Shown here: positions 1 through 64,000 of the stretch, in pieces
Layout of the letters: each line of letters opens with the position of its first letter
How positions within the stretch are numbered: position 1 is the first letter of the stretch
Assembly: GCA_016839805.1 (NCBI GenBank)
Contig: JAEOTO010000032.1
Span: 192,001-256,000, forward strand
From: Candidatus Hermodarchaeota archaeon
Lineage (GTDB): Archaea; Asgardarchaeota; Hermodarchaeia; Hermodarchaeales; Hermodarchaeaceae
Direction: 5' to 3'
Length of the DNA stretch: 64,000 nucleotides
The notes under the pieces: model-generated
Seen by the model: the letters and a program-made list of their open reading frames with translations, nothing else
What the model was told of the DNA's origin: nothing
The model's database searches: none
Made by a program: the position numbers and the translations under genes

Positions 1-110
1 GTATAGATATCATTGATGATTGTATCAATGAAAAGAAACTCGCCAACTAACGGATATAGAAGAAAAAGAAGAGCAGCTCGCATACCCGAAACTGGTTTTG
101 ATCTAACCAT
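1..110 (-). CDS. N-terminus of a hypothetical (probably membrane) protein running off the window edge
   Basis: ATG at 110 preceded by GGTGA/GGGAG; frame MVRSKPVSGMRAALLFLLYPLVGEFLFIDTIINDIY is open to position 1. Confidence 0.5.
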   Translation of the reverse strand, partial: MVRSKPVSGMRAALLFLLYPLVGEFLFIDTIINDIY

Positions 111-216
111 ATACTTCTCCCTTATTCACCGATTTACTTAGTATAGGGAATACTAGAGTAAAGAATATATAGCGTTCGTATGGTCTAAATCACGCTTATT
201 GTAACATGATGGTGAG

Positions 217-651
217 ATGATGTCAGAACTCTGGTGGCCTAAATTCATTCGAAGACCCCGCCTACGAATACGTAGACCTCAATTTCGTGACGTCCAGATG
301 CCTTCCAAGTGGATCATCTTCGCTACGGCTCTTGGAATTTATTATTTCATAGTAAGTGGGGGTATGTTTACTTTATCATATCAACCTGAACCCTTCTTTC
401 AAACTTCTGAAGGGCCTCTTTTGCTCTATCCTAGCATTCATCGTCAGTTTCTGATTGAAGGTATTGTTGGAGGAGCCATCTATTTCATGGGTTTTCTTGG
501 ATTTTATCTTATGTACCAAAGCACCAGGAATATTTATCGACCTCGCTACTCACAGATGATGTTAGCGTCAGGATTAGTTCTAATCCTTATATCTTTCTTT
601 GGCTGTCAATGGCTAGTTAACATGAAAATATTTTTTGCCGGCGCGATGTAG
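217..651 (+). CDS. Oligosaccharyltransferase OST3/OST6 (OSTC/DC2-like) membrane subunit
   Basis: Three TM helices with YFIVSGG and QFLIEG motifs typical of the OST3/OST6/OSTC C-terminal membrane domain. Confidence 0.75.
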   Translation: MMSELWWPKFIRRPRLRIRRPQFRDVQMPSKWIIFATALGIYYFIVSGGMFTLSYQPEPFFQTSEGPLLLYPSIHRQFLIEGIVGGAIYFMGFLGFYLMYQSTRNIYRPRYSQMMLASGLVLILISFFGCQWLVNMKIFFAGAM

Positions 652-662
652 AATAATTGAGT

Positions 663-1229
663 TTACCAAGGAACATCTTTCACTCTCAATAGATATCCTA
701 CCACATTCGCTAATAGATGGATCAATGGGGTCACGATAAGTAAGAATAGGGCTATAATAAACGGGAGGGGTGTAATGAGAATTCCAAAAATCATTGCAGC
801 CACTAGGAAATCTAATTGATCAATTACTGGTGCCGGTCGTCCTCTGGCGATATTCAAGCGCCGTTTAATGAATGAACCGATTAAATCTCCAACTAATGCA
901 CCCAATGCTACTAGAAATACAAGTGGAACCGACAATAATACAATGGGGTACAACTCCGGTGGTAAAACAAGATATTGTTCAATCAAAGCTAGTAAAAATG
1001 GTGCGGCTAATACTTGAAGAATTCCGAATAAGAACCCAGAGGTTAATCCACAGAAAAAACCTTCCCAAGTCTTTCCAGGACCTAGAATTCTCCGTTCGTC
1101 AATGAACAGACGCCCACCATCAATAGAGTGTTTTGATTTAATCAGCCTTCCAAATACAGCAAATCCATTGGCAATGTACGCAGGAAAAATATACCAAAAA
1201 CCAAGTAATAGAAAAATTGGATGAAGCAT
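663..1229 (-). CDS. carS: CDP-archaeol synthase
   Basis: PAYIAN, GPGKTWEG, GDLIGSFIKRR, DQLDF and KDVPW motifs. Confidence 0.95.
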   Translation of the reverse strand: MLHPIFLLLGFWYIFPAYIANGFAVFGRLIKSKHSIDGGRLFIDERRILGPGKTWEGFFCGLTSGFLFGILQVLAAPFLLALIEQYLVLPPELYPIVLLSVPLVFLVALGALVGDLIGSFIKRRLNIARGRPAPVIDQLDFLVAAMIFGILITPLPFIIALFLLIVTPLIHLLANVVGYLLRVKDVPW

Positions 1230-1248
1230 TGGTTTTCACTAACCCAGA

Positions 1249-1941
1249 TTATCTAAACCCTGTTGACTGTAATTGTAGTGTGAAGATTTCAGGTTCTCCC
1301 GCTTCTTCATCTTTAATCAACTTAAATTCTCTATGACCCTTCGATTTTGCTCTTGTAATTTGAAGTGAATAGGTACTCCAATAGGAACTGATAGAATAAG
1401 CCACCGGTTGAAATTCATTCTCCCCACCAATATCACCCCGAACCTGATTGACCACAATAACTGAAAACGATCGTGATCGCGCTAAATTTGTGATCATACC
1501 GAATTGTTGATTCAACCTACGGTTAAGAACCAGATTATCAGACGCTTGTCGATACTCTTTACGATATAATGAGACAATTGTATCAAAAACAAGTAGCTGA
1601 ACATCAGGTGTAAGCAAGGATTCTAATCTAGACACCAAAAGTGCTTGTTCAGTAAAACTAGTTGGGGACACAACGGTAATCAGGGGCGCAATATTTTCAA
1701 ACTCTTCTGGAACCAATTGTTTCAATCTTATAATGGGAAATTTACCTTCAGGATAGACGTAAAAAACACGAAAATTTTTGCGAGCCGCATTAATCGAAAA
1801 TTGGAGCGCAAGTGTTGTTTTGCCCACACCCCCAGGACCATAGACGTGTAATATTTCAGTGCTTCTTAACCCCCCTCCTAATAACTCATCTAATACGGTG
1901 GCCCCAGAGAATATCAGTTGATTTGAAGGCATTGCACACAC
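1249..1941 (-). CDS. radB: RadB-like RecA-family ATPase
   Basis: LDELLGGG, Walker A GPGGVGKT, Walker B LLVFD, VVNQV; no N-terminal RadA domain; ATG at 1932 is an alternative start. Confidence 0.75.
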   Translation of the reverse strand: MCAMPSNQLIFSGATVLDELLGGGLRSTEILHVYGPGGVGKTTLALQFSINAARKNFRVFYVYPEGKFPIIRLKQLVPEEFENIAPLITVVSPTSFTEQALLVSRLESLLTPDVQLLVFDTIVSLYRKEYRQASDNLVLNRRLNQQFGMITNLARSRSFSVIVVNQVRGDIGGENEFQPVAYSISSYWSTYSLQITRAKSKGHREFKLIKDEEAGEPEIFTLQLQSTGFR

Positions 1942-1947
1942 CTAAAG

Positions 1948-1983
1948 TTCAATGAAATCAATGAAATTATTATTATTAATGAT
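1948..1983. repeat. Phased 9-bp TTCAWTGAA array A
   Basis: TTCAATGAA ATCAATGAA ATTATTATT ATTAATGAT. Confidence 0.6.
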
Positions 1984-1997
1984 ACAATAGGAGAGGG

Positions 1998-3905
1998 TTA
2001 TTGGTTATAAAATGATTTCAATAATTTAAAGAGATGACCATCCTCGTCTTTTGAACGCTTTAAATTTTGGAGAATCCAACTAGGTAATAAACTATGACAA
2101 TAAGGCGTTGAATATCTATCATCTAAAAAGACAATAGCACCGAAATCTTCCAGCCTTCGAACCGAACGACCAGCAGCCTGCGAAGCAGCCCGCATAGCAG
2201 GCAACTGGTACCCATATAACCGTCCCTTCTTGGGAAATTGACGTTCGAAATAATCAACCCGAGTAATCTCACGTGGGCTAGGTCTGGCGTAAGGTACTCC
2301 AACAACGACAACCGTCTCCATCTCCCATCCCGGATAATCCTCACCCTCACTGTTTCGACCCCCAAGCACACCCAATAGTACAGCTCCATCACTAGCCTTT
2401 CTTTTAAATTCCTGAACTAACCGATCATTCTCACTGGATGAAAGACCAGGTTGTTCTACAAAGAGATCGCGATTAACGCCCGAATCCAATCCAGCAATAA
2501 GCAAGGATTGTAGAACTGCGTATGAGGGCACAAAAATCCCAACGTTATGAGGTGTTGCATGACATACTTCAATAAGCCTTTGAGTTATTTTCTCATACAT
2601 TGATGGAGTCCTATACTTCATTGCAGTTGTTACTCCCAAGCTAATTACAGGAAAGATTTGAACGTCATTAAAGGGTGAAGGCAGAGTAAGCATCCGTGTC
2701 TTTTCAGGTAACCCGACTAAGTCGATATGAGCACCAATTGGTTGTAATGTTCCAGATAAATGAACAGAGGCATGACATGAATTTAATATCGAAGCCGTTA
2801 CCGATCTAGGATCCAATGCAATTAACTCAAATCGATTTGCTGAACGAGTAGAGCTATTCTTTATCAAAAAAAATGCTGCATCTGATCTGCTTGAGAAATA
2901 ACACCACCTAACGAAAAACTTACCCAAGGAATGAATATAGCTAATAGGGGGCCTACCTTCAACTAGAAATTTATTCACTAGCTTTTCTCCGGTTTTCAAC
3001 AGCTTCGATGAAAAGGATTCTATATTCGCAATATTCATTGAACGTTGAATTTGTAAATTAAATTTCTCAGGATCTAGTTTAATTTCCCCTTTACCATTTT
3101 CTTCATCAAACAATTTTTCTAGGACTACACCAAAATTGCTTACGGTGGATAAGCGATAGCGTTTTGCTTCATTTACTGCCTGGCGAATAGAATTAATCGA
3201 TAGCTTTGCTGAAGCGATTTCTACTGCAATACGAGGTAAATTATGAGCTTCGTCGATGAGAAGTATTGTGTTTGAGAAAGGTCGTGCAAACGCCTCAAAA
3301 AATGAATTATTTATCTGTGGGTCGAAAACCTGATAATAACTCGTAGCAACAATTGTTACAAATGGTAATAATCGTTTAGACAGTTCATATGGACAAATTT
3401 GTTCATTATGGCATTTTTTACGTAGTTCCAACCCGGTTAACGGAGAAGTACAAAAACTGTTGAAGAAATGACGATTGCGTTTAATCTTTTTCGAGAGGTT
3501 ATTATACAGAGCACACCTTCCTGAGCGCTTTAATTGGCTGCATATGAACATAGCAAGCTGAGCATTAAATGCATATTTCTGTACCAGGGGATTCAAACAC
3601 GATGATGTTCTACCACGTAACACTACACCACTAAATCCATTCGACTTCGATAAGGGTAGTAACTCTTGCATTACCCGATCCAGTTGTTTGTGAGTCCTAG
3701 CAACATATATTATTCCAAAATTCCTTTTTTCTAACAGTGGTAGAACGCCTGATAACGCCGCTATTGTTTTTCCAAATCCGTTTGCCGCTTCAACACATAG
3801 ATGGTTCCCAGCTGCAACATCTTCTCGAATTGCTTCTATGAGGGTAAGTTGACCGGGTCGAGGAGACGTATAAGGGAAATATGGATTAGTATGATAGGAA
3901 GACAT
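1998..3905 (-). CDS. xpd: XPD/Rad3-family Fe-S DNA helicase
   Basis: Q motif RPGQ, NGFGKT, Fe-S cysteines, DEAH, SEGxD, QAAGRSVR. Confidence 0.9.
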   Translation of the reverse strand: MSSYHTNPYFPYTSPRPGQLTLIEAIREDVAAGNHLCVEAANGFGKTIAALSGVLPLLEKRNFGIIYVARTHKQLDRVMQELLPLSKSNGFSGVVLRGRTSSCLNPLVQKYAFNAQLAMFICSQLKRSGRCALYNNLSKKIKRNRHFFNSFCTSPLTGLELRKKCHNEQICPYELSKRLLPFVTIVATSYYQVFDPQINNSFFEAFARPFSNTILLIDEAHNLPRIAVEIASAKLSINSIRQAVNEAKRYRLSTVSNFGVVLEKLFDEENGKGEIKLDPEKFNLQIQRSMNIANIESFSSKLLKTGEKLVNKFLVEGRPPISYIHSLGKFFVRWCYFSSRSDAAFFLIKNSSTRSANRFELIALDPRSVTASILNSCHASVHLSGTLQPIGAHIDLVGLPEKTRMLTLPSPFNDVQIFPVISLGVTTAMKYRTPSMYEKITQRLIEVCHATPHNVGIFVPSYAVLQSLLIAGLDSGVNRDLFVEQPGLSSSENDRLVQEFKRKASDGAVLLGVLGGRNSEGEDYPGWEMETVVVVGVPYARPSPREITRVDYFERQFPKKGRLYGYQLPAMRAASQAAGRSVRRLEDFGAIVFLDDRYSTPYCHSLLPSWILQNLKRSKDEDGHLFKLLKSFYNQ

Positions 3906-3976
3906 TGGTTAATTCTCATCATTTGATATACCCAAAGGATAAAAACCTCATACAACACCCAATGAACGCAAAGCAC

Positions 3977-4012
3977 TTCATTGAGTTCAATATATTTAAT
4001 GAAATTAATGAG
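3977..4012. repeat. Phased 9-bp TTCAWTGAA array B
   Basis: TTCATTGAG TTCAATATA TTTAATGAA ATTAATGAG. Confidence 0.6.
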
Positions 4013-4104
4013 ATATAGATTTGGACCCTGCAAATTATTTACCGACGGATTTTTTAGTATAATGAATGAACCGTATACAAAACTGTATCCGTGGAGATAA
4101 TGAG

Positions 4105-4617
4105 TTGACTGAAAAAAACGAAACAACAGAAACGCGTTCTTGGACCCGCAGAATGCTAGGAGACCCGATTACTAAGCTTCTTGCAGACCACAGTAACCTT
4201 ACTCCAGTACAACTTGAAACCCTTGTTATCGACTATCTAATGGACGGGTTTAGTGGAAAACAGCTTGATTATGAAACAAAAGCCACTTTACGAGAAGTCA
4301 AGCCTGCTTATCAAAGACAGAAAGGCGTTAGTAGAGGTGCATTCAATCGGTCTCTTGCCCAAGCTCGAAAGAACGTGACAAAATCGATCTTTACATTAGT
4401 ACTTCTAGGCTATTTAGGACTCTTCGACACTCCATCACTCAAACGTTATCAAGACCTTTCTGATAATATTCGAAGCTTTGCGCGGGAATATGACAAAGTT
4501 GCGACAACGAAAGAAAAACCAACTGACACTCATATTAATACTCTCAAACAGGCACAAGAAAGAATTCTTAAACTCATTGAGACCCTAGCTCAACCTGTCG
4601 CCCTAAAGCCTGAATAA
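4105..4617 (+). CDS. Conserved archaeal hypothetical protein with HTH-like segment
   Basis: SNLTPVQLETL and GVSRGAFNRSLAQARKN (recognition-helix-like); TTG start after GGAGA, with an alternative ATG at 4066. Confidence 0.7.
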   Translation: MTEKNETTETRSWTRRMLGDPITKLLADHSNLTPVQLETLVIDYLMDGFSGKQLDYETKATLREVKPAYQRQKGVSRGAFNRSLAQARKNVTKSIFTLVLLGYLGLFDTPSLKRYQDLSDNIRSFAREYDKVATTKEKPTDTHINTLKQAQERILKLIETLAQPVALKPE

Positions 4618-4622
4618 GGAAA

Positions 4623-4640
4623 CTCAATGAATTCAATGAT
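4623..4640. repeat. Phased 9-bp TTCAWTGAA array C
   Basis: CTCAATGAA TTCAATGAT in a convergent intergenic gap. Confidence 0.55.
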
Positions 4641-4665
4641 TTTTATAAAATGAATCTAGTGATCT

Positions 4666-5244
4666 TTACTTAGTCATAGTGTAAACAAGGTTTTCCCCAC
4701 TGGGAGTACATTCAATACGTTCGGGAGTTTTCATTAAATACCCCATTTTTGTTAGATAATCTAACGCATCGTTGATAAAACCGGCGTCAAACCCATGATT
4801 AAAAAGAGAGTCTTCTTGAGAAACTCCACCTAATCGTTCTAATAGAACTAACACAGATAGGTAGCCAAATTGATTGATTAGTTGACTTGCAGCTATAGCT
4901 TCGTTGTCCTGAGATCCTGGCCAGAAAGAGATCGGTATCCAACCAATGAAATGATAGAATAACACTTCACCAAAAGCCCTTAACAATTTAAGGATAGGTT
5001 CTTCCGTTCCAGGTTGCACAGCTAATACACTTTTACCTAATTTCGCATGCGGGACCTGATCTAACACCCCCTCATAATAATAAGTACGAGTAACAACTTG
5101 ACCGGATTTCAACTGCTGTTTGATTTGCTGTCTATAACCATATAATTCCCGAAAAAACCGAGTCTTCCGAGACTGATTAGCACCCTTAGGCTGTTTGAAA
5201 TCAAAGGAGATTACACACAATCTTCTCTTAGGTATAGTTTGCAT
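4666..5244 (-). CDS. Hypothetical protein, Cas2/VapD-like ferredoxin fold plus C-terminal wHTH
   Basis: VISFDF...RFFRELYGY...LGKSVLAV pattern; C-terminal DALDYLTKMGYL...TPSG; ATG at 5244 after GAGG. Confidence 0.55.
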   Translation of the reverse strand: MQTIPKRRLCVISFDFKQPKGANQSRKTRFFRELYGYRQQIKQQLKSGQVVTRTYYYEGVLDQVPHAKLGKSVLAVQPGTEEPILKLLRAFGEVLFYHFIGWIPISFWPGSQDNEAIAASQLINQFGYLSVLVLLERLGGVSQEDSLFNHGFDAGFINDALDYLTKMGYLMKTPERIECTPSGENLVYTMTK

Positions 5245-5318
5245 AGCTAATCCCTCAAGTATCACAAGCTAATATCAACACTTAACAGTACTTACCCTAA
5301 AAAATCAAGTCATGGAAA

Positions 5319-5364
5319 ATTAGTGAACTCATTATATTTCAATAATTTCATTAATTTTAATGAA
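5319..5364. repeat. Phased 9-bp TTCAWTGAA array D
   Basis: ATTAGTGAA CTCATTATA t TTCAATAAT TTCATTAAT TTTAATGAA. Confidence 0.55.
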
Positions 5365-5406
5365 ATTACCATTTTTAAGGAAACATATACGTTAGACGAA
5401 CACAAT

Positions 5407-5787
5407 TCAAGATTTGTCCTTAAGCTTTTCATAGATTTCAGGAAATGCTGATCTTATTTTCTCCTCAACCGCCTTTGCGATGAATCGTGATTTCCCACCA
5501 AACCCACTATAAGGACCTTCACCTTTTTTCGTAGCTTCAAGAGCAATAAAATCCAAAGCCACCTTTATCCAACCTGGTACACTTGCACTAATTGTTTCCC
5601 GGCGATTATATTCTTCTTTGAGCCCAAGTCTCTTTAGACCCGATTCTCCGACACGAGATGGGAGATCATCTAGTTTAATAGGACCAGTATCCAACTCCGC
5701 AAAACGTCTTTTTGATTTGGGTTCTTTGCCCTTGTCTTTTTCTTTCTCTTTTTTCATTCGTTCTCTAACTAAATCCGTAGCTGACAT
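5407..5787 (-). CDS. Ribbon-helix-helix DNA-binding protein with long charged N-terminal tail
   Basis: Strand ETISASVP, helix GWIKVALDFIA, G-K-S turn, helix RFIAKAVEEKI; Lys/Glu-rich N-terminus. Confidence 0.65.
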   Translation of the reverse strand: MSATDLVRERMKKEKEKDKGKEPKSKRRFAELDTGPIKLDDLPSRVGESGLKRLGLKEEYNRRETISASVPGWIKVALDFIALEATKKGEGPYSGFGGKSRFIAKAVEEKIRSAFPEIYEKLKDKS

Positions 5788-5800
5788 TCTTTATCTTACC

Positions 5801-7120
5801 TCACACAAATGTGGACCCTTTAGTCCAAAGCTCAGTGGCCTGTATTCGACCTGCCTCAGGACTATAGATTAGGCCTTGTTTTTCGAATAAATCGAAATCT
5901 TCCAACACGCTCTCCCATGAACGATTTTTACTTTCCAGCCATGTTTCAATTTCATCAAGTGACCGCGCTGTTGATAGAAACGCTAACAAATCGGTTTGAA
6001 ACTTATTGAATTCAGCTCGTGCTCGTTTAACTTCCTTTTGTACAAAATGTTGTACGTATTTAGCATCTATTTCATAGGCGGATAATACCTGATCCAAGCT
6101 ATAACCATCTTTAACCAGTACTTCCGCACCACGAATAGCGTCTTGAAGAGTCCTTAGTAATAATTCAAGCATTATACCGGGATTCCCACCAGAGTAATCG
6201 AAAATTCCTTCTAGTGCTCCAGCTGTAAATGGATGGAGAATTTCCTTTACAATTTCGGAATTCAAATTGATCCTCTTAGCCGTGTCATGTGGGAATCGAT
6301 CAAAGGAATCTTTCAGATAAGCAAGTCTCCATGCCATGACCTTGATTGCACTTGTTCTATTCATCCTACGCATATCATAAATTTCAACAAACCTTCTTCG
6401 GATAGCAGATTTTGATCCATGGCCAAGACTTTCACCAACCGAAGATAAGATTTCAAGCGTTTTCACCGCACTTTCACCTACACGAGTAATGACAGCTAAA
6501 GCAAGAACTAGATATCGCCGCCCATCTCGTGTCTTATCGTTGACCATTCGCAACAGGATATCAACAATTCTTACACGATTATCAGGCCTTTGCCTTTCTA
6601 ACTGCCTAAATTCATCAATTAGTAGGACATATGCAGTTCCGTTTTCTTCTGCGTCTGTTCTTAAAGCTAACAATAAGCGGGACAACCGTTTCGCTACTGA
6701 ACCACTACGAACTACTCTTACTCCCACGCGGTCAATCAAAAAATCACGAACCGTTTGCTCACCAATATTTGCATGAACAAGATCGTCAATAAGAGCATCA
6801 GCAGAACTTATTCCCTCGAGGCGAACAGCCCTAATGTTTGGTAAGCGATTCAATGATTGCTGAATCATTTCAAGAAAAGTAGTTTTCCCGGCACCCAAGG
6901 GACCTGATACGACTACACTCGCTGTTTGGTTACGAAGATAGTTAATCGCGCGTTTAATTGCCAAAGCCTCTTCTTCTGGTACAACATACAGGTCAGAAGA
7001 ATCAATACCGAACAACTCGATCCTTTCGTTCTTAAATCCCCATAAAGAAAGCATTTTTTGATCGAATTTTTGTGTCTGTTCTACTAGCCGATCCAGTTCA
7101 CTCAGACCTAACACACCCAA
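5801..7120 (-). CDS. AAA+ ATPase (ExeA/initiator-like clade) with C-terminal wHTH
   Basis: Walker A GPLGAGKTT, Walker B LLIDE, Arg-finger region IRRRF, lid PFTAGALEGIFDYSGGNP; TTG start. Confidence 0.8.
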   Translation of the reverse strand: MGVLGLSELDRLVEQTQKFDQKMLSLWGFKNERIELFGIDSSDLYVVPEEEALAIKRAINYLRNQTASVVVSGPLGAGKTTFLEMIQQSLNRLPNIRAVRLEGISSADALIDDLVHANIGEQTVRDFLIDRVGVRVVRSGSVAKRLSRLLLALRTDAEENGTAYVLLIDEFRQLERQRPDNRVRIVDILLRMVNDKTRDGRRYLVLALAVITRVGESAVKTLEILSSVGESLGHGSKSAIRRRFVEIYDMRRMNRTSAIKVMAWRLAYLKDSFDRFPHDTAKRINLNSEIVKEILHPFTAGALEGIFDYSGGNPGIMLELLLRTLQDAIRGAEVLVKDGYSLDQVLSAYEIDAKYVQHFVQKEVKRARAEFNKFQTDLLAFLSTARSLDEIETWLESKNRSWESVLEDFDLFEKQGLIYSPEAGRIQATELWTKGSTFV

Positions 7121-7156
7121 TTACATAGAAGAAAAGATGTGAGTACATACTATAAA

Positions 7157-7210
7157 TTTATTGATAGCATTGGAAATCAATAAGTAATTAAATTCAATGA
7201 ATTCATTGAA
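7157..7210. repeat. Phased 9-bp array E, ending in a perfect 18-bp palindrome upstream of the AAA+/RHH operon
   Basis: TTCAATGAATTCATTGAA at 7193-7210, preceded by degenerate units TTTATTGAT AGCATTGGA ATCAATAAG. Confidence 0.65.
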
Positions 7211-7233
7211 AATTATAATAAACCACTTATTCG

Positions 7234-7824
7234 CTACCTTGTAAAGGCGATGATATCAATTTTTGTGATTATTCCGGCAGGTCTGTCTTCATCCATTACT
7301 AACAATGCCTCAACGCCTGAGGCTATTTTCGAAAAAGCAGTTTCGGCACTTTCATTGATATCAATTTTGGGAAAAGGGTCATCCATTATTTCATGAACTG
7401 ACAATGCAAAAACCTTCTGTGACTCCATTGTTGTTAGTCTGCGAAGAATGGTACCTTCGCTAATACTTCCAACAGTTATATTGCCTTTCATTACGGGAAG
7501 CTGGGAAATCCCTAATCGCCTCATAATAATAACCGCGCGCCGAACTTTTTCGTTTGGGCCTATGAAGACCAAAGGATGAAGTTTTGAAGTTTGCCCCTTC
7601 CACCTTAAAAGATCCCGAATGCTAGAGTGGGATTTTTTTTGGCTCTCTATTTCGACAAGAATGCGTTTCAATGTAGATACGCTCGGATTCACCTGCCCCT
7701 TTTCAATACGTGCTACTAAGGATTGGCTTATTCCAACACGTGCAGCAAGCTCCGCTTGTGTTAGACCCACCTTCTTTCGAAGTTCTTGTAATTCTTTAGG
7801 TGAGGGAACTCGATATTCAGCCAT
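7234..7824 (-). CDS. XRE-HTH plus CBS-pair transcriptional regulator
   Basis: GLTQAELAARVGISQSLVARIEKG, ISQLPV, GIITKIDI; ATG at 7824 (the upstream extension overlaps hypF). Confidence 0.9.
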   Translation of the reverse strand: MAEYRVPSPKELQELRKKVGLTQAELAARVGISQSLVARIEKGQVNPSVSTLKRILVEIESQKKSHSSIRDLLRWKGQTSKLHPLVFIGPNEKVRRAVIIMRRLGISQLPVMKGNITVGSISEGTILRRLTTMESQKVFALSVHEIMDDPFPKIDINESAETAFSKIASGVEALLVMDEDRPAGIITKIDIIAFTR

Positions 7825-7915
7825 CTTAAAGCACGCACCACTAACATATACTACTGATAACAACTCCAAAAGAATTAATACCCTGCTTTTGCGGGTGAAT
7901 GGGGAGATGACACCG

Positions 7916-10240
7916 ATGACTAAAACCCAGCAAGCAGAAATTCGAGTTGTTGGTGTCGTACAAGGTATTGGCTTCCGACCATTCATCTACTCGCAGGCTA
8001 TAAAACATCAGCTGCTAGGATATGTTTTGAATACAGGTAATTCCGCTGTTAAAATTATTGTAGAAGGAGAAAAAAACAATATCATTGATTTCATTGATTC
8101 CATTGAACGAGATAAGCCTTTCCTCGCAGTAATTGATAGTATACAAACCATTTGGCGATCCTCAACTAATGGGTTTACCGATTTTCAAATTCACATCTCA
8201 AAGAATGAAGAAAAAGCCGGCGGATCAATAATCCCAGCAGATATTGCAGTCTGCGAAGATTGCATCAAAGATATGTCTAACCCTCACTCAAGACACTATC
8301 AATACCCCATGACTTGTTGTGCGATTTGTGGTCCACGTTATACCACCATCACAGACACGCCTTACGACCGCGAACGAACCACAATGGTTGACTTCCCGCT
8401 TTGTGAAGACTGTTCTGCCGAATTCAATAATCCCCTTAACCGACGATACAACGCACAAACAATTTGTTGCCCAAAATGCGGCCCAGAATTTCGACTAATC
8501 AATTCAGAGGGTTTGGTTGTTGACGCTACTGATGTATTTCAGGAAACCGTCAAGCTGTTAAACAAGGGTAAAATCGTCGCAATAAAGGGATTAGGCGGCA
8601 TTCACCTTGCAGTAAGAGCCGAACTTGAAGAAGAAGTACAACGTTTACGCAAGTTAAGAAACAAACCCCATAAACCATTAGCGATTATGTCACCTAACCT
8701 TGATGCAATTAAGCAATATGCTAGAGTCAACGACACGGCAAAGCAATTATTATTATCGTGGCGACGGCCTATTGTAGTTTTAGAAAAAATTAAAAAATTC
8801 CAGTTAGCCCCTTCCTTAGCTCCTGGACTTGACACGATTGGGGTAATGCTTCCCTACTCAGGAATCTACCTACGTTTATTCGATGGCCTCCAAGATGTCG
8901 CACTAGTGATGACTAGTGCTAATCCAGTAGGTTTACCAACCATCATTCACGCCAATACCTTCCAAGAACGCTTCATGAAAATGGCTGATTTCTTTCTCAC
9001 TCATAACCGTACAATTTACCAACGATGTGATGACTCAGTAGTTATCCCCACAAATGATCAAACCCTTATCATCCGCCGATCAAGAGGTTATACCCCTGAA
9101 CCCATTAATACAGCGAATATGGGACCTCCCATTCTAGCATTAGGAGCATTAGAAAAAAACACTGGCGCCATTTACCACAAAAAACGCATTTTCCTCACAC
9201 AGCACATAGGTGATGTTGACACCATAGAAACGTTACAATATCTCCAAGAAAGTCTATCACAGCTCCAAAAGCTACTACGTATCAGCAGCTTTGATGCAAT
9301 TGCCTGTGATCTTCACCCTGATTTCCTTACCACCCAATATGCCGAAAAGTTAGCCAAAGAACAAAAAATACCCCTAGTCCAGGTTCAACACCATCACTCC
9401 CACCTTGCTGCATTACTAGCTGACCATCAATTACCAATGGATGAAGAAATAATTGCCATCTGCTGTGATGGCGCAGGATACGGACCCGATAATACTATCT
9501 GGGGTGGAGAAATACTAGCGGGGAATGCACGTGAATACCAACGCGTAGGATATCTCGAACCGCACCCAATGCCCGGAGGAGATCTTGCGGCACAATACCC
9601 GTTCAGAATGCTCATGGGAATTCTATCTAAGAAATATTCGCAAACCAAATTAGAGCGCGTGTTTCAAAAAGAAGCAAAAAAAGCCTTACCTCAAGGCCAA
9701 ATGGAGTTACAAAACGTCATCACTCAAACATACCAAAAAATCAACACCCCCTTAACATCGAGCACCGGCAGAATTCTTGATGCTTTAGCAGCTCTCCTTC
9801 AAGTTTCTTACAAAAGGACATACGAAGGCGAACCAGCAATCCGTTTCGAAGCCTATGCAAACTCAGGTAAAAATAACCCCAAAGTTCATTTGGAAATCCC
9901 TGTAACCCGACAGGAATCCTCGTACCTTCTTGATACAGGAACCCTGGTCGACCAAGTTTTTCAACAACGATCAGACATACAGGGACCTGACCTAGCGTTG
10001 GCCGCACATCTAACTCTTGGTCAAGCCCTAGCAAATATCGCTGTACAATCAGCTAATGCGCGCGGATTAAATCGAATCGGTTTTTCAGGTGGCGTAGCAT
10101 ACAATAAGATCTTAACTAAGACCATTCGAGATGCAGTCGAATTAGAAGGGCTGACTTTTTTACTCCATCGAAATGTACCCCCAGGTGACGCAGGAACATC
10201 GGTAGGACAATCCCTTGTGGCACGCTCTCAAATTATTTGA
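7916..10240 (+). CDS. hypF: Hydrogenase maturation carbamoyltransferase HypF
   Basis: GVVQGIGFRPF, two CxxC zinc fingers, KGLGG, DLHP, QHHHSH, PPGD; start at 7907 or 7916. Confidence 0.96.
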   Translation: MTKTQQAEIRVVGVVQGIGFRPFIYSQAIKHQLLGYVLNTGNSAVKIIVEGEKNNIIDFIDSIERDKPFLAVIDSIQTIWRSSTNGFTDFQIHISKNEEKAGGSIIPADIAVCEDCIKDMSNPHSRHYQYPMTCCAICGPRYTTITDTPYDRERTTMVDFPLCEDCSAEFNNPLNRRYNAQTICCPKCGPEFRLINSEGLVVDATDVFQETVKLLNKGKIVAIKGLGGIHLAVRAELEEEVQRLRKLRNKPHKPLAIMSPNLDAIKQYARVNDTAKQLLLSWRRPIVVLEKIKKFQLAPSLAPGLDTIGVMLPYSGIYLRLFDGLQDVALVMTSANPVGLPTIIHANTFQERFMKMADFFLTHNRTIYQRCDDSVVIPTNDQTLIIRRSRGYTPEPINTANMGPPILALGALEKNTGAIYHKKRIFLTQHIGDVDTIETLQYLQESLSQLQKLLRISSFDAIACDLHPDFLTTQYAEKLAKEQKIPLVQVQHHHSHLAALLADHQLPMDEEIIAICCDGAGYGPDNTIWGGEILAGNAREYQRVGYLEPHPMPGGDLAAQYPFRMLMGILSKKYSQTKLERVFQKEAKKALPQGQMELQNVITQTYQKINTPLTSSTGRILDALAALLQVSYKRTYEGEPAIRFEAYANSGKNNPKVHLEIPVTRQESSYLLDTGTLVDQVFQQRSDIQGPDLALAAHLTLGQALANIAVQSANARGLNRIGFSGGVAYNKILTKTIRDAVELEGLTFLLHRNVPPGDAGTSVGQSLVARSQII

Positions 10241-10283
10241 ACCCGTTGTTATTGAATCAACGTATTTGTTGAACAAAGACTAA

Positions 10284-10310
10284 TTCATTTATTTCAATGA
10301 ATTCATTAAG
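10284..10310. repeat. Phased 9-bp array F, abutting ORB1
   Basis: TTCATTTAT TTCAATGAA TTCATTAAG directly followed by TTCCAGTGGAA. Confidence 0.6.
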
Positions 10311-10323
10311 TTCCAGTGGAAAT
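10310..10323 (+). promoter_or_regulatory. ORB1 (core only, no G-string)
   Basis: GTTCCAGTGGAAAT. Confidence 0.75.
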
Positions 10324-10378
10324 CATCCACAACTAATATAAATACCGGTTTATTATCTAGACGCAGAGTTGTGGTTAA

Positions 10379-10672
10379 ATGGCAGCTACTCGAACAACAC
10401 AGCAAACCCGACATGGTGCTCAAAAAGGTAAAAACCGTCAAAGCACATCAACTGTACAGGCCGCAGCACCAACAAACCCCAAGGTAAATATCATCGATTT
10501 ACTTCGAGATAAAGGTGCTTTAACTAGGGGTGATATCACAACAGAAACGGGGATCCCACGTACAACTGTATATGATACCTTGATGAATCTCCTCATTTCT
10601 GGGGTTATTGAAAAGTATGTTGAAAAAAATGGTCGTCGTGGTCGGCCATCTGTTTATTATCAACTTGTATAA
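10379..10672 (+). CDS. Small TrmB-like wHTH protein
   Basis: TGIPRTTVYDTLMNL...GRRGRPSVYY. Confidence 0.85.
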   Translation: MAATRTTQQTRHGAQKGKNRQSTSTVQAAAPTNPKVNIIDLLRDKGALTRGDITTETGIPRTTVYDTLMNLLISGVIEKYVEKNGRRGRPSVYYQLV

Positions 10673-10687
10673 TCCCTAGCAACTAAG

Positions 10688-10708
10688 CCCCTTTGTTTCC
10701 ACTGGAAC
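10688..10708 (-). promoter_or_regulatory. ORB2 with G-string
   Basis: Reverse complement GTTCCAGTGGAAACAAAGGGG. Confidence 0.9.
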
Positions 10709-10890
10709 CTCATTTATTAGGTTTTTCTGTGATAATCTAGACACATTAGAAAATGCGCAAAACCATTCTATGAAACATTAAGAAAAGGCTTCTAGAAACG
10801 GGAAACTATTAATACATCCTAAACTAAAAACAAACGGGTATTATTCTTCGAATAACATATTTCCATGCACAAACTCTTTATTTTCTTCGA

Positions 10891-10911
10891 GTTCCAGTGG
10901 AAACGAAGGGG
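10891..10911 (+). promoter_or_regulatory. ORB3 with G-string
   Basis: GTTCCAGTGGAAACGAAGGGG. Confidence 0.9.
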
Positions 10912-11079
10912 AGTAATATTATTATTTCATCATCTTGTTCTTAGTAGATCGTAGAACGTCTTCATTGATGTAATATATGAAAGTTTATAACTATAGTTCA
11001 TAACTTTTTATAATAAAACAATACACACAATCAAAAATCCCTAAGAATTGATATCATAGAGTCTGAAGATTTTCGGTGG

Positions 11080-11535
11080 TTATACTTTTGTAGCCAGAAT
11101 TGTGGCAATTTCTTCTTCTAATACCTCGATATTAACCCGGTATTCACGTTGTGCAGGTGATCCACGCCGGGTAAGGTTGCCTTCGTCATGCAGTCTTCGG
11201 AGGTATTGAGATGCAGTAGCTAATCGGAGGGGTGTATGGAAGGTCCGATTATAGAGTTCTTGGATGTCACTAGAGGTAAACCAGCCGTGCCGGCAGTGAC
11301 GGAGTACAATATAGCGGACTTTACGGAACAGGCTCCAAGATTCGATATCCGCTAGAGTGGTTAATTCCTTTGCGGGTGTTGTTGGTGTTTCTTCAGTGCC
11401 AGATTGATTGAGTGCTTTGGATATTGATTGTGTAATGGATTCAGGCAAACCATCATCGAAGGTAATGGTCAGGTTGCAGGTTTTTCCCTCGATTGTGAGG
11501 CCTTCGATGGTAATCTTTTGCTTCTTTTTCTTCAT
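11080..11535 (-). CDS. wHTH protein
   Basis: WFTSSDIQELY...LATASQYLRRLHDEGNLTRRG...REY; SD AGGTGA. Confidence 0.8.
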   Translation of the reverse strand: MKKKKQKITIEGLTIEGKTCNLTITFDDGLPESITQSISKALNQSGTEETPTTPAKELTTLADIESWSLFRKVRYIVLRHCRHGWFTSSDIQELYNRTFHTPLRLATASQYLRRLHDEGNLTRRGSPAQREYRVNIEVLEEEIATILATKV

Positions 11536-11840
11536 TGTTCCGTCACCTGGTATCTTCTACCCTGCTCTCCGCGTCCCATTATATTCTGGCTTGTTCACAA
11601 TAATAAAAGTGTGACGGTGTGAAGTACTAAGTTAGGGTTTATACACGAAATGTGAGTTGATGTCTTTCTTGTAATTATGGGGGTTTCAAGCTTTATTCAG
11701 AATTCTTTGGTTTTTGGTGGTAAATACGGGTTCTCTGGGTTTATTTTTGGATTTCAGGTACTTTCTCCATTTCTTCTCATTGTTCACAAGTTATCGTTTG
11801 TTTATTAGTTGTTTGTATTAATCTAAGGTCTTAGAGGGTA

Positions 11841-11861
11841 GTTCCAGTGGAAACAAAGGGG
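11841..11861 (+). promoter_or_regulatory. ORB4 with G-string
   Basis: GTTCCAGTGGAAACAAAGGGG. Confidence 0.9.
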
Positions 11862-12108
11862 TGACTATCTGTTCACTAATGTTTTTATTCGAAATAATGG
11901 CGCGTTTAGAGAAAGATATCATAAAATAGGTTATTTTTGATGTTATGTTGACATTTAACGCGCCAAATGTGAACAAATCAACAGTGATTATTTCAAAGAA
12001 TCGTTTGATAACTCACCTTAATTACGAAATGCTAATATGGAATGGGTGCACACTTCCAAAAGAAACGCTGGGATTTCCTATGGGAGCCTGGTGGAGGATC
12101 GATGATTT

Positions 12109-13344
12109 ATGGATGACCCACGCCCACTTGATCGCATCTTCGAACGTTTTAGTACCGGGCCCTCCCTCATTCGTGATAGGAAAGTTCTCTGGCATTCATA
12201 TGTTCCGGATGAATTACCTCATCGTGAAGAACAAATCACCCAGATTGGAAGCATTTTGGCAACTGGGTTGAAAGGAAGTCGCCCGTCTAATGTTTTTGTG
12301 TATGGGAAACCTGGAACGGGGAAAACGGCAGTAACTCGGTATGTCCTTCGAGAGTTGACAACTAAATTTGGAGAGCTTCAGTTACCTTTCAAATCGGTGT
12401 ATTTGAATTGTCGTAACGTTGATACTGATTATCGGGTTCTGGCCCGAATTTGTGCAGAGTTGGGTCAAAAGGTTCCTTTTACTGGGTTGCCAACTGACGA
12501 AGTTCATTCGCGTCTTATTGAGTTGTTGGAAAGCCAGGATTTACTCACTATTATTGTTCTTGATGAAGTTGACCGTTTGGTTTTGAAGAGTGGAGATGAC
12601 ACCCTGTATAAATTAACGCGAATTAATTATGAGCTATCAAATTCACGGGTTAGTTTAATTGGGATCTCTAACGATCTTCGATTTCCTGAATACTTGGACC
12701 CGCGGGTGTTGAGTAGTTTAAGTGAGGAAAAGGTCATTTTTCATCCGTATACGGCATTACAGCTGCAGGATATCTTACGACGCCGTAGTTCTCATGGCCT
12801 AAAAGATGGAATTCTTGAAGAACCTGGTGTAATTAATTTGTGTGCGGCGCTGGCTGCACGAGAAGAGGGTGATGCAAGACGCGCTTTAGATCTATTTCGA
12901 GTTTCGGTAGAGGTCGCTGAACGCGAAGGAAGTAAAGATGTTTCAGTTGACCACGTTGAAAAGGCACGTTTAAGCATTGAGCGAGATACCGTGCTCGAAG
13001 TGCTCCGTACACTTCCTTTACAACAGAAATTGGTTCTTTATGCTGTTTACATACTGGGTCGTTACAAACATCCACATCCTGTAACGGGGGAAGTTCAAGA
13101 TGTGTATGGCGATTTATGCAATGAATTAGGGATTGACTCTCTAACGCAACGTCGTGTTAGTGATCTTATCAATGATTTAGATGCCATTGGGCTAGTAAAT
13201 GCTAAGGTAGTCAGTAAGGGGAGGTATGGCCGGACAAAGATAATTCGGTTGAGCGTTTCAAACAAAATGGTAGCTGAAGTTTTAGAACGTGATAGCCGAA
13301 TTAAAACGCTCTCAAGTTATATACCGAAAAATCTTGGAAAATAA
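12109..13344 (+). CDS. cdc6: Orc1/Cdc6 replication initiator
   Basis: LPHRE, GKPGTGKT, LDEVD, GDARRALD, SKGRYGRT. Confidence 0.97.
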   Translation: MDDPRPLDRIFERFSTGPSLIRDRKVLWHSYVPDELPHREEQITQIGSILATGLKGSRPSNVFVYGKPGTGKTAVTRYVLRELTTKFGELQLPFKSVYLNCRNVDTDYRVLARICAELGQKVPFTGLPTDEVHSRLIELLESQDLLTIIVLDEVDRLVLKSGDDTLYKLTRINYELSNSRVSLIGISNDLRFPEYLDPRVLSSLSEEKVIFHPYTALQLQDILRRRSSHGLKDGILEEPGVINLCAALAAREEGDARRALDLFRVSVEVAEREGSKDVSVDHVEKARLSIERDTVLEVLRTLPLQQKLVLYAVYILGRYKHPHPVTGEVQDVYGDLCNELGIDSLTQRRVSDLINDLDAIGLVNAKVVSKGRYGRTKIIRLSVSNKMVAEVLERDSRIKTLSSYIPKNLGK

Positions 13345-13368
13345 TTGTCCGGTAATGAGGGTTCTTCT

Positions 13369-13947
13369 ATGTTTGGTGTTCCACGTGGTTCAATTCGTTT
13401 GGTGGGTTATGCGTTTCGGGCCTTAGGAAAAAAAACTATACCTTTGCAGCAATTAATTTTTTTTCTCTCTTTTGATTTAAGACAAATGACTCCTTCCAAA
13501 GCAAAGAAATTTATTCACGATTTACATGCTGACGGAAGAATTGTATTTAAAGACGATTTGGTCTCATTACCTCCTGACCTTGTGATTGAATCGGAACAGC
13601 CTACATCTAGTTCTACTGAAAACTTAGGGGCCTTACTCCAGCACTTCGTTAGCAATTCACGCCTTTCTCGGGCAGTAGGGATGAGTAATCAAGCCCTAGA
13701 AATTAAAATAGCTTCACAAAACCCATTAAGACTAGAAGCTAAAGTACATGGGTCCCAGGATTATATTCTTGTTCTTGATGAGGCCCTAAGACAAATTCAG
13801 CATAATTGTCCTGATTGGAAACGAGTAAGTGTGCTTCACCGGTTTTGTAAGCATGTGGCGAAACTCTTTTTGTTATTAGAAAAAGATGAGTCGATTAGGG
13901 TTTTACAGTCTTTGCAAGAGGAATCGTGGGATTTTGTTCAGCTTTGA
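13369..13947 (+). CDS. DUF2240-like N-terminus fused to a SWIM zinc finger
   Basis: FFLSFDLRQMTPSKAK; HNCPDW...FCKH; alternative TTG start at 13345. Confidence 0.7.
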   Translation: MFGVPRGSIRLVGYAFRALGKKTIPLQQLIFFLSFDLRQMTPSKAKKFIHDLHADGRIVFKDDLVSLPPDLVIESEQPTSSSTENLGALLQHFVSNSRLSRAVGMSNQALEIKIASQNPLRLEAKVHGSQDYILVLDEALRQIQHNCPDWKRVSVLHRFCKHVAKLFLLLEKDESIRVLQSLQEESWDFVQL

Positions 13948-15509
13948 GTGAAATTCAGAGTTTTCACATTAAGGGTTTGAAGATTGACAAGTGGAATGAT
14001 TCCGGGTGTTGGTTCGATTCCGATAAGCTTTTGATAATTAGTCTGACTCTGAAAGGTACCGGAATTAATGAGAAGGGTTTTCCGGTAACTTCCTACGCTG
14101 GTAACATGAACATGTCCGCAATGGAGTATATCAGGTACCTCATCGATAACTAGCCAATCACGGGGCTCGGGTGCTAATGTAGTCCCAATTCGGTCGTCTT
14201 TCTTTTTTCCGTAAATTGGGGCAAGGTGTCGACCACGAAGCATCTCTCGCATTGCAACGAACCTTGCCTCCATTTCGGGTTTAGAAAGAGCGGCCATGAT
14301 ATCTACTAAACTGTCACCATGATAGATGAGGACATTGACTCCATGAAGACTCACTTGCGAAGGGCATCCTAGCGAAGTTACTTCAGTTCCTGAATCGTTG
14401 AGTACACTTAGAAACTTCTCATCGATTGCAGGTCGAGGTAAAGCTAACCGAACTCCATCATGGTTACCAGGCGCTATTAAGACTTGAATGTGATTAGGGA
14501 TTTCTTGAAGAAGACGATTCAGTCCCTTGAATTGACTATCAAGGTCATGAATGGTAATTTCAGCAAGTTGGTTCGGGTAAATTCCAATTCCATCAACAAG
14601 GTCGCCATTTATTATGATATATTTCACGTTACCCGCTAGCTCAATATGTTCCTTACTACCTTCCTTTCCCTGCAGCCAATCAAGAACTCTTTGGAATATT
14701 TTATCCAGAAAATGCTGGCTTCCAAAATGTATATCGGAAATCAGTAACGCGCTAATGTCCTCTTTAGCACGATTATTACGGCGATTAGATGGGATGTCGG
14801 GTAGAAACAAATCCTTTGCAATGAGCATTTCAGAGCTGATGATCGCACCTTCTATGCAAAGCACTTGGTCGAGTAAAACTAATTGTACTTTGGAAAAGAG
14901 ATTCGGGTCCCGATTCTGCACTATGACAGTGACTCGTCCTGTTAGGTCGTCCAATTCTATAGCAATATTCCCACTCTTTGTCATAGTCTTTTTCGTGACT
15001 TGACCAACAATTTTGATTGTTCTATCTTTATCATTCGTTGTGTTCTTCTTTGATTTCATTGCATCTTGGATGTCAATTATTCCCTTTCCATCTACTCGTT
15101 GGCTTAAGATGTCACGTAATCGGTAATATCGATCCTGAAAATTTGAAAGAAAGTCATCAATAGTGCCCTTGCCACGTAATTCGGGTGTAGGATCTTTGAG
15201 AATCTTGATTTCCGATTTTATGCCTTCTGCCGGCTGTCTTTTTTTTGTTGGCTGTGTTATTGGTTTCGTTGGTTTAGCGTCTTTTTCTTTGGTTATCTCA
15301 GGCGGTTCAATCCGAGGTAATTGAAAATGTGTGGGTTTGAGAACAGGAGTTTCTAAAGGGTGAATTTTGTTTGTTGATAGAAAGGTATCCACAATCTGGT
15401 TTGGATTTGGTTCTTTTTGCAACATATCTAAGGTTTCTGGGCTAATTTGGAATCCGGCTTTGATTAATTTCGCAACAGCTGTTTGTACGTTGGTTTCTTC
15501 TGTTGACAC
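13938..15509 (-). CDS. polB: DNA polymerase D small subunit DP1
   Basis: OB fold; calcineurin-like motifs SDIH, GDLVDG, PGNHD, YHG, GHVH, NSGTFQ. Confidence 0.95.
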   Translation of the reverse strand: MSTEETNVQTAVAKLIKAGFQISPETLDMLQKEPNPNQIVDTFLSTNKIHPLETPVLKPTHFQLPRIEPPEITKEKDAKPTKPITQPTKKRQPAEGIKSEIKILKDPTPELRGKGTIDDFLSNFQDRYYRLRDILSQRVDGKGIIDIQDAMKSKKNTTNDKDRTIKIVGQVTKKTMTKSGNIAIELDDLTGRVTVIVQNRDPNLFSKVQLVLLDQVLCIEGAIISSEMLIAKDLFLPDIPSNRRNNRAKEDISALLISDIHFGSQHFLDKIFQRVLDWLQGKEGSKEHIELAGNVKYIIINGDLVDGIGIYPNQLAEITIHDLDSQFKGLNRLLQEIPNHIQVLIAPGNHDGVRLALPRPAIDEKFLSVLNDSGTEVTSLGCPSQVSLHGVNVLIYHGDSLVDIMAALSKPEMEARFVAMREMLRGRHLAPIYGKKKDDRIGTTLAPEPRDWLVIDEVPDILHCGHVHVTSVGSYRKTLLINSGTFQSQTNYQKLIGIEPTPGIIPLVNLQTLNVKTLNFTQS

Positions 15510-15610
15510 GCCTTATCGCCAATACATCAATGGGCAGTTATCTTTTTTGTAGAGTTCGGTTAGGATGATATCATAAGGAACCTTAACGAATATTATCAAG
15601 AACTCGATTT

Positions 15611-16579
15611 ATGGTGGTATCCATGGAGGCAAGGAAGTTACAGCAAGTTGGGGCGACTTTTCTTCTCTCAGTTCCCAAACACTGGGTCGAAGAACAAGGC
15701 CTGAAAAAAGGTTCGATGATTATTGTACATGAACGCGTGGATGGAATGCTGATAATTGATCCTGGTCTAGTTGAAGAACCATTGAAATTACGAAGTGTAA
15801 TCACTAATCCGTCGAATTTGGGGCGTAATATTTTAGCAGGGTATCTTGCGGGGAATGATGTTATTGAGGTTAATCTTGGGAATGAGATGACTCCGGTACT
15901 AAAACGTGAAATCAAGCGTATGTCTCAGTTTTTGGTTGGAGTTGAGATTATGGAAGAGGATGCGTCTACAATGACACTCCAATGTCTAATTCCACGAAGT
16001 ATTGACTCTCGAACTTATTTGCGACGTACTTATGGTATCGCTGCAAAGATGCATGAAGACGCAATACGTGCTTTTATTCGGAATGACCAAGAATTGGCAC
16101 AAGATGTGATTAACCGAGATCGCGAAGTGGATCGATTATATTTCCTTGTTGTTCGTCAGCTCCGGAAAGCTATTGCATCACCCACTGGTGACCTTATGCT
16201 TTCCCCACTTAATCTCCTCGATTATCGGCTTGTTGCCAAGGAAGTAGAAGCTATTGCAGATGGTTGTGCAAGTATCGCCGAACAAGTGATTACAGAAGGT
16301 TATGTGGTTCCTCCTCGTCCATTTGCACGTGTTCTAACGGAAATCAGTCAACAAGTCCTCCTCGCACATCGAGAGGCTATTACAGCGGTTATTAAACAAG
16401 ATAATAACCGGGCACGGCGTGTTATTGCCCTTCAAGAAAAAATTTCAAGGCTTGTTGTTGAAATAACTGAGGTATTAGCAAAACAGGACACATCGGTATT
16501 ACCCGTCTTTGATCGGGTAATCCATAATCTTGAAAGAATCTTTGAATCTAGCATTGATATTGCGGACCTTGTAATATGA
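15611..16579 (+). CDS. phoU: AbrB-PhoU phosphate uptake regulator
   Basis: RKLQQVG...SVPKHW; DREVDRLYFLVVRQL. Confidence 0.9.
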   Translation: MVVSMEARKLQQVGATFLLSVPKHWVEEQGLKKGSMIIVHERVDGMLIIDPGLVEEPLKLRSVITNPSNLGRNILAGYLAGNDVIEVNLGNEMTPVLKREIKRMSQFLVGVEIMEEDASTMTLQCLIPRSIDSRTYLRRTYGIAAKMHEDAIRAFIRNDQELAQDVINRDREVDRLYFLVVRQLRKAIASPTGDLMLSPLNLLDYRLVAKEVEAIADGCASIAEQVITEGYVVPPRPFARVLTEISQQVLLAHREAITAVIKQDNNRARRVIALQEKISRLVVEITEVLAKQDTSVLPVFDRVIHNLERIFESSIDIADLVI

Positions 16580-16591
16580 ATAAATATGGAG

Positions 16592-16688
16592 TGGCGCGGA
16601 GTAGGGGATTTGAACCCCTGCGACCAGATGGTCACTGGATAACCCGATTTATCTCGAGTCCAGCGCGTTACCGCTCCGCCAACTCCGC
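16592..16688 (-). tRNA. tRNA-Ser(CGA) with 12-nt intron at 37/38 (16641-16652)
   Basis: Cloverleaf with long variable arm, CTGGA-CT-CGA-G/A-TCCAG, encoded CCA. Confidence 0.92.
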
Positions 16689-16804
16689 TAGAATTTTGAA
16701 TATGACGGTACTCGCCAATAAACGTTTTTTCTCCTCTTTATCTTGTTTCACCCAAACACTTTATTTCCTGGGACGAGTCCCACAACTCAAATAGGTGAAT
16801 CTCT

Positions 16805-17653
16805 TTGGTCCAATCAAAAGACGTAACAGCTATACAAAGGAAGTATAAAATCATTGGGCGCCAAGACATAATAACTCAATGTCTTGCTTCGGATCAGGCA
16901 GATAAACATCTTCTTATCGAAGGACCAGTTGGTGTTGGCAAAACCACGATTGCTTCAGCTATAGCTGATTTCTTAGGGCGCTCTTTTTTCCGTGTTGATG
17001 GGGATGAACGTTATACTTCAGCAAAGCTGGTTGGTTGGTTTGATCCCCCCGTTGTGTTGCAACAAGGCTATACACGCGACACTTTCGTTCCGGGTCCATT
17101 AATTGAAACTATGGAAACTGGTGGGGTACTTTTTATTAATGAAATCAATCGGATGCCTGAAGCAACGCAAAATACATTACTCCCTGTCATGGATGAAGGG
17201 CGCTTACATGTACCCAAATTAGGAACAATCCTTGCAAAAAATGGTTTCCGCATTATTGCTACACAAAATCCTGAAGCCAGTGTGGGTGTTACACCTCTTG
17301 GTGAGGCGCTTCGTGATCGCTATGTCTGGTTGTACTTGGACTATCATTCTGAATCAGAAGAGCAAGAAATTGTGAAAATAAATACTGGCGTTAAAGATGA
17401 AGAAATTCTCAATATTGCTGTAGCTATTACACGTGCGACACGTGATTATGTCGACATTTTACGAGGGGCCAGCGTTCGGGGTGCAATAGATACCGCTAGT
17501 TTATACAAACAACTTCCTGGGGATGGTCATAAAATTTGGGAACAAGCAGCGGTGATGTCGCTGGTGCCAAAAATCGAATTGAATGATAATGCCCAAAAAT
17601 CACCAGTTGAAGTGATATTAACCTTAGTAAAATCAATTTTAGCAAATTTTTGA
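16805..17653 (+). CDS. MoxR-family AAA+ ATPase
   Basis: GPVGVGKT, INEINR, IATQNP, ALRDR. Confidence 0.92.
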   Translation: MVQSKDVTAIQRKYKIIGRQDIITQCLASDQADKHLLIEGPVGVGKTTIASAIADFLGRSFFRVDGDERYTSAKLVGWFDPPVVLQQGYTRDTFVPGPLIETMETGGVLFINEINRMPEATQNTLLPVMDEGRLHVPKLGTILAKNGFRIIATQNPEASVGVTPLGEALRDRYVWLYLDYHSESEEQEIVKINTGVKDEEILNIAVAITRATRDYVDILRGASVRGAIDTASLYKQLPGDGHKIWEQAAVMSLVPKIELNDNAQKSPVEVILTLVKSILANF

Positions 17654-18723
17654 TCACGGAGGAGGCTGTGCCCTCCGATGACGTGCCTATTGTACTGTCG
17701 GGGACCATTTCAGATGAGAAACTATTTGAATCGGAAATCCGTGCTAGTGGGCGTGATTTTCAGTACTATCTTCGGCTGGGACGGACATTTGACTATCCTG
17801 CTGCTAAACAAATGGCTGAACTAGCCATCGAATTCGGTAACGTATCCGCGTTGCAAGCCTTGGCTCAACTCCAACCTATTGCCACTAGTGAAGCGATTTC
17901 CAGTCAAAATGGCGTTCACTTGATTGCGCGTTCAGCCCGAGAAGGTAATGTCGCTGCGCCCTTACTTTTTTTCCAACTCCGACATCAAATTCGAGGTAAA
18001 TATCGAGAAACTTTCCGAAAACTTGCCCGTGCTACCATTATCCATTCAGCGCTCCGGATTAGCGGTCGTGGTTTACGACCTGAAACAATTCAAAATGTTC
18101 CTTTCCATCCAGGTCTCAATGAATTCGATCTGGATGCTACACTAGAAGAAACCCTTCTAAAACCTGAATACGTTAGTTATACCGACATTGTCGGCATCGA
18201 GCGTGTAGCTCGAAGAAAAATCGGTACCATCATTCTCGATACTTCAGGATCCATGGCAGGTCTCAAATTGCTTACTGCCGCAACAGCAGCTGCGGTTGCT
18301 GCTTACCATCTTCGGCACGATAAATACGCGCTCATCGCTTTCAATACTGTCGCAAATACTGTCAAATCAATGGATCAACATACCACCATTGATTCTATCG
18401 TTGACACAATCCTCGATACCGAACCCGCTGGTTATACAAATATTGCTGACGCTCTCAAAACGGCTTATACCCAATATGAGCGCTCTCACCGGTATGAATC
18501 CTGGGCTATTCTCATTACTGACGGTATCGCCAACCGTGGTGGGTCACCAGAACCCTTTGCTCGTAAATATCAAAACCTCCATGTTCTTCAGACACCTGGG
18601 ACTCATCCCCAAGGTGAAGAAACCTGTCAACGCATCGCACTACTCGGTCGTGGACGTCACATTAAGGTAAACTCCTACACCGAAGTGCCACGTGCCCTAA
18701 TACGACTCTTACGACATACATAA
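17650..18723 (+). CDS. vWA-domain protein (MoxR partner)
   Basis: MIDAS DTSGSM, GYTNI, ITDG; 4-nt overlap with the moxR stop. Confidence 0.9.
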   Translation: MITEEAVPSDDVPIVLSGTISDEKLFESEIRASGRDFQYYLRLGRTFDYPAAKQMAELAIEFGNVSALQALAQLQPIATSEAISSQNGVHLIARSAREGNVAAPLLFFQLRHQIRGKYRETFRKLARATIIHSALRISGRGLRPETIQNVPFHPGLNEFDLDATLEETLLKPEYVSYTDIVGIERVARRKIGTIILDTSGSMAGLKLLTAATAAAVAAYHLRHDKYALIAFNTVANTVKSMDQHTTIDSIVDTILDTEPAGYTNIADALKTAYTQYERSHRYESWAILITDGIANRGGSPEPFARKYQNLHVLQTPGTHPQGEETCQRIALLGRGRHIKVNSYTEVPRALIRLLRHT

Positions 18724-18737
18724 CAAGAGAAAGTTGG

Positions 18738-18797
18738 TTAATAGGGGAAAGGACAAACGCCTAATGGACCAATTTCTTCTCCAGGAAGAGGATACAC
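18738..18797 (-). CDS. Micro-peptide MYPLPGEEIGPLGVCPFPY (19 aa)
   Basis: GTG start 5 nt after GGTGA, TTTAAG TATA-like box near 18831-18836; shares MYP...PFPY with the neighbouring micro-ORF. Confidence 0.6.
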   Translation of the reverse strand: MYPLPGEEIGPLGVCPFPY

Positions 18798-19054
18798 ATA
18801 ATTCACCAAAAGTTGGTGTGTAATTTCATACTTAAACACCAAAACATTTCGTACTATAGTATCGAAACAAAACCAAACTCATTTACTCAATTTTACAAAC
18901 GAATCTAAACAAACTTCGTAAGGCCAAATTACTTGCAAAAACTCTCTCAAAATCTCGTAAAAATAGTCCAACTCTTTTCGTGTAATTTTCTTTGTTTATA
19001 TAGAATTTTAGAACGGCTCCTATAGTAATAACAACTATGGAGGCATCTAACAAA

Positions 19055-19087
19055 ATGTACCCCCCGCAACATCCCTTCCCTTATTAA
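19055..19087 (+). CDS. Micro-peptide MYPPQHPFPY (10 aa; 16 aa if the in-frame ATG at 19037 is used)
   Basis: GGAGG at 19039-19043, TTTATATA near 18995; stop overlaps the stop of the 585-aa regulator. Confidence 0.6.
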   Translation: MYPPQHPFPY

Positions 19088-20841
19088 AAACTATTTTTCC
19101 TCCTTTTTTTTGACTTAATTTTTGGTAGTGTATTCTCTGTCCATACCCATTTTTTTGCATCAAAATCATAGTACTTTGGTTGAATTGGTGATTCAAAACC
19201 TGTCATTGCCTGCCAAGTAGGTTTCACTTGAAATGCTACATTGATTTCCTGGTTTGAAAAGATTTTTTGTAATGTTGATAGAACATCAACAGCATTATGA
19301 TTCGGGACATAAAGGAAAACATAACCATTACCATTTTCAAGAATTACTCCACTAATATTAGGAAGTATATGAAGCGATTGAAGTACTTGTATAGTTATTT
19401 CTCGTGGTTCGAAAATGTAAATTTGGATTACTGTGTCCAAGCCCACGTGGTAAAGAATCAATCCTTGTAGTTTGCTTACGTTGTTTTTTTCTAATTTCTT
19501 TATTTGTCTCCTAAATTTCATATGAGCTGAATCTGCAAGACCTGCGTAACGGGCTTCAAGTGATGGTTGTGCTGCTACTCGATCTGTGCTGAGAATAATT
19601 CTGTGATCTCGTCTAAAATATATGAAATCCTCAGGATTCAATTGAACAGGGAATTTCTGAGTGCTCTGTAATAAGTTGTAGGAAAATTCCAGTGAATACG
19701 TTTTTGGTATTTCTTCAACTGGTATCTCTTCTGATAAAATTGTACGAGATTTTTCGAGAATAACCGAAAAGTCTTGGGGCCATCCAATTTCGGGTATATA
19801 TGAACTAAGATTCCAGTTGTTAATAATCTCAGAGCTTCGTACGTTCATTAATATTGAGATCTTCTCTTGAACCACGAGGTCTTCTAACCAATCGTTAAAG
19901 GTCATTCTTTGGTTGTTTGGGATAAGTACTCTACAATGAAGTAGGTTATCCTGAATGAGGTTAATTAACCAGGTGTAACAAATTTCAGAAAAGAAAGATG
20001 AAATCTGCTGGCATTTCTTTTGGCTTGGTATCTGTAGAATTACCTCATGGGGAGTTAATCCGATTAATGGTAAGTTGATAAAGTGATATAAGCGAAGTAG
20101 ATGTCTTTGAGCAAGTTTATTCAACGCTTGACTAAGAGCAGAAGGGGTCATTTGAAGTTGTTTAGCAAGTTTGCTTTGATGGAGGGTAGTTATGTGTTTC
20201 AGCGTCAAAAGGATACGTAGCTCACTACTCGTAAGAGGGGTATGGGTCTCAAGCATCCACCGTTCAAGGGCGGCAGTATAGGTTGATGTGGCGAGGGGAG
20301 TGCCGGTGCTTGTGGGACGAATAGTGTTAAGCCAGTGGAGGGCGCGGTGGAGAAAGCTGCCGGCAACAACTTGATCGAAGAGGGGGAAGCCTAAGGGCGC
20401 GTCGTATATGTAGTGCTGGTAGTGTTGGGGTGGGGACACCTGCTTCCAGATCTTGGTAAACGCCTTATATTCAGATTCGGTATAGTTGCCGTAACGGAGA
20501 CCAGCGTAGAGGCCAAGGTCAGCCGCTTCGGGGATGTGACGTAGGTGAGGTAGAAGAAGGCTTAGGAGGGCTTCCCGCCAAAGCACCCAATCTAAGACAT
20601 GGGAGTCAGCATCTTTGAGGTCCCGGGCGAGGGCAACGTACCAACCGCCGCGTAGTTGGTTCGCAAGTTGTGTTTCAAGAGCGCCAAAGCGTGGGCGATC
20701 ATAGATTAACGGGTTGTCACCCCATACGAGGTAAAGAATACGGTCTTGCTTCCGGAATAAGGAATCCATAATGAGCTCGGTGGCTAATTGATCCTGTTTA
20801 CGATGGAACCTTTGCATCAGCTCACGCGACCTCGATGACAA
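19084..20841 (-). CDS. Large multi-domain wHTH (MarR/Lrp-like) regulator, paralog 1
   Basis: QSKLAKQLQMTPSALSQALNKL...INLPLIGL; N-terminal RFGA/LWREA/EAADL domain; second degenerate HTH/RAM module. Confidence 0.85.
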   Translation of the reverse strand: MSSRSRELMQRFHRKQDQLATELIMDSLFRKQDRILYLVWGDNPLIYDRPRFGALETQLANQLRGGWYVALARDLKDADSHVLDWVLWREALLSLLLPHLRHIPEAADLGLYAGLRYGNYTESEYKAFTKIWKQVSPPQHYQHYIYDAPLGFPLFDQVVAGSFLHRALHWLNTIRPTSTGTPLATSTYTAALERWMLETHTPLTSSELRILLTLKHITTLHQSKLAKQLQMTPSALSQALNKLAQRHLLRLYHFINLPLIGLTPHEVILQIPSQKKCQQISSFFSEICYTWLINLIQDNLLHCRVLIPNNQRMTFNDWLEDLVVQEKISILMNVRSSEIINNWNLSSYIPEIGWPQDFSVILEKSRTILSEEIPVEEIPKTYSLEFSYNLLQSTQKFPVQLNPEDFIYFRRDHRIILSTDRVAAQPSLEARYAGLADSAHMKFRRQIKKLEKNNVSKLQGLILYHVGLDTVIQIYIFEPREITIQVLQSLHILPNISGVILENGNGYVFLYVPNHNAVDVLSTLQKIFSNQEINVAFQVKPTWQAMTGFESPIQPKYYDFDAKKWVWTENTLPKIKSKKRRKNSF

Positions 20842-20935
20842 TATTTAGCCATCCAACCACACGATGACTATACAAGGGATTCAGGTTAATTTTACCTTCC
20901 GATTATCCTTGAAGTATCAATAAATAAAAGAAAGG

Positions 20936-20958
20936 AAGGAAACCATCGAGGTTTCCTT
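20936..20958 (-). terminator. Hairpin followed by a T-rich tract, downstream of micro-peptide 3
   Basis: AAGGAAACC-atcga-GGTTTCCTT perfect 9-bp stem with T-rich flanks. Confidence 0.5.
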
Positions 20959-21003
20959 TTAGTAAGTACTAAGTAGGAATCGATGTATGTCCCTTTTTAT
21001 TTC

Positions 21004-21042
21004 CTAAATATCATGAGGGTCAGGACGACGAGGGGGCCACAT
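21004..21042 (-). CDS. Micro-peptide MWPPRRPDPHDI (12 aa)
   Basis: Leader GGAGGCATCAAAACA-ATG closely matches GGAGGCATCTAACAAA-ATG of micro-peptide 2; TTTAAA box near 21094-21099. Confidence 0.6.
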   Translation of the reverse strand: MWPPRRPDPHDI

Positions 21043-21197
21043 TGTTTTGATGCCTCCGAGGGTTATCTACTCTTCATTTCATGTAAGTTTCCCTTTAAAG
21101 ACCGAAAATTATTTGCAAAAAGTAGGATGGATTTTTTTTCTAAATGGACTTTTTGTGTAATAATCTGGTTATTGGTTGTTACATTCATGAATAATTA

Positions 21198-22928
21198 TCA
21201 GGTGCGAGGTAGTGGCAAGGTATCTTTTGTCCATATCCACATGTTTTTTCCAAAGTCGTAGTTAACAGAATCTATAGTATATGGTCCCGTCCATCCATAA
21301 GCTTCCCACGCAGGTCTAATTGCTGTAACGGCCGGAATTTCAAGGGCAGTGAGTAATTCGTTTAAGGAGATTTGTAGATATACAGCGGACTCAGAAGGTA
21401 CAAGAAGTGTAGCAACACCAGCTCCATCATCGAATATTCTTCCTGCAACGTGTGGAAACAGTTGACACGCAGTGAAGATTAGGCGAGTTTCCTCTATTGA
21501 TGATTCAAGGTATAGATAGAGAGCAGTATTTAAGCCAATATTTAACAACCCAAGTCCGAGTGGTGGGCTAATTACTTCATTTTTTTCAAGATATTTGACA
21601 CGTCGACGATAAGCCATGTGTTCAGATTCTTTATATCCAGCCTGCCTCAACTCATGGGACTCAAAAAACTTCATGTGCTCAGTAGCGAGATAAGCATCAG
21701 ATGCTCTTTGCATGAAAAAGAAATCTTGTTGTTTAATCTCGATGCTTTTTTTCGAATGAGAGGAAGCCAGCTTGTAAAAGTTAATGGGTGGTAAATGTGG
21801 AATCCATTCTTCTGATATTAATCTCGAAAAATTGTCAAATATTGATTCGATTTCAAGGGACCAGCCATCCTTTTGGGGGTCGTACAGATTAAAGTTTCGA
21901 GCGTGCATTCTTTCTGAAATCATTCGTAGTTCCGGTGAGCTAAGACCATAACTTGAAGACACTTGTTTAAGCCATTGGCGGAATCGTGTCATTCGTTCTG
22001 TTGGAATTAAGAATGAAGCTAAAAGCTGATTATTGAATTCTTGAATTGCAAGTGCATAACGAATTCTAGAGATTATTTGCGTCAGGGAATTTTTAATTCT
22101 CATATTCGAAGTAGAAAATTTGACTGTGATTGGTTGAAGACCAAGTATCGGATAATTTTCGAAGATAACAAACCGTAAAAGGTGTTTTTCTGCAAGTCTT
22201 TTAATTACTTGACTTATTGTTGGCTGGCGGATGTTGAGTTTATCAGCTAATTCGATCTGTGAACAGGTAAGACAATTGTTAATGCCCTTTAGGATTTTAA
22301 GTTCTATTGGTCGTAAAATTCTGTGATAGTTGAACATCCAGCGTTCGAGATTCTCAGCATAAGTCTGTGTGGTCATCTTCGTTGATAGTTGAAAGAATGG
22401 TTTGAACCATAGTTTGGTCTTCTGGAGAAAGGTACCATCTACAAGTTTATCGAAAAACGGAAACCCTGCTGTGGGAAAATAGCGGTAAAAGGTATATTCT
22501 ATAGGTGGTGATGTAATTTCCCAGATTTGGAGAAACCAGTGTCGCTGCTTCTTGGTTCTGAGTGCATAGCGGGAGTAGCAATATAGACCGAGATCAGAGG
22601 CTTCTTTTACAGAGCGTACTATTTTGGGTATGTGGAGTAGATAGGCTTCACGCCATAATACCGCATTAAGAAGATTCCTACGTTCAGTAAGCAATTCTTC
22701 CGATAATTCCAAAGTTAATTGATTGTTGGTGCTTGTTTCGTTAGCACCGAAGCGTGGTCCGGTGAGTTCGATTGGGTTTTGGATCCAGCGAATAGTAGTA
22801 TACGTGTCGAGGGATTCGGTACCAATAATCTGTTGTAATTGTCGTGCGATTTCATTAAAACGATGCAAAGCTTCTGTCTTTCGTTGCTTAAGGATTTCAT
22901 CTGAAATTTTAGAAGGATTTGTATTCAT
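21198..22928 (-). CDS. Large multi-domain wHTH (MarR/Lrp-like) regulator, paralog 2
   Basis: Collinear with 19084..20841 (RFGA, LWREA, EASDLGLY, LERWM, W.WTKDTLP); SQIELADKLNIRQPTISQVIKRL. Confidence 0.85.
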   Translation of the reverse strand: MNTNPSKISDEILKQRKTEALHRFNEIARQLQQIIGTESLDTYTTIRWIQNPIELTGPRFGANETSTNNQLTLELSEELLTERRNLLNAVLWREAYLLHIPKIVRSVKEASDLGLYCYSRYALRTKKQRHWFLQIWEITSPPIEYTFYRYFPTAGFPFFDKLVDGTFLQKTKLWFKPFFQLSTKMTTQTYAENLERWMFNYHRILRPIELKILKGINNCLTCSQIELADKLNIRQPTISQVIKRLAEKHLLRFVIFENYPILGLQPITVKFSTSNMRIKNSLTQIISRIRYALAIQEFNNQLLASFLIPTERMTRFRQWLKQVSSSYGLSSPELRMISERMHARNFNLYDPQKDGWSLEIESIFDNFSRLISEEWIPHLPPINFYKLASSHSKKSIEIKQQDFFFMQRASDAYLATEHMKFFESHELRQAGYKESEHMAYRRRVKYLEKNEVISPPLGLGLLNIGLNTALYLYLESSIEETRLIFTACQLFPHVAGRIFDDGAGVATLLVPSESAVYLQISLNELLTALEIPAVTAIRPAWEAYGWTGPYTIDSVNYDFGKNMWIWTKDTLPLPRT

Positions 22929-23050
22929 TGTGAGAGTTCCCGTGGTTTTCCCTAGACTAGTCTATTCATGAATATGACATCTTAATAGTCTTAGGAAGAA
23001 TAAGTGATTGAAGGTGTGGAGTTTTTCTATTCTATAGTCTTGAGATGAAT

Positions 23051-23224
23051 GGCGCGACTGCTTGGTCGTAGTCCGGGTGGCTGAGCGGTGTACAATCTGT
23101 GGGGTGGTTGGATGCCTCGCAACAATAATCGATTGCACATCTCCCCTCGTTGGATCCGACTGCCGATTGAGGGTCCGGAATCGTGCCGGGGGTACAATAC
23201 GGTAGTCGGAGCACGGCCACTACG
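23051..23224 (+). ncRNA. Candidate structured ncRNA of unknown family
   Basis: GC-rich intergenic island folding into a three-way junction with many G-U pairs on the + strand. Confidence 0.45.
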
Positions 23225-23273
23225 TTAGCCAATTTTTATCAGAAATTGCTAACAGTTCAAATAGCAGAAGAAG

Positions 23274-23393
23274 TGGTAGCGGGGGGTTGATTTGAACAAC
23301 CGATCTCGGGGTTTCCCAAGGGGATTTATGAGCCCCGCGGGATATCAGGTCTCGGTGAGGAACACCAAGATATCCTGGCTACCCCACCCCGCT
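23274..23393 (-). tRNA. Initiator tRNA-Met(CAT) with two introns (D-loop 23344-23371; anticodon loop 23313-23326)
   Basis: A1-U72, consecutive G-C pairs in the anticodon stem, perfect BHB CAGG-ATA/CCTG-ATA; 78-nt mature form. Confidence 0.92.
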
Positions 23394-23501
23394 TCCGAAG
23401 ATAATGGGAATCGTTAGAGAAGAGCCGGCGTTATTGATTTAAGCTTTGTGCCTTGAAGAAGATAAGCAACCGGTTCGCTTTGAGTGATGGAGAAGAAGTA
23501 G

Positions 23502-23578
23502 TGGTGGGTCGGACGGGCTTCGAACCCGCGACCTCTCGGTTATCAGCCGAGTGCCCTACCAAGCTAGGCCACCGACCC
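23502..23578 (-). tRNA. tRNA-Ile(GAT)
   Basis: Intronless cloverleaf, CTCGG-CT-GAT-AA-CCGAG, encoded CCA. Confidence 0.96.
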
Positions 23579-23649
23579 ACTCGTTGTTCGGGATTGCGCG
23601 TAGGGTTTTTCGTTTATATGGGTTTTGCCGATGCAGTGATGGGGTGAGT

Positions 23650-23724
23650 TGGTGGAGTGGCCGGGATTTGAACCCGGGGCCTCGTGTGTGCGAGACACGC
23701 GATCTACCGCTGATCTACCACCCC
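23650..23724 (-). tRNA. tRNA-Ala(CGC)
   Basis: Cloverleaf, G3:U70, CGTGT-CT-CGC-AC-ACACG, encoded CCA. Confidence 0.95.
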
Positions 23725-23737
23725 ACTGGGTTCGGGG

Positions 23738-26152
23738 TTATTTTGGTGGAAGTATTTGTGTGTTACCCTTTGTGGTGAATTCTAGGATCTCGATGTTGTG
23801 CATCTGTTTCAAGTCATTAGCATAGGGTTGTAGGTCTTTGGTCGTGGTGACTCGGGGTATTACCTCACGAAAGCTCATTTTGTGGTCTTTTTTATATTTC
23901 CATACATCTGCGTTGAACTGAGTTAATGTGTCAGTGGGATGGTCTTGGTCGATGATAGCAATAGGTTCGGGAAATAATTGTTTATGAATCGAACTGTCAG
24001 GGCTGTAGAGTGTGCGATGGATTTTATCGGTGATGTATGGGCAGATGGGAGCAAGGAGTTTGAGAATACTATGGAGCACGGAATGGAGAGTATGCCAAGC
24101 AGCGTTACGCTCAGCGGTATCTTCTTCACTGTAGGCACGACCCTTAACTAGTTCAAGGTAGTGACTAGCAAAAATGTCCCAAGTGAAGGTTCGGAGTTCA
24201 CGGGCGGGGATATGGAAATCGAGTTTGTCATAACCCTTGCGACTTTTTTTTATGAGGTTGTTGAGTTCAGTTAGAATCCAGTTATCGGTAGGTTGAAGGT
24301 CATCCTTGTCTGCGTTGATATAGGGGAAACCGGAGATAAAACGGGAAATGTTCCAGAGTTTAGTGAGGAATCGGTGAGCGCCAGCTAATCGACCTTCACT
24401 ATATCGGAAGTCAGAGCCAAGAGAGGCTTCGAGCGCGCCCCATAGTCGTAAGGCATCAGCTCCAAACTGGTTAATGATAGGGTTAGGATCGATGGTGTTA
24501 CCACGAGATTTACTCATGGCTTCACCCTTTTCATCGAGTCCGTGACCACTAATCCAGATGTATTTGAAAGCGGGAGCTTTGAAAAGTTGATAGATTCGGA
24601 GAATGGAATAGTAGAGCCAAGTTCGAACTATATCCTTGCCTTGTGGGCGAATGCTCGCTGGGAAGGCATGTTCGAAAAATTCATTATCTTTGGAATAAAA
24701 GATTGTAATAAGGGCGCTTATGGATGAATCCATCCAAGTGTCCATGGTGCGGGTTTCGCCTTCGAATCCTTCGGTAGCTCCACATTTGGGACATTTTTTG
24801 GTTGGTGGTGGTGTTTTCCATGGTTGATAATAAACACCTGGTGGTGGAACGATGGTTTCATTGCATTGAGTGCAATACCAGAGCGGAATTTCCGTTCCAT
24901 AAAAACGGCGTCGACTAATGGGCCAGTCATGGGTGACACTATTAATCCAATCAATGAGTATTTGTTTGTGTTTTGGTGGGAAGAATTCCATCTGGTCAGT
25001 AACAGTTAGGAGATCATCAATGTATGGAATTTGCTTCAAATAATATTCAGGCATAGCCACAAATTCAATGGGATTTCTGCTTCGCCAACACGTAGGGGTT
25101 CGATGGATGGTGGTATCTTGTTTGATAACAAGATCCTTTTTACTTAGGTCTTTGAGGATTGCGCTTCTTGCCTTGTTGACGGTCATTCCCTTATATGGGC
25201 CCGTTACTTCCGTCAGTTTTCCGTCGGGACCAAGTGCGTTAATAGGTTTAAGTTGCAGGTCTCGAAAGAGGCGCACGTCAGTATAATCACCATAACTGCA
25301 CACCATGACGACTCCGCTACCAAATTCGATGCGCGCCTCATGGTGAGGGATAATTGGTACATTCTTTTCGTATAGCGGTGTAACTGCTGTTTTGTTGTGG
25401 AGGTGTTTGTACCGTTCATCTTCTGGGTTAACAAGCACAGCTGCACATGCAGACAACAGTTCCGGTCGTGTTGTAGCAATCGGTAATTCTTCATTCGTAT
25501 CCTTTACAGAGAATTTTATTGTCGAGAGGGTTGTTTCGATGTCCTTGTATTCGACCTCGGCATCAGCAATGGTGGTTCCACATTCAGGACACCAATTGTT
25601 TGGTCGGTCATCGATGAAAATTTGGTTTTTGTTGAAGAGTTCTATGAAGGTGCTTTGTGTAACGGCTCGATATTCAGGGCTATCGGTTCGATACATCTCA
25701 TCATGTTTGAAGGAGTTACAACTCAATCCTAGACGCTGTGCCTGAGCCACGACTAATTCTTCATTTTGATCCAAGAATTTTGCACACATTTCTAGAAACT
25801 TTTGTCGCGGTATATCATGCATACTAATATTGTAGGCTATTTCGACTTGAACTTCAATAGGTAATCCGTTTCGGTCTAATCCCATAGGAAAGATGACTTC
25901 ATTTCCTTCCATGCGTTTTGTACGGGCAATCATATCAATTTGAGCATAGTGAATTGCACCTCCAACATGGAAGGGACCACTCAGATAAGGGGGTGGTGTG
26001 TCAACAGAGAAGATGGGGTTTTTAGTATCTCTTTCAAAAGTGTATAGCTGCTCCTTAGTCCATAACTGAAGGATTTCCTCCTCGATTTTTGGCTTCCAAC
26101 GCTTTTCTTTTAGCAGTATCTTTTGCCCCATCATTTCTAGCCTCTGCACCAT
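23738..26152 (-). CDS. valS: Valyl-tRNA synthetase (archaeal type)
   Basis: DTPPPY, HVGG, ATTRPE, WPISR, MDTWMDS, AMSKS. Confidence 0.95.
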   Translation of the reverse strand: MVQRLEMMGQKILLKEKRWKPKIEEEILQLWTKEQLYTFERDTKNPIFSVDTPPPYLSGPFHVGGAIHYAQIDMIARTKRMEGNEVIFPMGLDRNGLPIEVQVEIAYNISMHDIPRQKFLEMCAKFLDQNEELVVAQAQRLGLSCNSFKHDEMYRTDSPEYRAVTQSTFIELFNKNQIFIDDRPNNWCPECGTTIADAEVEYKDIETTLSTIKFSVKDTNEELPIATTRPELLSACAAVLVNPEDERYKHLHNKTAVTPLYEKNVPIIPHHEARIEFGSGVVMVCSYGDYTDVRLFRDLQLKPINALGPDGKLTEVTGPYKGMTVNKARSAILKDLSKKDLVIKQDTTIHRTPTCWRSRNPIEFVAMPEYYLKQIPYIDDLLTVTDQMEFFPPKHKQILIDWINSVTHDWPISRRRFYGTEIPLWYCTQCNETIVPPPGVYYQPWKTPPPTKKCPKCGATEGFEGETRTMDTWMDSSISALITIFYSKDNEFFEHAFPASIRPQGKDIVRTWLYYSILRIYQLFKAPAFKYIWISGHGLDEKGEAMSKSRGNTIDPNPIINQFGADALRLWGALEASLGSDFRYSEGRLAGAHRFLTKLWNISRFISGFPYINADKDDLQPTDNWILTELNNLIKKSRKGYDKLDFHIPARELRTFTWDIFASHYLELVKGRAYSEEDTAERNAAWHTLHSVLHSILKLLAPICPYITDKIHRTLYSPDSSIHKQLFPEPIAIIDQDHPTDTLTQFNADVWKYKKDHKMSFREVIPRVTTTKDLQPYANDLKQMHNIEILEFTTKGNTQILPPK

Positions 26153-26267
26153 TCTTTAACTGAGTTACATGAAAGGAGCCATATTTGGCACTTGTTGTAT
26201 TTTTCTTTTTAACTAGGAGACGGCATTCTTTCGTATATTAAAAAGGCTTTCTCCAAGAATTTCTGAC

Positions 26268-27527
26268 CTAAGCCTGTTCAGCCCATCGTAAAATCGCTGC
26301 AAAACCTCGAAATGCACCTAGTAATTGTTTTCCTTCCTCAGTCTCAGGCGAGATGATTTCCAGCGTGGACCCAGTTTCTTGTGCTAGTTCGTTAAACTCT
26401 TCAATGATGTCTTGGGCTTTTTCAATTCCAAGGGACTGGTTATGACAGTTAGGACATTGTTGTTCTGCTAATTGATCTTCAAATTCGGAAATGGAATCAG
26501 GCTCTAAAGTTTTCTCGGAGCTGTAACCACAAGAACTACAAGTAATGGTAGCACGTTCATAATCAATACCTTCAGAAACTAATATTGTGTCAACAGCTCC
26601 TCGATCAAGAGCTTCTCGGACTTGTTTTTCTCCATATGTAGCACGACCTGTATCACGGGCGAGTTCACTGAGAAACCGTTGGACCAGGCGCTTTTCTTTA
26701 ACAAGTCGTTGGTTTCGTAGAATTTCCTCAGATTTCTCTACCAGAGCCCTAATGCCTTCTTCTCCCGCATATGCTGTATCGAGAACAGCCAAGATTTTGT
26801 CTTTGAGGGGGCTAGTGAGATAACCTTTCTCAGCAAAGACTGCCTTGGTAAATCCCGGTCCTCCGATAATTATTCCACTCAAATCGGAAATTTCCTCGAA
26901 CAGTTCTCGAGTCAATTCGCTTGATTTAGTGAGAAATTCGTGAGCTGCTTGTTCGATTAGCCGTTCAAATCGTCTCTGACTCTGACCTCCTGCTCGGTGT
27001 TTACCCATAATTCCCGATTTAAGCGTTTTAACAATCTTTAAATTAGTTCCTCTGAGGAGAGCCCATGCTGATTGACTACGATCGATTGAAATTAGCCCAT
27101 AACTGCTTTTAGGGCTTAACATATCACGGAGGGGATCAAGCCAGAACTCAGAGGCACATTGGTAGATATACACATTGACCGGTTCTGGTGGTTCAATGAG
27201 GTAAATTTCCATTTTTTCGCTACCTGGTGCCCCTTTCGGGATTGCGCCAGCAAATACTGCAAGTCCATTTGGAGGTGGTTTAGGAATGATTTTTAATCGC
27301 TGGATGACGGTTTGGATGGCGTCCATTACATTTTTTCGTGTCGATTTCGACTTGATGTTTGTTGCGGTCCCGTATTCAGTGCGTAGTGTTCCAATGACGT
27401 CACTTATTTGCCGGTCTGAAGGAATATAGAGAGTGATTAATTCCGTGTGTAGTCCTTTTTTTCGTGCTAAAGTGTCCACTACCTTCTTGAGTTTGAACCG
27501 CTGATACGATTCACTAGTAGTAGACAT
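26268..27527 (-). CDS. prf1: Peptide chain release factor aRF1
   Basis: NIKS, YxC, GGQS and a CxxC zinc-ribbon minidomain. Confidence 0.97.
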   Translation of the reverse strand: MSTTSESYQRFKLKKVVDTLARKKGLHTELITLYIPSDRQISDVIGTLRTEYGTATNIKSKSTRKNVMDAIQTVIQRLKIIPKPPPNGLAVFAGAIPKGAPGSEKMEIYLIEPPEPVNVYIYQCASEFWLDPLRDMLSPKSSYGLISIDRSQSAWALLRGTNLKIVKTLKSGIMGKHRAGGQSQRRFERLIEQAAHEFLTKSSELTRELFEEISDLSGIIIGGPGFTKAVFAEKGYLTSPLKDKILAVLDTAYAGEEGIRALVEKSEEILRNQRLVKEKRLVQRFLSELARDTGRATYGEKQVREALDRGAVDTILVSEGIDYERATITCSSCGYSSEKTLEPDSISEFEDQLAEQQCPNCHNQSLGIEKAQDIIEEFNELAQETGSTLEIISPETEEGKQLLGAFRGFAAILRWAEQA

Positions 27528-27634
27528 AGTGTACAACCCTTTTTATCGCGTAAAACGATATGAATACGCCATTGACTGCGAGCAGCAACACATTAAAGGT
27601 AATCATAAACTTTTCGAACTAAAGAGGCATCTCT

Positions 27635-28324
27635 ATGAAGCTTGTTCTCAAAATTGGTGGGTCACTCCTTTTTGGCAAAAACCAAGAATTCAATATAGAT
27701 CGATTTAAAAAATTTGCAGAAGTTATTCGGAAATTGAAAAATCAAAATCACGATCTAGTCTTGGTGGTTGGCGGAGGGATATTGGCAAAATCTTTGGTTG
27801 AACTGGGAAAAGTGTTAGAAGCCGAACATGATGACCTGGATCGCCTGGGAATTGCAGCCACATGGGTTTGTGCACAACTTATGATTGCTGCTTTAAGTGA
27901 CATAGCTTATCCTATCCCGATTATGACAGAGCAGCAGCTGACACGTCTCAAGGGAACTGAAAAAATCCTTGTTTTAGGAGGGTTGCTTCCTGGGCAATCA
28001 ACCAATGCTGTTGCCGCTTGTGCGGCAGAACTAACTAATTCAAGAATTCTGATCAATGCCACAGACGTAGAAGGTGTCTATAATGGTGACCCCAAGAGGT
28101 CCACGAAAGTAAAACTTCTTCCGGAATTGACAATCGAGCAATTACGCGTAATCGTTAGCTCGTTAGAAAGTGAACCAGGAACATATCCGCTTTTTGATAA
28201 ACGTGCTTTGGATGTCGCTAAACGGGCTCATATTGAGGTTTGGTTTGTTAATGGATCAAATCCTGAGAACATACTCTTAGCAATAGAAAAGAGAAAAATC
28301 GGTACACGGGTTGTGCCGTCGTGA
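27635..28324 (+). CDS. pyrH: UMP kinase (archaeal type)
   Basis: LKIGGS, VVGGG, DRLGI, PGQSTNAVA, ATDVEGVY. Confidence 0.93.
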   Translation: MKLVLKIGGSLLFGKNQEFNIDRFKKFAEVIRKLKNQNHDLVLVVGGGILAKSLVELGKVLEAEHDDLDRLGIAATWVCAQLMIAALSDIAYPIPIMTEQQLTRLKGTEKILVLGGLLPGQSTNAVAACAAELTNSRILINATDVEGVYNGDPKRSTKVKLLPELTIEQLRVIVSSLESEPGTYPLFDKRALDVAKRAHIEVWFVNGSNPENILLAIEKRKIGTRVVPS

Positions 28325-28423
28325 ATTTCATCAAGGGAGATATCTTTCGAGGAACACTTTTTTCCTCACAGCTCCTTGTATTGGTAATAGCTTTCTTTCT
28401 AGCGGTGAGGTTGGCTTCATCCA

Positions 28424-28711
28424 ATGGGTCGATTAAAAGAGCTCTTCGGTGATACTCCACAGATAAGACTATTAGAAGTGCTAATTGAACAAAAGGATAC
28501 GACAATGCATCTTTCAATGTTAGCCCGGCGGGCTCAAGTATCTGTCTCCTCAGTGGAGCGGTGTCTTCTGCCTTTGATTAAAGTAGGTATCGTTTCTGAT
28601 ATTCGGTTCTTTCGACGACGAAGAATTTTGCATTTAAACCCGAAACATCCCATCGCGAAATTACTCGTGTCCTTTAAAGAAGAACTTGATAATGACTGGG
28701 GTTCTAGGTAA
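28424..28711 (+). CDS. Small wHTH protein
   Basis: LFGDTPQIRLLEVL...LARRAQVS...LIKVGIV. Confidence 0.75.
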   Translation: MGRLKELFGDTPQIRLLEVLIEQKDTTMHLSMLARRAQVSVSSVERCLLPLIKVGIVSDIRFFRRRRILHLNPKHPIAKLLVSFKEELDNDWGSR

Positions 28712-28720
28712 CACGCCTTT

Positions 28721-29866
28721 CTAATTCTTTGAACTGGCTAGCGCTTTTAATCGGGAAAGCATCCTTTTCGGGTGAATAACTTCTGCCCAGCGCTTTCTCT
28801 TTCCAATCTCAACATGTACTAAAGTGTCTGATTTCCTAAAGGCACGTTGGACATAACCCAAACCAACGCCTTTTTTAATTAATGGTGAGATTGAGCCACT
28901 TGTGACCTCCCCGATCATTTCGCCTTTTGAAGAAATTGGGTTTCCTGTTCGGGGGATACCTTTTCCTAGCATAATGAGCCCAATGCGTAATTGTTGAGGC
29001 TTTTCTTGTTTTTCGGTTACTAGTGCTTCTCTTCCAAGAAACGTTTTTTTCTTTAAATGGACGATAAAACCAATACGGGCTTGGTATGGTGAAGTCTGTT
29101 CATTAATGTCGTTACCATAAAGAACCATCCCCGCTTCTAAGCGTAATGTGTCACGGGCTGCTAATCCAACAGGGACAAGTCCCTCTTCTTGTCCTTTATC
29201 CAGAATTCTGTTCCATAGATTAACCGCCTTTTCCTTTTCATCGAGACTCACATTTAGTTGGGCAATTTCAAACCCATCTTCACCGGTATATCCACTACGT
29301 GTAGCAATGACTTCATGCCCGTCTAGCTTTATCTGAATAGAACTAAAACGTGGCACAGATGACAAGTCAGTCGTAGTCAGTTTTTGCAGGATCATAACTG
29401 CGGCTGGCCCCTGGAGAGCAAACATCGGAGTAATGTCAGAGATATTAGCGACTTTTACTTTAAACCCGTCTGCATGTTTATTCATCCATGCAAAGTCTTT
29501 CTTGCGATTAGCACCATTTACTACAACATAATATTCATTTTCGGCGAGACGAAATAGGAAAAGGTCATCTACGATTCCTCCCTTCATTGTACAAAAAGTG
29601 CTATACGTTCCTTCCCCTGTTTCTAGTCGCTGAATTCGAGTAGGCAAGAGATACTCTAGATATTGAGTTGCTTCGGGACCTGTAATCATAGCTCTACCCA
29701 TATGGGTAACATCGAAAATTCCCGCGGCTGTCCGTGTAGCAAGATGTTCGGGAACGGCTGCCTTGTACCACAAAGGCATATGAAAACCAGCGAACTCAAC
29801 CATTTTTGCGCCATGTGCTACATGCCAATCGTGCAAATGGGTTGTTAATAACTGTGAGCTCGTCAT
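28721..29866 (-). CDS. gcvT: Glycine cleavage system aminomethyltransferase T
   Basis: FDVTHMG, RSGYTGEDGFE, GLAARDTLRLEAG. Confidence 0.96.
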   Translation of the reverse strand: MTSSQLLTTHLHDWHVAHGAKMVEFAGFHMPLWYKAAVPEHLATRTAAGIFDVTHMGRAMITGPEATQYLEYLLPTRIQRLETGEGTYSTFCTMKGGIVDDLFLFRLAENEYYVVVNGANRKKDFAWMNKHADGFKVKVANISDITPMFALQGPAAVMILQKLTTTDLSSVPRFSSIQIKLDGHEVIATRSGYTGEDGFEIAQLNVSLDEKEKAVNLWNRILDKGQEEGLVPVGLAARDTLRLEAGMVLYGNDINEQTSPYQARIGFIVHLKKKTFLGREALVTEKQEKPQQLRIGLIMLGKGIPRTGNPISSKGEMIGEVTSGSISPLIKKGVGLGYVQRAFRKSDTLVHVEIGKRKRWAEVIHPKRMLSRLKALASSKN

Positions 29867-29935
29867 AATGCTGACCTCTTTGAAACGGTCGAGTTCTTAT
29901 TTAAGCAAGTGGCATTAAGTTTTCGGTGACTACAA

Positions 29936-30772
29936 ATGGGTCCCTTCCAAGCACAACTTGGTCCTGTAACAGTTGGTGATCATGAAGACGTTGCAGTCAT
30001 GGGTATTATAAATCTGGATCCTTACTCCTTTTATCAACCATCTTATTTTGCCTCTTCGAAAGAGGCTCTTTCCGCAGCTAAAATGATGATCGAGGAAGGC
30101 GCTGATATCATTGACGTTGGAGGTGTATCCACAGCACCTGGGTCTCCAGAAGTATCCGTTGACACCGAAAAGCGTCGTGTTGCCACGATTATCCAACAGA
30201 TAGCACAAAATTGGGATATCCCAATTTCTATTGACACCCAACGGACTCAAGTCGTTCAAACTGCAATAAGGTATGGAGCCACTATTGTTAACGATGTATC
30301 TGGCTTGAAATATGACCCTGATATGGCAAAGACGATTCAGGATAGTGGTGTAAGCTGTGTGTTAATGGCGGCAGGAAATCGACCTGGAGATCGGGCCACA
30401 CTTCCTGAGATCATCTCGGCATTAGAGGATAGTCTTCAAATAGCTTTGTCTGCAGGAATTCCTTCTAACCACATCGTCGTGGATCCAGGGATTGGATTTG
30501 GCAAACCTTTCAAATGCGATCTTGAAATACTCCGAAATCTTCGGCGGTTTCGTGTTCTCGAACAACCAATTCTGCTTGGCGTATCAAGAAAGCATTTCAT
30601 CGGTGAAGTGCTTGGTTACTCTTCGCCGCATGATCGGCTCTATGGGACTCTTGCTGCTTTGACAATAGCGCTCCAGGAAGGAGTGCACGTTATTCGGACC
30701 CATGATATCCTTGCAGCACAAGACTGTGTAAAGATGGTTAATGCCCTTCTGTCAAACAAAGAGGGTGAATGA
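29936..30772 (+). CDS. folP: Dihydropteroate synthase
   Basis: MGIINL, GADIIDVGG, NDVSG, DPGIGFGK, SRK, RTHD. Confidence 0.95.
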   Translation: MGPFQAQLGPVTVGDHEDVAVMGIINLDPYSFYQPSYFASSKEALSAAKMMIEEGADIIDVGGVSTAPGSPEVSVDTEKRRVATIIQQIAQNWDIPISIDTQRTQVVQTAIRYGATIVNDVSGLKYDPDMAKTIQDSGVSCVLMAAGNRPGDRATLPEIISALEDSLQIALSAGIPSNHIVVDPGIGFGKPFKCDLEILRNLRRFRVLEQPILLGVSRKHFIGEVLGYSSPHDRLYGTLAALTIALQEGVHVIRTHDILAAQDCVKMVNALLSNKEGE

Positions 30773-30775
30773 AAT

Positions 30776-31555
30776 ATGGAGCTCTATGGACTTTCAACAC
30801 CAATTATACAACCAGGTGATAATTTAGTTCGGATTGTCTTAACGGCTATGGACCAACAGGGATTAGTACCGAACACACATGATATCTTCGTAATAGCCGA
30901 AACGGTAGTTGCCACAAGCCAAAATCGAATTCGCGAATTAACAAAAGTAACAGTTACCCCACATGCTCTGGAACTTTCAGAGCAATATGGGCTAGATGCA
31001 TCCCTTGCCCAACTAATTCTAGACGAGGCTGATGAAATACTTGGTGGAGTCCCCCATGTGCTATTAACAATTAAAGATAACACCTTAATGGCAAATGCTG
31101 GAATCGATCGCTCAAATGCACCACCAGGTCATGTCGTCCTTCTACCCATTCAACCTACTGATGAAGCCTGGCGAATAAAAACCGAATTAGAAAACCAAAC
31201 CGGTCACGAGCTAGGAATAATTATTGCTGACAGCCGAACTCAACCACTCAGACTAGGAACGGTTGGGCTAGCTGTGGCAATCGCTGGGATTGAACCAGTC
31301 AAAGATTTTCGAGGGCATCCCGATTTGTATGGCACACCACTACGAATAACTCGCTCAGCAATAGCTGACAATCTTGCCTCGGCGGCTCAACTATTATTCG
31401 GTGAAGCCAATGAACAAGTACCCCTTGTGTTAATTCGAGGAGCACCCGTAACTTTTACAAAAAAACGGATACAACCAGAATCAATGACCATCGATCGACA
31501 AGATTGCTTGTACATGACGATATTCAAAGATTATAGTGATTCAATTAGAATCTGA
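30776..31555 (+). CDS. cofE: F420-0:gamma-glutamyl ligase family protein
   Basis: ANAGIDRSN, IIADS, DLYG, ADNLASAA, GEANE. Confidence 0.9.
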   Translation: MELYGLSTPIIQPGDNLVRIVLTAMDQQGLVPNTHDIFVIAETVVATSQNRIRELTKVTVTPHALELSEQYGLDASLAQLILDEADEILGGVPHVLLTIKDNTLMANAGIDRSNAPPGHVVLLPIQPTDEAWRIKTELENQTGHELGIIIADSRTQPLRLGTVGLAVAIAGIEPVKDFRGHPDLYGTPLRITRSAIADNLASAAQLLFGEANEQVPLVLIRGAPVTFTKKRIQPESMTIDRQDCLYMTIFKDYSDSIRI

Positions 31556-31576
31556 GCATTTGAAAAGGCGGAGAAC

Positions 31577-31647
31577 GGCTCAGTACTCAAGATCCTTATC
31601 ATCCCTAATAGCACGCTACAGGTCGTAAGGGTCAGGTCTTCACAGCC
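31577..31647 (-). ncRNA. Small structured element: C/D-box-like RNA or diverged copy of the tnpB 3'-end (omegaRNA) hairpin
   Basis: GGC-TGTGAAGA...CTGA-GCC K-turn pattern; TAAGGATCTTGAGTAC matches TAAGGATCTGAGTAC at 33712-33726. Confidence 0.45.
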
Positions 31648-31702
31648 AATCTCCAATAAGAATCATATTTTCCTTCCTTTTATGCATTCGCAAAAGAAAA
31701 TA

Positions 31703-31807
31703 TGGTGCGGCTTCCGGGATTTTCGGTGACTTTACAAAGCAGTCAAGCATTCGAACCCGGGTCTCAGGCGTGGGAGGCCTGGGTCATAACCACTAGACAA
31801 AAGCCGC
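31703..31807 (-). tRNA. tRNA-Gly(CCC) with 30-nt T-loop intron (31720-31749)
   Basis: CAGGC-CT-CCC-AC-GCCTG; GGTTCGAA[intron]TCCC; encoded CCA. Confidence 0.9.
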
Positions 31808-31941
31808 ATGGTTCTAATGTGAAGAAGTACCAAGTAAACCTAAAATCATTTTGGTAGATTAATCCTTAGATAACCTATTTTACACCTAAAATGGAAAAAA
31901 ATCTATGAATAGTGTCACGTCCTCACAAGAAGGAATCTATC

Positions 31942-32154
31942 ATGTCTTCCAAAGTTGAAGAGATTGCTATCATCGCCATCATCATTGGTATTGTTTTGAT
32001 TATCGCAGTTACTCTAGCTTGGGTCTTTTTACCTCCACCTACCAATTACACCATAGGAGGAGGGATTTTTGTGGCAGGTGTAATAGTGTTAATTGGTGGG
32101 GTTGTAATAGTTACAACGGCCAGGACCTGTAGAACGAAAGACCTTATAGAATAA
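31942..32154 (+). CDS. Small two-TM membrane protein
   Basis: Two hydrophobic helices separated by PPPTNY; ATG after AAGGA. Confidence 0.65.
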   Translation: MSSKVEEIAIIAIIIGIVLIIAVTLAWVFLPPPTNYTIGGGIFVAGVIVLIGGVVIVTTARTCRTKDLIE

Positions 32155-32355
32155 TGTGGAACGAAGCTTGGACAAGTGGCACAAGTTCTTAACAAATTCG
32201 TTCCTGAAGTCACGCTTCTCAAATCCGTCAAGAGCCACCTCTATGCAAATGCAATTATTGTTGTTCATAGATGGAAAATTTTCCGTGGTGTTTTTTGTAC
32301 TGATTGAAGAGATAATTGACGTAGGTCATCTGTTATTTTGGAGTATAGTTAAAGA

Positions 32356-33714
32356 ATGCAGATTACGGTGTGCGGTAGAATATTTCCTTCAAAAGAAGAA
32401 GCTGGAAAACTGGATCTCCTAATGAAACACCAATCAACTTGTATGCGATCAGCTTACAAACGTATTTGTGAAGGAAAAACCAAATCTGAAATAGACCGAT
32501 TTCTGAAAAATTTGTATCCTGAATTGAACTCCCGTTATCGTAGAGATGGCTATTTCAGAGCGCTGGTCAACTATGAAGTAGCAGTGAAATTAGAAAAAAT
32601 CGGTCTACTTAATTCTATTGAGAAGGTAATATTCGGTGGTCGAAAAAACTTCCAGCGAAGAGAGCAAGGAAAACTTACATCTGAGGAATGGAAACGGCTA
32701 AGGAATAATCAACTTTTTTCAAGGGGCGACAAATCCAAAAAAGGGAATCTTAACCTGCGATTTTTAGAATTAAATGGGCAATTGTTTCTTCGTGTGAATA
32801 CAGGTAATCGTACCTGGGTTAACATACCCGCTTACCTCCCCAAACATGTAGAAGAAATCGTCAACAGTGTAGTACCTTACGGAGTAAGGATCATAAGGAA
32901 AAATGCTTCGTATGAATTACGCGTTAACCGAAGACAAGATTTCGATAATAAATTTAATTTTGAATTAGGGGCGGTGGGTGTTGATTTCAATCATAATACG
33001 GTTGATTTAGCAGTTACCAATAAACAAGGACAACTGAAGAAGCAACGAACAATAAATTGCCAATCATTAACTTGTGCTCGTAAAGGAAAACGGGATTGGC
33101 TAATTGGGAACCTGGTCAAACATATTGTCTATTATGCCAAGTATTGGAAACGGGGACTAGTTATTGAGAATCTGCATAAAGTGACTCAAGGTCAATCAAA
33201 TCACCATGTGTTCACCTATCGAAAATTCTCTGAAGCTATTAAACGACGTGCCAAAAAAGAAGGTGTACAGATTCGAATAATAAATCCTGCATATACCTCT
33301 ATTATAGGACGATGGAAATACGCCCCCTATTATCATCTCACGGTCCATCAATCCGCCGCTTTAGTAATTGCGCGGCGGGGACAGGGCTTTTCCGAACATC
33401 TCCGAAAGCTCAAGTCTTTAGTCCTCGAACCAATGGAAGGAGGAGAGGCTAGAGAGCATTCACCCCGTCGTCGGGTACATGCATGGCGTTTTTGGAAAAA
33501 GTTGGGAAGCCTACCCTCCCATAACGGGATGAACACCCGGCACTCCAACCAACCCTGTAAGATCAATAGGATGGAAAGTTGGAGAACAAGGAGTTCACAC
33601 GAAAATAATCTGGATACAGACGACATATCCAGAGGGAAGATCGTCATCCCTGGTAGCGGTCCATCACAAAGTGATGTGAATAGGATCCTACATTCCTCAG
33701 AAATAGAATCGTAA
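32356..33714 (+). CDS. tnpB: TnpB-related RuvC nuclease (IS200/IS605/IS607 accessory type)
   Basis: KVIFGGRKNF, SRGDKSKKGNLNLR, RuvC-I GVDFN, RuvC-II VIENL, NPAYTS, HQSAALVIARR. Confidence 0.88.
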   Translation: MQITVCGRIFPSKEEAGKLDLLMKHQSTCMRSAYKRICEGKTKSEIDRFLKNLYPELNSRYRRDGYFRALVNYEVAVKLEKIGLLNSIEKVIFGGRKNFQRREQGKLTSEEWKRLRNNQLFSRGDKSKKGNLNLRFLELNGQLFLRVNTGNRTWVNIPAYLPKHVEEIVNSVVPYGVRIIRKNASYELRVNRRQDFDNKFNFELGAVGVDFNHNTVDLAVTNKQGQLKKQRTINCQSLTCARKGKRDWLIGNLVKHIVYYAKYWKRGLVIENLHKVTQGQSNHHVFTYRKFSEAIKRRAKKEGVQIRIINPAYTSIIGRWKYAPYYHLTVHQSAALVIARRGQGFSEHLRKLKSLVLEPMEGGEAREHSPRRRVHAWRFWKKLGSLPSHNGMNTRHSNQPCKINRMESWRTRSSHENNLDTDDISRGKIVIPGSGPSQSDVNRILHSSEIES

Positions 33715-33726
33715 GGATCTGAGTAC
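32356..33726 (+). mobile_element. Non-autonomous tnpB element; right end probably at 33726, left end not resolved
   Basis: Solo tnpB, 3' hairpin GGATCCTAC...GTAAGGATCT, abrupt junction with a tRNA fragment; no transposase nearby. Confidence 0.55.
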
Positions 33727-33760
33727 CAGGCCTAAATCCTGACCACTAGACCACGGTCGC
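33727..33760 (-). pseudogene. Orphan 5' half (positions 1-34) of a tRNA-Gly, probably GCC; disrupted or split tRNA
   Basis: GCGACCG-TG-GTCT-AGTGGTCA-GGAT-T-TAGGC-CT-G parallels tRNA-Gly(CCC); no matching 3' half seen nearby. Confidence 0.7.
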
Positions 33761-33830
33761 GATAAATTGTGTGAAACTGGAAGAAAGACCCTATAATAAT
33801 TTCCGATACTAAGTTCTCTATGGTAAGAAG

Positions 33831-35264
33831 TCAGTTGTCTTCTGTTGCAGGTGGAGAATACCGGTATTGCTGTTGGGTTTTTGCCTTTTCAATAGTTTCA
33901 GGGTCAATCCGTTTGAGTTCACGTTCAGGAAATGTTGAAAGCATTTCCCAACCCAAATCAAGGGTTTGTTCAATAGTGCGTTCTTCGAATTCACCCTGAT
34001 TTAGGAATTGTGTTTCAAACATTTCTATGAAGTTCAAATACACCCGATCCCGGTCTGAGAGGGCCCCTTCACCTACAACTGCCACAAGGTCTCGGAGGTC
34101 TGAACCTTCGCTAGCAGCATAGTATAATTGAGCTTGAACCTCATTATGATCTGCACGAGTATGCCCTTCCCCAATTCCTTCCTTCATTAATCGACTAAGA
34201 CTCGGTGCAGGGTCAATTGGAGGGTAGATTCCTTTATTGTGAAGGGAACGACTTGTAATAAGCTGTCCTTCAGTGATATAACCGGTGAGATCAGCTACTG
34301 GATGCGTAATATCGTCACCGGGCATTGTTAGAATGGGCATTTGTGTGATAGTACCTTTTCGTCCAATGATACGGCCTGCTCGTTCGTAGATAGATGAAAG
34401 GTCTGTATAGAGATATCCTGGATACCCTCTACGACCAGGTACCTCCTCTCGGGCCGCTGATATCTCACGTAGGGCGTTTGCATAGTTGAGCATGTCTGTT
34501 AGTATAACGAGAACATGCATACCCTGTTCAAAGGCTAGATACTCAGCAATTGTGAGGGCAGTTCGTGGTGTAATAATTCGTTCAATCGGAGGATCATCTG
34601 CAAGATTTAACACAAGCACACTTGTGGCTAACGCGCCCGTCTCTTCTAAAGTCTTCATGTAAAATTGCGCAGTTTCAGCTGTAATTCCGATTGCGCAAAG
34701 TATTACGGCAAACTGTTCCTCTTTACCCGGAATTTTTGCCTGGCGTGTGATTTGGGCTGCAACCCGATCATGTGGCAAACCGGAACCACTGAAAATTGGG
34801 AGTTTCTGACCACGAACGAGCGTGTTAAGTCCATCAATGACGCTGAGGCCTGTTTGAATAAATTCTCGTGGATATTGTCTTGCATCGGGGTTCATTGGTG
34901 CTCCATTGAGATCCAATTCGTCATCAGGGACAATCGGTGGTCCCTTGTCAATAGGGATTCCAGAGCCTGTGAGAACTCGTCCGAGTAGATCAATGGTAAC
35001 CGAAGTTCTCATCGTTTCACCAGTAAGACGTACTCGAGTTGCCTTCGTGTCAAGTCCACGAGTTCCTTCAAAAACTTGAACTATTGCACGCCCTCTCATA
35101 GCCTCTAATACAGTACCTCGACGCAGAGTTCCATCTGGTGCAGTTACTTCGACAAGCTCATTGTACGCAACATCTCCTACCTTATCCAGAATTAGCAGGG
35201 GACCTGAGACAGTGGTCACAGTCTGATACGTCGGCTTCAAGGCAGAGGTTTGTTTGTCAGTCAT
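33831..35264 (-). CDS. atpB: A/V-type ATP synthase subunit B
   Basis: [40 protein letters not shown]. Confidence 0.97.
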
Positions 35265-35408
35265 TATTAGCAGCCTCAAATTTTGAGTTTATGTGTTCGA
35301 AAATATGACGGGCTTCGGTCACTAGGCTTGTGCAACTTTTAAGCCTTACTTTAAGACGAGAAAAAACTTTGGAATTTGGTCACTCCTGAAATAAACTAAA
35401 TTTAAAGA

Positions 35409-36401
35409 TCACGTTTTCAGAAGTAATGCAGTTTTAGCAATTCCACTATTATAGGCCAACATTTCTTCCATTCGATCAAGAATTATCTGTGTAATGACTG
35501 AATCTTCCATAACATCAACGATGGTTTCGGTTTGTCGCTTCCATTGTCGTAGGAGGGGAATTTCATCAAGTACTTGGCGAACAGTTTCTTGGTTGCGTTG
35601 AAGAAAGGCGGAAATTGCCTTTTTAAAATTATCACAAACCTTTGCTAAAGCTGCAACAGCAATTTTGGCTTGATCGTCCGGTGGTTGGCGACGGGTTAAC
35701 GCCTCAGCAATATGCTGAGTATTCTCGTGAATGTTACTTAATTGAAGTACAAAATATGCAGTATCAAAAACATCCGCGGTTTCTAATTTCAAGCCTGGCG
35801 GGCGAATGCTCATAGCTTTTCTTAATGCACGTTGAGCTCGAAGATAATTCCCGCGTTGGCGCCAACTGTCCTCGATTAATTCATTTGCCATCTGTTCCGT
35901 TAAATCGGGACCGGCTCGTAACCCAGAGATGAGTTTTTCAATTAATTCAATTGTGGTTCGGCTACTCATCTTAACAAATTCCATGATGTCGTGTCCGCGA
36001 ATGGCACTTACTCCTTTGATAACGATTCTCCTGTCGGTGGTTTCTAATATTTCGTATCCAGGAAGCTGATTTACAATCTTATTCAAAATCTTTCGAACGG
36101 GTTCGTTCAATCGGCGGCTACTCTCGATAGTTAGTTGATCATAGCCTACGATGTAATATGTTTCTAGAATTGTTGTAAGCGTGGTTTCGTCCTGTTCTAG
36201 GAGACGGATTGTGGCCATTTTTTCAGAAGGTGTTTCAGAAATTTGTAAGGGAGTGATTCGTAGAGATCCTTCAGTTGCTTCTTGAATGCGAAGTTGTGAG
36301 TCAGGTTCAATGGCATATTTCTTAATCCAGCGACGAGGTAAGCTCACTACCAGGGTTTTACTTCTCCCCCATTGGATAGCTTTTCGGGTTTCATCGATCA
36401 T
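35409..36401 (-). CDS. Divergent AbrB-PhoU regulator
   Basis: TRKAIQWGRSKTLVVSLPRRW (AbrB), YIVGYD, PhoU-like helical repeats. Confidence 0.8.
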   Translation of the reverse strand: MIDETRKAIQWGRSKTLVVSLPRRWIKKYAIEPDSQLRIQEATEGSLRITPLQISETPSEKMATIRLLEQDETTLTTILETYYIVGYDQLTIESSRRLNEPVRKILNKIVNQLPGYEILETTDRRIVIKGVSAIRGHDIMEFVKMSSRTTIELIEKLISGLRAGPDLTEQMANELIEDSWRQRGNYLRAQRALRKAMSIRPPGLKLETADVFDTAYFVLQLSNIHENTQHIAEALTRRQPPDDQAKIAVAALAKVCDNFKKAISAFLQRNQETVRQVLDEIPLLRQWKRQTETIVDVMEDSVITQIILDRMEEMLAYNSGIAKTALLLKT

Positions 36402-36469
36402 TGGAATACGCCTTTTCCCTGACGGGGAGGCTAGTTATCAAGTATATTGACCTGATATTGATTATGTAA

Positions 36470-39400
36470 CTAATTCGCTTCAATGGAAATAAATTCGTTG
36501 TTAATCTCACTTTCGAGGTCTTGGAAGTATTTCAGCATTACATCAAGATTCTCATGAGGTTGAACTTTCATACGTGCAATTTTTCCTACTACGGGGAGTG
36601 CTATAATCCGACGGAGTGCAGTTCCCTCATCAATTGCTTGCCGCATACGGTTCCAGAATTCCATGATAATCTTTAGCATCCAATAGCTTTTGGTCTCAGG
36701 GCAATAGGTATCAATGGGATGGAGTGCTGATTGCATTAGGTAGTCTTCCTTAACCATACGTGCTGCCTCTAAAATCGCACGTTCACGTTCAGGTAAAGCA
36801 TCTGGACCGACTAGTTGGACGATTTCACGGAGTTCTTTGTCATGTTGAAGAATTGATAGCGCTTCTTCAGTAATTTCGGGCCAATCATTTCCCATCTTGC
36901 CTTGGTACCATGTTGCTAATTCGTCTTTGTATAATGAATAGCTTTGTAGATAGTTAATAGCTGGGAAGAATCGCCTTGAAGCCATATCCTTATCAAGTGC
37001 CCAAAAGACCTTCGTTATCCTTAATGTTGACTGAGTAACTGGTTCAGAAAAGTCGCCACCTGCTGGTGAGACGGCTCCTGTGACTGTTACACTCCCTATT
37101 CGCGTTTCTGAGCCAAGTGTTTCCACACGGCCTGCGCGTTCATAGAATTCAGCTAATCGGCTTCCAAGATACGCTGGGTATCCCTCTTCACCTGGCATTT
37201 CCTCTAATCGACCAGAGATTTCACGTAGTGCTTCAGCCCAGCGGGACGTGCTATCCGCCATCAGAGCAACGTCATATCCTTGGTCTCTGAAATACTCTGC
37301 TATGGTAATTCCAGTGTATATTGAAGCTTCTCTAGCCGCAACTGGCATATTACTTGTATTAGCAACAAGAATTGTTCTTTCCATTAGCGATTTTCCACTT
37401 TTGGGGTCCTTAAGCTTAGGAAAGTCCTCAAGGACTTCTGTCATTTCATTTCCTCTCTCTCCACAGCCAACATAGACAATGATATCAGCATCAGCCCATT
37501 TCGCTAATTGATGAAGAGTTACAGTATTATGAAGTGTAACGGGTAGAACACCACCAACGAAATTATGAGTTTTTTCCACCGTGATGTCATAAACTGGAAC
37601 GTTTGTTTCAGTAATTTCTATTTTCTTAATTCGGTCAAAGTAGACTTGCTCGAGGATGTTCAAAATACTTTGTAGTTGTTCTCTTGTTTCTTGAGAGACT
37701 TGGGTATTGTTCGCATCTATTATCTCAAAGATAAGTCGTAATGTGTCGTTAGATGGTGTTTCGTCTAATCTTGTATAATTATCTAAGCGTAAACCACTCA
37801 TTTTTCTGAAAACATCGTGACCTTGAGGAGTTTTTCCTTCTGTTTTGAGAGAAAGTAATAGTTGTTGGTTAACAGGAACGACATCTAAGCCAACGAAGTG
37901 TGTAATTTCTTGTGATGCATATTCATATAACCGTTGAATTTTGATGTAGGGATATACTCCATTATCCTGCATGCATTTTGAAATACGTTCGGCAAATTTC
38001 CCATCAATTTCAATTACATACGAGTCATTCTTCTGTCTAGCCCGGTAAATCAGTCCAAGTCGTGTTAAGAGGTACCCTAAATCGCTATGAAGTTGATGGC
38101 TTGCCGTACTTAGTTGAAGGGAATATTTCGAGAAATGTCCATCACCAGCAATATATCCAGTAAGAAAGTGAATGAAGTAATCTTCTGGTGCAATTCGAAT
38201 ACATGAAGGAACACGAACGGTGTGGGATTTATCATCTCTTGGAAGATCAAGGGAGATTAGGAATTTCTTGAGGCTGGTATTTCGAAGATAGGCATATGGA
38301 GTTCTATCAGATGAATCTTGATCGATTTTTGGTTCTAGACCAAACACAATTAAGGATAATTCTTTGAAACGATACAAAATTTTTGGAGAAGAATTGTATA
38401 AGTAAATCCCTTGATATTTTCCTTTGAAATGTCCATCAGCCACAAATAATCCAAGCCATTCTGAAAGTTCCTTAGTAAGCTTGGTTGGAATGCGAAAGGG
38501 TTCTGACCCTCTTTCTGCTTTAACGAGAGCAACAGGTATTCGAGGTTTACCTACGAATTTCACTAATTTATCAAGAAATCTGAGCGTGGGTTTATTTTTT
38601 CCACTCTTATAACCAATGAGGACATCATAAGAAACTTCTAATTTCTTTGACAGAACTTTTAGTGTCATCTGTTTTTGGAGACTCTGAATCAACTCTTGCA
38701 TCATTTGAATAGCTTGTGGGTCGACTACACGCAAAGAGAGATCTATTTCATAAGAGTCAAATTGGGGGATTTGACCGGGTATGTTTAGTTTTCTTGGTAC
38801 GACGAGGTGATCACCTACATTTAATTGCTGAGCTTCAACTTCTTCGATTATTTCACCATTAAATCGGAAGAGCTTGTGAACTGGTGTAACCTCTACAGTT
38901 CGTCCAGAACGAGTAGTAATCTTCACAATCGCAGGAGTTGTTCCTCTGTATATGTGAGTTGCTTTAGCGGGAATGTATCTTGCTCCATCAAATGATAGGA
39001 TTCGAAGAGGAGTTTTCAGACTAATAAGTGTCTCATCTTCTGAATCTTGTTCAATAAATTCCCCTTGTTGTAAGAATTTCTTGTATAAGACTTGAATTGG
39101 TGTGGTGTCGCCATTCGAAAGTAAAACAGGAGTATCACCTGTCACACATTTTCCGGTGCCAAACCCTCCAGGAATGGCTCCAGTTCCACCTTTTGCAACT
39201 GGGAAGAAGGTATCAATGACACGTTGGCCTGTGTATAAGGGTACTTCGGTGCTAATTTTTGTTTTATAGGGTCGACCAATACGTACGGGCCATCGTTGGG
39301 TTAGTTTAATGTCACTTTTACCCGAAGGGGTTTGAATCTGTGCGATGACGTCCTTGATAGTGTAATCACCGCCATTGACTATCTGCGTTACTTTGCCCTC

Positions 39401-39868
39401 AATCCCAGGCGGTACAAGGATGCGGTGAAGAAATACGCTCGTTTCTTGTACCGTTCCTATTACATCACCAGCCGCGACTGTTGCACCCTTTGTGACAATG
39501 GGCTTAAATGTCCATGGTTTATCCTCTGGGAGCGGTGGTGCAGTAACTCCTCGTGTAATGAAGTCTCCGATCTGGTTTTTGATACTGGGGAGTGGTCGTT
39601 GAATTCCATCAAAAATAGAGCCAACTAAGCCTGGACCAAGTTCAACGTCAAGAGAAGTTCCAGTAGCAACAACCGGTTCTCCCGGTTTTAATCCAGATGT
39701 TTCTTCATAAACTTGAATATAGGCTCGATCACCTACAACTCGATTGACTTCACCAATTAATTCCTCTGTCCCAACTTTACAGACCTCAAACATAGTAACT
39801 CCAAAAAGTCCATCAGCTTCGATGAGTGGACCCGCAATTCGTTGTATATTTCCTGTTCGTGTAGACAT
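36470..39868 (-). CDS. atpA: A/V-type ATP synthase subunit A with intein
   Basis: [15 protein letters not shown]|[22 protein letters not shown]. Confidence 0.97.
37526..39148 (-). mobile_element. LAGLIDADG intein (541 aa) in the AtpA P-loop
   Basis: GK|CVTGDT...TPVHK...LGLFVADG...GYIAGDG...VYDITV...LHN|T. Confidence 0.95.
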
Positions 39869-39955
39869 AATCAACCGCCTTTTTTGAAACTCTGCTAACA
39901 AGTGTCACTATCAGCTATACTCAATTGACAAAAAGTTTATGGTAATTATCCAGTT

Positions 39956-40279
39956 TCAAAATCCTTCTAGTTCTACTCCAATTGCACGTTTGACTAGGCG
40001 TCGAAGTGGGCTTTCTTTCTTTGCAAGGCGACCACTTTTTTCAGGAATTTCCACAATTACTGGATATGGACGCTGAGAAATCTCCTCAATATTCTCTCGG
40101 ATATCTTCTGCCAACGGTTCAGTGATGATTATTATCGAAACATCAGAATCACGCGAAAAATCGAGTAAAGCTCTCCGAGTTGATGCAGGATCAGTTGGAA
40201 TATCTGATTTGAGAATACCTGCTAACCTAAATCCCACAACAGTATCGATGTCACCAATTATGGCAATTTTATCAGTCAT
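39956..40279 (-). CDS. atpF: A/V-type ATP synthase subunit F
   Basis: IAIIGDIDTVVGFRLAG...VEIP...RAIG; ATG at 40279. Confidence 0.95.
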   Translation of the reverse strand: MTDKIAIIGDIDTVVGFRLAGILKSDIPTDPASTRRALLDFSRDSDVSIIIITEPLAEDIRENIEEISQRPYPVIVEIPEKSGRLAKKESPLRRLVKRAIGVELEGF

Positions 40280-41069
40280 TTTGATTCGTCTCTTTTTTTT
40301 CGTTGAGAGGAGATTTTTGCAGAGTGTGCAATCGACGTAACATCGCTTCAATTGATTCCATTCGAGATATCGCCAAGGGAACCCGTTCTCTGTTTGCGAG
40401 CTCGATTGCAAGATAATCGATTTGTTCTACACCATGTAATACAAAAAGACTTGGTTTTATTTCCCCCTTCACTGCAACTAGGGGCGATCTACCTGTTGAT
40501 ACATGGACAAGAATAAGAGCTCGGTCAGTCGTTGCTTCAAAAAGTTTGAGAAATCCAACGCTAGACAATACGTCAAGTGCTTTTGTAGTGTTTACCACCA
40601 AGTATCCGAGAATTTCTCGGTCGAGAAGCTCTTCACCAGCCACAACCTGACCCCGGATACATTCAATGAAATCTTGTACTTTTACACTTTGGCTGAACTC
40701 TCTAATATCAATAATAATGTTCGTGGGTATCTCAACTCCCATTAAACGTTGAAAGGCATTGACTATTTGCCCTCCATTTTGTTCATCTAACATAATGATG
40801 GCTTCTACAAAGCGTTTAATGGTTTTAGCACCCGGCGATTGGCGACGCCCGCTCTCATAATCACTGATAACCGAAGGAGACACACTTCGTTCTCGCCCCT
40901 CCGAATCTGTATAGACTAGTGACTCAGCCAATTGAATTTGTGGAATGTGAAACATTTCACGCCATTTACGCATAACACGACCTGGGTTTTCCGATAATGA
41001 AATCTCGCCTGCAATACGTCGAGCAAGACGCTGTCTAATTTGTGCCGCCACAGGCATAGCTACACGCAC
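40272..41069 (-). CDS. Conserved archaeal XRE-HTH regulator (COG1709-like)
   Basis: IAGEISLSENPG...RKWRE...SPSVISDYESGRRQSPG...STGRSP. Confidence 0.88.
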   Translation of the reverse strand: MRVAMPVAAQIRQRLARRIAGEISLSENPGRVMRKWREMFHIPQIQLAESLVYTDSEGRERSVSPSVISDYESGRRQSPGAKTIKRFVEAIIMLDEQNGGQIVNAFQRLMGVEIPTNIIIDIREFSQSVKVQDFIECIRGQVVAGEELLDREILGYLVVNTTKALDVLSSVGFLKLFEATTDRALILVHVSTGRSPLVAVKGEIKPSLFVLHGVEQIDYLAIELANRERVPLAISRMESIEAMLRRLHTLQKSPLNEKKETNQND

Positions 41070-41175
41070 TCAACCATACTTTAAGTGCTTTACGCAATTT
41101 AACGAAATATACTAGATTTCTAACAAAATTGACGAATTTTTATGAGAAAAAAAACGCTTTCAGGTAGAGGAAAAA

Positions 41176-41376
41176 TGGTGGGCCGACGGGGATTTTCCCA
41201 AGATGGCAATTACCATCTAGCTTTGAACCCCGGATCTCACGGATTGTCGCTATGGGTTTGGACTGACCGCATAGTCCCGAACCGCGAATCTTCGGCGGTT
41301 AGAAGGAACTGGTCCTTTCACTTATACCATGCTAGTCCGAAAAAGTGAATTTTTCGGTTATCTAGACCATCGACCC
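41176..41376 (-). tRNA. tRNA-Pro(CGG) with four introns
   Basis: Removing 41330-41359, 41291-41323, 41244-41275 and 41193-41221 gives a 77-nt canonical cloverleaf with CGG, G37 and CCA. Confidence 0.85.
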
Positions 41377-41404
41377 ATTGCTGCAGTCTACCGTCAAATA
41401 CTGA

Positions 41405-42244
41405 TTAAAATTTTTCTTCCTTGGTTTTTCTCCTCGATTGAAGGTCTTCGAGTCTTCCCAATGGCGTGTGATCAAGCAGAAAGATTTCCGAATTATTCAT
41501 TGAAAGGTGTCGAAACAAGGGGATTCCCAGATGATTTTCTGTTACCTCACTATTAAGGACGTGACCTCTAAGCAGATCAAGGAAAGCTGGTAAAATTAGT
41601 ACCCTCATATTAAGCAACTGATCAACGTTTGCCCTCCTTGAGTCAATAGTTGCTTTTCCCAACCATTTTTTCATTGCATCAATTATAGTTGGTTTCCATT
41701 TTGCCTTAACCCAAACCCGGTGAGTAGTAATCCGGTTTTTTAGAGATGAAATGGCAATAACTGGATGAATATGGGCCATTAGAAGACTACTACAATCGAG
41801 GATGTCTTGTGTGGGTTGGGCATGACCGTGAATAAGAAATACTTGCTGGGAATCAAAGCTGAGTTTGAAACCGGAGGCTGGGATAATCTGGGTGTCATCG
41901 GGAACGACCAATTCTATGTCGGCATCATGATTTCCCCGCACAATGGTTAATGATGCCTTTTGTTTAATTTGGTTTAACAATACAGCAACCTTATGGAACT
42001 CTTGCGGTGAAAAATCACGAATTGAGTGTTTTAAATCGCCTAAAATAATCACTTCACTAGGCTTGACATTGGCAACCAATTGTTCAAAACGTTGAATAAT
42101 CCGTTCTGCAAGGTTTATTGAATATTGATCTTTCTTAAAGAGAGTGCGCTCGTAACCGATGTGTAAATCTGCGACGACAAGGATACGACGCGATTTTTCT
42201 TGAAGTAATAGTGCGGGTTCGTTTTTTATTAGTTTCAAATGCAT
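41405..42244 (-). CDS. Metallophosphoesterase (COG1407-like, Lhr-associated)
   Basis: ADLHIG, LGDLKH, RGNHD, HGH, AHIHP, LPAF. Confidence 0.9.
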   Translation of the reverse strand: MHLKLIKNEPALLLQEKSRRILVVADLHIGYERTLFKKDQYSINLAERIIQRFEQLVANVKPSEVIILGDLKHSIRDFSPQEFHKVAVLLNQIKQKASLTIVRGNHDADIELVVPDDTQIIPASGFKLSFDSQQVFLIHGHAQPTQDILDCSSLLMAHIHPVIAISSLKNRITTHRVWVKAKWKPTIIDAMKKWLGKATIDSRRANVDQLLNMRVLILPAFLDLLRGHVLNSEVTENHLGIPLFRHLSMNNSEIFLLDHTPLGRLEDLQSRRKTKEEKF

Positions 42245-42307
42245 AATATCTCTAAAGTATTCACTTGATAGGTATTTTTTTCTTTGTGATATGAAACAGG
42301 TGTAGCA

Positions 42308-42742
42308 ATGAAAGACGAAATCAACGTTGTGATTCAAACAATTCGAAAAAAACAAGGCATTTCAGGCTCAGAACTTGTTGTACTTGCACAGTTTTTTGGA
42401 GATCGGTTTTGGAAGGCTCTTCAGGCCGTAGTTAATGATTTAGTGAAAAAATACACCTTTGAACCAAGCGGAAGAGATGCATGGATTGTCGTTGGTAAGG
42501 CACGGGACTACCGCGTTTTATCTGAGGTTTATTGTGATTGCGACGATTTTTACATCAACGTAATTGTGAAACGCAGCGCTGATCTTTGTTACCATATTCT
42601 AGCAAAAATCCTCGCCGAGGCCCTTGGGGTGTTTTCTGAAATTTGTGTGGATGATATGATGTATGATACGCTCCGCGATGAATGGGAGGCAATTCCTGAA
42701 CCTCAATCAACTAGAAAAGGCAAGAAGCGGAGCATTGAGTAA
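42308..42742 (+). CDS. SWIM zinc-finger protein (Sws1/ZSWIM7-like)
   Basis: WIVVG...YCDCDDFY...CYHILA. Confidence 0.8.
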   Translation: MKDEINVVIQTIRKKQGISGSELVVLAQFFGDRFWKALQAVVNDLVKKYTFEPSGRDAWIVVGKARDYRVLSEVYCDCDDFYINVIVKRSADLCYHILAKILAEALGVFSEICVDDMMYDTLRDEWEAIPEPQSTRKGKKRSIE

Positions 42743-42785
42743 AAGTTTTAAACCTGCTAAGGGATTTGGCAGAACGGTTCTCCCC

Positions 42786-42893
42786 ATGAATCTAATATAC
42801 CAGATTTACTATCTTGTGGCTCTCGGATTAGCAATTATTAGTGGATTTCTTATCTTAGCGTATCATCTCCTTAGTGGTCGCGAGGAACGATAA
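42786..42893 (+). CDS. 35-aa single-TM mini-protein, OST4-like
   Basis: MNLIYQIYYLVALGLAIISGFLILAYHLLSGREER; LIxxYH at the TM end; TTTTAAA box about 35 nt upstream. Confidence 0.6.
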   Translation: MNLIYQIYYLVALGLAIISGFLILAYHLLSGREER

Positions 42894-42911
42894 TTCAGTG
42901 ATATCATTCTT

Positions 42912-45728
42912 CTATTGGGATTTTGGTTCAGCCCACCATTCGCGGGTTCGGATAAACTGCTTTTCATTTTCTAATATGAGACGGAAAAACTCACTCTCTG
43001 AACGATCATGACTCCCAGCCAAAACTCGTTTAACAACCGTCGGTCCAATACCTCGACCTGCCATCGCAATTAACGCAGGTTTCCCATAAGCCAACACTAC
43101 GTTAGCATTCTCGCGACCTTTGCGGAGTGTTTTTCGTTCTTCTGGCGATAATTTTTCACCTGCCCTGTGACGACGAATTGCACGTTCTAAAAGATCATCA
43201 GTTGGAAACACTCCTGCAACTAACCTTGACTCACATTTCCTACATTGGGGATGTTCTCCTAGGTGTTTTATAGTACGTACACTTGCCCATTGACCACAAT
43301 GTAAACAGACCAGTTTGACTTTTCGATTAATCAAACGCTTTTTAGTTTGCTCAAGGATATAGGCCTCAGGAACTTCGGGCTCGAGAAACTCCCCAAAACG
43401 TGCAAGAATCTGACGAGCAAAGGGAGATGGTCGTTTCCGGAATAATCGTTGCAAAACAACTTCGCCGTTCTGGATTGCCTTCAGGAGATCCTGGGTTTCT
43501 TTCAGAGACAGCTTATCTATGTAAAATTCACGAAGCGCCTCTTCAATGATTGGAGTTCCAGTAAAATATTGTATCATTCTCAGTAATTGAGTACTTCGAA
43601 GATTAGCCTCTCGGGAAATGACTCCAAATCTTAATGCGATGTGTACAAACCGTCTAGCAAAGTATGGAGACCGTAATAAAATGAGCTCCAACAAATCATC
43701 CATATGGGTAGGTTCAAGCGATTGGAGGCCCTCACAAATAGCTTCACCAACTTCATATCCTCCTCCACGTTCAAACCGGAAAAGAATACGGTACTGGTCA
43801 GCATGAAAAACGACTTCGACGCCTAATTGTGAAGTTAGGAGACCGGCAAGGACTCGTCCAAGAGTTTGATTAATGCGTGTACCGTAGCAAGAATGAATTA
43901 CTACAAGTTCATGCCCAATCTCGATGTAGATTCTTTGGTTATCTGGGATAAAATCCTCTTCAAGTTGTTTTGTGATAGTTTTTATTAAAACTTCACGTGC
44001 TTGAACATCATAATCGATCTTAAAATCGATGGATTTCGGGTGATCTAGATTGTCAGCGATGGTATTCCAAAGATCTGCAACTCCTTTGGCCACGTTTTTC
44101 GATACTGGAATTAGTTCTCCACTCCATCGCGGAATTCGACCTTTTGTATGATTGATAGCTGTAACATAGACTTTCTCGTCATCTTGTTTGACAACCTCCC
44201 ATGGACGCCCGCGTAGAACCAGAATATTTCCTCTTTGTCCATATTCTTCGGCAAAACCGGAATCGAGTCGACCAATAGGTCTGCTAGTAGCCATGTTAAC
44301 AACACGATGAAACGGGATGTCTGGAATGACTGAGAGATTTTCGAAATAATATGCATAAGACTTACGTCTCGGTCTGAGTATGAACTCATCTCTTGCTAAT
44401 AACCCCTCTTTTTGAAGGAAATATATGACCTCTGTTATTGTATCTTGTTCAAGTTCGTTATAGGGCGTTGCTTGTTTTATAATCTCAATTGCGCGTTGGT
44501 ATGGGAGGGTTTTGTATTCAATAGCCAAACCAACCAGTTGGTGAGCAAGAATATCAAGGGCAAGATTATGGATAGGAGGTGTTTCAAGCCGACCTTTCAG
44601 GGCTTGTTGTGCAACCACTAGACTCTCACAAATATCATCAAACCGCGTAGTTAACATAACCCCCTTCGACTCTCGGTCTAACTGATGCCCAGACCGTCCA
44701 ACGCGTTGAAGTAATCTAATAACTTGACGGGGGGATCCAAATTGAATTACCAAATCAACAGTGCCAATATCGAGACCTAATTCCAAGGATGAAGTACAGA
44801 CTAAGTAGGGAATGATGCCCTCTTTAAAGTGGGTTTCGGCTTCAATACGGGCTTCGCGAGAGAGAGAACCGTGGTGAACTCCAAATTCATTCCCATGAAG
44901 TTTTGCCAATCTAAGGGCTAATGCTTCAGCTGTTTGTCTTTCATTACAAAATATAAGCGTGGACCTGTGTTCAGTAACAAGCTCCCATATCCGTTTCGCA
45001 GGTCCATCGAGTGGAGATTCATCCGAATCCCCATATGAAAAGGGAACATATTCAATGTGAAAACGAAAATCTTTGGGTGCAGGGGATTTAATAATTCTGA
45101 CCTGTTCTCCCCCACTCATAAAAGCTCTAATTTCGTCGGGGTTTCCGATAGTTGCAGACAGACCAACTCGTTGAAACGCTTTACCTGTTAATGCTCGGAG
45201 CCTTTCTAATGCTACCATTAGCTGAACTCCGCGTTTGCTGGTAGCTAGTTCGTGAATTTCGTCGATGATAACACACTGAATATGTTTCAAGTGCTCTCGA
45301 ATACGTTTTCCTGCTAAAAGGGCTTGAATTGTCTCAGGAGTTGTGATGAATAGTTGAGGAGGTTTAAGTGTTTGTCGTCGTCGTACTGAAGGTGAAGTGT
45401 CACCGTGACGGACTTCGACGCTAATCTGAAGTTGCTTTGCAATCAGAACTAATCTTCTCAAAATATCCCGATTTAAAGCACGTAATGGTGTAATCCAAAG
45501 AATTTGTACGCCTTTCTTGTTGTTAGGTTTTGTGAGAAGACGGTGGATTAGGGGGAGAAAAGCCGATTCGGTTTTTCCATGACCAGTCGGAGCAATGAGT
45601 AGGACGGATTCCCCGCGAAGTATGTGGGGAATACTACGTACCTGTATAGGTGTAGGGTTCTGAAATCCCAGTCTTATGATTTCCTTGTAAAGCTGAGGAT
45701 TCAACTTTTTAAATACGTCCTCGACCAC
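42912..45728 (-). CDS. lhr: Lhr-family SF2 helicase
   Basis: APTGHGKT, RHGDT, DEIH, GLSAT, TSSLELG, QRVGRSGH, C-terminal zinc finger. Confidence 0.93.
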   Translation of the reverse strand: MVEDVFKKLNPQLYKEIIRLGFQNPTPIQVRSIPHILRGESVLLIAPTGHGKTESAFLPLIHRLLTKPNNKKGVQILWITPLRALNRDILRRLVLIAKQLQISVEVRHGDTSPSVRRRQTLKPPQLFITTPETIQALLAGKRIREHLKHIQCVIIDEIHELATSKRGVQLMVALERLRALTGKAFQRVGLSATIGNPDEIRAFMSGGEQVRIIKSPAPKDFRFHIEYVPFSYGDSDESPLDGPAKRIWELVTEHRSTLIFCNERQTAEALALRLAKLHGNEFGVHHGSLSREARIEAETHFKEGIIPYLVCTSSLELGLDIGTVDLVIQFGSPRQVIRLLQRVGRSGHQLDRESKGVMLTTRFDDICESLVVAQQALKGRLETPPIHNLALDILAHQLVGLAIEYKTLPYQRAIEIIKQATPYNELEQDTITEVIYFLQKEGLLARDEFILRPRRKSYAYYFENLSVIPDIPFHRVVNMATSRPIGRLDSGFAEEYGQRGNILVLRGRPWEVVKQDDEKVYVTAINHTKGRIPRWSGELIPVSKNVAKGVADLWNTIADNLDHPKSIDFKIDYDVQAREVLIKTITKQLEEDFIPDNQRIYIEIGHELVVIHSCYGTRINQTLGRVLAGLLTSQLGVEVVFHADQYRILFRFERGGGYEVGEAICEGLQSLEPTHMDDLLELILLRSPYFARRFVHIALRFGVISREANLRSTQLLRMIQYFTGTPIIEEALREFYIDKLSLKETQDLLKAIQNGEVVLQRLFRKRPSPFARQILARFGEFLEPEVPEAYILEQTKKRLINRKVKLVCLHCGQWASVRTIKHLGEHPQCRKCESRLVAGVFPTDDLLERAIRRHRAGEKLSPEERKTLRKGRENANVVLAYGKPALIAMAGRGIGPTVVKRVLAGSHDRSESEFFRLILENEKQFIRTREWWAEPKSQ

Positions 45729-45830
45729 ATTTCGCGCCTCTGAGATAGCGAGTTCAAAGAGAGGTTTTTAAACATTGGTAGTAAAAACCAGTGGTATCGA
45801 ACAATCTATTATCGGAGGTTGTTTTCCCAC

Positions 45831-47573
45831 ATGTCACTTAAGCTTGCCGAAATTGTGGATTTAATTGTGAGCAAATCCGGAAAATCCAAGGATGAGGTCC
45901 TTAAGCTCATTGAAGCTAAAAAGAAAGAACTGAACGGTTACGTCACTGACGAAGGAGCCGCATCACTTGTAGCTCGAGAGTTAGACCTCGATCTCTTTGA
46001 AAGACAACAAACACCAGAGCTCAAATTAACCGTCCGTGACCTTGTTGCGGGAATGACAGGTGTTTCATTAAATCTGAAAGTACTTCGAATTTATCCTGTT
46101 AGAACGTTTCAACGTAAACAAGGAGGCGAAGGAAAAGTTGCTAGCATACTAGGCAGTGACTCAACAGGATCCATTAGAGTGACATTCTGGAATAAACACA
46201 CCCAACCTATTGAGGATCAAGAATTTGACGAAGAGGATATTCTTCGAGTTATCAATGGAAGGGTGAGAACCGGGCTGCGTAATCAATTAGAAATCCATCT
46301 AGGAGGAGGAAGTCGAATAATGATCAATCCTCCTGACGTTGATTCAAAAGATTTTCCTAACGCTGTCATCACCTTTTCTAAAATAAATACACTTGCTGAG
46401 GGAATGAATGATGTTCACGCTGAAGTAAAAGTGGTTGCCAAATATCGTGTTACCACTTTCAGCCGTGGTGATTCAGATGGAACAGTAGCGAGCTTAGCTA
46501 TCCGCGATGACACTGGTCAAACTAGATTAGTATTATGGGATGAACAAAGTGAATGGTTCAATAAACTTTCATTAAACGATAGCATTCGAATCGAAAGTGG
46601 CTATGTTCGATTGGACCGAAATAATGAACCTGAACTGCATTTAGGTCGTCGTGGCCGAATTCAGATGATTAGTTCCGCATCTGATCTATCTTCCTCGGTG
46701 AAGCCATCGCAGTTGCAGACTCTTAAGGATCTTAATCCTGGTGATTTCGCGAGTGCTATTGGTGTAGCTGTATTAGAGAACCAAGGTCTAAGCACATTTA
46801 CTCGGCGTGATGGCAAAGAAGGAAAACGGCTGGTTTTCACATTTGCCGATAAAACTGGAAAAGTGCGGGCTGTTGCCTGGGGGCAAGCTGCTGAACGCCT
46901 TGCTGATGTCGAGGTAGGATCAACACTTCTACTAGAAGGTGCTAGTTGCCGTTCTGGGCTTCGGCAAGAATTAGAAATCCACATTAATGAATCAACACAG
47001 GTTATTCGAAATCCACCGAAATTAAAGATTTCAAGTCCTTCGGATACTCTCCTTATGAGCAGCAAATCCGATGCCCCGCATCAAATTATTGCGAATGTGA
47101 TTGAAGGTAATTATGTCACAGTGAAAGGAACTATTGTGCAGGTAATCCACCAAAAATCCGTTTATGATTCTTGTCCCCGTTGCTTCAAAAAGGTATCAAT
47201 TAGTAATTCAACAATATCCTGTCCTAAGTGTGGTGAAATCTCCCAATCGGAACCACGGTTAATCGCAAAAATTGTCATAGATGACGGAACAGAAAACATT
47301 CGTGCAAGTCTCATTGGAACATCAGCAGAGAAACTATTTGGCATAAGTGGGAAAGAAGCAAAAATCCTCATCGAAAAATCTGGTAACGAAGATGAACCGG
47401 TTCGACACGTAGAAGATATCTTGCTTGGAAAAGAAGTCAATTTATCTGGTCGAATTAGTCTAAATAACTTCTCAAACCAGTTAGAACTCTCGGTCAATGA
47501 AGTCTCGGAGGTTAATGCTCTTGAGACAATTAAACAGCTGATGGATATCCACGAACGAAAAGCCCAAAGGTAA
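45831..47573 (+). CDS. rpa: Replication protein A (multi-OB fold with zinc finger)
   Basis: Repeated D.TG.IR..W OB folds; CPRC...CPKC; DDGT. Confidence 0.9.
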   Translation: MSLKLAEIVDLIVSKSGKSKDEVLKLIEAKKKELNGYVTDEGAASLVARELDLDLFERQQTPELKLTVRDLVAGMTGVSLNLKVLRIYPVRTFQRKQGGEGKVASILGSDSTGSIRVTFWNKHTQPIEDQEFDEEDILRVINGRVRTGLRNQLEIHLGGGSRIMINPPDVDSKDFPNAVITFSKINTLAEGMNDVHAEVKVVAKYRVTTFSRGDSDGTVASLAIRDDTGQTRLVLWDEQSEWFNKLSLNDSIRIESGYVRLDRNNEPELHLGRRGRIQMISSASDLSSSVKPSQLQTLKDLNPGDFASAIGVAVLENQGLSTFTRRDGKEGKRLVFTFADKTGKVRAVAWGQAAERLADVEVGSTLLLEGASCRSGLRQELEIHINESTQVIRNPPKLKISSPSDTLLMSSKSDAPHQIIANVIEGNYVTVKGTIVQVIHQKSVYDSCPRCFKKVSISNSTISCPKCGEISQSEPRLIAKIVIDDGTENIRASLIGTSAEKLFGISGKEAKILIEKSGNEDEPVRHVEDILLGKEVNLSGRISLNNFSNQLELSVNEVSEVNALETIKQLMDIHERKAQR

Positions 47574-47636
47574 TGGCGTTTTAATATTTCAAGATGCTAT
47601 ATAGAACATCAAACTTATGCAATGAAGGGTATTCAA

Positions 47637-47915
47637 ATGGGTCGGCGACGTAGAAAAACAACTCCCAAGCGTCCTGTTCGAACAATTCCATCAATTTTCA
47701 ATTGTCCGAGATGTGGACGAAATGCAGTTCGTGTGGAACTAAACCGGAATATTGGGCAGGGAACAGTTCATTGTGGAAACTGTGATGTACAAGCCACAAT
47801 TACTATTACACCTCTAACAGAACCCGTTGATGCATATGGTGAATTTGTAGATATTTGTGCAACCCAACCTGTAACCTCATCAAAGACACCAAATTCACGA
47901 GTTTCTCAGGAATAG
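47637..47915 (+). CDS. elf1: Transcription elongation factor Elf1
   Basis: MGRRRRK...FNCPRC...CGNC...EPVDAYGEFVD. Confidence 0.9.
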   Translation: MGRRRRKTTPKRPVRTIPSIFNCPRCGRNAVRVELNRNIGQGTVHCGNCDVQATITITPLTEPVDAYGEFVDICATQPVTSSKTPNSRVSQE

Positions 47916-47980
47916 TAAGGTTTTTCATTTTTACCCAACTACGTATCCAAATCTGAAATGGCTCTCAATTGCTGGTTTAC

Positions 47981-48670
47981 ATGATAGTCTGTTGCATCAT
48001 TCCTGCTTATCAAGAATCGCGTGCGGTAGATCAGGTAGTAACAATTTCTCAGAAGTATTGTGACCTGGTGGTGGTAGTTGACGATGGCAGTACTGATGGT
48101 ACAGGACAAATTGCCCAAGATGCGGGTGCCACAGTACTCCGGCATCACCAAAATCGAGGGAAAGGTGCAGCTCTAAGGACTGGATTTGCCTTTGCAATAA
48201 AACACCAATATGATGTGATAATCACCTTGGATGGGGATTTGCAGCATAATCCTCATTCCATTCCCCGGTTTCTTACACACCTTAAACAAGGATTCGATAT
48301 CGTTGTGGGCTCGCGATATTCAACTCGATCTGAAAAAATGCCGTTTGTACGGAAATTAAGTAATCTCATCACTACACAAGCTCTTAGGGTGTTCTTCAAA
48401 ATACCCGTGACAGATTCCCAATCAGGCTATCGCGCTTTTAGAAGAACAGTGTTAGAAAGAATCTCTGTACGTGATGATGGATTTGCAGCAGAAACGGAGA
48501 TCCTCATCGACGCTCAACGAGCTGGGTTTGTAATTTCTGAGGTTCCCATTGCAACAAATTATGGGGATGAGGAATCGAAAATAAAGGCTCGCCGTGATAT
48601 TGCACAATGGCTTTTAACGCTTGCACGAAACCTGGTTTACCGTCCACGTTTTTTCAGCCACAGCACATAG
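47981..48670 (+). CDS. GT2 glycosyltransferase (DPM1-like)
   Basis: IIPAYQE, VDDGSTD, GKG, DGDLQH, DSQSGYR. Confidence 0.92.
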   Translation: MIVCCIIPAYQESRAVDQVVTISQKYCDLVVVVDDGSTDGTGQIAQDAGATVLRHHQNRGKGAALRTGFAFAIKHQYDVIITLDGDLQHNPHSIPRFLTHLKQGFDIVVGSRYSTRSEKMPFVRKLSNLITTQALRVFFKIPVTDSQSGYRAFRRTVLERISVRDDGFAAETEILIDAQRAGFVISEVPIATNYGDEESKIKARRDIAQWLLTLARNLVYRPRFFSHST

Positions 48671-49614
48671 ACAAACACTACAATCCCAGCAACTAACACT
48701 AATACTACAAAGAAAATCATAATCGACGTAGGATCTTGGAGTAAGGGAAAGGACATCCATCTAAAAATATTAGACCACAATAAGGAATTATCCATTGATT
48801 GGAACCAACTTTGATTTGTTGCAGCACAAATAGTGTCAGCAAACATTGTAGTTGATGTACATAACACAATTCGTGAATTTCCGTTTTCAAAGGCTGCTAA
48901 CCATCCTGGTTGGTTACTGATGTGTTGTCCATTTATCGCCACGGCTTCTGAGGTCTCAGCTCCTGTGGAGACAAGAAGAGGGGAGATATCGGTGGTAAGA
49001 GAACCTGCCGCAATTATGATGGATTTAAGCCCCGCTGCAAGGAGGTCACGATAGAAAGTCGTATTAAAGTCTGAACCGTTTATCTGGATGTTATAAGGGA
49101 TACCAATAGCGTTCATAGGATCGATTATCCCATCTCCTTGTGTATTATTACCCTCTAAGAATGTGGTAAATTGGATTCTATCTTCAGGCAGCCTTTGTAA
49201 AATCGCGTTCAATGCTATTGGATTTCCTAGCTGCCTTCCATCAACTTGATAGTCACTTAGCAGGAACAAAGAACCGCCCCGAGTTACGTAATTCGAGATG
49301 ACTTCCTGCTCTGATGATGAATAGTTTTTGCCTGGATTAGGAATGACCAAAATATGAGAACGAGATAGATTTTCTGCTGTTAATCTTCCTTCTTCCAAAA
49401 TTCTTACAAAATATTCTGGATACTCTTGGAGTTGATCAATGGCTTGTGAAAAGTTTCGATTTATAGGGCTAAACAATTGGTCGTGGCTAAAATCAATCAC
49501 AATCGTGATTTGCCCTTCTTCTCCTGAAGTCCTTGCACCTACTTGAGGTAGCACAAATATCAGTAGAATAACCACAAGTCCGACAATAATCTGTTGGCGG
49601 GAGGTATGGGCCAT
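48637..49614 (-). CDS. Membrane-anchored GIFT (GldG/IFT52/OST48-like) domain protein
   Basis: Signal peptide, IDFSH, ILVIPNP, YVTRGGSLFLL, C-terminal TM plus KKRGR. Confidence 0.7.
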   Translation of the reverse strand: MAHTSRQQIIVGLVVILLIFVLPQVGARTSGEEGQITIVIDFSHDQLFSPINRNFSQAIDQLQEYPEYFVRILEEGRLTAENLSRSHILVIPNPGKNYSSSEQEVISNYVTRGGSLFLLSDYQVDGRQLGNPIALNAILQRLPEDRIQFTTFLEGNNTQGDGIIDPMNAIGIPYNIQINGSDFNTTFYRDLLAAGLKSIIIAAGSLTTDISPLLVSTGAETSEAVAINGQHISNQPGWLAAFENGNSRIVLCTSTTMFADTICAATNQSWFQSMDNSLLWSNIFRWMSFPLLQDPTSIMIFFVVLVLVAGIVVFVYVLWLKKRGR

Positions 49615-49767
49615 TTAGCAAATTCACCTGCGTCTGATAGGCAGATGTGACAGGTGTTACACTTTAAAGCCTTTTCCTAATCGGAGTTACTAGAAATGAA
49701 TTAAAAAATGAATATTAGGTGCTGTCGTCAAAACGCATAAGAGTCACCATCATCCCCTGGTTAGACA

Positions 49768-50469
49768 ATGGCAACTCCTGTCGTCACTACTGAAGTTCAA
49801 CGGAAGCTCTTTCATTCACTAATGGTTTTAGTTGTTTTAATCAACTGGTTAGGAGTGCAATTTCTTGGACCTTTACGCGGTCCCCTATTATCCATTGGGT
49901 TTACAGGCATCTGCTTAGTATTCTTTCTTGGCTTTGACATTGCACGTATCCGAGTCTATGGCTACTTCCCCTTTCGACATATTACTGACCGTGTCATGCG
50001 ACCCAAAGAACGTACACGTCTTGGTGCAAGTGTATACTTTGCAGTTGGTACTATGTTCGCTTTTCTGTCACTTTATTTCATTAGTAATCTTCTTTTAATG
50101 TGGTTTAACTTGCACCTTAACTGGATGCTTTCAGGATGGCTAGCTGCTGGTGCTGTTCTCGTTGCAGCCATTGGTGATGGAGCTGCCGCAATAATCGGCA
50201 TGAGATTTGGACGCCATCGCATTAAAGGAAACCGCACCGTTGAAGGAACAATTGGTGGGTTTATCTTTGGATTTCTGGGGTTCATTCCCTTATGTTATTT
50301 TATCGGTGTTCCTTTGATTTACGGATTTATTGGTGCAATTGTTTTAGTGATTGTAGATTTTATTGCCTCACCAATCAATGACAATTTATTAAACCCAATC
50401 GTTATTGCGTTTACCCTAGCAATTTTTGAAATTACTATTCTCATTTTCTTTAGTATGGGGGTTGGTTAA
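49768..50469 (+). CDS. Dolichol/polyprenol kinase family (SEC59/DGK1/VTE5-like)
   Basis: RKLFH, GDGAAAIIG.RFG, RTVEG, NDNL. Confidence 0.85.
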   Translation: MATPVVTTEVQRKLFHSLMVLVVLINWLGVQFLGPLRGPLLSIGFTGICLVFFLGFDIARIRVYGYFPFRHITDRVMRPKERTRLGASVYFAVGTMFAFLSLYFISNLLLMWFNLHLNWMLSGWLAAGAVLVAAIGDGAAAIIGMRFGRHRIKGNRTVEGTIGGFIFGFLGFIPLCYFIGVPLIYGFIGAIVLVIVDFIASPINDNLLNPIVIAFTLAIFEITILIFFSMGVG

Positions 50470-53400
50470 TGCGGTATCAAGAATCCTACATCACAGCTAT
50501 CAAAGATGAAGTTCAACGGCTCGATCAGACCGCAAAAAAGGCGCGTGGTAAAGGTCTAGATCCAACTCCGAATGTTGAGATGCATCCAGCTGATGATGTT
50601 GCTGGGCGCGTGGAAGGATTAGTGGGACCTCCTGGTGTTGGGGAACGAATAAGACAATTAAGTGAAACTGAACCTGCTCAAAGCGTGGCATTTGAAATAG
50701 CCCGAGAGATCATACATGGCGCACGTACTGAGGGATTGGACATTGAAGCCGCTGCAGAACAAGCCATTCGTACAGCCTTGGCAATTTTGACCGAAGGAAT
50801 TACTGCGGGACCCATCGAGGGAATTGCTACTGTAAAAGTCAAGACCAATACGGATGGAAGTCGATATTTAGCCGTCTATTTTGCAGGACCTATCCGTGCT
50901 GCAGGTGGGACAGAGGCAGCACAAACTGTAATCGTTGCTGATGCAGTTCGACAAGAACTGGATTTAGATCGGTATAAACCTTCAATTGAGCATGTTGAAA
51001 GATATGTTGAAGAAGTCGATTTGTATAATCGGCAATCTCATCTTCAATACCCCTCAAAGCCGGAAGAGGTAAGGGTGGCAGCACGTAATATTCCCGTTGA
51101 AGTCACAGGTGAACCCACAGCTGAAGTAGAAGTCACCGGCTATCGAGATCTTCCCGGTGTAGAAACCAATCGACTTCGAGGGGGAGCAATCCTTGTTCTA
51201 AATGACAGTATCCTTGGAAAAACTCATAAATTAGCCAACCTCGTCGTGCAGCATTCTTTGTCAGGCTGGGATTGGCTGGAAAACTTAGCGCCTAGCGAAA
51301 CAGACGAGAATTTTATTGAACACCGGATTCAGCCGGAAGAAAAATACCTTGAAGATATGCCTGCTGGACGTCCAGCGTTAGCTTACCCATCACGGAAAGG
51401 TGGGTTCCGGATAAGATATGGTCGATCGCGAAACACTGGACTAGCAGCCCTCGGAGTTCACCCAGCTACAATGGTGCTCCTAGACAATTACATCGCTTGT
51501 GGAACTCAATTGAAAATTGAACGGCCGGGGAAGGGCTGTATTGCAATGCCCGTTGACTCCATTCATGGCCCCATCGTGAAATTACATAATGGCAGTATTA
51601 TTCGAGTAGATAAGGTTGATGAAGCGAACCAAATCCGTGATTATATTGCTAAAATTCTGTTCTTAGGCGACCTCCTAATTGGATTTGGAGAATTTCGTGA
51701 GAATAACCATCTACTCATTCCTGCCGGTTATTGTCCTGAATGGTGGGCTCAAGAAGTTCTAAGTGGTTTTCTCTCAGCATCTTCGGCGCAGCGTGATGAA
51801 CTATTCCAAAGCGTTGATAAACAAACCTTCTCCCTAATACTTAACGAACCTTTTCAAAACTTTCCGGATCCATGGCAAGCTTTAGCGATATCCACCATTA
51901 TTGGTGCTCCTTTACATCCACGATATCTATATTTCTGGGAAGACCTTTCTGCTACACAGCTACAGACATTACAAAAATGGACTCTTCAACTTACTGTGAA
52001 ACATAATAAGTCGCGGGTTATAGAGCTCCATGGTCCATTAGACACAGAGATAGAGCAAATTATCGATACTCTATGCATTCCTTGCGAAATTAAAGAGAAT
52101 AAGATAGCCTTCAAGGAAGCTGCTCCTATTCTTCATGCACTCTTCTTGGGTGAAACTCGATGCAAATTCACATCTTCACTAGATGACACAATTGATATCA
52201 TGAGCTATTTGCAAGCTAACTGGGTAATCCCCATTCATCCTAAAGGTACGTTTTATATTGGCGCTCGAATTGGACGTCCAGAAAAAGCAAAACGCCGAAA
52301 AATGGACCCACCACCTCATGGTATTTTTCCAGTGGGAAATGCCGGAGGAGCTACGAGGGATATACGAAAGGCTGAGAAAAAGAGTTCGATTACAGTTGAA
52401 ACCAATATCCGCCTCTGTCCTAGGTGCAGAGAAAATACCTTTCTTCGAATATGCCCCGAGTGTGAAATCGAAACCGAATCCATTCGTTGGTGCCCTACTT
52501 GTAAGCGACAAACTAAAGCCCAAACTTGTGGAGAATGCGGAAATTCAACCAATACGTATGGTCAAATCGAACTACACCTAAAGAAGTATATGGATCGAGC
52601 GCGGAAATGCTTTGGTGAAAGACTTCCTGGACGAGTAAAAGGCGTGAAGGGGTTAATGAGTAAACACAAGACCCCAGAACCTCTAGAAAAAGCTATACTC
52701 CGAGCACGTCACGATCTTTTCGTCTATAAAGACGGCACAATCCGGTTTGACATGACAGATGCCCCTTTAACCCATTTCAAGCCATGTGAGCTTAACGTCT
52801 CATCGGAAAAACTTCGTGAACTAGGGTATGCATTCGATAGACAAGGAAACACTCTAAACACCAAAGAACAAATCCTCGAACTCAAAACACAGGATATCAT
52901 TATTCCCTATGACTGTGCAAAACACCTCTACCGCGTATCCAAGTTTATCGACGACCTCCTCGTCCAGGTTTATCATCTCGATCCCTACTATGAACTCAAA
53001 GCTCCTGAGGATCTTCTTGGACACTTAGTCGTGGGTCTCGCACCCCACACCTCCGCAGGCGTTATCGGAAGAATCATCGGATTCACCCCACTCCGAGTAT
53101 GCTACGCACACCCCTTCTGGCACGCAGCGAAACGACGCAACTGTATTGACGGAAGTGAAGAGATTCTGATTTGGGATGCAGAAAAAACCAGACTTCTCAG
53201 ACGCCCTCTTGGGAGCACAGTTGAAGAACTCATTAATCAAGAAGTAAAACAAAGAATTGTTGATGATTTCGGAACCATTGCAATTGATAATCCCTATCAT
53301 AATTGGTTTGCTCTGAGCTTTGATCCGGAAAAATTACATCCAATACTACAGCCAATTAAACATTGGATTAAAGGGCAAAGTACGAACTGGGTTGAAATCA

Positions 53401-55535
53401 CAACGCAATCTGGCAGAAGTATCAAACTGACACCAGATCATGGCATCTACAAATGGAATAACACCACGAAAGCCCTTGAAAAAGTCAAAGCACTCAATTT
53501 GAAAAAAGGCGATCATATTCCTGTCATATGTTCAAATCATATACCTTCGGATTATTCCATATCCTCATTTAACGTCCTTCAAGAGCTGGTTATTAACCTC
53601 CCCCATACAAAAAAATTCCAAAAGTTTAAACATGCCACACGACTTCGTGAAGCGTCCAAATGGATGAAGTCTAAACTTAACCAGTTTGGTCTGAGTCTTC
53701 TACAAAATAAGACTAAGGTGAATTTGCAACCGAAACCAGGTCAATGGAAAATTTCTAACACTTTACGAAAATATTTCCAATCCAAACTTCCAAGACGACC
53801 CTACAAACAAATTTTCAACTACAATTGGTTCAACTCTATTCCATTATCCCACTTGGAGATCCTTGAAAAAGAAGGCGTGTTCAAATGGGAAGAAATTCCA
53901 AACACGTCCAAAATTGGAATGGCACGTGATGCAAAGACAATTTCTCCTTATATCCCATTTACAGATGAATTTTGTCGTCTTTTAGGATACTATGTCACTG
54001 AAGGTTACATAAGGGATGAACCTAGCTGCTACCAAACCAACTTTAGTGTTCCCAATCAGGAGATTCGTAATCATCTTAGAACACTAATTAAAAACATTCT
54101 TGGCTCGAAACCTTACTACAAGCAAGATAATCATCAACTAGTTCATTCAAATCGTATTCATGCGTATTTGTTGGCCTACGCATGGGAAATGGGCAAAAAA
54201 GCACTAGATAAACGAATACCAAATTTCATTTTCAATGCCAAGAAACAACACCAACTTCATTTTATATCAGCCCTCATCGATGCGGACGGATCAATAATTC
54301 CCCAAGCATGCCGAACTACCCTCTATACGGGTAATAAAAAACTAGCAGAAGATTATTGTCTCCTTTTCTCGTCCTTAGGAATTTTTGCCCGAATTAGTCC
54401 TGTAAAAGGTGGACGCTTTGGTCAAAAAGTGTTAGAAAGATACGATGAACTTGGGATCCCACCGAAGGAAACAACGGGTCTTTACCACGTCAATATTCCC
54501 GGATGGGAGAACATACCACTATTACCAAATCTATTATTGGTTCATAGGAAAAAATCTGAAAGTGTCCAGAAAATAATCAGAGAGGGGTACCCCAAGTCGC
54601 AAAGGATTTCAAGAATTAGTGACTCGATGATAGCTGATCAAATTAAAAATATTGAATATTCCCATGAAACTAATCCTTCATACTGTCTTGAAGTTCAAAC
54701 GGTGAACGAAGAAGTTCCTGCTTATCATAACATCGCTCAAAACACAATGTTATGCGTTGCTCAATGTGATGGTGATGAGGATAGTGTGTTGTTGGCTCTT
54801 GATCCGATGATTAATTTTTCGCGGGAGTATCTTCCAACGTCGCGGGGTGGGACGATGGATACTCCGTTGGTGCTCAGTGTGTCGATCACTCCGAAGGAAA
54901 TTGATGCTGAAGCACATAACATTGATGGAAATGGGATTTATCCGCTTGAGTTTTATGAGCGGACGATGCAATTCGCAGATCCCAAGGATGTCGAAGATAT
55001 CTTTGATTTAGTAGCTCATCGGGTGGTTGATCATCGAATTAGTCCTACAGCAGAGTCCTATGGCCTGCAGTTTTCACATCCTACAGGTGATGTAAATTAT
55101 GGTCCACGGATTACTACCTATACGAAATTGAATACAATGCAAGAAAAGGTTGAGCGCCAATTCGCTATTGGAAGGCGAATTGCAGCAGTGGACGTCCAAG
55201 ACATGGCTAGGAGACTTTTGGACTCCCATTTCCTTCCTGATATTTTTGGAAACATTCGGGCTTTCTCCACTCAGCAATTTCGGTGTACAAGTTGTAATGA
55301 AAAATATCGGCGTATACCATTATCTGGTAAATGTTCAGTGTGTTCAGGAAAATTGGTATTAACTGTCACTAAAGCTGGAATTATCAAATATTTGGATTTA
55401 GCAACCAAAATCGCTCAAGAATATAATCTACCTCAATATTACCAACAACGATTAGAGATGGCAGCCAGAATCGTCGATTCGCTCTTTCCTCCTGAAGAAG
55501 ATAAACAACAAACCACTCTAAAGCGGTTTTCATGA
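50469..55535 (+). CDS. polC: DNA polymerase D large subunit DP2 with intein
   Basis: AGPIRAAGGT, RYGRSRN, YKDGTIRFD, AAKRRN|CDGDED, C-terminal zinc finger. Confidence 0.97.
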   Translation: MRYQESYITAIKDEVQRLDQTAKKARGKGLDPTPNVEMHPADDVAGRVEGLVGPPGVGERIRQLSETEPAQSVAFEIAREIIHGARTEGLDIEAAAEQAIRTALAILTEGITAGPIEGIATVKVKTNTDGSRYLAVYFAGPIRAAGGTEAAQTVIVADAVRQELDLDRYKPSIEHVERYVEEVDLYNRQSHLQYPSKPEEVRVAARNIPVEVTGEPTAEVEVTGYRDLPGVETNRLRGGAILVLNDSILGKTHKLANLVVQHSLSGWDWLENLAPSETDENFIEHRIQPEEKYLEDMPAGRPALAYPSRKGGFRIRYGRSRNTGLAALGVHPATMVLLDNYIACGTQLKIERPGKGCIAMPVDSIHGPIVKLHNGSIIRVDKVDEANQIRDYIAKILFLGDLLIGFGEFRENNHLLIPAGYCPEWWAQEVLSGFLSASSAQRDELFQSVDKQTFSLILNEPFQNFPDPWQALAISTIIGAPLHPRYLYFWEDLSATQLQTLQKWTLQLTVKHNKSRVIELHGPLDTEIEQIIDTLCIPCEIKENKIAFKEAAPILHALFLGETRCKFTSSLDDTIDIMSYLQANWVIPIHPKGTFYIGARIGRPEKAKRRKMDPPPHGIFPVGNAGGATRDIRKAEKKSSITVETNIRLCPRCRENTFLRICPECEIETESIRWCPTCKRQTKAQTCGECGNSTNTYGQIELHLKKYMDRARKCFGERLPGRVKGVKGLMSKHKTPEPLEKAILRARHDLFVYKDGTIRFDMTDAPLTHFKPCELNVSSEKLRELGYAFDRQGNTLNTKEQILELKTQDIIIPYDCAKHLYRVSKFIDDLLVQVYHLDPYYELKAPEDLLGHLVVGLAPHTSAGVIGRIIGFTPLRVCYAHPFWHAAKRRNCIDGSEEILIWDAEKTRLLRRPLGSTVEELINQEVKQRIVDDFGTIAIDNPYHNWFALSFDPEKLHPILQPIKHWIKGQSTNWVEITTQSGRSIKLTPDHGIYKWNNTTKALEKVKALNLKKGDHIPVICSNHIPSDYSISSFNVLQELVINLPHTKKFQKFKHATRLREASKWMKSKLNQFGLSLLQNKTKVNLQPKPGQWKISNTLRKYFQSKLPRRPYKQIFNYNWFNSIPLSHLEILEKEGVFKWEEIPNTSKIGMARDAKTISPYIPFTDEFCRLLGYYVTEGYIRDEPSCYQTNFSVPNQEIRNHLRTLIKNILGSKPYYKQDNHQLVHSNRIHAYLLAYAWEMGKKALDKRIPNFIFNAKKQHQLHFISALIDADGSIIPQACRTTLYTGNKKLAEDYCLLFSSLGIFARISPVKGGRFGQKVLERYDELGIPPKETTGLYHVNIPGWENIPLLPNLLLVHRKKSESVQKIIREGYPKSQRISRISDSMIADQIKNIEYSHETNPSYCLEVQTVNEEVPAYHNIAQNTMLCVAQCDGDEDSVLLALDPMINFSREYLPTSRGGTMDTPLVLSVSITPKEIDAEAHNIDGNGIYPLEFYERTMQFADPKDVEDIFDLVAHRVVDHRISPTAESYGLQFSHPTGDVNYGPRITTYTKLNTMQEKVERQFAIGRRIAAVDVQDMARRLLDSHFLPDIFGNIRAFSTQQFRCTSCNEKYRRIPLSGKCSVCSGKLVLTVTKAGIIKYLDLATKIAQEYNLPQYYQQRLEMAARIVDSLFPPEEDKQQTTLKRFS
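53142..54764 (+). mobile_element. LAGLIDADG intein (541 aa) in DP2, ending in Gln
   Basis: RRN|CIDG...TPDH...LGYYVTEG...ALIDADG...VAQ|CDGDED. Confidence 0.93.
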
Positions 55536-55553
55536 AGTTACTCAGATTACATG

Positions 55554-56399
55554 CTATGGTGGTTTTTGTAAAAGAATTTTCATTAAATTCTTGTCACGAA
55601 TGATACCAACTAGTTCACCTTGTGCAGTGGTGACTGGGAGTTGATCAATATCGTGTCGGCGCATGATTTTGGTGACCTCACCAATAGTGGCCTGCTCGTA
55701 TGTGGTGATGATTCCGCTTATCATCACTTCTGTTACAGGTTTATCTGGAAGTTGTAATTCATTTGTTGTAATATAGAGCACAGTTGTGGCGTCCCAAGAC
55801 CAATCCGTTCCTTCGCTTGCTGCGGACGATGTCGATCTGCGTTCACGTACAATTTCACTTAGGTTTATTATATCGCTTACAGAGATGATTCCCACAAGGT
55901 CACCTTTCTCTGAGATAACAGGCAAAACATCAGTAGCAGCTAACCGCATTATCGTGTACGCGGCTTTCAGAGGTGTATTTTCCCAAACAGCTGTTACTTG
56001 TCGCTCAACAAAAGGTGTGATTGGCTCATCGACATATTGCACGCTTATGACCTTTCGGATTATCTGATGGACCGTAATCATACCTTTCAGGCGACGTTTT
56101 GAATCAACTACCGCTAGCCGTCGAATTCCTTGGTCCAGAAGAATTCGAACTGCTTCTTCAACGTCGTTTGTCTGAGAGATTACAGGTGGGTTTCTATCCA
56201 TTAAGAGTGCTAATTGATCCTCATCGGCTTTTCGCATCAAGTCAAGACGTGATACCATTCCTGCCAGCTCCTGGGTATCCTTTTTCACTAAAGGAATAGC
56301 CGTTTTTCCATGATCTGACATAATCTGGAGTACAGTGTCACGAGTACCAGGAACTGACGCCTGAGCAAATTCCGTCTTCATCACTTCTTTAACTTTCAT
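55554..56399 (-). CDS. Four-CBS-domain protein
   Basis: Repeated CBS motifs (IRRLAVVD, IDQLPV); conserved archaeal DWSWD loop. Confidence 0.9.
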   Translation of the reverse strand: MKVKEVMKTEFAQASVPGTRDTVLQIMSDHGKTAIPLVKKDTQELAGMVSRLDLMRKADEDQLALLMDRNPPVISQTNDVEEAVRILLDQGIRRLAVVDSKRRLKGMITVHQIIRKVISVQYVDEPITPFVERQVTAVWENTPLKAAYTIMRLAATDVLPVISEKGDLVGIISVSDIINLSEIVRERRSTSSAASEGTDWSWDATTVLYITTNELQLPDKPVTEVMISGIITTYEQATIGEVTKIMRRHDIDQLPVTTAQGELVGIIRDKNLMKILLQKPP

Positions 56400-56501
56400 A
56401 ATAACGCATCCCGAGGAGCAATATCACTGACAAAACAGCATGATATTGAAAACCTTAAGTTATTGGACACAGACCGTTAAAAAGGGTTGCTAATCGGATT
56501 T

Positions 56502-57833
56502 TCATCGCATTTTGATATAATCATAGGCATCGCGTGCTGTATCAAATGCGTAAAAGACCTTTTGAAACTCTTTACGAAACTGAGCAACATCTTTAGCAAC
56601 CTTGTTTGTAGCTTCTTGGTTAAAGACAATTCTACGCATGAATTCTGCTATTTGTGTCATCTCCGGTTCTTTCATACCAAGGCGAGTAATTTCGCTAGTA
56701 CCCAATCGTATTCCGCCTGGGCGGATATAATCTCGACCAAACCGTTTGTCCCATGGAAGTAGATTTCGGTTTATGATAATATTTGCGTCTTCTAATTTTT
56801 CTTCTACAGCACGCCCGTTTCGAAGGGGCGTATCTGCCACTTCAATTAATAGAACGTGTGATTTGGTAAATCCCTTATGTTCTGCAAGAACCTTGAATCC
56901 TTCTTCGGTTAAGGCTTGTCCAAGGGCTTGAGCGTTCTTAATGATTTGTTGACTATACTCTTTTCCAAATGCCAGCATTTCAGCCATCACAACAGCTTTC
57001 GCGGCAACGTGGTGTAGATGATGGTTACTGTGAAGTGCTGGAAAGACGCCTCGTTTAATACGATCAGCAAATTGTTCATGCGCAACAATACATCCTCCTT
57101 GGGGACCTGGAAGGGTTTTATGCGTGCTGAATGTGAGACTATCTGCCCCTTCACGAAGAGGATCTTGGAAATTATCAGAAGCAACTAATCCTGCGACGTG
57201 CGCTGCATCATAGTTTACATAAGAACCATTTTCCTTGGCAACCTGTGAAATCTCATCTATTGGTTGAGGAAACGGAAACACTGAGGCTCCAAACATAAAG
57301 AGGTCAATATGCTTGCCCTTTTGCTTTAACCGTTCGATTTTTCTTATCGTCGCATCAACATCAATGTTCAACTCGTATTCATCATACTTGAAATACTGAA
57401 CTTTAAGGCCTCGTACACGGCCTGCTGTGCCCCATAAACGATGACGAGCTGATGAAATGTGACCACCAGTTGGAATCGATAAACACATCATTCGATCGCC
57501 TGGTTCAGTAAACGCTGTGAGGATACTCAGATTTGCTAGTACTCCACTAATTGGGCGAACATCAGCAAATTCCGCTCGGAAGAGCTCTTTCGTAAGTTCG
57601 TTGCCTAAAATCTCAACCTCATCAATGTATTTCGTCCCAGCGTATACGCGTTCGCCAGGCCAGCCCTCCGCATAGCGGTCGCTGAAATCTACTTGCATTG
57701 CTTCCCGAACTGCAGGAGAGTGAACATTCTCAGAGGCAATTAAATTGATAGTTTCTCGCATCCAGGAATGGTGCTTTTCTAGGAGTGAGAATATCTTATC
57801 ATAAGCTGAACGGGGGTCATCTGGAGTCATCAT
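56502..57833 (-). CDS. glyA: Serine hydroxymethyltransferase
   Basis: NLIASEN, YAEG, GGH, DAAH, STHKTLPGPQGG, GIRLGT. Confidence 0.97.
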   Translation of the reverse strand: MMTPDDPRSAYDKIFSLLEKHHSWMRETINLIASENVHSPAVREAMQVDFSDRYAEGWPGERVYAGTKYIDEVEILGNELTKELFRAEFADVRPISGVLANLSILTAFTEPGDRMMCLSIPTGGHISSARHRLWGTAGRVRGLKVQYFKYDEYELNIDVDATIRKIERLKQKGKHIDLFMFGASVFPFPQPIDEISQVAKENGSYVNYDAAHVAGLVASDNFQDPLREGADSLTFSTHKTLPGPQGGCIVAHEQFADRIKRGVFPALHSNHHLHHVAAKAVVMAEMLAFGKEYSQQIIKNAQALGQALTEEGFKVLAEHKGFTKSHVLLIEVADTPLRNGRAVEEKLEDANIIINRNLLPWDKRFGRDYIRPGGIRLGTSEITRLGMKEPEMTQIAEFMRRIVFNQEATNKVAKDVAQFRKEFQKVFYAFDTARDAYDYIKMR

Positions 57834-57939
57834 AATCTACTCTTGCATTTTTCAACTAGCCAGAGATAATTGTTAATTCAAGAAACCTTAAAAACGGATA
57901 GGATTTAAGAATCTCACACAATTACTATGCCGGGATTGC

Positions 57940-58137
57940 ATGCCAAAATCAAAAAAGAAACGACAATCTGAAGGTCCAATGCCTGCTGCCGGAGCAGGAC
58001 TTATCCGGTTCTTTGCTGATTCTAGTGAAGGCATAAAAGTGGGTCCAATTACGGTTCTCATACTTTCAATTTCGCTAATGGTTATTGTACTATTAGCCCA
58101 ACTTGGAGTATTAGCTTTCTTCTTCCCAACTTTCTAG
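57940..58137 (+). CDS. Preprotein translocase Sec61beta
   Basis: AGAGLIRFF...IKVGP followed by a single TM. Confidence 0.92.
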   Translation: MPKSKKKRQSEGPMPAAGAGLIRFFADSSEGIKVGPITVLILSISLMVIVLLAQLGVLAFFFPTF

Positions 58138-58232
58138 CCTTATGATACAGTGTTTCTAGCAGGCTTAATTAGGGAAAATGCTTATTCCTGCTGATAGTAG
58201 ATTCTCCTTAAAATGTAGCATGGGACCTAAGA

Positions 58233-59276
58233 ATGTGGCAGTCCTCCTCTGATTTCAAGCTGGTTAGTTCACGAAACCTAGTTATTAGCGCAGGTAAGCA
58301 ACGATTTCTATTTGATCCAACTGTAGTTAAGAGTCATTGGCGATCACAAAATACGATTGCATGCATTTCCCATGCCCATACAGATCATATCGCTGCATTT
58401 GAAAGCTCGCTTCAGAAAATCGTGACTCCTCCAACTTTGGATATATACAGAGCTCTTGGAGGTAAGCCCAGCAAATTTCACCCTATTGTACCAGGTGAAG
58501 AATTTTCATTAACAGATGGGGGATCAATACAGGTTCACCCAGCTGGTCATATGCTCGGTGCAGCACAATTTGTTCTCGAAAAAAATGGGGCAAGACTTGT
58601 TTACACTGGTGATTTTAATCTCACTTCCTCCCTAACTGTTAATGGTGCGAATCCTATACGATGTGATGTTCTATTAATGGAAGCAACTTATGGACGACCT
58701 GATGCTGTATTCCCACCCCGCGAACGTGTATACGCTGAAATCGCCGAGTGGACCAGTCATGAATTAACCAAGGGAAAAATTCCAGCATTTCAGGTCTATG
58801 CTCGGGGAAAAGCTCAGGAGATTATTCAGATAGTAAATACGTATCTTACAACACCAGTAGTTGTAGATTCGACAATTGCTAAGGTCAGTGAGATATATCG
58901 AAAATATGATATTCCCCTCGAATTCATCAATGAACGCTCTGAGGAAGGACGAGAAGTAATGCGTCAGGGCGGATATGTATACATTTCATCAAAGAGTTTA
59001 CGTTCACCAAAATCGATTTTCAGGCACCAGTATGTTCGAGCCGCAGCAACAGGATGGGCGCAACTATACCAATTGAAAAAAGTAGACAGGGCATTTCCCC
59101 TATCAGCACACGCAGATTTTCAACAACTAGTTCAATATGTACAAGCTGCTAAACCACGTGCAGTGTATCTTACTTGTGGGGACACCGTTACTTTTGGCGC
59201 AGTGCTTGAGAAATTAAATGTGAAGCAAATTGTACCTCAACGCCGTCGACAATTAGAGCTTTTGGATTTTGTTTAA
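58233..59276 (+). CDS. MBL/beta-CASP nuclease
   Basis: SHAHTDH, AGHMLG, YTGD, EATYG, SAHAD. Confidence 0.9.
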   Translation: MWQSSSDFKLVSSRNLVISAGKQRFLFDPTVVKSHWRSQNTIACISHAHTDHIAAFESSLQKIVTPPTLDIYRALGGKPSKFHPIVPGEEFSLTDGGSIQVHPAGHMLGAAQFVLEKNGARLVYTGDFNLTSSLTVNGANPIRCDVLLMEATYGRPDAVFPPRERVYAEIAEWTSHELTKGKIPAFQVYARGKAQEIIQIVNTYLTTPVVVDSTIAKVSEIYRKYDIPLEFINERSEEGREVMRQGGYVYISSKSLRSPKSIFRHQYVRAAATGWAQLYQLKKVDRAFPLSAHADFQQLVQYVQAAKPRAVYLTCGDTVTFGAVLEKLNVKQIVPQRRRQLELLDFV

Positions 59277-59348
59277 GATTTAGAGAAGCTATCGAATTCG
59301 CGCACAGTGATGAATCAAATTTTTTTAATGGATTTAACAGAGTGATGA

Positions 59349-60611
59349 TTACATTGATATTCCAGAAACATAGGGGGCACCCCCTAGGACGGCTTGAGCG
59401 GCTTTCCCTACGCGTTGGCGAAAAGGCGCAGTCGTATAAACACGAATAATATCGAGATAGCCCTTTAATGAGGAAATCACTCGAGATAACTCCACTATAT
59501 CGACTGCCACTTTCTTTTTCCCGATATATGCAAAACCAGGGATTTTCATTGGATCTAATTGAGTGGAATGACGATAAGGTACCGAAGGAAGAATCGGTGA
59601 ATCCAGATGCACCTTATCAACATTAACCTTCGCCTTAGCTGCAATCTCTTCTTCTATCTGTCTTCGGACACTTTCCTTATCTAACAAATCGATGGTTGGA
59701 TGATCCTGGACAAGAGATTCAACAGTATACGCGCATTTGAGTAATTCTCGTCGCTCAAGGCGCTCGATAATTGGTCGTGAAGCCTTACATTGTTTTAATC
59801 CGGTCCAAGTTGTATAGTCATCCATATTTAGATAATCATCCGGGTTCTTAAACGCTGATAAGCCCAACTCTTCATCTGCAATCTTCAGAGCGTCAGCTAA
59901 CATGCGTTGTACTCCGCGGCATACCCGATGATAATAGATGCTACGAAAACTCAAAACTCTTGCAATTAAAAACGCCTCAAGGGTTGTAATTGCCGTGATA
60001 TTTACAGCTAAATTCCCCTGAAATGGCTCAATAGTATAAATTAACCGAAAAATGTCAACACTGCCGTATTCAGCTCCAGTATGGAAGGAGTCACGTACAA
60101 TATAATCTAACTTATCAGCATCCACCGAACTGCGAATAACTTGGTTGAGAAACGTTCTAGTTTTCTTTTGCAATTTTCCAACAACAAGTTGGCTCAAATC
60201 ACCAGTATTGAATCCCGCGTCTTTCAAAATATCAGCTAGCTCTGTAGATTGGACTAGCCAAGTGGTTATATCCTCATGGTTCCGTCCCTGCTTTACTAAA
60301 ATTTCTTCGAAAATGTGACTAAAGGGACCATGACCAATATCATGCAACAATCCAGCTAATCGTAATGATTGTATTTCATTTTCATCATTAGTGATATTCT
60401 CCGCCATCAATCCTGCTAGATGCATTGCTCCTACGCTGTGTTCAAATCGTGTATGATTAGCACCAGGGTAGACAAATTCCGCTCCAGCTAATTGCCGTAA
60501 ACGACGTAACCGTTGTACAACTTTGGTATCGATAATACGCTTTTCCAGTGGAGTGATTGCTACATAACCATACAAGGGGTCTTTGATGAACCCCCACCTT
60601 TCACGAACCAA
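59349..60611 (-). CDS. HD-domain phosphohydrolase (SAMHD1/dGTPase-like)
   Basis: QRLRRLRQL, HTRFEHS, LHDIGHGPFSH, DADKLDY. Confidence 0.93.
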   Translation of the reverse strand: MVRERWGFIKDPLYGYVAITPLEKRIIDTKVVQRLRRLRQLAGAEFVYPGANHTRFEHSVGAMHLAGLMAENITNDENEIQSLRLAGLLHDIGHGPFSHIFEEILVKQGRNHEDITTWLVQSTELADILKDAGFNTGDLSQLVVGKLQKKTRTFLNQVIRSSVDADKLDYIVRDSFHTGAEYGSVDIFRLIYTIEPFQGNLAVNITAITTLEAFLIARVLSFRSIYYHRVCRGVQRMLADALKIADEELGLSAFKNPDDYLNMDDYTTWTGLKQCKASRPIIERLERRELLKCAYTVESLVQDHPTIDLLDKESVRRQIEEEIAAKAKVNVDKVHLDSPILPSVPYRHSTQLDPMKIPGFAYIGKKKVAVDIVELSRVISSLKGYLDIIRVYTTAPFRQRVGKAAQAVLGGAPYVSGISM

Positions 60612-60685
60612 ATAATAAACCTCCTTAACTATTGAACACTGTTCTACAATTACAGATAACTTTACTGCTCAAATTACATTTGAAA

Positions 60686-61060
60686 TCACTCTAAATTCAT
60701 CGCAAGAGTCTCTTCGCTATCTAATTTCAACACAACTTGTCGTACAACCGATAACACAGACGACACTTTACTCGCATTTTTTTGTGATAAAAAGAAATTC
60801 ACAACAACAATTCCCCCCAACTTTTGAGCCGCAACATCTGCAATCGCCCGCACCTCGGCTTGATATCGCGTTCCTACCATACACGAGGTCGCCGTTGGCG
60901 ACAACTCTCCGAACGGTGTCGGAACCCCAATCGCAATAGTTCCAAACCGGTGTTCTCCATCAGTTATCAACATCAACGTCCCATTTGCCAAACGACTCAC
61001 AGCAATACTAATTCGAAGATCATCAACCTCTACAGACTCTTCTACAAACTCCGGAGTCAT
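60686..61060 (-). CDS. Proteasome assembly chaperone PAC4-like protein
   Basis: Size and FGTIAIGVP...TATSCMVG...AAQKLG..VVV pattern resemble the PAC4/PSMG4 family. Confidence 0.55.
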   Translation of the reverse strand: MTPEFVEESVEVDDLRISIAVSRLANGTLMLITDGEHRFGTIAIGVPTPFGELSPTATSCMVGTRYQAEVRAIADVAAQKLGGIVVVNFFLSQKNASKVSSVLSVVRQVVLKLDSEETLAMNLE

Positions 61061-61138
61061 TCTACCACCAACCTTTCATACCCTTATTTCCAACGGCTTC
61101 AAAAAGGATGCTATATCAAGGAAACCAAGAACGGTAAT

Positions 61139-62047
61139 TTAACAACCAACTCGCTTTTTCAGAATCTCCCATTCACGGTTAATACCACGCTCAAACTCCT
61201 TCACACGTTCAGGATCTTTAATGAGCGTCCGAAATCGACCCTGCGGCTTCAAATAATCCATCAACGGCTTCCGCTTTATTTTACCCTCTGCAATTCGCTT
61301 ACTAAGACCCAAAAACCGCCACTCATCTCCCTCCTTCTCCCACATGATCCATACACCAGTTTCAACCGCTAGTTTACCAAATTTAACACTGTCCCAGGTC
61401 GCACACCGCCAACCTGTCGGGCACATCGCATGTACTTCAATGAAACGTGTTCCAACAACATCCTTGGCTTTGGAATAGGTTTCAAAAACCAATCGAGGAT
61501 ATGCAGCCGAAATTGACGCCGTATACGGAATCCCGTGTTCCGCCATAATTCTAGCCATTGGTTTACGGTGCTCTTGTTTTCCGATAATTGGTGTAGTTGT
61601 GCTAAACGCACCATAGGGAGTAGCGCCAGAACGTTGTTGACCAGTATTGCCATAGCTCTCATTGTTGTAACAAGTGTAGATGAAGTTAGTCTGTCGTTCG
61701 GCAGCACCGCTGAGGGCTTGGATACCGATATCATAGGTTCCCCCGTCACCAGCCCAAGCCATAACGTTGATATCTTTGTCTTTGCCCATAAACTTGAGAC
61801 CAGCAGCAATACCTGAGGCAGCTGCTCCGGCTGTTTCAAAGGCGGTGTTTAGAACGGGTAAATGGAGAGCATTTTTGGGGAATAGTCCTTGGATGACGGA
61901 CATGCAACAAGCGGGAACTGTAAGAATAGTGTTACCGCCGAGTGCTTTTAGAGCATGGCGAATTGCAATGGTTGCACCACAGCCTGCACAGGCAGCATGA
62001 CCAAGTTCAATGTATTCATCCCGTGGTAATTCTTTGATGGTTACCAT
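61139..62047 (-). CDS. porB: 2-oxoacid (pyruvate):ferredoxin oxidoreductase beta subunit
   Basis: GHAACAGCG, GDGGTYDIG, NNESYGNTG. Confidence 0.93.
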   Translation of the reverse strand: MVTIKELPRDEYIELGHAACAGCGATIAIRHALKALGGNTILTVPACCMSVIQGLFPKNALHLPVLNTAFETAGAAASGIAAGLKFMGKDKDINVMAWAGDGGTYDIGIQALSGAAERQTNFIYTCYNNESYGNTGQQRSGATPYGAFSTTTPIIGKQEHRKPMARIMAEHGIPYTASISAAYPRLVFETYSKAKDVVGTRFIEVHAMCPTGWRCATWDSVKFGKLAVETGVWIMWEKEGDEWRFLGLSKRIAEGKIKRKPLMDYLKPQGRFRTLIKDPERVKEFERGINREWEILKKRVGC

Positions 62048-62053
62048 TGTTGT

Positions 62054-63232
62054 TCACCTTTTTAGTCCATAGAAAATATCGGGTTTTACTTCACCTTTAT
62101 CGGCGGCGTCAAAACCGAGGTGTATCAATTTCTTAATGTCAGTGTAGCGAACGTCTCGACCACCAAGTCCAGCAATGACGCCTTGAACAGGGATAGTTTG
62201 ACCGCCTCGGTAGAGGGCAGAACGGATTTCTGTGACCGCACCACCCAGGTGTCCATAAGAAAGACTTCGGTCAACAACAACAAAGGCTTTAGCTTTGTTT
62301 GCAAGGGCTTGAATTTGTTCCGCAGGAAATGGGCGGAACACACGGAGTCGAGCGGATCCTGCTCGAATTCCTTCATTTCGAAGTTCTTCGACAGCAAGTT
62401 GGGCTTCTTCACCCATGGTTCCCATAGCAATGAAAATGACTTCAGCATCGTCACATTGGTACGTGTCGATGAAACCGCCATGAAATCGACCAAAGTGTTT
62501 CTTGAAGTCGGCTTCAACTTTGGGGATCATTTTTCGTGCGGCTTCAAAGCCTTCATGAACAGCGTAGCTTAGTTCATAGTAATATTCAGGTCCAGCAATA
62601 TTTCCCGTTGCCATAGGGTCTTTTGGATCGAGCTTCCAATGCTCTGCTTGATAGGATGGGAGAAAATCGGTAATTTCTTCATGATCGTAGACTTCAATGG
62701 AAGTGAAAGTGTGACTAAGGATATACGCATCCAAAGCCACCATTCCTGGAAGCAAAACTTTGGGGGCTTCGCATAAACGAAATAGCATGAGAACAGTGTC
62801 GTAGACTTCTTGGTTATTAGAAGCGTAGAATTGAATCCATCCTGTATCACGTTGGGCCATAGAATCTGAATGGTCAACCCAGATATTCCAGGGTGGTCCT
62901 AAGGATCGATTAACTACTGGCATTACTACAGGCAATCGTGCACGACCTGCCCAGTGAAGCATTTCATGCATTAAAGCCAAGCCATGGGACGAGGTTGCTG
63001 TGAAGGTACGGAGCCCTAAAGCTGAAGCTCCAATACATGCAGCCATGGCGCTATGTTCGGATTCAACACGCACATATTCAGATTTTAAGTCACCATTTTC
63101 CACAAATTCAGCGATTTTCTCTACGATAGTAGTTTGCGGTGTAATCGGATAAGCCGCGATTACCGCTGGAATCGCTGTTCGTGCTGCCCAAGAGGCGGAA
63201 TGGTTGCCTGTTACTGATACGATTTTAGACAT
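62054..63232 (-). CDS. porA: 2-oxoacid (pyruvate):ferredoxin oxidoreductase alpha subunit
   Basis: AYPITPQT, ESEHSA, TATSSHGL, GLGGRD. Confidence 0.94.
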   Translation of the reverse strand: MSKIVSVTGNHSASWAARTAIPAVIAAYPITPQTTIVEKIAEFVENGDLKSEYVRVESEHSAMAACIGASALGLRTFTATSSHGLALMHEMLHWAGRARLPVVMPVVNRSLGPPWNIWVDHSDSMAQRDTGWIQFYASNNQEVYDTVLMLFRLCEAPKVLLPGMVALDAYILSHTFTSIEVYDHEEITDFLPSYQAEHWKLDPKDPMATGNIAGPEYYYELSYAVHEGFEAARKMIPKVEADFKKHFGRFHGGFIDTYQCDDAEVIFIAMGTMGEEAQLAVEELRNEGIRAGSARLRVFRPFPAEQIQALANKAKAFVVVDRSLSYGHLGGAVTEIRSALYRGGQTIPVQGVIAGLGGRDVRYTDIKKLIHLGFDAADKGEVKPDIFYGLKR

Positions 63233-63246
63233 TTTTCTTACCCGGT

Positions 63247-63552
63247 TTATTTCTCCACGGCTGCTTCTGCTTCAGTTTCACGCACACGACTGATTGCCTT
63301 GACTGGGCAGTTTGTTTCACAAATCATACAACCTTTGCAGTATTCGAGATTGAAGACTGGCTTATTGTTTTCGTCCATAGTAATCGCAGTATCAGGACAA
63401 TACATCCAACAGATTTGGCAACCAGTACATTTTTCCTTGTCCACAACTGGGCGAAATATGCGCCAATCACCTGTCAGGCCCATCGCGCCTGCTTCAGGAT
63501 AGGTAATACAGGTAAACCGTCGGTTTGGTGGATTTCGTTTAAGTGGCGTCAT
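63247..63552 (-). CDS. porD: 2-oxoacid:ferredoxin oxidoreductase delta subunit
   Basis: TGDWR..RP plus two CxxCxxCxxxCP motifs. Confidence 0.92.
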   Translation of the reverse strand: MTPLKRNPPNRRFTCITYPEAGAMGLTGDWRIFRPVVDKEKCTGCQICWMYCPDTAITMDENNKPVFNLEYCKGCMICETNCPVKAISRVRETEAEAAVEK

Positions 63553-63554
63553 AA

Positions 63555-64000
63555 TTAATACCCTATTTGAAGTTCATTGTATGCGCGTTGAGCGGCTTCA
63601 ACATTAGTTTCAATAACTTTCTCTGGAAGTTCTGCTAGACCTTTACGAATGGCCTTCTTCACACTTTCAATTGTAACAATGCTTGTGGCTCGAGCCACAG
63701 CCCCCAACATAATTGTGTTAACAACAGCAATACCCGCAACTAAAATCCCCACATCGAGTGCAATTGTTGTTGCATCAACTGTAGAAATTTTTGGCTTTAC
63801 TTTAAGCTTAATTTCTTGTGGGGCTTGAGGGGTGTTAATAACGACAAAGGTATCTTCGTTCATCCCTTCTTGAACACTAGGAATGTCGAGGAGTGTTTCA
63901 TCCAGAATAACTATAGTTTCTGGGTCGTAGATGTAACTATGGATGCGGATGGTTTCGTCAGCAACGCGTGTGAAGGCCATCACTGGGGCACCACGTCTTT
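63555..64000 (-). CDS. porC: 2-oxoacid:ferredoxin oxidoreductase gamma subunit (5' end outside window)
   Basis: RGAPV.AFTR, VDATTIA, NTIMLGA. Confidence 0.9.
   Translation of the reverse strand, partial: RRGAPVMAFTRVADETIRIHSYIYDPETIVILDETLLDIPSVQEGMNEDTFVVINTPQAPQEIKLKVKPKISTVDATTIALDVGILVAGIAVVNTIMLGAVARATSIVTIESVKKAIRKGLAELPEKVIETNVEAAQRAYNELQIGY

Follow-up and report, generated by a model that had tools for sequence, protein, structure and literature searches.

The described systems closest to the locus reported here are ParF-ParG (TP228), delta-omega (pSM19035) and SegAB of Sulfolobus, in which an NTPase of the ParA type acts with a tailed RHH protein and tandem DNA repeats. The tail of ParG carries an invariant arginine. 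ParA-like patterning is also produced by the AAA+ protein MuB, through partner-stimulated ATP turnover on DNA, but we know of no partition system with an AAA+ motor. To our knowledge no mechanism of chromosome partition has been established in Asgard archaea. A 2024 review mentions just ParA and ParB homologs, possibly used, in these organisms (PMC7617429). No paper describing an Asgard origin-side AAA+/RHH module was found in the literature searched.

A gene pair of comparable layout is present beside the replication origin of Candidatus Hermodarchaeota archaeon (GCA_016839805.1), within a window of 64,000 nt, the whole stretch of DNA that was analysed (JAEOTO010000032.1, positions 192,001–256,000). 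The upstream gene (5801–7120, minus strand) starts with TTG and encodes a 439 aa AAA+ ATPase with a C-terminal winged helix, and the downstream gene (5407–5787, minus strand) encodes a 126 aa partner whose ATG is preceded by an SD-like GTGAGGT. Both open reading frames are present and separated by 13 nt, as expected of the two-gene operon proposed in an earlier note on this DNA, and the 3.2 kb between the ATPase start and the origin recognition box ORB1 agrees with the distance of about 3 kb given there. The GC content of the locus is that of its flanks. As in ParF-ParG, delta-omega and SegAB, the NTPase gene is followed by the gene of a small tailed putative binder with an RHH-like C-terminal domain, and short tandem repeats, here putative sites, lie beside and around the operon close to the origin. 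In contrast to ParF, delta and SegA, the NTPase belongs to the initiator clade of AAA+ proteins, has a winged helix and carries the classical P-loop GxxGxGKT in place of the deviant Walker motif KGGxxK[ST] of ParA/MinD proteins.

The ATPase possesses a classical Walker A motif (GPLGAGKTT), a Walker B motif (LLIDEF) and an RRRF box, together with an N-terminal WGF...ELFG motif that resembles the FG..PF of ExeA-like proteins. Pfam searches gave weak matches only, to AAA, AAA_22 and ATPase_2, with AAA_22 (PF13401) passing marginally at 27.6 bits against a cut-off of 27 and ATPase_2 falling slightly under its threshold (33.0 against 33.2). No match to CbiA, AAA_31 or ParA was present in Pfam, nor any to Cdc6_C (PF09079) or Cdc6_lid (PF22703) at E ≤ 0.1, whereas the true Orc1 of the window matched these two families at 1.7e-28 and 1.8e-21 in the same search. 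An AF2 model of the ATPase (pLDDT 75) was compared with known structures using Foldseek, which returned 1w5t (E 2e-9), then 2qby, 1fnn, Orc4, Orc1 and Cdc6 over approximately 430 columns at 12–15% identity, with TnsC also among the matches. In this model the protein folds like Orc1/Cdc6 over its full length, with an AAA+ domain carrying a helical insertion after β2, a lid and a C-terminal winged helix. The first description of the protein as an initiator-like AAA+-wHTH ATPase was borne out by this match, which covers archaeal Orc1/Cdc6 and eukaryotic Orc4, Orc1 and Cdc6 and includes the winged helix. So was the reported replacement of the sensor-II arginine by glycine; the segment SGGNPG is invariant in 20 homologs and Gly315 aligns with the invariant sensor-II arginine of related Asgard ATPases, the residue of Orc1/Cdc6 initiators that is missing here.

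The ATPase thereby shares with Orc1/Cdc6 and ORC/Cdc6 proteins the three-domain architecture found by fold search and a gene location beside oriC, but differs from Orc1/Cdc6 in its low sequence identity, the lack of a Cdc6_C or Cdc6_lid match, the sensor-II glycine and an obligatory small partner gene. The marginal PF13401 match and the N-terminal motif are likenesses to the AAA_22 proteins ExeA/GspA, and the fold match to TnsC is one to the MuB/TnsC/IstB group. Unlike in ExeA/GspA, GxPR is replaced by GNPG, the gene is chromosomal, single copy and origin-linked, and no secretion, PEP-CTERM or transposition genes are nearby, the neighbours of the pair being origin and repair genes.

The small partner consists of an invariant N-terminal peptide (MS..DL..ERM, with Arg10 invariant), a variable linker rich in Lys and Glu, and a conserved C-terminal domain. 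The invariant arginine in the tail is a feature shared with ParG. Of the charged N-terminal tail and C-terminal RHH first described for this protein, the tail and domain layout is clear, and the RHH fold is weakly suggested by the motif pattern and by an hhalign comparison, in which the protein was collinear with the canonical RHH/NikR N-domains that the genus encodes, at a pairwise P of 0.002 and a probability of 14%. No RHH, ParG or omega match was present in Pfam at E ≤ 10, and sequence searches of Pfam, NCBIfam, PADLOC and the PDB gave nothing meaningful; this sets the protein apart from ParG and omega, and none of the solved structures, whatever their family, was matched. The AF2 model of the monomer was poor (pLDDT 52.6), as expected for an obligate dimer fold, and a Foldseek search of the PDB with this poor model returned nothing at E ≤ 0.001. 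A predicted complex of the ATPase and the small protein scored 0.01, a value that counts neither for nor against contact. One genome (G004) has no ATPase and only a 107 aa homolog of the small protein, which lacks the N-terminal peptide; this fits the tail being the part that faces the ATPase. Separately, a protein-atlas feature search with the small protein returned weak leads to CopG, Antitox_RHH and ParB_C clusters at 0.90, which were not used as evidence.

The origin context is provided by a genuine Orc1/Cdc6 initiator gene (12109–13344, plus strand; Pfam Cdc6_C and Cdc6_lid) 5 kb from the ATPase gene, and by ORB boxes at 10310–10322 (ORB1, GTTCCAGTGGAAA), ~10689–10708 (minus strand), 10891–10911 and 11841–11861. 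The slot that contains the pair is flanked on one side by orf183 (4066–4617, plus strand), a helical HTH-like protein present in 77 of 201 Asgard genomes, and on the other by wH151 (11080–11535, minus strand), a winged-helix-like protein encoded between the ORBs and present in 111 of the 201. In other Asgard families orf183 lies directly downstream of an ATPase-small protein pair or of ParAB. A co-conserved neighbour, the HTH_3-CBS protein identified by Pfam (7234–7986, minus strand), probably has its true start internally at ~7821, judging from relatives of 195–202 aa. Its gene adjoins the pair in Ranarchaeia as well, and is widespread in Asgard origin neighbourhoods that lack the 9-mer described below.

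Phased 9-mers of the form TTCAWTGAA make up seven arrays that are essentially private to approximately 8 kb left of oriC. Array A (1948–1965) has two units 7 bp upstream of the radB start, a position conserved in the genus, and Array B (3977–4003) has three units in the divergent gap between XPD and orf183. Array C (4623–4640) has two units where orf183 and orf199 converge at their 3' ends, which is not a promoter position, and occurs in 7/9 genus loci. Three degenerate units form Array D (5338–5364) in the interval between the small gene and orf199, with orthologous arrays in two further loci (L020 and L023). Array E (7193–7210) is a perfect 18-bp palindrome of two units, 73 bp upstream of the ATPase start, with orthologous sites in genus loci and degenerate units reaching to ~7157 across the rest of 7157–7192. 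Array F (8081–8107) places three units within the 5' part of the hypF coding sequence and is found in 8/9 genus loci with up to three units, and the three units of Array G (10284–10310) abut ORB1. The two arrays originally reported, at 7157–7210 and 5319–5364, are real but short, with cores corresponding to Arrays E and D, respectively. Arrays are present at converging gene ends, within hypF and next to ORB1 as well; what they follow is the side of the origin and not particular genes.

The arrays are concentrated here beyond chance. With no more than one mismatch allowed in each unit, the 2.31 Mb genome has only five phased two-unit arrays, four of them at 1948–8107 of the window, and of seven three-unit runs at ≤2 mismatches four are at 3977–10310. 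Across 15 genus genomes, 33 of 36 18-mer sites were ≤4.7 kb from the ATPase gene, and a reversed-pattern control gave 0. Tandem repeats next to the operon, as in type I partition systems, are present as seven phased arrays between 1948 and 10310, which both genome-wide and genus-wide are private to the locus. The sites are scattered as 2–3-unit arrays over an 8-kb field, in contrast to the one centromere of type Ib cassettes. GATATC was also considered as a repeat in the window (11 occurrences against 5.4 expected) but was mostly in coding sequence without arrays, and its enrichment was judged not meaningful here. The β-strand segment RETISAS(V/I)P of the small protein does not vary among loci with a TTCAWTGAA-type motif, and the other types of module described below have a different segment. 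From its sequence, the small protein may be an RHH protein that binds the 9-mers; the HTH-CBS protein, orf183, wH151, Orc1 and the winged helix of the ATPase itself are other candidate binders nearby.

The ATPase locus is single copy and syntenic in 14/14 species of the genus, with 82–96% identity. In a comparison with its neighbours the ATPase was 82–84% identical, against 51–78% for the listed neighbours except Orc1 (85–92%) and a PhoU-like protein (79–84%). Homologs in Ranarchaeia are 52–57% identical, and there orf183, HTH-CBS, ATPase, small gene, wH152 and Orc1 are contained in 2–3 kb; the neighbourhood is different in other respects, and the phased 9-mer is that of the genus. The small gene is always 10–33 nt downstream of the ATPase gene in both groups. 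In four MAGs of the sister genus (g2) no match to either protein was found; the contigs of one of them (G033) break exactly between orf183 and wH151, and three of the four lack any Orc1 match. For these reasons the null result is no proof of absence and was not used as a negative control.

The pair had been put forward as a stand-alone novelty, a claim that did not survive profile comparison. The ATPase aligned with another Asgard origin-side ATPase over 279 columns (residues 7–328; hhalign 98.2%, E 5.4e-14), and the pair is one branch, bearing a winged helix and here termed type 1, of a wider Asgard family. Homologous origin-side ATPases are found in at least seven other Asgard families and are predominantly single copy (f2 4/4, f6 40/43, f7 5/5, f18 5/6, f20 3/3, f26 1/1 and f27 2/3). 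A small RHH-like gene lies beside the homologous ATPase, near orf183 or Orc1, in all loci examined, which cover eight families (f2, f6, f7, f18 and f20 among them). Pairs of types 2 and 3 share with type 1 the homologous ATPase core, a small tailed RHH-like partner directly downstream, private phased palindromes and the same slot near orf183, wH151 and Orc1. Type 1 differs in an extra C-terminal winged helix of ~110 residues, absent from the 306–377 aa ATPases of the other families, and in the loss of the sensor-II arginine. No similarity between the type 1 and type 3 small partners was detected by hhalign (probability 2.8%). Each of the three lineages tested has a private repeat motif of its own, with a 9-bp phase for TTCAWTGAA in type 1 and phases of ~13 bp for GATATC or 9 bp for GTAWTAC in types 2 and 3. 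Of ten GATATC pair sites in a complete genome, nine are within 11.4 kb of the module, and the GTAWTAC pairs are at the locus in 4/4 and 1/1 cases. Tandem Repeats Finder (TRF) runs on many loci were in general too noisy and served only to flag 13-bp arrays at type 2 loci. The module is not universal; many Asgard families, f4 and f9 among them, gave no match to it.

In family f12, ParA (AAA_31, 5e-55) and ParB (ParB_N, HTH_ParB) occupy the slot flanked by wH151/Orc1 and orf183 (3/3), and no ATPase of the origin-side AAA+ family was detected. This sharing of a slot is guilt by position and no proof of equal function. ParB_N was detected in 48/201 sampled Asgard genomes and not in f1, f2, f7 or f18; several families without a ParB_N match carry the AAA+/small-protein module beside oriC instead. 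The genome studied here has ParA/MinD-family ATPases elsewhere, with six weak AAA_31 matches.

The position beside the ORBs raises the question of whether the pair controls origin firing, with ATPase and partner regulating initiation by oriC sequestering or remodelling, or by promoting or preventing Orc1/MCM loading, without moving DNA. The full-length fold match to Orc1/Cdc6, Orc4 and Cdc6 and the orc1 linkage conserved in two lineages are consistent with such a role, as is Array G, where the 9-mer adjoining ORB1 resembles a shortened ORB core. However, the type 1 protein lacks the Cdc6_C and Cdc6_lid sequence signal and the sensor-II arginine, the related ATPases lack the winged helix altogether, the arrays span 8–15 kb on one side of the origin and not its interior, and the occupant of the slot in f12 is a partition pair, not an initiation factor. 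Origin-firing control is therefore considered unlikely. Local transcription control appears improbable to a similar degree. Here an RHH repressor that regulates itself and has the ATPase as co-factor would set expression of the origin-side genes radB, XPD, hypF and the operon, comparably to aCcr1 and CdrS, which are RHH regulators of the cell cycle, or to the Sulfolobales Orc1-2 damage regulator. Several arrays do occupy promoter positions (upstream of radB, in the XPD/orf183 gap and upstream of the operon), as a plain regulator needs, which is a counterpoint to partition, and the lone small gene of G004 still has degenerate phased units upstream. RHH and Orc1-2 regulators are known in archaea (PMC7617429; PMC12490963). 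Yet arrays also occur at convergent 3' ends, in coding sequence and against ORB1, they remain beside the origin in Ranarchaeia where the flanking genes are wholly different, and a repressor leaves the strongly conserved single-copy AAA+ partner unexplained.

Chromosomes can acquire origins together with initiator genes from extrachromosomal elements, and the pair could in principle be a mobile-element remnant or a defence system near the origin by chance. A weak PADLOC match to mad8 (E 2.6e-5), restricted to the P-loop region, and the patchy distribution of type 1 in one genus and Ranarchaeia, which could mean transfer, point in this direction. Against it, the locus is single copy, fully syntenic in all 14 species and of flank-like GC, at least nine Asgard families conserve the slot, a Pfam scan of the neighbours turned up neither an integrase nor any other family of mobile elements, and PADLOC gave no defence-family match above noise. 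This explanation was rejected as highly improbable because the locus is syntenic, occurs once per genome and matches no such family. The earlier note had allowed that homologous pairs might occur only in mobile elements unlinked to origins and without arrays; what was seen differs, in that the locus is vertical and syntenic within the genus, the pairs found are origin-side, and the lineages tested have private arrays. Nor was the pair seen mostly on plasmids, viruses or variable islands.

We judge it an even call that the pair is the type 1 branch of a widespread single-copy Asgard oriC-side module with a partition-like or origin-organising function. Of the ParA-like three-part logic with an AAA+ motor that was originally proposed, two distant lineages conserve the parts together and linked to the origin, and the repeats are private to the locus; from this arrangement we infer an action of the tail on the ATPase and a role in segregation. 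In this reading, cooperative binding of small-protein dimers to phased 9-bp units of TTCAWTGAA over ~8 kb left of oriC would build a nucleoprotein domain that resembles a centromere. The N-terminal peptide, an invariant MS..DL..ERM that includes Arg10, would contact the ATPase, which may assemble on DNA with ATP like other initiator-clade AAA+ proteins (Orc, MuB, TnsC and IstB). Partner-controlled ATP turnover would then position, pair or separate origin regions, analogous to ParA-ParB-parS, ParF-ParG and SegAB. Given the loss of the sensor-II arginine and gain of a winged helix in type 1, hydrolysis may rely more on a trans-acting residue and the ATPase may touch DNA directly. A more specific and tentative proposal, which we hold to be somewhat less probable than its contrary, is that origins in Asgard archaea are segregated or organised by a partition motor of a fourth class. 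In it a tailed RHH centromere binder on phased palindromes would direct an AAA+ ATPase of ORC/Cdc6 fold, and the motor would be functionally interchangeable with ParA-ParB, its replacement in one family.

The module has defined parts, two small genes and an 18-bp palindrome, and so is directly testable. The private repeat field ends at the ORBs and offers a practical marker of Asgard origins. Should the pair turn out to work in partition or in organising the origin, no earlier machine of this kind would have been built on an initiator-clade AAA+ ATPase, and if it represents a fourth class of motor, origin-recognition-type ATPases would be linked to segregation in the closest prokaryotic relatives of eukaryotes.

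The gene for the ATPase, a 439-aa AAA+ protein (5801-7120, minus strand, TTG start), and that for its partner, here called the small protein (126 aa; 5407-5787, minus strand), form a two-gene operon as the earlier note had claimed, with a spacing of 13 nt and an SD-like GTGAGGT ahead of the second start. The source is an Asgard archaeon, with homologs labelled as Promethearchaeota, Hermodarchaeota or Thorarchaeota MAGs, and the pair sits in a replication-origin neighbourhood. One flank carries radB, XPD, orf183 (helical, HTH-like) and orf199; the opposite flank carries an HTH_3-CBS gene, hypF, four origin recognition boxes (ORBs, 10310-11861), the winged-helix-like wH151, orc1/cdc6 (12109-13344), DUF2240 and the PolD small subunit. 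The 250-aa HTH_3-CBS ORF (7234-7986, minus strand) overlaps the listed hypF ORF (7619-10240, plus strand) by ~370 bp; because the HTH-CBS proteins of relatives have 195-202 aa, its real start is probably an internal Met near 7821, and the hypF start is probably also internal.

A 97-aa winged-helix-like ORF (10379-10672, plus strand) was observed inside the origin, between ORB1 and the inverted ORB2. By eye, the N-terminal half of orf199 (4666-5265, minus strand; ..RFFRELYGY..) resembles 83-118-aa proteins (..KFYKELFGF..) of the origin neighbourhoods of type 2, one of the shorter ATPase pairs of other Asgard families (extracted loci L039:8496-8747 and L040:10470-10826); orf199 may be yet another conserved gene of this neighbourhood. 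In relatives, a second Orc1/Cdc6 paralog, sharing 31-33% identity with the Orc1 of the window, lies ~0.8 kb beyond mem144 (L017:1816-2949, L021:1767-2900, L024:1317-2450 and others); its expected place in the present genome is just left of the window start.

The ATPase, termed type 1, gives only generic P-loop/AAA signals in Pfam (AAA, 31.8 bits; AAA_22, 27.6 bits against a cut-off of 27; ATPase_2, 33.0 against 33.2). Alignment of 20 homologs showed invariant Walker A (SGPLGAGKTTF) and Walker B (IDEFRQLER) motifs, ITRVGES, GHGxKSAIRRRFVE and SGGNPG, and an invariant C-terminal segment, FDLFEK.GLI.SP..G.IQ.T.LW. The best fold matches of the AF2 model (pLDDT 75) were Aeropyrum ORC2, Sulfolobus Orc1-1/1-3 and Pyrobaculum Cdc6; eukaryotic Orc4, Orc1 and Cdc6 also matched over ~430 columns, and TnsC, RuvB and SSO1545 ranked lower. 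By its modelled fold, the ATPase is an initiator-clade AAA+ protein with a lid and a winged helix. Neither Cdc6_C nor Cdc6_lid of Pfam matched it, which places it outside the Orc1/Cdc6 family by sequence. Compared with the profile of the shorter Asgard origin-side ATPases (match 98.2%, E 5.4e-14, residues 7-328), the winged helix is present in type 1 only, and Gly315 aligns on their invariant sensor-II Arg, bearing out the Gly-for-Arg change noted previously.

The small protein consists of an invariant N-terminal peptide (M1, S2, D5, L6, E9, R10 and M11), a variable Lys/Glu linker and a conserved core (RVG.SGLKRL ... R.TISASVP.WIK.ALD ... GFGGKSRFIA.A...K....FP.). No library searched gave it a name, and its monomer model was poor. 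When compared by hhalign with canonical RHH and NikR N-terminal domains of its own genus, retrieved with PF01402, the alignment was collinear (pairwise P=0.002, probability 14%) in the order strand, helix A, G-x-S turn and helix B, apart from a loop insertion of 9 residues. The C-terminal domain aligned here likely has an RHH fold. In genome G004 (family f5), a 107-aa homolog of this domain was observed (L038:6995-7318, minus strand; 53% identical) that lacks the invariant N-terminal peptide. The ATPase had no match in that genome, a 109-aa DUF-like ORF occupies its place, and degenerate phased WTTAWTGAA-like units are kept upstream of the 107-aa gene.

Seven phased arrays of 2-3 TTCAWTGAA units each lie at 1948-1965 (A), 3977-4003 (B), 4623-4640 (C), 5338-5364 (D), 7193-7210 (E), 8081-8107 (F) and 10284-10310 (G), so that the pair has E upstream, a perfect 18-bp palindrome of two units, and D downstream. 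This clustering is far beyond chance. The locus holds 4 of the 5 strict two-unit arrays of the 2.31-Mb genome and 6 of 10 18-mer sites at ≤2 mismatches (reversed-pattern control, 0). Across 15 genus genomes, 33 of 36 sites at ≤1 mismatch are no more than 4.7 kb away from the ATPase gene and one more is on a contig with the small gene and orf183, the reversed pattern again giving 0 sites. Arrays recur in orthologous gaps, among other places between the convergent orf183/orf199 ends, inside hypF and against ORB1.

Among the sampled genomes, mostly MAGs and with kin not independent, the ATPase was found in 14/14 species of the genus and, at E≤1e-5, not in the 186 other Asgard genomes. Nine relatives share the gene order of the entire locus (ATPase 82-84% identical, Orc1 85-92%, PhoU-like 79-84%, other neighbours 51-78%). 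In the sister-genus MAG G033 a contig break falls precisely between orf183 and wH151 (C10 end, L032:12730-12822; C43 start, L031:799-1242), and Orc1 had no match in 3/4 sister-genus MAGs; origin regions seem systematically missing from these bins. Since contigs break at the locus, the sister genus gives no case for absence of the module.

When 1.84 billion representatives were searched exhaustively with a profile, only three strong type 1 matches emerged, which indicates a very small family. Outside the genus, type 1 occurs in Ranarchaeia, a class that branches deeply among Asgard archaea (10.1101/2024.07.04.601786), where three contigs carry orf183, HTH-CBS, ATPase, small protein, wH152 and Orc1 within 2-3 kb, adjoining ribosomal-protein and Arf-GTPase genes. 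The ATPase is 52-57% identical and the phased 9-mer identical to that of the genus; in P0104, a third, more distant member, an ORF starting MSSIADLI follows the ATPase. Because the Ranarchaeia Orc1 is less identical to that of the window (44-51%) than are its counterparts in other Asgard families (53-60%), the shared module would reflect either ancient retention or transfer. In one whole Ranarchaeia origin locus (L025), 17 copies of the lineage-specific palindrome AGGATCC were counted, with 1.8 expected.

With orf183 in 77/201 genomes and wH151 in 111/201, the two identify an origin neighbourhood that is widely conserved in Asgard archaea, and the position of the pair, which is near orf183 and in most cases has wH151/Orc1 on one side and orf183/HTH-CBS on the other, is variously filled. 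Families f7 and f18 carry a 351-377-aa ExeA-like ATPase with a 153-155-aa protein having an RHH-like C-terminus; f2 and f20, a 304-306-aa ATPase (AAA_22, 1e-16) with a 109-117-aa tailed RHH-like protein; f6, a 324-aa ATPase followed directly by a 101-aa RHH-like protein; and f26, an ATPase of the same kind. These shorter ATPases are encoded by single-copy genes in f2, f6, f7, f18, f20, f26 and f27, and were not found in f12, f4 and f9. In the three lineages covered, the repeat fields around them are private too but differ in motif: GATATC pairs have 9/10 genome sites ≤11.4 kb from the module in one complete 3.6-Mb genome, and all sites of GTAWTAC pairs (4/4 and 1/1) lie at the locus. In 3/3 f12 genomes, a canonical pair of ParA (AAA_31, 4.7e-55) and ParB (ParB_N, HTH_ParB) lies directly upstream of orf183 (L041:9652-11251; L060:6840-8424; L061:8903-10472). 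ParB_N occurs in 48/201 genomes, including all of f12, and was not found in f1, f2, f7 and f18. An f26 locus (L065) shows 18 copies of the lineage-specific palindrome AAGATCT against 3.7 expected. In one MAG of the window's genus, a small contig also encodes a short ATPase of the f6 type (G096:C249:5-919), probably through contamination, the MAG being 72% complete with 3% contamination.

A literature search found no paper describing the module; a review from 2024 on the archaeal cell cycle notes no more than that ParA and ParB homologs exist in Asgard archaea, which may use them (PMC7617429). Descent from a mobile element or defence system is unlikely for a locus that is syntenic and single copy, with no family matches. 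Control of origin firing remains an alternative role, array G touching ORB1, as does control of local transcription, several arrays lying at promoter positions.

A partition-like or origin-organising nucleoprotein system, in which the small protein would set DNA specificity, is indicated by five observations. The ATPase is conserved and present in a single copy; it always comes with a small tailed partner of DNA-binder type; the repeats around it are private to the locus; their motif differs from one module type to another, with orf183, wH151 and HTH-CBS unchanged; and ParA-ParB fills the identical position in one family. We infer this function, together with the RHH fold and a contact between the tail and the ATPase. 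Initiator-clade AAA+ proteins such as MuB, TnsC and IstB form assemblies on DNA in the presence of ATP, and a partner releases them; this behaviour offers a ParA-like working principle for the partition-like or origin-organising module.

Follow-up and report, generated by a model that had tools for sequence, protein, structure and literature searches.

Organisation of the locus

The 64-kb window, which is the whole stretch of Hermodarchaeota DNA that was analysed, contains the genes of two paralogous regulators with 32% identity and a common architecture, together with three proline-rich micro-genes, here called classes A, B and C (Table 1). A sequence-only reading of this DNA had described two paralogous wHTH regulators of ~580 residues and three micro-ORFs, all of which lie at the positions given there. 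It had also placed every micro-ORF beyond the 3' end of a regulator; this is so for class B, which converges on regulator 1, but the 19-codon class C ORF belongs to the 3' end of a VWA gene, and class A, 155 nt past regulator 2, also lies 162 nt upstream of regulator 1. In this genome the TTAA at the class B stop is shared with the stop of regulator 1.

Table 1. Features of the micro-gene and regulator locus, in window coordinates
Feature	Position	Strand	Basis or context
MoxR-type AAA+ ATPase	16805-17653	+	Pfam; gene order in relatives and L062
VWA protein	17650-18723	+	Pfam; conserved context, block 16805..18723
Class C micro-gene, 19 codons, GTG start, V/M-YPLPGEEIGPLGVCPFPY	18738..18797	-	converges on VWA 3' end
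Shine-Dalgarno GGTGA, class C	18803..18807	-	TTGGTGA 5-7 nt before start, conserved in nearly all orthologues
TATA box GTTTAAGT, class C	18830..18837	-	conserved A/T box ~35-40 nt upstream of start, all orthologues
Near-palindrome TTTCG-TACTATAGTA-TCGAAA, candidate operator	18847..18867	.	directly upstream of class C TATA
Degenerate copy CTTTTCGTG of TTTTTGCA box	18974..18982	+	upstream of class B TATA; alignment of 14 class B promoters
TATA box GTTTATATAG, class B	18994..19003	+	~55 nt upstream of ATG, conserved in 14 genomes
Shine-Dalgarno leader GGAGGCATC, class B	19039..19047	+	conserved in promoter alignments
Class B micro-gene, 10 codons, MYPPQHPFPY	19055..19087	+	convergent with regulator 1
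Regulator 1, 585 aa from TTG / 577 aa from ATG at 20817	19084..20841	-	Pfam, AF2, Foldseek
Terminator-like hairpin, 9 bp, with T-rich tail	20936..20958	-	between class A and regulator 1
Class A micro-gene, 12 codons, MWPPRRPDPHDI	21004..21042	-	same strand as both regulators
Shine-Dalgarno leader GGAGGCATC, class A	21049..21057	-	promoter alignments
TATA box CTTTAAAG, class A	21093..21100	-	conserved in promoter alignments
TTTTTGCAA box, candidate operator	21113..21121	-	~13 nt upstream of class A TATA; common to class B promoters
Regulator 2, 576 aa	21198..22928	-	paralogue of regulator 1, same architecture

The SD-like and TATA-like elements previously noticed before each micro-ORF are borne out by alignments of orthologues, in which a strong Shine-Dalgarno sequence and a TATA box, generally ~50-60 nt upstream (class C as in Table 1), are conserved. 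The leader reported as common to two of the ORFs sits exactly before classes A and B; it occurs twice in the window against 0.28 expected, and 5 of 100 shuffles had at least two copies. Shine-Dalgarno use in this genome is real, GGTGA being enriched genome-wide at -16..-7 of long ORFs (73 vs 18 further upstream) and GGAGG likewise before long ORFs (78 vs 18). When 15 promoters of class A are aligned with 14 of class B, the TTTTTGCAA box stands out as the most conserved non-core block. Upstream of class C, the near-palindrome is almost invariant in 11 of 11 aligned genomes and is found in G008 too. This genome and G013 carry an inversion, relative to AAA-VWA-C, of the segment that runs from regulator 2 to class B; class C is always convergent on the VWA 3' end, inversion notwithstanding, and here the near-palindrome has remained beside it.

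Conservation and coding character of the micro-genes

In the 14 other genomes of the genus the locus has been inherited vertically and keeps its place among housekeeping genes, and throughout the genus the two regulators and three micro-genes form a conserved module. Class A is present in all 15 genomes, at least two of which have two copies. Class B occurs in 13 of the 14 others (14/15 in total) and in G017, the missing case being a contig that ends inside regulator 1; class C is found in the same proportion (13/14, or 14/15), the fourteenth contig beginning at regulator 2. The consensus is M(x)[WY]PPxRP[DE]Px for class A (short form M[WY]PPxRP[DE]P) and MYP[PAQ]R[DP]PxPx for class B (MYPxRxPxP), and class C, with orthologues of 12, 19 or 31 codons and, in one clade, a 19-residue hydrophobic tail, has the core MYPxPG[DET]E[PI]GPL (MYPxPGxExGPL). 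Two generalisations of the sequence-only reading survive in part: the M-[YW]-P start describes MYPPQHPFPY, but class C begins with GTG here and with ATG in the nearest relative, and the PFPY ending of MYPPQHPFPY recurs beyond this genome in the closest relative only. Consecutive prolines are invariably present in class A; 8 of the 15 class B copies lack them, and so does every class C copy. Class B keeps to the 3' end of regulator 1 irrespective of the gene beyond, ends 17-45 nt before the regulator stop, and is followed by oligo-T within 6-30 nt in 10 of 14 genomes and by a hairpin in three relatives.

Pairwise differences at codon positions 1/2/3 are 0.12/0.19/0.52 in class A, 0.29/0.36/0.60 in class B and 0.17/0.17/0.50 in class C (pN/pS 0.29), third positions being 2-4 times more variable than positions 1 and 2. 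Columns of invariant Pro, Gly, Leu or Tyr draw on 2-4 synonymous codons, with Arg encoded by CGN and AGG in class A and Leu by TTR and CTT in class C; start and stop codons vary with the frame kept, and length changes come in whole codons. Absence of the micro-ORFs from homologous loci, or of codon-level conservation, had been named beforehand as what would count against the sequence-only reading; the ORFs are present in every checkable genome of the genus and recur in other lineages, and they clearly bear the signature of synonymous substitution. The micro-ORFs are real genes of 10-19 codons, each with its own promoter, whose peptide sequence is kept by purifying selection; the conserved non-Pro residues of the peptides (Y/W, R, D/E, G, L) argue for a specific binding surface. 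The micro-ORFs are also rare: in the 2.31-Mb genome the motif M.{0,1}[YW]P[PAQR].[RHDP]P...stop occurs only at classes A and B and the class C motif once, and two of the 13 SD-led ORFs that have 7-35 codons and a Pro content of 30% or more (~0.006 per kb) flank regulator 1. A strict class A DNA pattern matched 8 of 400 Asgard genomes, all of this genus and at this locus, against 2 matches for a control pattern.

Other Asgard lineages also have related proline-rich micro-genes alongside this regulator family. A sister genus and distant metagenomic lineages have variants of the micro-ORFs; in genus g2 class A lies upstream of the (first) regulator, and in L064 and L066, whose contexts are unrelated, a single regulator has a class-B-like ORF at its 3' end. 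Beside distant family members the orientation of such genes changes, and very distant members adjoin other Pro-rich, SD-led micro-ORFs (L023/L068, L069 and L070), of which that of L068 ends in PPPP-stop; the L069 family member also adjoins Cas6 and Cas8-like genes. No such micro-ORF was found with paralogue 3, which is without the RFGAxE motif. In distant lineages the pair of micro-gene and regulator is the only conserved element among unrelated neighbours; the micro-genes are coupled to the regulator family rather than to neighbour genes, which favours their being ligands.

Predicted architecture of the regulators

Pfam detects only a marginal MarR-type HTH in regulator 1 (25.6 bits). Its AF2 model (pLDDT 87) is ordered as a pseudo-M1-aminopeptidase N-domain (aa 1-200), a wHTH (~203-250), a RAM-like domain, a degenerate second HTH and a second RAM-like domain. 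Foldseek matched the C-terminal half to NirDL and to Lrp/AsnC ligand-sensing regulators (E 1e-7 to 4ch7; probability 1.0 to many Lrp/AsnC structures). The N-domain resembles M1 aminopeptidase catalytic domains with Z of 10.7-8 over ~165-172 of 200 residues (VIA: 10.7 to F3 aminopeptidase, 9.4 to PSA, 8.1 to a TFIID chain), in a list of matches consisting almost throughout of zincins; the TFIID chain is presumably TAF2, with its inactive aminopeptidase-like domain.

G53-A-x-E56 lies on an (edge) strand, R89-E90 on a helix 36 residues on, and Y112 another 23 residues on, which is the spacing of GAMEN, HEXXH and E in puromycin-sensitive aminopeptidase, an equivalence drawn from fold match and spacing and not from residue-level superposition. 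On this correspondence both zinc histidines and the distal glutamate would be replaced, by R89, L93 and Y112, with the GAxE motif retained. No sequence-level similarity of the N-domain to any peptidase was found; among 1.84 billion representatives no more than 35 clusters have the domain, every one with the regulator architecture, no HEXXH was seen in 16 inspected clusters, and metal ligands are missing family-wide. Each regulator joins an M1-aminopeptidase-like domain without zinc to two modules of Lrp/AsnC type (wHTH and RAM-like). In puromycin-sensitive aminopeptidase the GAMEN glutamate has been proposed to hold the substrate N-terminus (PMC10343166), and a fold of peptide-binding type that appears to retain this anchoring motif lends indirect support to the idea of a receptor.

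A candidate peptide switch, its alternatives and known systems

The peptide/receptor interpretation of the sequence-only reading is thus partly supported, and we consider it plausible, if somewhat short of probable, that the micro-peptides are ligands of the pseudo-peptidase regulators. Peptides made in the cytoplasm would be trimmed by ordinary aminopeptidases, which would remove residues preceding the aromatic and halt at the resistant [Y/W]-Pro bond, bringing M-, MQ-, MS-, MT- and MH- variants to a common [Y/W]-P... N-terminus. The trimmed peptide would enter the substrate groove, its free N-terminus held by the GAxE glutamate, and occupancy would alter binding of the Lrp-type modules to conserved boxes in the micro-gene promoters (putatively the TTTTTGCA box for classes A and B and the palindrome for class C), giving a peptide-gated feedback switch. 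A role between cells is doubtful because the peptides have no export signal. The module may represent a type of peptide-sensing gene switch that has not been described in archaea; our literature search found no paper describing these proline micro-gene/regulator modules. There are three peptide classes to two regulators, and class C goes with the VWA gene and not with a regulator, both of which tell against ligands. A pseudo-aminopeptidase domain need not bind peptides, as TAF2 illustrates.

Since regulator genes frequently adjoin their own targets, the micro-genes could be outputs rather than inputs, transcribed under the adjacent regulators and yielding stable Pro-rich peptides that act elsewhere, possibly on the MoxR-VWA machine (class C), in the ribosome exit tunnel, as proline-rich antimicrobial peptides (PrAMPs) do, or on proline-recognition domains. 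The operator-like boxes in all three promoters, the persistence of class C at the VWA gene despite the inversion, the excess of peptides over regulators and the Y-x-P-R-P-like cores, which PrAMP motifs resemble, would all suit this; we nonetheless think it rather unlikely, as it explains neither the peptide-binding-type fold with its anchor motif nor why only the micro-gene/regulator pair persists among unrelated neighbours. Somewhat less likely again are RNA toxins like CreT of the P. aeruginosa type I-F CreTA modules, arresting ribosomes at the Pro codons of highly translated mini-ORFs within a toxin/repressor or abortive-defence module, in which the wHTH proteins, in place of Cascade-CreA, would keep the micro-ORFs silent. 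CreT is a 15-nt ORF with a Pro-Pro-stop end whose peptide is irrelevant, toxicity surviving synonymous Pro changes (bioRxiv 10.64898/2026.06.02.729485), so wobble at Pro codons is compatible with such a function. The likeness extends to a strong SD, a very short ORF containing runs of Pro codons (in all class A copies, and ending the L068 ORF), a following hairpin (class A here, class B in three relatives) or, mostly, oligo-T after class B, putative dedicated repressor control, and the cas genes beside the L069 family member. Against it, the ORFs here are longer, keep non-Pro residues through synonymous codons, dispense with PP in two of three classes, nowhere in the genus end in Pro-Pro-stop and in one clade gained the hydrophobic tail; their partner is a protein regulator, and, unlike typical mobile toxin modules, the locus is core, vertical and syntenic.

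The sequence-only reading had itself offered leader peptides as an alternative. Cis-acting arrest peptides sensing proline, Pro-tRNA or aIF5A capacity would control a gene that lies downstream or overlaps, by translation-coupled termination or by antisense read-through. WPP and PP are known stall contexts, class A lies on the same strand upstream of regulator 1 (and in g2 upstream of the first regulator), and the intervening hairpin and T-tract could be an attenuator. SecM, TnaC, ApdA-type RAPP and WPPP motifs of bacteria likewise involve short, conserved Pro-rich ORFs with an aromatic residue, conserved in peptide sequence and not in codons alone. The fit is poor, and we hold this to be very unlikely: classes B and C have no co-directional gene downstream, class A is followed by a terminator-like hairpin, and each micro-ORF has its own promoter and terminator; antisense overlap of class B is minimal, given its end short of the regulator stop and the oligo-T within ~30 nt in most genomes; PP is unconserved in classes B and C; and the RNA 3' of class A has no significant alternative structure (z = -1.2). 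Precursors of RiPP-like modified peptides, matured with the zincin-like domain or the MoxR-VWA pair, have a precedent in the 7-codon mccA and would account for a protease-like fold beside the micro-genes, but without a recognisable modifying enzyme in the conserved neighbourhood, or any metal ligand in the domain throughout the family, they seem highly improbable. That these are untranslated DNA or RNA elements, open by chance, is scarcely credible against period-three variation, swapped synonymous codon families (Leu TTR/CTT, Arg CGN/AGG), a frame kept through varying ends and whole-codon length changes, and the absence of any Rfam match to the micro-ORF elements.

Among known regulators, Lrp/AsnC (FFRP) proteins and NirDL/AhbAB share the wHTH followed by a RAM-type alpha-beta sandwich, twice per chain in NirDL as here, but the present proteins are ~580 aa long, with an extra 200-residue zincin-like N-domain and a degenerate second HTH; the ligands of Lrp proteins are free amino acids. 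With M1 (gluzincin) aminopeptidases that N-domain shares a thermolysin-like fold, the G-A-x-E edge strand and the helix glutamate at the same 36/23 spacing, and differs in its replaced zinc ligands and absent sequence similarity; TAF2, a TFIID subunit, similarly places a dead peptidase fold within a transcription factor. As candidates for peptide-receptor pairs, the modules recall the RRNPP systems of Firmicutes and phages (Rgg/SHP, ComR/ComS, PlcR/PapR, AimR/AimP), where a tiny peptide gene adjoins the gene for a cytoplasmic receptor that binds DNA, the two being tandem, divergent or convergent, and where peptide classes diversify alongside paralogous receptors; some streptococcal peptides reportedly have a dedicated exporter in place of a classical signal peptide (PMC7564271). 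Unlike RRNPP proteins, the regulators have neither a TPR domain nor an XRE-type HTH, in place of which stand the predicted pseudo-M1-aminopeptidase and double Lrp/AsnC modules; the peptides, 10-12 residues as encoded, are hydrophilic, Pro-rich and free of a pro-region, and the host is an Asgard archaeon.

The regulator locus and its micro-ORFs

The window comes from an Asgard archaeon whose metagenome-assembled genome measures 2.3 Mb; among the neighbours of the regulator locus are genes for eRF1, the small subunit of PolD and an aminoacyl-tRNA synthetase of class I. Each of the 14 other genomes of the genus has the tandem pair of wHTH regulators, as does a sister genus, and this genome also has a more distant copy, paralogue 3, on another contig. 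When relatives' loci were compared, each oriented by its regulators, the commonest order was MoxR-AAA> VWA> <C tRNA-iMet> (conserved RNA-like region) reg2> A> reg1> <B, where A, B and C are the micro-ORF classes; this genome and its nearest relative carry the stretch running from tRNA-iMet to B in inverted orientation, which brings B beside C. The locus is core and syntenic.

Features of the regulator locus and of related loci (positions in the window unless a contig is named)
Feature	Position	Strand	Description	Occurrence
tRNA-Ser	16592-16688	-	97 nt	
MoxR-type AAA+ ATPase	16805-17653	+		
VWA gene	17650-18723	+		
Class C micro-ORF	18738-18797	-	MYPxPG[DET]E[PI]GPL; convergent on VWA gene 3' end	14/15 genomes; in the other, contig begins at regulator 2
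Hairpin CACCAA...TTGGTG	18804-18818		6 bp, over the class C SD	this genome and nearest relative only
Near-palindrome	18847-18867		candidate operator, class C promoter	almost invariant
TTTTTGCA box	18974-18982; 21113-21121		candidate operator, about 13 nt upstream of TATA	common to A and B promoters
Class B micro-ORF	19055-19087	+	MYP[PAQ]R[DP]PxPx; convergent on regulator 1 3' end	14/15 genomes; absentee at contig end
Regulator 1	19084-20841	-	585 aa; tandem with regulator 2	
Class A micro-ORF	21004-21042	-	M(x)[WY]PPxRP[DE]Px; between regulators 2 and 1, on their strand	15/15 genomes
Regulator 2	21198-22928	-	576 aa; 32% identity to regulator 1	
66-codon ORF	23032-23232		rejected as small protein partner	
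Conserved RNA-like region	~23040-23260	-	about 180-200 nt between tRNA-iMet and regulator 2	74-89% nucleotide identity across genus
tRNA-Met, initiator type	23274-23393	-	anticodon CAT; begins AGCGGGG	
Fourth proline-rich class, MVGP...WPSPWPEPPPP	L023:2916-2996; L068:360-425	+; +	GGTGA SD; upstream of distant regulators	two lineages
13-codon proline-rich ORF, MPPAEFPIPIPPQ	L069:1299-1340	-	between two tandem family regulators	

The sequence-only reading had placed three tiny proline-rich ORFs beside the regulators, and all are present at exactly those coordinates, the 19-codon ORF included, although its start here is GTG and not ATG. The motif of the A and B peptides occurs at only these two sites in the whole genome (2.31 Mb) and the class C motif once; across the same 2.31 Mb there are 13 short SD-led ORFs whose proline content reaches 30% or more, and two of these flank regulator 1. 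A strict class A DNA pattern matched 8 of 400 Asgard genomes, all eight within the genus and at the same locus, and a control pattern matched twice. Neither ARAGORN nor Rfam returned a feature overlapping the micro-ORFs. As had been claimed, the peptides lack a signal peptide: 10-12 hydrophilic residues are encoded, without signal or hydrophobic segment, the class C of one clade excepted. Class C is 12, 19 or 31 codons long; in that clade (G002, G005 and G006; loci L050, L052 and L051) the 31 codons comprise MYPIPGTEIGPL followed by MAIFWVFF..., a 19-residue hydrophobic tail that makes a membrane-anchored form possible. The same three genomes carry one additional residue after Met in both class A and class B, and class A is tandemly duplicated in at least two genomes of the genus.

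A comparison of relatives' loci, proposed as the check on the sequence-only reading, found all three classes conserved around the regulators across the genus and bearing a codon-level signature. Averaged over pairs, the sequences differ at codon positions 1/2/3 by 0.12/0.19/0.52 in class A, 0.29/0.36/0.60 in class B and 0.17/0.17/0.50 in class C, with pN/pS of 0.43, 0.46 and 0.29 respectively. Where a residue is invariant, its column is written with two to four synonymous codons, some of them from different codon families (Leu TTR/CTT, Arg CGN/AGG); among orthologues, starts vary between ATG, GTG and TTG, stops between TAA, TAG and TGA, and lengths differ by whole codons. The excess at position 3, together with these codon swaps, varying ends and whole-codon length changes, points to translation of the micro-ORFs and to selection on the product, unlike the pattern of a DNA site or structured RNA. 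Their 10-12 codons would make them some of the shortest protein-coding genes known to be conserved, and micro-genes of such size are reported by no standard gene caller.

Expression signals and neighbouring RNAs

Promoter and ribosome-binding elements had been described for each micro-ORF, and an A/T-rich TATA box and a strong SD were indeed found for A, B and C. The TATA box lies about 50-60 nt upstream of the start in A and B and about 35-40 nt in class C; the SD is GGAGGCAT for A and B and GGTGA for C, and at positions -16..-7 of this genome's long ORFs both words show four-fold enrichment. The leader said to be common to two micro-ORFs, GGAGGCATC, occurs only twice in 64 kb (0.28 expected), each time 7-8 nt before a micro-ORF ATG. 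A palindrome search of the window returned the class C promoter site alone; the A and B promoters have no copy of it. The class B stop is 17-45 nt from that of regulator 1, with overlap only here and in the nearest relative, and oligo-T follows class B within about 30 nt in most genomes; the distance to it is too short for an antisense role of class B, which was rejected on that ground. Class A in the window is followed by a 9-bp hairpin and a T-rich tail before regulator 1, and the folding of its transcript, examined as a test for an attenuator, showed no significant structure (z = -1.2). The micro-genes look like separate very short transcription units. Among the sequencing runs listed as containing the sequence there is no RNA run; all are DNA metagenomes, mostly from sediment.

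Several RNA features lie nearby. The initiator-type tRNA-Met, missed by both ARAGORN and Rfam, differs from the relatives' 77-nt gene by two insertions, one of about 25 nt in the D-arm region and one of 13 nt just 3' of the anticodon. The conserved region beside it, which holds a GAGGCATCC word resembling the micro-gene leaders, has no match in Rfam, and the 66-codon ORF there is not coding, its frame not being kept in relatives; the region is likely to be a novel structured RNA or else a long 5' leader belonging to regulator 2. The tRNA-Ser, at its length, probably holds an intron.

Architecture and distribution of the regulators

Pfam recognises in the regulators only a marginal MarR-type wHTH (MarR/HTH_24) at residues about 203-250, without AsnC_trans_reg. 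An AlphaFold (AF2) model, built with 31 homologues, reached pLDDT 87 and pTM 0.83, and in Foldseek its residues from about 200 to 585 match NirDL, a fused double Lrp/AsnC protein (4ch7, E 1.2e-7), as well as 2dbb, 2p6t, 2e7w, 3i4p and other Lrp/AsnC regulators (probability 1.0, TM (target) 0.44-0.53). On these structural matches the C-terminal half consists of two wHTH+RAM-like modules. As in the Lrp/AsnC (FFRP) family, the wHTH precedes a ligand domain of RAM type (an alpha-beta sandwich); members of that family are single modules of about 150 aa with their own sequence models, compared with 576-585 aa here.

The N-terminal 200 residues were modelled alone (pLDDT 89). Foldseek returned nothing significant for this domain, and its sequence gave no peptidase match against PDB sequences or Pfam; among the methods used, only an exhaustive VIA search saw the zincin fold, matching M1 aminopeptidase catalytic domains in ten M1-type chains (Z 10.7-8.0 over 163-172 residues). 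Almost all of the VIA top 50 are zincins, and the list also has TFIID chains. The domain shares the thermolysin-like catalytic fold of M1 (gluzincin) enzymes, but their HEXXH-X18-E is absent, R89-E90-x-x-L93 and Y112 of regulator 1 standing by spacing in those places, and HEXXH occurs in none of the 16 family members examined. Invariant R51-F52-G53...E56 (G-A-L-E-T) lies on strand 54-58, R89-E90 on the next helix and Y112 on the helix after, with spacings of 36 from GAxE to R89-E90 and then 23 to Y112; puromycin-sensitive aminopeptidase (PSA) has the same spacings between G316AMEN, H352EXXH and E375, an equivalence drawn from fold and spacing rather than from residue-level superposition. The GAMEN glutamate of PSA has been proposed to grip the free N-terminus of the substrate (PMC10343166). 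From the fold match and the shared spacing we infer that the domain has lost its metal ligands and kept the catalytic-base glutamate and the N-terminus anchor. The domain is very rare, with 35 clusters found in 1.84 billion representatives; full-length matches measure 510-590 aa in nearly every case, and the union of a dead aminopeptidase with a double Lrp module in one protein is an undescribed architecture. Co-folding, for which the tool takes chains of at least 30 residues, was confined to class C in its 31-residue form, the one peptide of sufficient length, with the N-domains of regulators 1 and 2 from G006; it returned 'no answer' (score 0.01), which is uninformative either way.

Micro-genes accompany the regulators beyond the commonest arrangement. 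Class B remains with regulator 1 whatever gene lies beyond, and B-like ORFs, MYPPRNPWPEPY and MYPPKAPWPPF, each with TATA box and SD, converge on the 3' end of a single regulator in two metagenomic contigs (L064 and L066; about 35% identity, unrelated neighbours). The regulator's 371-aa neighbour in L064 was ruled out as a VWA counterpart, not being homologous to the VWA protein. Another genus (g2) has an A-like ORF upstream of its first regulator and a C-like ORF convergent on the VWA gene. Very distant family members in low-GC genomes have other SD-led proline-rich ORFs alongside; the two copies of the fourth class, from lineages of about 34% GC, differ at synonymous sites, and the L069 locus directly adjoins Cas6 and Cas8-like genes, a hint that CRISPR-Cas loci house the module in some of its versions. 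Paralogue 3 lacks both the RFGAxE motif and such a micro-ORF. In G017 (L053) class B, convergent with the second regulator, reads YPPSRPDGGPN-N-YPPSRPDGGPN, an exact tandem copy of an 11-residue unit, as if a single precursor held two copies of a mature peptide.

Possible roles and known systems

The micro-ORFs themselves are confirmed, and their interpretation as an archaeal peptide/receptor system is partly supported. Our leading reading, held at rather under an even chance, is that the pseudo-peptidase domain binds the peptides as its ligands. Ordinary aminopeptidases would trim the residues ahead of the aromatic (M, MQ, MS, MT, MH); they cannot cut X-Pro bonds, and since they stop there every variant would mature to a [Y/W]-P N-terminus, which the GAxE site of the regulator might then hold. 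Proline richness would confer protease resistance and an extended conformation fitting the zincin groove. The repeat in G017 fits a unit peptide.

The dependence might run in the opposite direction, with the micro-genes as targets of the regulators and the peptides, as outputs, acting elsewhere; we consider this unlikely. Arrest toxins kept down by a protein repressor, after the manner of CreT, the proline-codon toxin of CreTA modules, seem improbable. CreT requires two consecutive proline codons next to the stop (bioRxiv 10.64898/2026.06.02.729485); every class A copy has PP, but only 7 of 15 class B copies and none of 13 class C copies do, and no ORF in the genus ends in PP-stop. The gaps in B and C, the conservation of non-Pro residues and the core, syntenic locus all weaken this explanation. 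Leader or arrest peptides acting in cis would have a poor chance, since classes B and C converge on gene 3' ends, contrary to leader geometry; class A, which a terminator-like hairpin separates from regulator 1, could yet fit such a role. We give a very slim chance to RiPP precursors, and that the micro-ORFs are not translated is, given the codon pattern, scarcely credible.

Were the peptides ligands, archaea would possess a peptide-gated transcription switch, none having been found described in the literature searched; were they arrest toxins, a recently reported bacterial mechanism would reach archaea, there with a protein as the repressor. The parts can be synthesised at their short length, and the proteins model confidently. 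The module is without a described counterpart in that literature. In its fullest form the ligand reading would be the first archaeal peptide-based gene regulation, and possibly cell-to-cell communication, in which 10-12-codon genes supply protease-resistant proline peptides in three 'channels' to transcription factors derived from an M1 aminopeptidase, their N-terminus grip kept and catalysis lost, widespread in Asgard archaea; as a whole we think this improbable.

The dead aminopeptidase of the regulators, in an Asgard archaeon, echoes eukaryotic TAF2, which has an inactive aminopeptidase domain. With the bacterial RRNPP family the locus shares a small peptide gene beside the gene of a receptor, here a putative one, A and B flanking regulator 1 throughout the genus where contigs allow and B-like ORFs converging on single regulators in L064 and L066. 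RRNPP receptors have a TPR-type peptide-binding domain, whereas Pfam and fold searches find no TPR here, and their pro-peptide is exported, processed and re-imported; the short products encoded here are hydrophilic and show no signal segment. If the fullest form is true, the module would do the work of RRNPP quorum sensing with unrelated components, in the prokaryotes most closely related to eukaryotes.

Follow-up and report, generated by a model that had tools for sequence, protein, structure and literature searches.

A TnpB-like element joined to the left-over 5′ piece of a tRNA-Gly(CCC) gene in a Hermod-type Asgard archaeon, and its possible part in replacing the intact gene

The window, a 64,000-nucleotide stretch of a Hermodarchaeota genome assembly (G000), carries a stub, the 5′ part of an ancestral tRNA-Gly(CCC) gene cut off from the rest, directly at the right end of an element that encodes a TnpB-related protein (Table 1). 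The ancestral gene, which we call type A, had two introns and the acceptor strands GCGACCG and CGGTCGC. Decoding is supplied by a complete second tRNA-Gly(CCC) gene, type B, located just beyond the element. The stub, the element and the type B gene form a block, or cassette; very close relatives have either this block or the intact type A gene at the locus, as alternative alleles. We give a probability of roughly 55 per cent to the reading that the stub is an insertion relic within an allele, composed of a nuclease and a resistant rescue tRNA, that replaces the intact gene by recombination. The assemblies compared are incomplete MAGs; G000 is 2.31 Mb and 87 per cent complete.

Table 1. Features of the tRNA-Gly locus, in window coordinates.
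Feature	Positions	Strand	Remarks
Conserved C/D-box-like sRNA	31570..31654	−	Left limit of the replaced segment; in 12/12 spacers whatever the tRNA type
Segment replacing ~180 bp of the conspecific 'empty' allele	31656..33727		In the 'empty' allele: type A nt 34–76 with two introns, and spacer
Complete type B tRNA-Gly(CCC)	31703..31807	−	Acceptor GCGGCTT/AAGCCGC; CCA encoded
Type B T-loop intron, 30 nt	31720–31749	−	Within the type B tRNA
Type B promoter block ACCAAAATGATTTTAGG	31839..31855	−	Conserved before all type B genes of the genus
0.4-kb segment	31860..32261		Only in G000; holds an 80-aa hydrophobic ORF, 31912–32154 (+)
Possible decayed remnant of the insertion site's other side	32265..32290	+	Type A anticodon and start of 37/38 intron, antisense
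Non-autonomous IS607-like element	32291..33730	+	Left end TTTTTTGT...; right end ...TACCAGG
TnpB-related ORF, 452 aa	32356..33714	+	PF27229/TIGR01766 family; no Zn ribbon; D210, E271, H329
OmegaRNA-like scaffold	33471..33730	+	Last 260 nt of the element; overlaps the ORF tail
Scaffold terminal stem	33649–33655 / 33724–33730	+	Element right end at 33730
Relic 5′ part of type A tRNA-Gly(CCC), nt 1–33	33728..33760	−	nt 31–33 ambiguous with the element end
Presumptive guide (flank read-through)	33731..33750	+	Antisense to type A nt 30–11
TATA-like box TTATTATAGG, old tRNA promoter, retained	33790..33799	−	~30–39 nt upstream of +1

Read on the minus strand from 33760 to 33728, the stub comprises the acceptor strand GCGACCG, the D arm and the 5′ strand of the anticodon stem. 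It is identical at 32 of 33 positions to nt 1–33 of the intact tRNA-Gly(CCC) gene of the sister genome G013, and a 20-mer taken from it is unique in the assembly. This match corrects the anticodon from GCC, as given by the original prediction, to CCC. The prediction had also described a 34-nt tRNA 5′ half with a TATA-like box upstream. The fragment is real and the box is present, as it is before the intact type A genes of relatives, but homology to the tRNA ends after U33 (33728), and the supposed G34 (33727) is part of the element. Alignments to G013 and to two metagenome contigs (X2 and X3) begin exactly at 33728, with 13 nt between the tnpB stop codon (33712–33714) and the stub. Because positions 33728–33730 (AGG on the plus strand) coincide with the YAGG that terminates the right end throughout the element family, only nt 1–30 are certainly derived from the tRNA. 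On this alignment, the crossover is the GG of C31–C32, at the edge of the anticodon loop. ARAGORN and Rfam (at the gathering threshold) called neither the stub nor the intron-bearing neighbouring tRNA in the window.

The joint could also be an artefact of assembly or binning, with a tRNA fragment wrongly placed beside an IS copy. This genome is a MAG, IS elements are frequent points of contig breakage, and tnpB is where contigs of G005 end. However, the joint between stub and right end is the same in six independent assemblies or metagenomes (G000, G005, L039, L042, G006 and G014), and the element has no second copy in G000. Moreover, a separate Logan contig from run X1, possibly the source sample, spans the joint from 33568 to 34100 with 0 differences. 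We consider it extremely improbable that the joint is artificial.

The original prediction had offered a trans-spliced split tRNA as one of two options. The stub would then be a functional 5′ half, spliced to a distant 3′ half as in Nanoarchaeum and Caldivirga. The retained promoter and the little-decayed 5′ part fit such a gene, as does a complement to 15 of the 16 nt of the stub's trailer, 2.1 kb away on the same strand (31583–31598, plus strand), and a partner might be sought in the missing part of an assembly that is only 87 per cent complete. Yet regex searches of the whole 2.31 Mb, allowing G-U pairs and with or without CCA, found no T arm followed by CGGTCGC, extending the earlier observation that no 3′ half lies left of tnpB. 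It had also been noted, correctly, that GCGACCG is no complement to the 3′ end (AAGCCGC) of the neighbouring tRNA. What would be the trailer is the element's conserved right end, which recurs at unrelated loci. The only stretch complementary to it serves as guide in a C/D-box-like sRNA that all congeners have, and further sRNA sequence, not a tRNA 3′ half, comes after it. In relatives, the stub has acquired acceptor-stem changes and one deletion. This genome retains intact genes for all three Gly isoacceptors: those for GCC and UCC are on contig C13, and the complete tRNA-Gly(CCC) gene is 1.9 kb from the stub. Split and recently split archaeal tRNAs do resemble this locus, in that a solitary 5′ half keeps a promoter of its own and adjoins mobile DNA (Chan, Cozen & Lowe 2011, PMC3218864). 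They differ in that no partner half, no leader–trailer helix with a BHB motif and no loss of the same-anticodon gene is seen here. A split tRNA is thus a very remote prospect. The 15/16 inverted repeat was also rejected as a pair of terminal repeats or as a split-tRNA leader, its left arm being the D-guide of the sRNA and its right arm the family-wide right-end consensus.

The neighbouring type B gene escapes annotation when unspliced, with an Rfam score of 24.8 bits (E 0.12) that lies below the gathering threshold. With its intron removed, ARAGORN calls a 75-nt tRNA-Gly(ccc), and spliced type A is likewise called as tRNA-Gly(ccc). Between this gene and the element, the 0.4-kb segment of G000 is absent from the cassettes of G005, G006 and M039 and has no real match in 14 congeners; the ORF within it has no significant Pfam match. 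The sRNA on the far side of the type B gene is probably the left homology arm of the block. Its guides have no perfect complement in the assembly, from which the rRNA genes may be missing.

We compared the locus with the same cofE–atpB spacer in relatives. Type A is intact there in G013, G002, G003, G004, G011 and the outgroup genus g2. Every cassette, on the other hand, comes with type B and never with type A. The two metagenome contigs show the alternation at closest range: their flanks are 98.4 per cent identical to G000 and diverge into type A at 33728 and 31655, the latter being where homology to X3 ends. The same flank is 92.2 per cent identical between G000 and G013, the sister species with intact type A. 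Thus, the empty-site comparison that had been proposed turned up the intact allele at the same locus in both the sister species and near-identical metagenomic DNA. The distribution of alleles does not follow the host tree, as G000 is sister to a genome with type A (G013), and G002, also with type A, is nested among cassette bearers.

Synonymous distances point to transfer of the block. Between G000 and G005 or L039, tnpB has a dS of 0.50–0.53, while atpB is saturated (dS at least 2) for the same pairs. Within one clade the two genes agree, with values of 0.43 (tnpB) and 0.40 (atpB) between G005 and L039. Because the tnpB value of about 0.5 is far below that of atpB between the two host clades, the cassette has moved horizontally, and on these distances the whole block of stub, element and type B tRNA crossed between clades. 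In each clade the right flank is native from the stub outward. Some genomes carry type B only. These hold no cassette remnants beyond the type B promoter. They may therefore have supplied type B instead of arising by cassette decay.

The element itself is IS607-like. Its left-end motif is common to G005, G006, G014 and a further copy (G006:C20), and its right end reads ...TAC[CT][AT]GG in 11 copies. IS607 elements end in GG, and their TAMs are G-rich, with AGGAG and GAGGG as examples (PMC13565253). The target here reads GGGAGG/CC (the slash marks the joint), and we found a GG end, integration at GG, no inverted repeats and no target duplication. The left flanks at two independent sites are ...TGGGG/ and ...ACGG/; a TAM could not be derived from them beyond the terminal GG, the sole feature that they share. 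There is no serine recombinase TnpA in the element or anywhere in G000, and the element is therefore non-autonomous in this genome. Some homologues adjoin a serine recombinase gene, which lies upstream in Hadarchaeota contigs. The left-end flank, ...TCTGTGGGG in G005 and G006, aligns with type A antisense, ...TCTATGGGAGG, where G000 has ...TTCCGTGGTG. This flank may be a remnant of the original insertion site, though the identification is suggestive only because the match is short. A composite origin of this kind needs an additional illegitimate join, of the type A intron to the type B promoter. We also considered and rejected an att duplication made by an integrase: no integrase was found between 31.5 and 33.9 kb, and the stub and type B share short stretches only, with different acceptor, D and anticodon stems. 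Among 80 further loci of the family, adjacent tRNAs occur in scattered cases with no family-wide link. A literature search found no link between TnpB and anticodon-loop insertion, and no mention of SSO2105.

The protein scores 39.5 bits against TIGR01766 (cut-off 32). Other sequence searches returned little: Pfam-A gave no match at E ≤ 0.001 (PF07282 aligns over 28 residues only, E 0.006), and phmmer against PDB sequences gave nothing. Foldseek, queried with a predicted model (core pLDDT ~88; AF2 pLDDT ~30 in the ORF tail), matched Cas12f at E 1e-9 and TnpB at 1e-4 to 1e-5, including ISDra2 TnpB at 3.5e-5 to 9e-5. The predicted fold is that of RuvC-type TnpB/Cas12f proteins. D210 and E271 do not vary. 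At the third RuvC position, the whole archaeal clade has His (H329), and the members from Aquifex and Carboxydothermus have Asp. The Zn-finger/TNB domain is absent between RuvC-II and RuvC-III, where only ~14 residues separate NPAYTS from the RuvC-III helix and CxxC pairs are lacking. In copies that adjoin a serine recombinase gene, and are presumably mobile, the same His is found and the Zn ribbon is likewise missing; neither trait is therefore a mark of domestication. With dN/dS of 0.08–0.19 over a dS range of 0.43–2.5, the protein core is evidently under purifying selection. In the ORF tail, dS is low (0.1–0.4), and the tail is thus likely to be constrained at the RNA level. Within one genus, nuclease copies may be intact, degenerate (G006, G014, G004:C144 and G006:C20) or absent.

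The RNA that overlaps this tail could be aligned across 11 homologous element ends, giving 55 consensus pairs with 96 per cent of cells paired. Thirty of the 55 pairs show compensatory changes, compared with two to six in slid controls. Judged by this covariation, the 3′ 260 nt of the element are a conserved structured RNA. Flanking sequences differ between loci right after the terminal GG, and the presumptive guide starts directly 3′ of this conserved end, at 33731 (CCTAAATCC...). As first read, the guide began with the four letters CAGG, which belong to the terminal stem of the scaffold.

The presumptive guide matches type A at 19–20 of 20 positions (19/20 in G013), and the guides of G000 and G005 mismatch every known intact type A allele at position 11. 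Type B mismatches the guide at positions 4–6, 9 and 11. Elsewhere in the genome, the only near-match to the 20-nt guide is tRNA-Gly(UCC), which has three mismatches, one at seed position 3, and is preceded by GGAAGG. The stub is preceded by CCAGG, in contrast to GGAGG at the intact type A target. The claim that the element had inserted in the anticodon, with a guide to an intact tRNA-Gly gene, was therefore right in substance. It had the register and the anticodon wrong, however, and the target is absent from G000 itself. The locus is also more than a simple insertion: a whole second tRNA-Gly(CCC) now stands in place of the old gene's 3′ part.

TldRs are TnpB-like nuclease-dead repressors, and the protein here could be a domesticated factor of that kind. 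Its fixed anti-tRNA guide would bind host tRNA-Gly(UCC), or an invader with a type A segment such as attP, for regulation or defence and with no homing. Like a TldR, the protein is a relative of TnpB that has no transposase, keeps a fixed guide and departs from the usual RuvC motif, the third residue being His. Its gene is present as a single copy at one fixed locus in at least five lineages, under purifying selection, and tRNA-Gly(UCC) is the sole near-match to its guide. The genome has no target with fewer than three mismatches, however, and the mismatch at seed position 3 is a further difficulty; no host promoter matching the guide was found in it. Unlike in TldRs, the RuvC alteration is shared with transposase-linked relatives, presumably mobile ones. 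Many congeners, moreover, have lost the gene or retain only a dead copy, and this speaks against a host function. We regard such domestication as improbable.

The reading that we favour gives the guide a different use. In this reading, which is an inference, TnpB cleavage would drive the replacement of one allele by the other. The omegaRNA of the element would run into the stub and so acquire a guide antisense to type A nt 30–11. Armed with this guide, the TnpB-like nuclease would cut intact type A beside the G-rich GGGAGG, which is the antisense of C31–C36, either on sister copies of the chromosome or in incoming or recipient DNA. The break would then be repaired from a copy that bears the cassette; the conserved sRNA would supply the left homology arm and the conserved 5′ part of the tRNA the right one. 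An occupied locus would itself be immune, since at the stub the element end (CCAGG) takes the place of the G-rich motif, and type B, which differs at guide seed positions 4–6, would be the cleavage-resistant rescue gene. After fixation the nuclease would be free to decay, as it may have done in G006 and G014.

Such an arrangement would act like a 'home-and-rescue' drive. In the synthetic 'cleave-and-rescue' and 'home-and-rescue' drives, an RNA-guided nuclease is directed against a needed gene and is inserted at the target together with a linked recoded copy. The same architecture was designed independently by synthetic biologists for gene drives. The one proposed here would be natural and prokaryotic, and its putative rescue gene diverged naturally, with compensation in the stems, and was not recoded by design. 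A cycle in which an element invades, becomes fixed, decays and is lost is known for homing endonuclease genes. We advance with some reserve, and at somewhat less than even odds, the full proposal of a natural drive in Hermod-type Asgard archaea. It would comprise a transposase-less TnpB-like nuclease, a stub that serves as both guide and homology arm, a guide-resistant tRNA-Gly(CCC) as rescue, conversion within and between species, and a cycle of invasion, fixation, decay and loss. Against a drive, the Zn ribbon is missing, and RuvC-III has His and not Asp in the whole archaeal clade. The guide mismatch at position 11 in G000 and G005, a stub that in the G005 clade is no better conserved than its leader, the absence of cassette remnants from type-B-only genomes, the extra join that the composite requires and the incompleteness of the MAGs count against it too. 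The same allele pattern could also be produced by ordinary interspecies homologous recombination without a nuclease.

That last possibility leads to a passive account of the locus. The element would have hit type A, type B would have rescued its loss, and the block would since have been exchanged by ordinary recombination, with TnpB kept for some other reason or only recently arrived. The crossovers fall within the tRNA 5′ part and the sRNA, both of them highly conserved RNA genes, and recombination between diverged species is easiest at such places. In the G005 clade, the stub has 5 differences in 30 positions and the leader 5 in 80; by this measure the stub shows no more conservation than neutral sequence does, and selection on the guide is not borne out. 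TnpA is absent from the genome, and the His in RuvC-III and the lack of a Zn ribbon also sit well with an inert relic. On the other hand, long purifying selection (at the dN/dS given above) and a covarying scaffold are not expected of a useless passenger, and the degenerate copies show that unselected ones do decay. That a functional gene should give way to a 2-kb block time and again also calls for some advantage or drive. We consider passive exchange unlikely, but the most serious competitor to replacement by a nuclease-bearing allele.

Replacement driven by the nuclease is best read as a variant of known TnpB homing. Restorative homing driven by TnpB is established for IS605 and IS607 elements (Meers et al., PMC10055086; Zedaveinyte et al., 10.1101/2023.11.20.567912; reviewed in PMC13565253). 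Those systems share with this locus a RuvC-fold TnpB-type protein, a structured RNA that overlaps its 3′ end and stops at the right end of the element, a guide (here presumptive) that derives from the flank and matches the empty allele, a GG end placed after GG, and a G-rich motif 5′ of the target. In contrast, the protein here belongs to a Zn-ribbon-less PF27229/TIGR01766 branch with His in RuvC-III, and has no transposase. The 'empty site' is a different functional tRNA allele and not the donor site of an excision, and the replacing unit includes a whole rescue tRNA that lies outside the element ends. IStrons, which combine a group I intron with an IS605/IS607 element carrying TnpB, are similar in that the element sits in a host gene and neutralizes its own damage; TnpB is also retained in them without TnpA, which has been interpreted as homing. 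In IStrons the damage is repaired when the transcript splices itself; here the repair comes from a linked second gene copy that the guide leaves unmatched.

The structural findings by themselves explain an orphan half-tRNA and show that Asgard archaea have exchanged a tRNA locus horizontally. If the mechanism is true, TnpB-type nucleases can persist without a transposase by driving the allelic replacement of a gene of an essential class, with host fitness protected by a linked resistant copy and not, as in IStrons, by splicing. It would also offer a testable route to the gain and loss of introns, the fragmentation and the replacement of archaeal tRNA genes, a question that dates from the discovery of split tRNAs. 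Finally, it would define a natural guide and target for a compact (~350-aa core), Zn-ribbon-less, His-variant branch of TnpB.

The tRNA-Thr(GGU) locus of Caldiarchaeum subterraneum is a structural precedent, with the same polymorphic layout (Sugahara et al. 2012, PMC3293823). It is a single-locus polymorphism within a population: the gene is intact in some genomes, and in others there is a 5′ fragment with its upstream region, ~1.8 kb of mobile sequence and a second version of the tRNA with different introns (PMC3293823). At that locus the 3′ region of the new gene is native and the element gives nt 1–27 and an intron only; its ORF of 271 aa is unclassified, and a guide RNA or nuclease was not considered (PMC3293823). 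Here, by comparison, the whole tRNA differs, both acceptor strands are compensated, and the mobile gene is TnpB-like. The Caldiarchaeum case would be open to re-reading if the mechanism proposed for the Hermod-type locus is true.

The tRNA piece beside the TnpB-related ORF (the stub) comprises the acceptor strand GCGACCG, the D arm, and the 5′ strand of the anticodon stem, and is directly continued by GGTACTCAGATCC. Neither ARAGORN nor Rfam at curated thresholds calls it, and its 20-mer occurs once in the home genome (G000, whose contig C22 carries the window). The joint between stub and element is spanned with 0 differences by an independently built contig from sequencing run X1, possibly the source sample of the G000 assembly, and an identical joint is found in five other assemblies. 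The tRNA 5′ half abutting the right end of tnpB, as described in the original prediction, is therefore real, and an assembly artefact at the joint is ruled out.

The stub had been taken for a GCC gene cut after G34, but it corresponds instead to nt 1–33 of a CCC gene. Sister genome G013 carries an intact tRNA-Gly(CCC), here called type A, in the same cofE–atpB spacer; it is identical to the stub at 32/33 positions and its 3′ acceptor strand (CGGTCGC) is complementary to GCGACCG. Two introns interrupt this gene, a canonical one at 37/38 and one in the T loop. The other option raised, a trans-spliced split tRNA, is contradicted on two counts: no tRNA 3′ half pairing with GCGACCG was found in the 2.31-Mb, 87 per cent complete G000 assembly, and a split tRNA is not needed, since all three glycine isoacceptors are intact. 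The genes for tRNA-Gly(GCC), a full copy as had been sought, and tRNA-Gly(UCC) lie on contig C13, and a second tRNA-Gly(CCC), type B, lies in the window. Type B was overlooked by tRNA scanners because a 30-nt intron interrupts its T loop; splicing yields a normal tRNA of 75 nt. Both acceptor strands (GCGGCTT/AAGCCGC), the D stem, the anticodon stem, and the variable loop depart from type A, and type B has no 37/38 intron. Stub, TnpB-related element, and type B together form a cassette (see table).

Positions in the window of the cassette's parts and neighbouring features
Feature	Position	Strand	Description
RNA-like element, 85 nt	31570–31654	−	11-bp terminal stem, C box (GUGAAGA), D box (CUGA), internal C′-like box
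Inverted repeat (15/16)	31583–31598 and 33713–33727	+	
Type B tRNA-Gly(CCC)	31807–31703	−	complete
Stretch in G000 only, 0.4 kb	31860–32261		
Hydrophobic ORF, 80 aa	31912–32154	+	
Left end of element	~32291		TTTTTTGT...
TnpB-related ORF, 452 aa	32356–33714	+	stop 13 nt short of stub
Scaffold terminal stem	33649–33655 with 33724–33730	+	consensus fold
tRNA-Gly stub	33760–33728	−	
TATA-like box	33799–33790	−	~30–39 nt upstream of stub

The cofE–atpB spacer was compared in thirteen genomes (twelve in full, plus G009) and two metagenome loci (L039 and L042). The relatives are marine-sediment Asgard MAGs that carry the label Hermodarchaeota or Promethearchaeota. Four states were found: intact type A (G013, G002, G003, G004, G011 from its own contig, and the outgroup genus g2); stub, live tnpB, and type B (G000, G005, and L039); stub, decayed tnpB, and type B (G006 and G014); and type B alone (G001, G007, G008, G009, and G012). 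L042 has the stub and a live tnpB, and its contig stops before the type B side. No trace of the cassette was found in the type-B-only genomes. In the atpB tree G000 is sister to the type A genome G013 (100/100) and the type A genome G002 is nested within cassette bearers, so that at least seven state changes are required.

The suggested comparison with empty-site relatives proved informative, as G013 and still closer sequences carry intact type A at the locus. Contigs from two other studies (runs X2 and X3) are 98.4 per cent identical to G000 over 33728–34100 (92.2 per cent for G013), and left of 33728 they read ...CCATCTATGGG, an intact type A gene. At the opposite boundary, the X3 contig is homologous only up to 31655, where the 5′ terminus of a conserved sRNA (the 85-nt element in the table) lies. 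These break points indicate that near-conspecifics have either 31656–33727 (2.07 kb) or, in its place, ~180 bp from type A. With the type A 3′ part lost and the spacer after the tRNA foreign as well, this is a replacement, not a transposition. The hydrophobic ORF in the G000-only stretch has no family match and no counterpart in fourteen congeners.

The 452-aa protein scores above the cut-off of NCBIfam TIGR01766 (‘TnpB-related’) and belongs to a large family bearing Pfam PF27229. In Foldseek its AlphaFold model (core pLDDT ~88) hits Cas12f with E 1e-9 and TnpB with E 1e-4 to 1e-5. D210 and E271 never vary in the family alignment; at the third RuvC position, members of the archaeal clade have His and some bacterial ones Asp. 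The Zn ribbon is absent. Some homologues lie immediately downstream of a serine recombinase gene, which marks them as IS607-type, and these also have His at the third position. The element is single-copy in G000, where no serine or Y1 transposase was found. Two distant family members have tRNA neighbours, a tRNA-Gly(CCC) ~850 nt downstream in an Actinomycetota MAG (L069) and an intron-bearing tRNA-Arg(CCU) ~250 nt upstream in an Iainarchaeum MAG (L058); no general association with tRNA genes was seen across eighty loci.

The 3′ end of the element has the anatomy of a TnpB omegaRNA. Its final 260 nt can be aligned in eleven copies from several archaeal phyla (69 per cent column identity), and the consensus contains 55 pairs, with 96 per cent of cells paired. 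Compensatory changes occur in 30 pairs, vs 2–6 in a control with partners slid by 1–3 columns. The closing of the terminal stem puts the right end of the element at 33730 (...TACCAGG); family-wide this end reads YAGG, or YWGG in some copies, with unrelated flanks starting right after. The ORF tail above the scaffold is disordered in the model (dS 0.1–0.4, dN/dS 0.5–0.7). In G005 and L039 the annotated ORF has 461 aa, its frame crossing the element end into the stub, and the C-terminal ~100 residues of these ‘proteins’ (L003 and L039) are translated guide-RNA scaffold. The putative guide would start at 33731 (CCTAAATCCTGACCAC...) and be antisense to nt 30–11 of type A. Positions 33728–33730 are shared, the element's AGG being C31-C32-U33 of the tRNA, which places the crossover at GG, in keeping with the IS607 rule (PMC13565253). 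At the left end, the flank resembles type A antisense (...TCTATGGGAGG) in G005 and G006 and is more decayed in G000; it appears to be the opposite flank of the original insertion site. The proposed insertion in a tRNA-Gly gene, with a putative TnpB guide that matches it, is partly supported, the joint being at C31-C32 rather than after G34.

The protein core is constrained among G000, G005, L039, and L042 (dN/dS 0.08–0.19 over dS 0.43–2.5). Between G005 and L039 dS is 0.43 for tnpB and 0.40 for atpB, a concordance that indicates vertical descent at comparable rates. Between G000 and the G005 clade tnpB divergence is far below that of atpB (0.53 vs saturation for G005; 0.50 vs about 2 for L039), and identity is ~67 per cent for CofE and 83 per cent for the TnpB-like protein; this discordance shows that the cassette was transferred between host clades. 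Sequence right of the stub is clade-native in each clade, which places the right crossover within the 30-nt tRNA piece. Changed positions in the G005 clade (5/30 in the stub vs 5/80 in the leader) lend no support to selection on the guide part. The acceptor-proximal 10 nt are changed at 2–4/10 positions in L003, L039, L042, and L004, the TAM-proximal 20 nt at 1/20 in live copies and 3/20 in the dead G006 copy, and the G005 and L039 leaders beside the stub are only ~6 per cent different; decay seems faster in the distal part than around it.

The 85-nt sRNA lies downstream of the tRNA in all twelve spacers compared, irrespective of tRNA type. It has no Rfam match, and neither of its guides has a perfect target in the G000 assembly. 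One arm of the inverted repeat is its D-guide and the other the right-end consensus of the element (GGAATGTAAGGGTTTGAGTAC family-wide), so the guide is complementary to an antisense transcript that would start at the stub's promoter. This complementarity may reflect chance or function.

An insertion relic, a rescue gene, alternating alleles, horizontal movement, and constraint on protein and RNA all emerge from these comparisons. From them we infer nuclease-driven homing of the cassette, with type B as rescue. An RNA–protein complex would recognize intact type A genes, which the putative guides match at 19–20/20 positions (those of G000 and G005 mismatch every known type A gene at position 11). 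GGGAGG, the 5′ neighbour of the type A target, would act as TAM and is similar to G-rich TAMs described for TnpBs of IS607 (PMC13565253). Type A cut by the complex would be repaired from a cassette copy, with the sRNA and the 5′ part of the tRNA serving as arms. For the cassette itself, immunity would follow from CCAGG, not GGAGG, before the stub and from type B's mismatches at guide positions 4–6, 9, and 11; such immunity would also account for the rescuing gene being, in every case, a divergent allele. TnpB restorative homing is established for IS605 and IS607 (PMC10055086; 10.1101/2023.11.20.567912), and IStrons that keep TnpB without TnpA have been interpreted likewise (PMC13565253). Ordinary recombination could give the same allele pattern, and the cassette is of interest chiefly if the nuclease-driven step is confirmed.

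In structure, the nearest known parallel is the tRNA-Thr locus of Caldiarchaeum (PMC3293823), polymorphic within one population, with a 5′ fragment, ~1.8 kb of mobile sequence, and a second gene version. There, only the 5′ part of the gene is replaced, and that study did not consider a nuclease or guide. Relative to homing by IS607 and IStrons, linked, guide-resistant rescue by a whole gene is what is new here; a literature search found no TnpB tied to such a tRNA arrangement.

A second, degenerate family copy with two in-frame stops lies at ~1364–2750 of G006:C20 (L014, Ca. Hermodarchaeum yapensis record). It follows CGG and separates the promoter of tRNA-Gly(UCC) from its +1, collinear with the tRNA; transcription from the tRNA promoter would now enter the element, whose putative guide would equal tRNA nt 2–21, sense. 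The tRNA-Gly(UCC) gene has a T-loop intron, at the same position as in tRNA-Gly(CCC), in G002, G005, G006, and G014, and none in G000 (C13:19738–19812) or G013, so that the intron is polymorphic for presence or absence. Outside the window, G000:C22:155116–155190 is tRNA-Glu-like, normal as far as the T loop (…GGTTCGAATCC) and then divergent, possibly a further truncated tRNA or a remnant of att type.

Follow-up and report, generated by a model that had tools for sequence, protein, structure and literature searches.

The window analyzed here, a 64,000-nt stretch of DNA corresponding to C22:192001–256000 of a 2.31-Mb, 50-contig MAG that is 87% complete, carries on its minus strand, between positions 41376 and 41176, an array of five exons separated by four introns (Table 1), as established by direct reading of the sequence. 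The initial annotation had proposed the same five exons, four introns and ten boundaries, and these were reproduced both in our reading of the sequence and when the joined product was analyzed with ARAGORN. The insertion positions of the introns were read off the ARAGORN cloverleaf of the joined product. Of the four junctions, the fourth alone is free to slide on sequence grounds, along a run of A, and it was placed at 59/60 because the T stem then serves as the outer helix of intron 4.

Table 1. Features of the tRNA-Pro(CGG) locus and of other loci referred to in the text; positions are those of the window unless the contig is given.
Feature	Position	Strand	Remarks
TAA stop of the upstream metallophosphoesterase gene	41407-41405	-	
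TATA-like A/T-rich element AAAAATTTTAAT	41404..41415	-	28-39 nt upstream of the mature 5' end; putative promoter
Exon 1, 17 nt	41360..41376	-	acceptor 5' strand, U8, G9, D-stem 5' strand, D-loop to position 17
Intron 1, 30 nt	41330..41359	-	insertion at 17/17a; CTAG/CTAG D-loop intron
Exon 2, 6 nt, TGGTAT	41324..41329	-	positions 17a, G18, G19, 20, A21, 22
Intron 2, 33 nt	41291..41323	-	insertion at 22/23
Exon 3, 15 nt	41276..41290	-	D-stem 3' strand, position 26, anticodon-stem 5' strand, loop 32-37 with anticodon CGG and G37
Intron 3, 32 nt	41244..41275	-	insertion at the canonical 37/38
Exon 4, 22 nt	41222..41243	-	position 38, anticodon-stem 3' strand, variable loop, T-stem 5' strand, T-loop to 59
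Intron 4, 29 nt	41193..41221	-	insertion at 59/60, T-loop
Exon 5, 17 nt	41176..41192	-	position 60, T-stem 3' strand, acceptor 3' strand, discriminator A73, CCA
Encoded CCA	41178-41176	-	
Five-T run	41171..41175	-	directly 3' of CCA; likely transcription stop, putative terminator
tRNA-Gly(CCC)	31703-31807	-	30-nt T-loop intron; 24.8 bits, below the Rfam cut-off
tRNA-Met(CAU)	23274-23393	-	two introns, 28 and 14 nt; adjoins an Ile/Ala tRNA pair
tRNA-Ser	16592-16688	-	12-nt anticodon-loop intron; anticodon CGA by the BHB-aware finder, AGA by ARAGORN without intron mode
A-type ATPase catalytic subunit gene	36470-39901	-	contains an intein
Other genes with a CTAG/CTAG D-loop intron	C22:30117-30253, C22:55031-55163, C22:41712-41820	+	

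The array is preceded by a TATA-like element that may act as its promoter. This A/T-rich box, which can also be written as ..ATTTTAAT, was conserved within the genus, and all 15 congeneric loci keep a ..ATTTTAAG/T block at the same distance upstream. The metallophosphoesterase gene that lies upstream ends inside the box with its TAA stop codon, so that it adjoins the tRNA gene with no spacer. No mobile element was found adjoining the tRNA gene in the neighborhood of the locus. Elsewhere in the window, the gene for the catalytic subunit of an A-type ATPase is interrupted by an intein whose homing-endonuclease domain is of the LAGLIDADG type (Pfam Intein_splicing and LAGLIDADG_3).

The joined exons make a product of 77 nt, which ARAGORN accepted as tRNA-Pro(cgg) with a regular cloverleaf and an encoded CCA. 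The acceptor stem has 7 bp, including one G·U pair, the anticodon CGG lies in a 7-nt loop together with U33 and G37, and the predicted D-loop after splicing reads AGAUUGGUAU. The core of a tRNA is present in the form of U8, A14, G18G19, A21, A73 and a G53-TTCAAAT-C61 T arm, with G53-T54-T55-C56, A58 and C61 in place. The unspliced locus was not called by ARAGORN, either with or without its intron mode, and it was absent from the output of the Rfam tRNA model (cut-off, 29 bits) when the window and the genome were searched. The same model gave scores of 42.3 bits for sister-genus orthologues with a single anticodon-loop intron and of 55.9 bits for the intron-less one. Removal of the four insertions restored the cloverleaf, as is demanded of BHB introns, by the ARAGORN analysis and by comparison with the less interrupted orthologues. 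Neither BLAST of the spliced product nor the BHB-aware finder described below turned up another credible tRNA-Pro(CGG) in the assembly; because the genome is an incomplete MAG, “single copy” is used here to mean that none other was found. Judged by its sequence features, the locus is a real tRNA-Pro(CGG) gene with four predicted small introns.

The junctions were examined against a BHB motif defined as a 4-bp central helix between two 3-nt bulges on opposite strands, with symmetric splice sites. In every genome, the four introns followed one common register, in which four exon nucleotides are followed by a 3-nt bulge and a hairpin, then by a 4-nt intron segment complementary to those exon nucleotides and by another 3-nt bulge, with the cut placed after bulge nucleotide 2 (marked by a slash in the bulges below). 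Introns 1 and 2 are of the HBh' type, without an outer helix. In intron 1, the CTAG at positions 12–15 of exon 1 provides the exon half of a CTAG/CTAG central helix with 4/4 Watson–Crick pairs, flanked by bulges AT/A and CA/T and an 8-bp inner hairpin. This helix takes up D-stem nucleotides 12–13, so that the D stem and the intron 1 motif are mutually exclusive in the precursor. The central helix of intron 2, TGGT/GCCG, has 4/4 pairs including two G·U pairs in the window copy, its intron half being RCYR in relatives, and is accompanied by bulges AT/A and AA/G and a 5-bp inner hairpin. Introns 3 and 4 are of the hBHBh' type, with the anticodon stem and the T stem, respectively, as outer helices. 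Intron 3 has a TTCG/CGAC central helix, bulges GG/A and AA/T and an inner hairpin; its central helix has 3/4 pairs in the window and in the nearest relative and 4/4 in the other ten four-intron genomes. Intron 4 combines a TTCA/GGAA central helix (three pairs and an A·G) with bulges AA/G and AA/T and a 7-bp inner hairpin, and the fourth central pair is A·G or A·A in 11 of 12 genomes. A flanking helix in the form of an inner hairpin was thus found in 4/4 introns. The 3/4 central pairs of introns 3 and 4 in the window assign these two to the “relaxed” BHB form and, with the two G·U pairs of intron 2, count against the proposed structure.

The locus was found in 14 of 14 sampled congeners and in four of four genomes of the sister genus, with synteny conserved on both sides. 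All four introns are present in 12 congeneric genomes (11 and that of the window), and three congeners have introns 2–4 only. In the sister genus, two genomes have the 37/38 intron only, one has a D-loop intron only and one (L019) is intron-less; in total, 19 orthologous loci carry 0, 1, 3 or 4 introns. The exons of the three single-intron sister-genus orthologues were identical to the predicted product at 77/77 positions and, like the ARAGORN call, uphold the 77-nt tRNA-Pro(CGG) cloverleaf that had been proposed. None of the four stretches of 29–33 nt occurs in the gene of L019, and any given one of them is lacking from two or more of the four sister-genus genes. As our measure of a heavily interrupted Asgard tRNA gene, we took four or more stretches, each 10 nt or longer, that a compact relative of matching anticodon lacks, and the gene has four of these. 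Across the 12 four-intron genes, identity was 99.6% in exon columns and 62.4% in intron columns. Exons 3 and 4 are invariant, and the sole variable exon column of the 77 is position 4, where U or C stands opposite G69.

Covariation was counted on the alignment for a structure comprising the four motifs and the acceptor, anticodon and T stems, in which 94% of the cells were paired. Compensatory double changes were observed in 16 pairs, compared with 8.4 ± 1.8 in shuffled alignments, none of 500 of which reached 16, and with 3–9 pairs in controls with slid partners. Nearly all of these changes lie within the intron hairpins, where they affect 5/8 pairs of intron 1, 3/5 of intron 3 and 7/9 of intron 4; the exon helices are constant except for the one-sided U/C change at position 4. 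Together with the geometry of the motifs, these compensatory changes corroborate the earlier assignment of an internal hairpin and BHB-type junctions to each intron. We further applied a BHB-aware depth-first finder that takes NCCA, acceptor closure, U8 and a T-arm signature as its anchors and whose parses were checked by ARAGORN. At the locus, the finder gave 84 admissible parses, every one with at least four excisions, and among the parses of 1.64 Mb of reversed decoy sequence none was accepted that had four introns or fewer. The predicted structure is far beyond chance. Taken together, these data make it highly probable that the locus is a single-copy, functional tRNA-Pro(CGG) gene whose four BHB introns would be spliced from a precursor. 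Going by the anticodon and the conservation of the exons, the product would be charged by prolyl-tRNA synthetase and take part in translation.

An exact-pattern scan (exon 4, gap, exon 5) retrieved 13 public records, mostly Hermodarchaeota or “Promethearchaeota” MAGs and including Candidatus Hermodarchaeum yapensis; two bear other Asgard labels. Among the genomes of the same phylum, G029 matches the published Atabeyarchaeia-1 genome in its tRNA coordinates. The relatives are thus Hermodarchaeota-type Asgard MAGs, indicating that the host is an Asgard archaeon and setting aside the Thermoproteales context implied by the initial annotation. The genome encodes RtcB (571 bits) and two EndA paralogues (C26:78271-78525 and C22:24271-24531 regions) that are 28% identical to each other. 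The 186-aa paralogue matched the catalytic alpha subunit of Aeropyrum pernix EndA (3P1Z_B, E = 1.7e-45) with the Tyr...His...Lys region kept. The 198-aa paralogue lacks the His in the aligned stretch, and its match to the A. pernix beta subunit was weaker than those to several other EndA chains. From the likeness to A. pernix EndA, we infer that the two paralogues would form an (alpha-beta)2 enzyme of broad specificity; according to one account, non-canonical introns are cut only by the (alpha-beta)2 and epsilon2 types of EndA (PMC5829648).

In the processing pathway that we propose, the gene would be transcribed as a precursor of ~200 nt with a short leader, from which BHB introns would be removed at the D-loop, the D-loop/D-stem border, the anticodon loop and the T-loop. 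Each intron would contribute a hairpin together with four nucleotides for pairing to the exon, forming the 4-bp helix and two 3-nt bulges. EndA would then cut after the second nucleotide of each bulge, and RtcB would ligate the resulting 2',3'-cyclic phosphate and 5'-OH ends. The two D-arm excisions would most likely be successive, with a ligation between them, the micro-exon being handled sequentially.

The micro-exon in question, exon 2, is distributed over two motifs. T17a serves in both, closing the 3' bulge of intron 1 as its third nucleotide and opening the central helix of intron 2 as its first; GGT completes that helix, and AT begins the 5' bulge of intron 2. The motifs of introns 1 and 2 therefore overlap by one nucleotide, T17a, and the junction motifs do share the 6-nt exon, as had been noted before; the sole base-pairing partner of exon 2 is intron 2. 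If both introns were cut before either ligation, exon 2 would become a free hexamer, suggesting that one D-arm intron is probably excised and its exons ligated before the other is cut. We tentatively suggest, as a possibility, that productive maturation would depend on the coupling of EndA cleavage to RtcB ligation, or on their strict alternation, within a single precursor. If true, the gene would offer a simple natural test case for how archaeal splicing avoids the loss of a micro-exon. As far as our literature search reached, no report of an internal tRNA exon shorter than 6 nt was found.

The initial annotation had gone further and taken the shared exon to imply ordered splicing. In the strict form of this reading, the order would be forced by RNA structure, intron 2 becoming recognisable only after the removal of intron 1, or the reverse. 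The sharing of T17a, by which simultaneous perfect formation of both motifs is impossible, is in its favor, and in the plain thermodynamic (minimum-energy) fold of the 201-nt precursor the intron 1 motif alone forms. An obligatory order has been described for closely spaced introns in genes of the Thermoproteales type (PMC8450103), and RT-PCR showed a preferred order in a three-intron tRNA of a red alga (PMC3728597). The cost of forming each motif was calculated in a constrained ensemble for every splicing intermediate, and amounted to 1.0–2.1 kcal/mol for intron 1, 2–3 kcal/mol for intron 3, 2.4–4 kcal/mol for intron 4 and 3.7–6.6 kcal/mol for intron 2, the highest cost, which also speaks for a fixed order, falling on intron 2. 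However, these costs were nearly independent of which other introns were already out; that of intron 2 was no lower after the removal of intron 1 (4.6 to 5.8 kcal/mol), and that of intron 1 stayed within its range throughout. Apart from T17a, moreover, each motif is self-contained in the primary transcript, and intron 2 is retained in the same geometry by the three congeners that lack intron 1, so that it does not depend on the latter. The nearly order-independent costs and the intact intron 2 of these congeners leave no structural basis for a fixed order, and we regard structurally enforced ordering as rather unlikely. The claim of ordered splicing is unproven: order dependence is absent from the folding energetics, and the free-hexamer argument is the only one that speaks for it.

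A different splice pattern, with other D-arm junctions that yield a product of 75–78 nt or with exon 2 discarded along with both flanking introns, might be read from the sequence, since the relaxed BHB search admits the 84 parses mentioned above and several of them were accepted by ARAGORN. Nevertheless, TGGTAT is invariant in the 15 congeneric genomes while the sequence varies on both sides of it, and ..AGAT-TGGTAT-GATT.. is contiguous DNA in the sister-genus genes, exon 2 being directly joined there to its neighboring exons. Exon 2 also bears the universally conserved G18, G19 and A21, and the alternatives all need at least four introns, making such a pattern very improbable. Scarcely credible at all is a decaying or silent pseudogene with junk insertions, CCG codons then being read by tRNA-Pro(UGG), as might be supposed from the failure of standard finders to detect the locus and from the imperfect central helices of the window copy: only 1 of 77 exon columns varies across 12 genomes against an intron identity of 62%, the intron hairpins are maintained by compensatory changes, the promoter-like box, the encoded CCA and the synteny on both sides are conserved, and the assembly yielded no other credible tRNA-Pro(CGG).

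For the four-intron tRNA-Pro(CGG) gene that we favor, the distribution of the introns among the orthologues bears on their gain and loss. Intron 1 is absent from three of 15 congeners and has a homologue in one sister-genus genome, introns 2 and 4 occur throughout the 15 congeners and are missing from all four sister-genus loci, and intron 3 has a homologue in two sister-genus genomes. When a tree was built from the two flanking proteins and rooted on the sister genus as outgroup, one of the genomes without intron 1 was basal in the genus, and the other two were nested within four-intron lineages (support, 100/99 and 95/98), so that intron 1 was lost at least once. The three genes without intron 1 (L009, L010 and L014) read CTAG-CT-TGGTAT, where the four-intron genes read CTAG-AT (window 41360-41365). 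As candidate routes of loss, we consider a deletion between the two CTAG repeats, which would explain CT in place of AT at positions 16–17 in the three genomes, a precise loss with a separate substitution, and gene conversion by an intron-less allele.

In the genome as a whole, 25 tRNAs scored above the Rfam cut-off, of ~46 expected. The BHB-aware finder recovered ~41 credible tRNA genes, of which ~13 were intron-less, 17 had one intron, nine had two, one had three (His-GUG) and one had four (Pro-CGG), or about one intron per gene. tRNA-Pro(CGG) is the sole credible four-intron tRNA in the genome; the only other four-intron parse, a “Leu-CAA” on C41, was rejected on inspection. Parses with five or six introns, obtained at ~25 sites in the 2.3-Mb genome and at four in the 1.64-Mb decoy, were discarded as artefacts with long “introns” and poor motifs, the decoy giving parses of the same kind. 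Part of the excess over the decoy ends on genuine tRNA 3' halves, for example, at the CCA of tRNA-Thr(GGU) (C22:27193). Across the whole genome, the finder did not recover tRNA-Phe, initiator tRNA-Met or tRNA-Ile-CAU/UAU, and it missed Cys-GCA and Arg-UCU, both of which were found by ARAGORN or Rfam. Further hidden or unusually built tRNA genes probably remain in this genome. CCA is encoded in nearly all of its detected tRNAs.

Two intron types recur among these genes. A CTAG/CTAG D-loop intron occupies one site shared by tRNA-Val(UAC) and all three tRNA-Pro isoacceptors (Table 1), and three of these four introns end in ..GGACTAGnn; the Pro isoacceptor genes were not clearly revealed by BLAST of the spliced product and were recovered by the BHB-aware finder. 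A T-loop intron of the form TTCR-AA/..RGAA-AA/T, cut after AA, is shared by five genes, those for tRNA-Arg(CCU), tRNA-Lys(CUU), tRNA-Gly(CCC), tRNA-Leu(UAG) and tRNA-Pro(CGG), and a related intron lies one position on, at 60/61, in tRNA-Glu(CUC). At both recurrent sites, the exon half lies in a self-complementary conserved tRNA sequence (CTAG and TTCGAA). Shared descent, copying between genes and convergence are all candidate origins of these recurrent introns.

Genomes of the sister genus and complete Asgard genomes were considered as a source of compact reference tRNAs and dropped because they had too few detectable tRNAs, 11–35 per genome, as few as or fewer than the present genome. Three complete or near-complete genomes of the same phylum (G024, G029 and G039) gave 11–14 tRNAs each with the Rfam model at E ≤ 1e-5, which directly shows the extent to which tRNAs of these lineages are under-reported by standard searches. 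For the annotation of such genomes, this under-reporting is the practical point of our analysis.

The initial annotation had given three introns, in Thermoproteales, as the described maximum per tRNA gene, and “up to three” is indeed the figure stated in the account of tRNAscan-SE 2.0 (PMC8450103). The idea that four introns exceed the known maximum does not hold, since four-intron tRNAs are already documented, which removes the novelty of the number. Valentin-Alvarado et al. (2024) reported introns in 92–95% of the tRNA genes of three complete genomes of Atabeyarchaeia and Freyarchaeia (PMC11291895). Among these, Freyarchaeia Arg-TCT and Ile2-CAT have four predicted and four observed introns, and Freyarchaeia Leu-GAG and Atabeyarchaeia-2 Trp-CCA were raised to four by curation (PMC11291895, Supplementary Data 4). 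The gene described here resembles these in its Asgard host and its four short introns, many of theirs being at non-canonical sites, but it belongs to another Asgard class and another isoacceptor, their Pro-CGG having one intron in three of three genomes (PMC11291895). If the begin and end columns of the table are correctly read, their internal exons measure ~7–9 nt, compared with 6 nt here (PMC11291895). Whereas that table holds single-genome predictions, the four-intron state of the present gene is seen in 12 genomes and accompanied by covariation.

A second study, the census of Goswami et al. (bioRxiv 10.64898/2026.10.13.758758, October 2026), describes up to five intervening sequences per Asgard tRNA gene and a mean of 2.2 per gene in three heavily burdened families, the Freyrarchaeaceae, Jordiarchaeaceae and Atabeyarchaeaceae. 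In that work, insertions in the D-arm are frequent and often missed by tRNAscan-SE, BHB-compatible sites are preferred, gains are repeated and most genomes have two EndA paralogues (bioRxiv 10.64898/2026.10.13.758758). Its method is comparison with compact relatives, which is also the method by which the present gene was confirmed, and Hermodarchaeia are not mentioned in its main text (bioRxiv 10.64898/2026.10.13.758758). With about one intron per tRNA gene in the present genome, the four-intron gene is an outlier in a moderately interrupted set.

Outside the Asgard archaea, Thermoproteales have up to three introns per tRNA gene, and Pyrobaculum calidifontis has 71 introns in 46 genes (PMC8450103). 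The present gene shares with these the combination of canonical and non-canonical BHB introns, a heterotetramer-type EndA (predicted in our case) and close spacing, but it belongs to another phylum, and the stated maximum for theirs is three (PMC8450103). The nuclear tRNA-Ile(UAU) gene of the red alga Cyanidioschyzon merolae, a eukaryote, has three introns, in the D-stem, at 37/38 and in the T-loop (PMC3728597). It therefore resembles tRNA-Pro(CGG) in the three arms affected and in its BHB motifs, and there the intermediates and a preferred order were seen experimentally; in contrast to the present gene, its introns number three, and it lacks a pair of D-arm introns with a micro-exon between them (PMC3728597).

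Set beside these systems, the tRNA-Pro(CGG) gene is a well-supported further example of the heavily interrupted Asgard tRNA genes and not a record, and it leaves the picture of archaeal splicing capability unchanged. It adds a documented case in Hermodarchaeia, a lineage not singled out by the published accounts, with support from 19 orthologous loci and not from a motif finder alone. The orthologues with 0, 1, 3 and 4 introns form a small natural series for the study of intron gain and loss, and, as far as can be read from sequence, these loci may also illustrate the handling of a 6-nt exon that lies between two adjacent BHB motifs.
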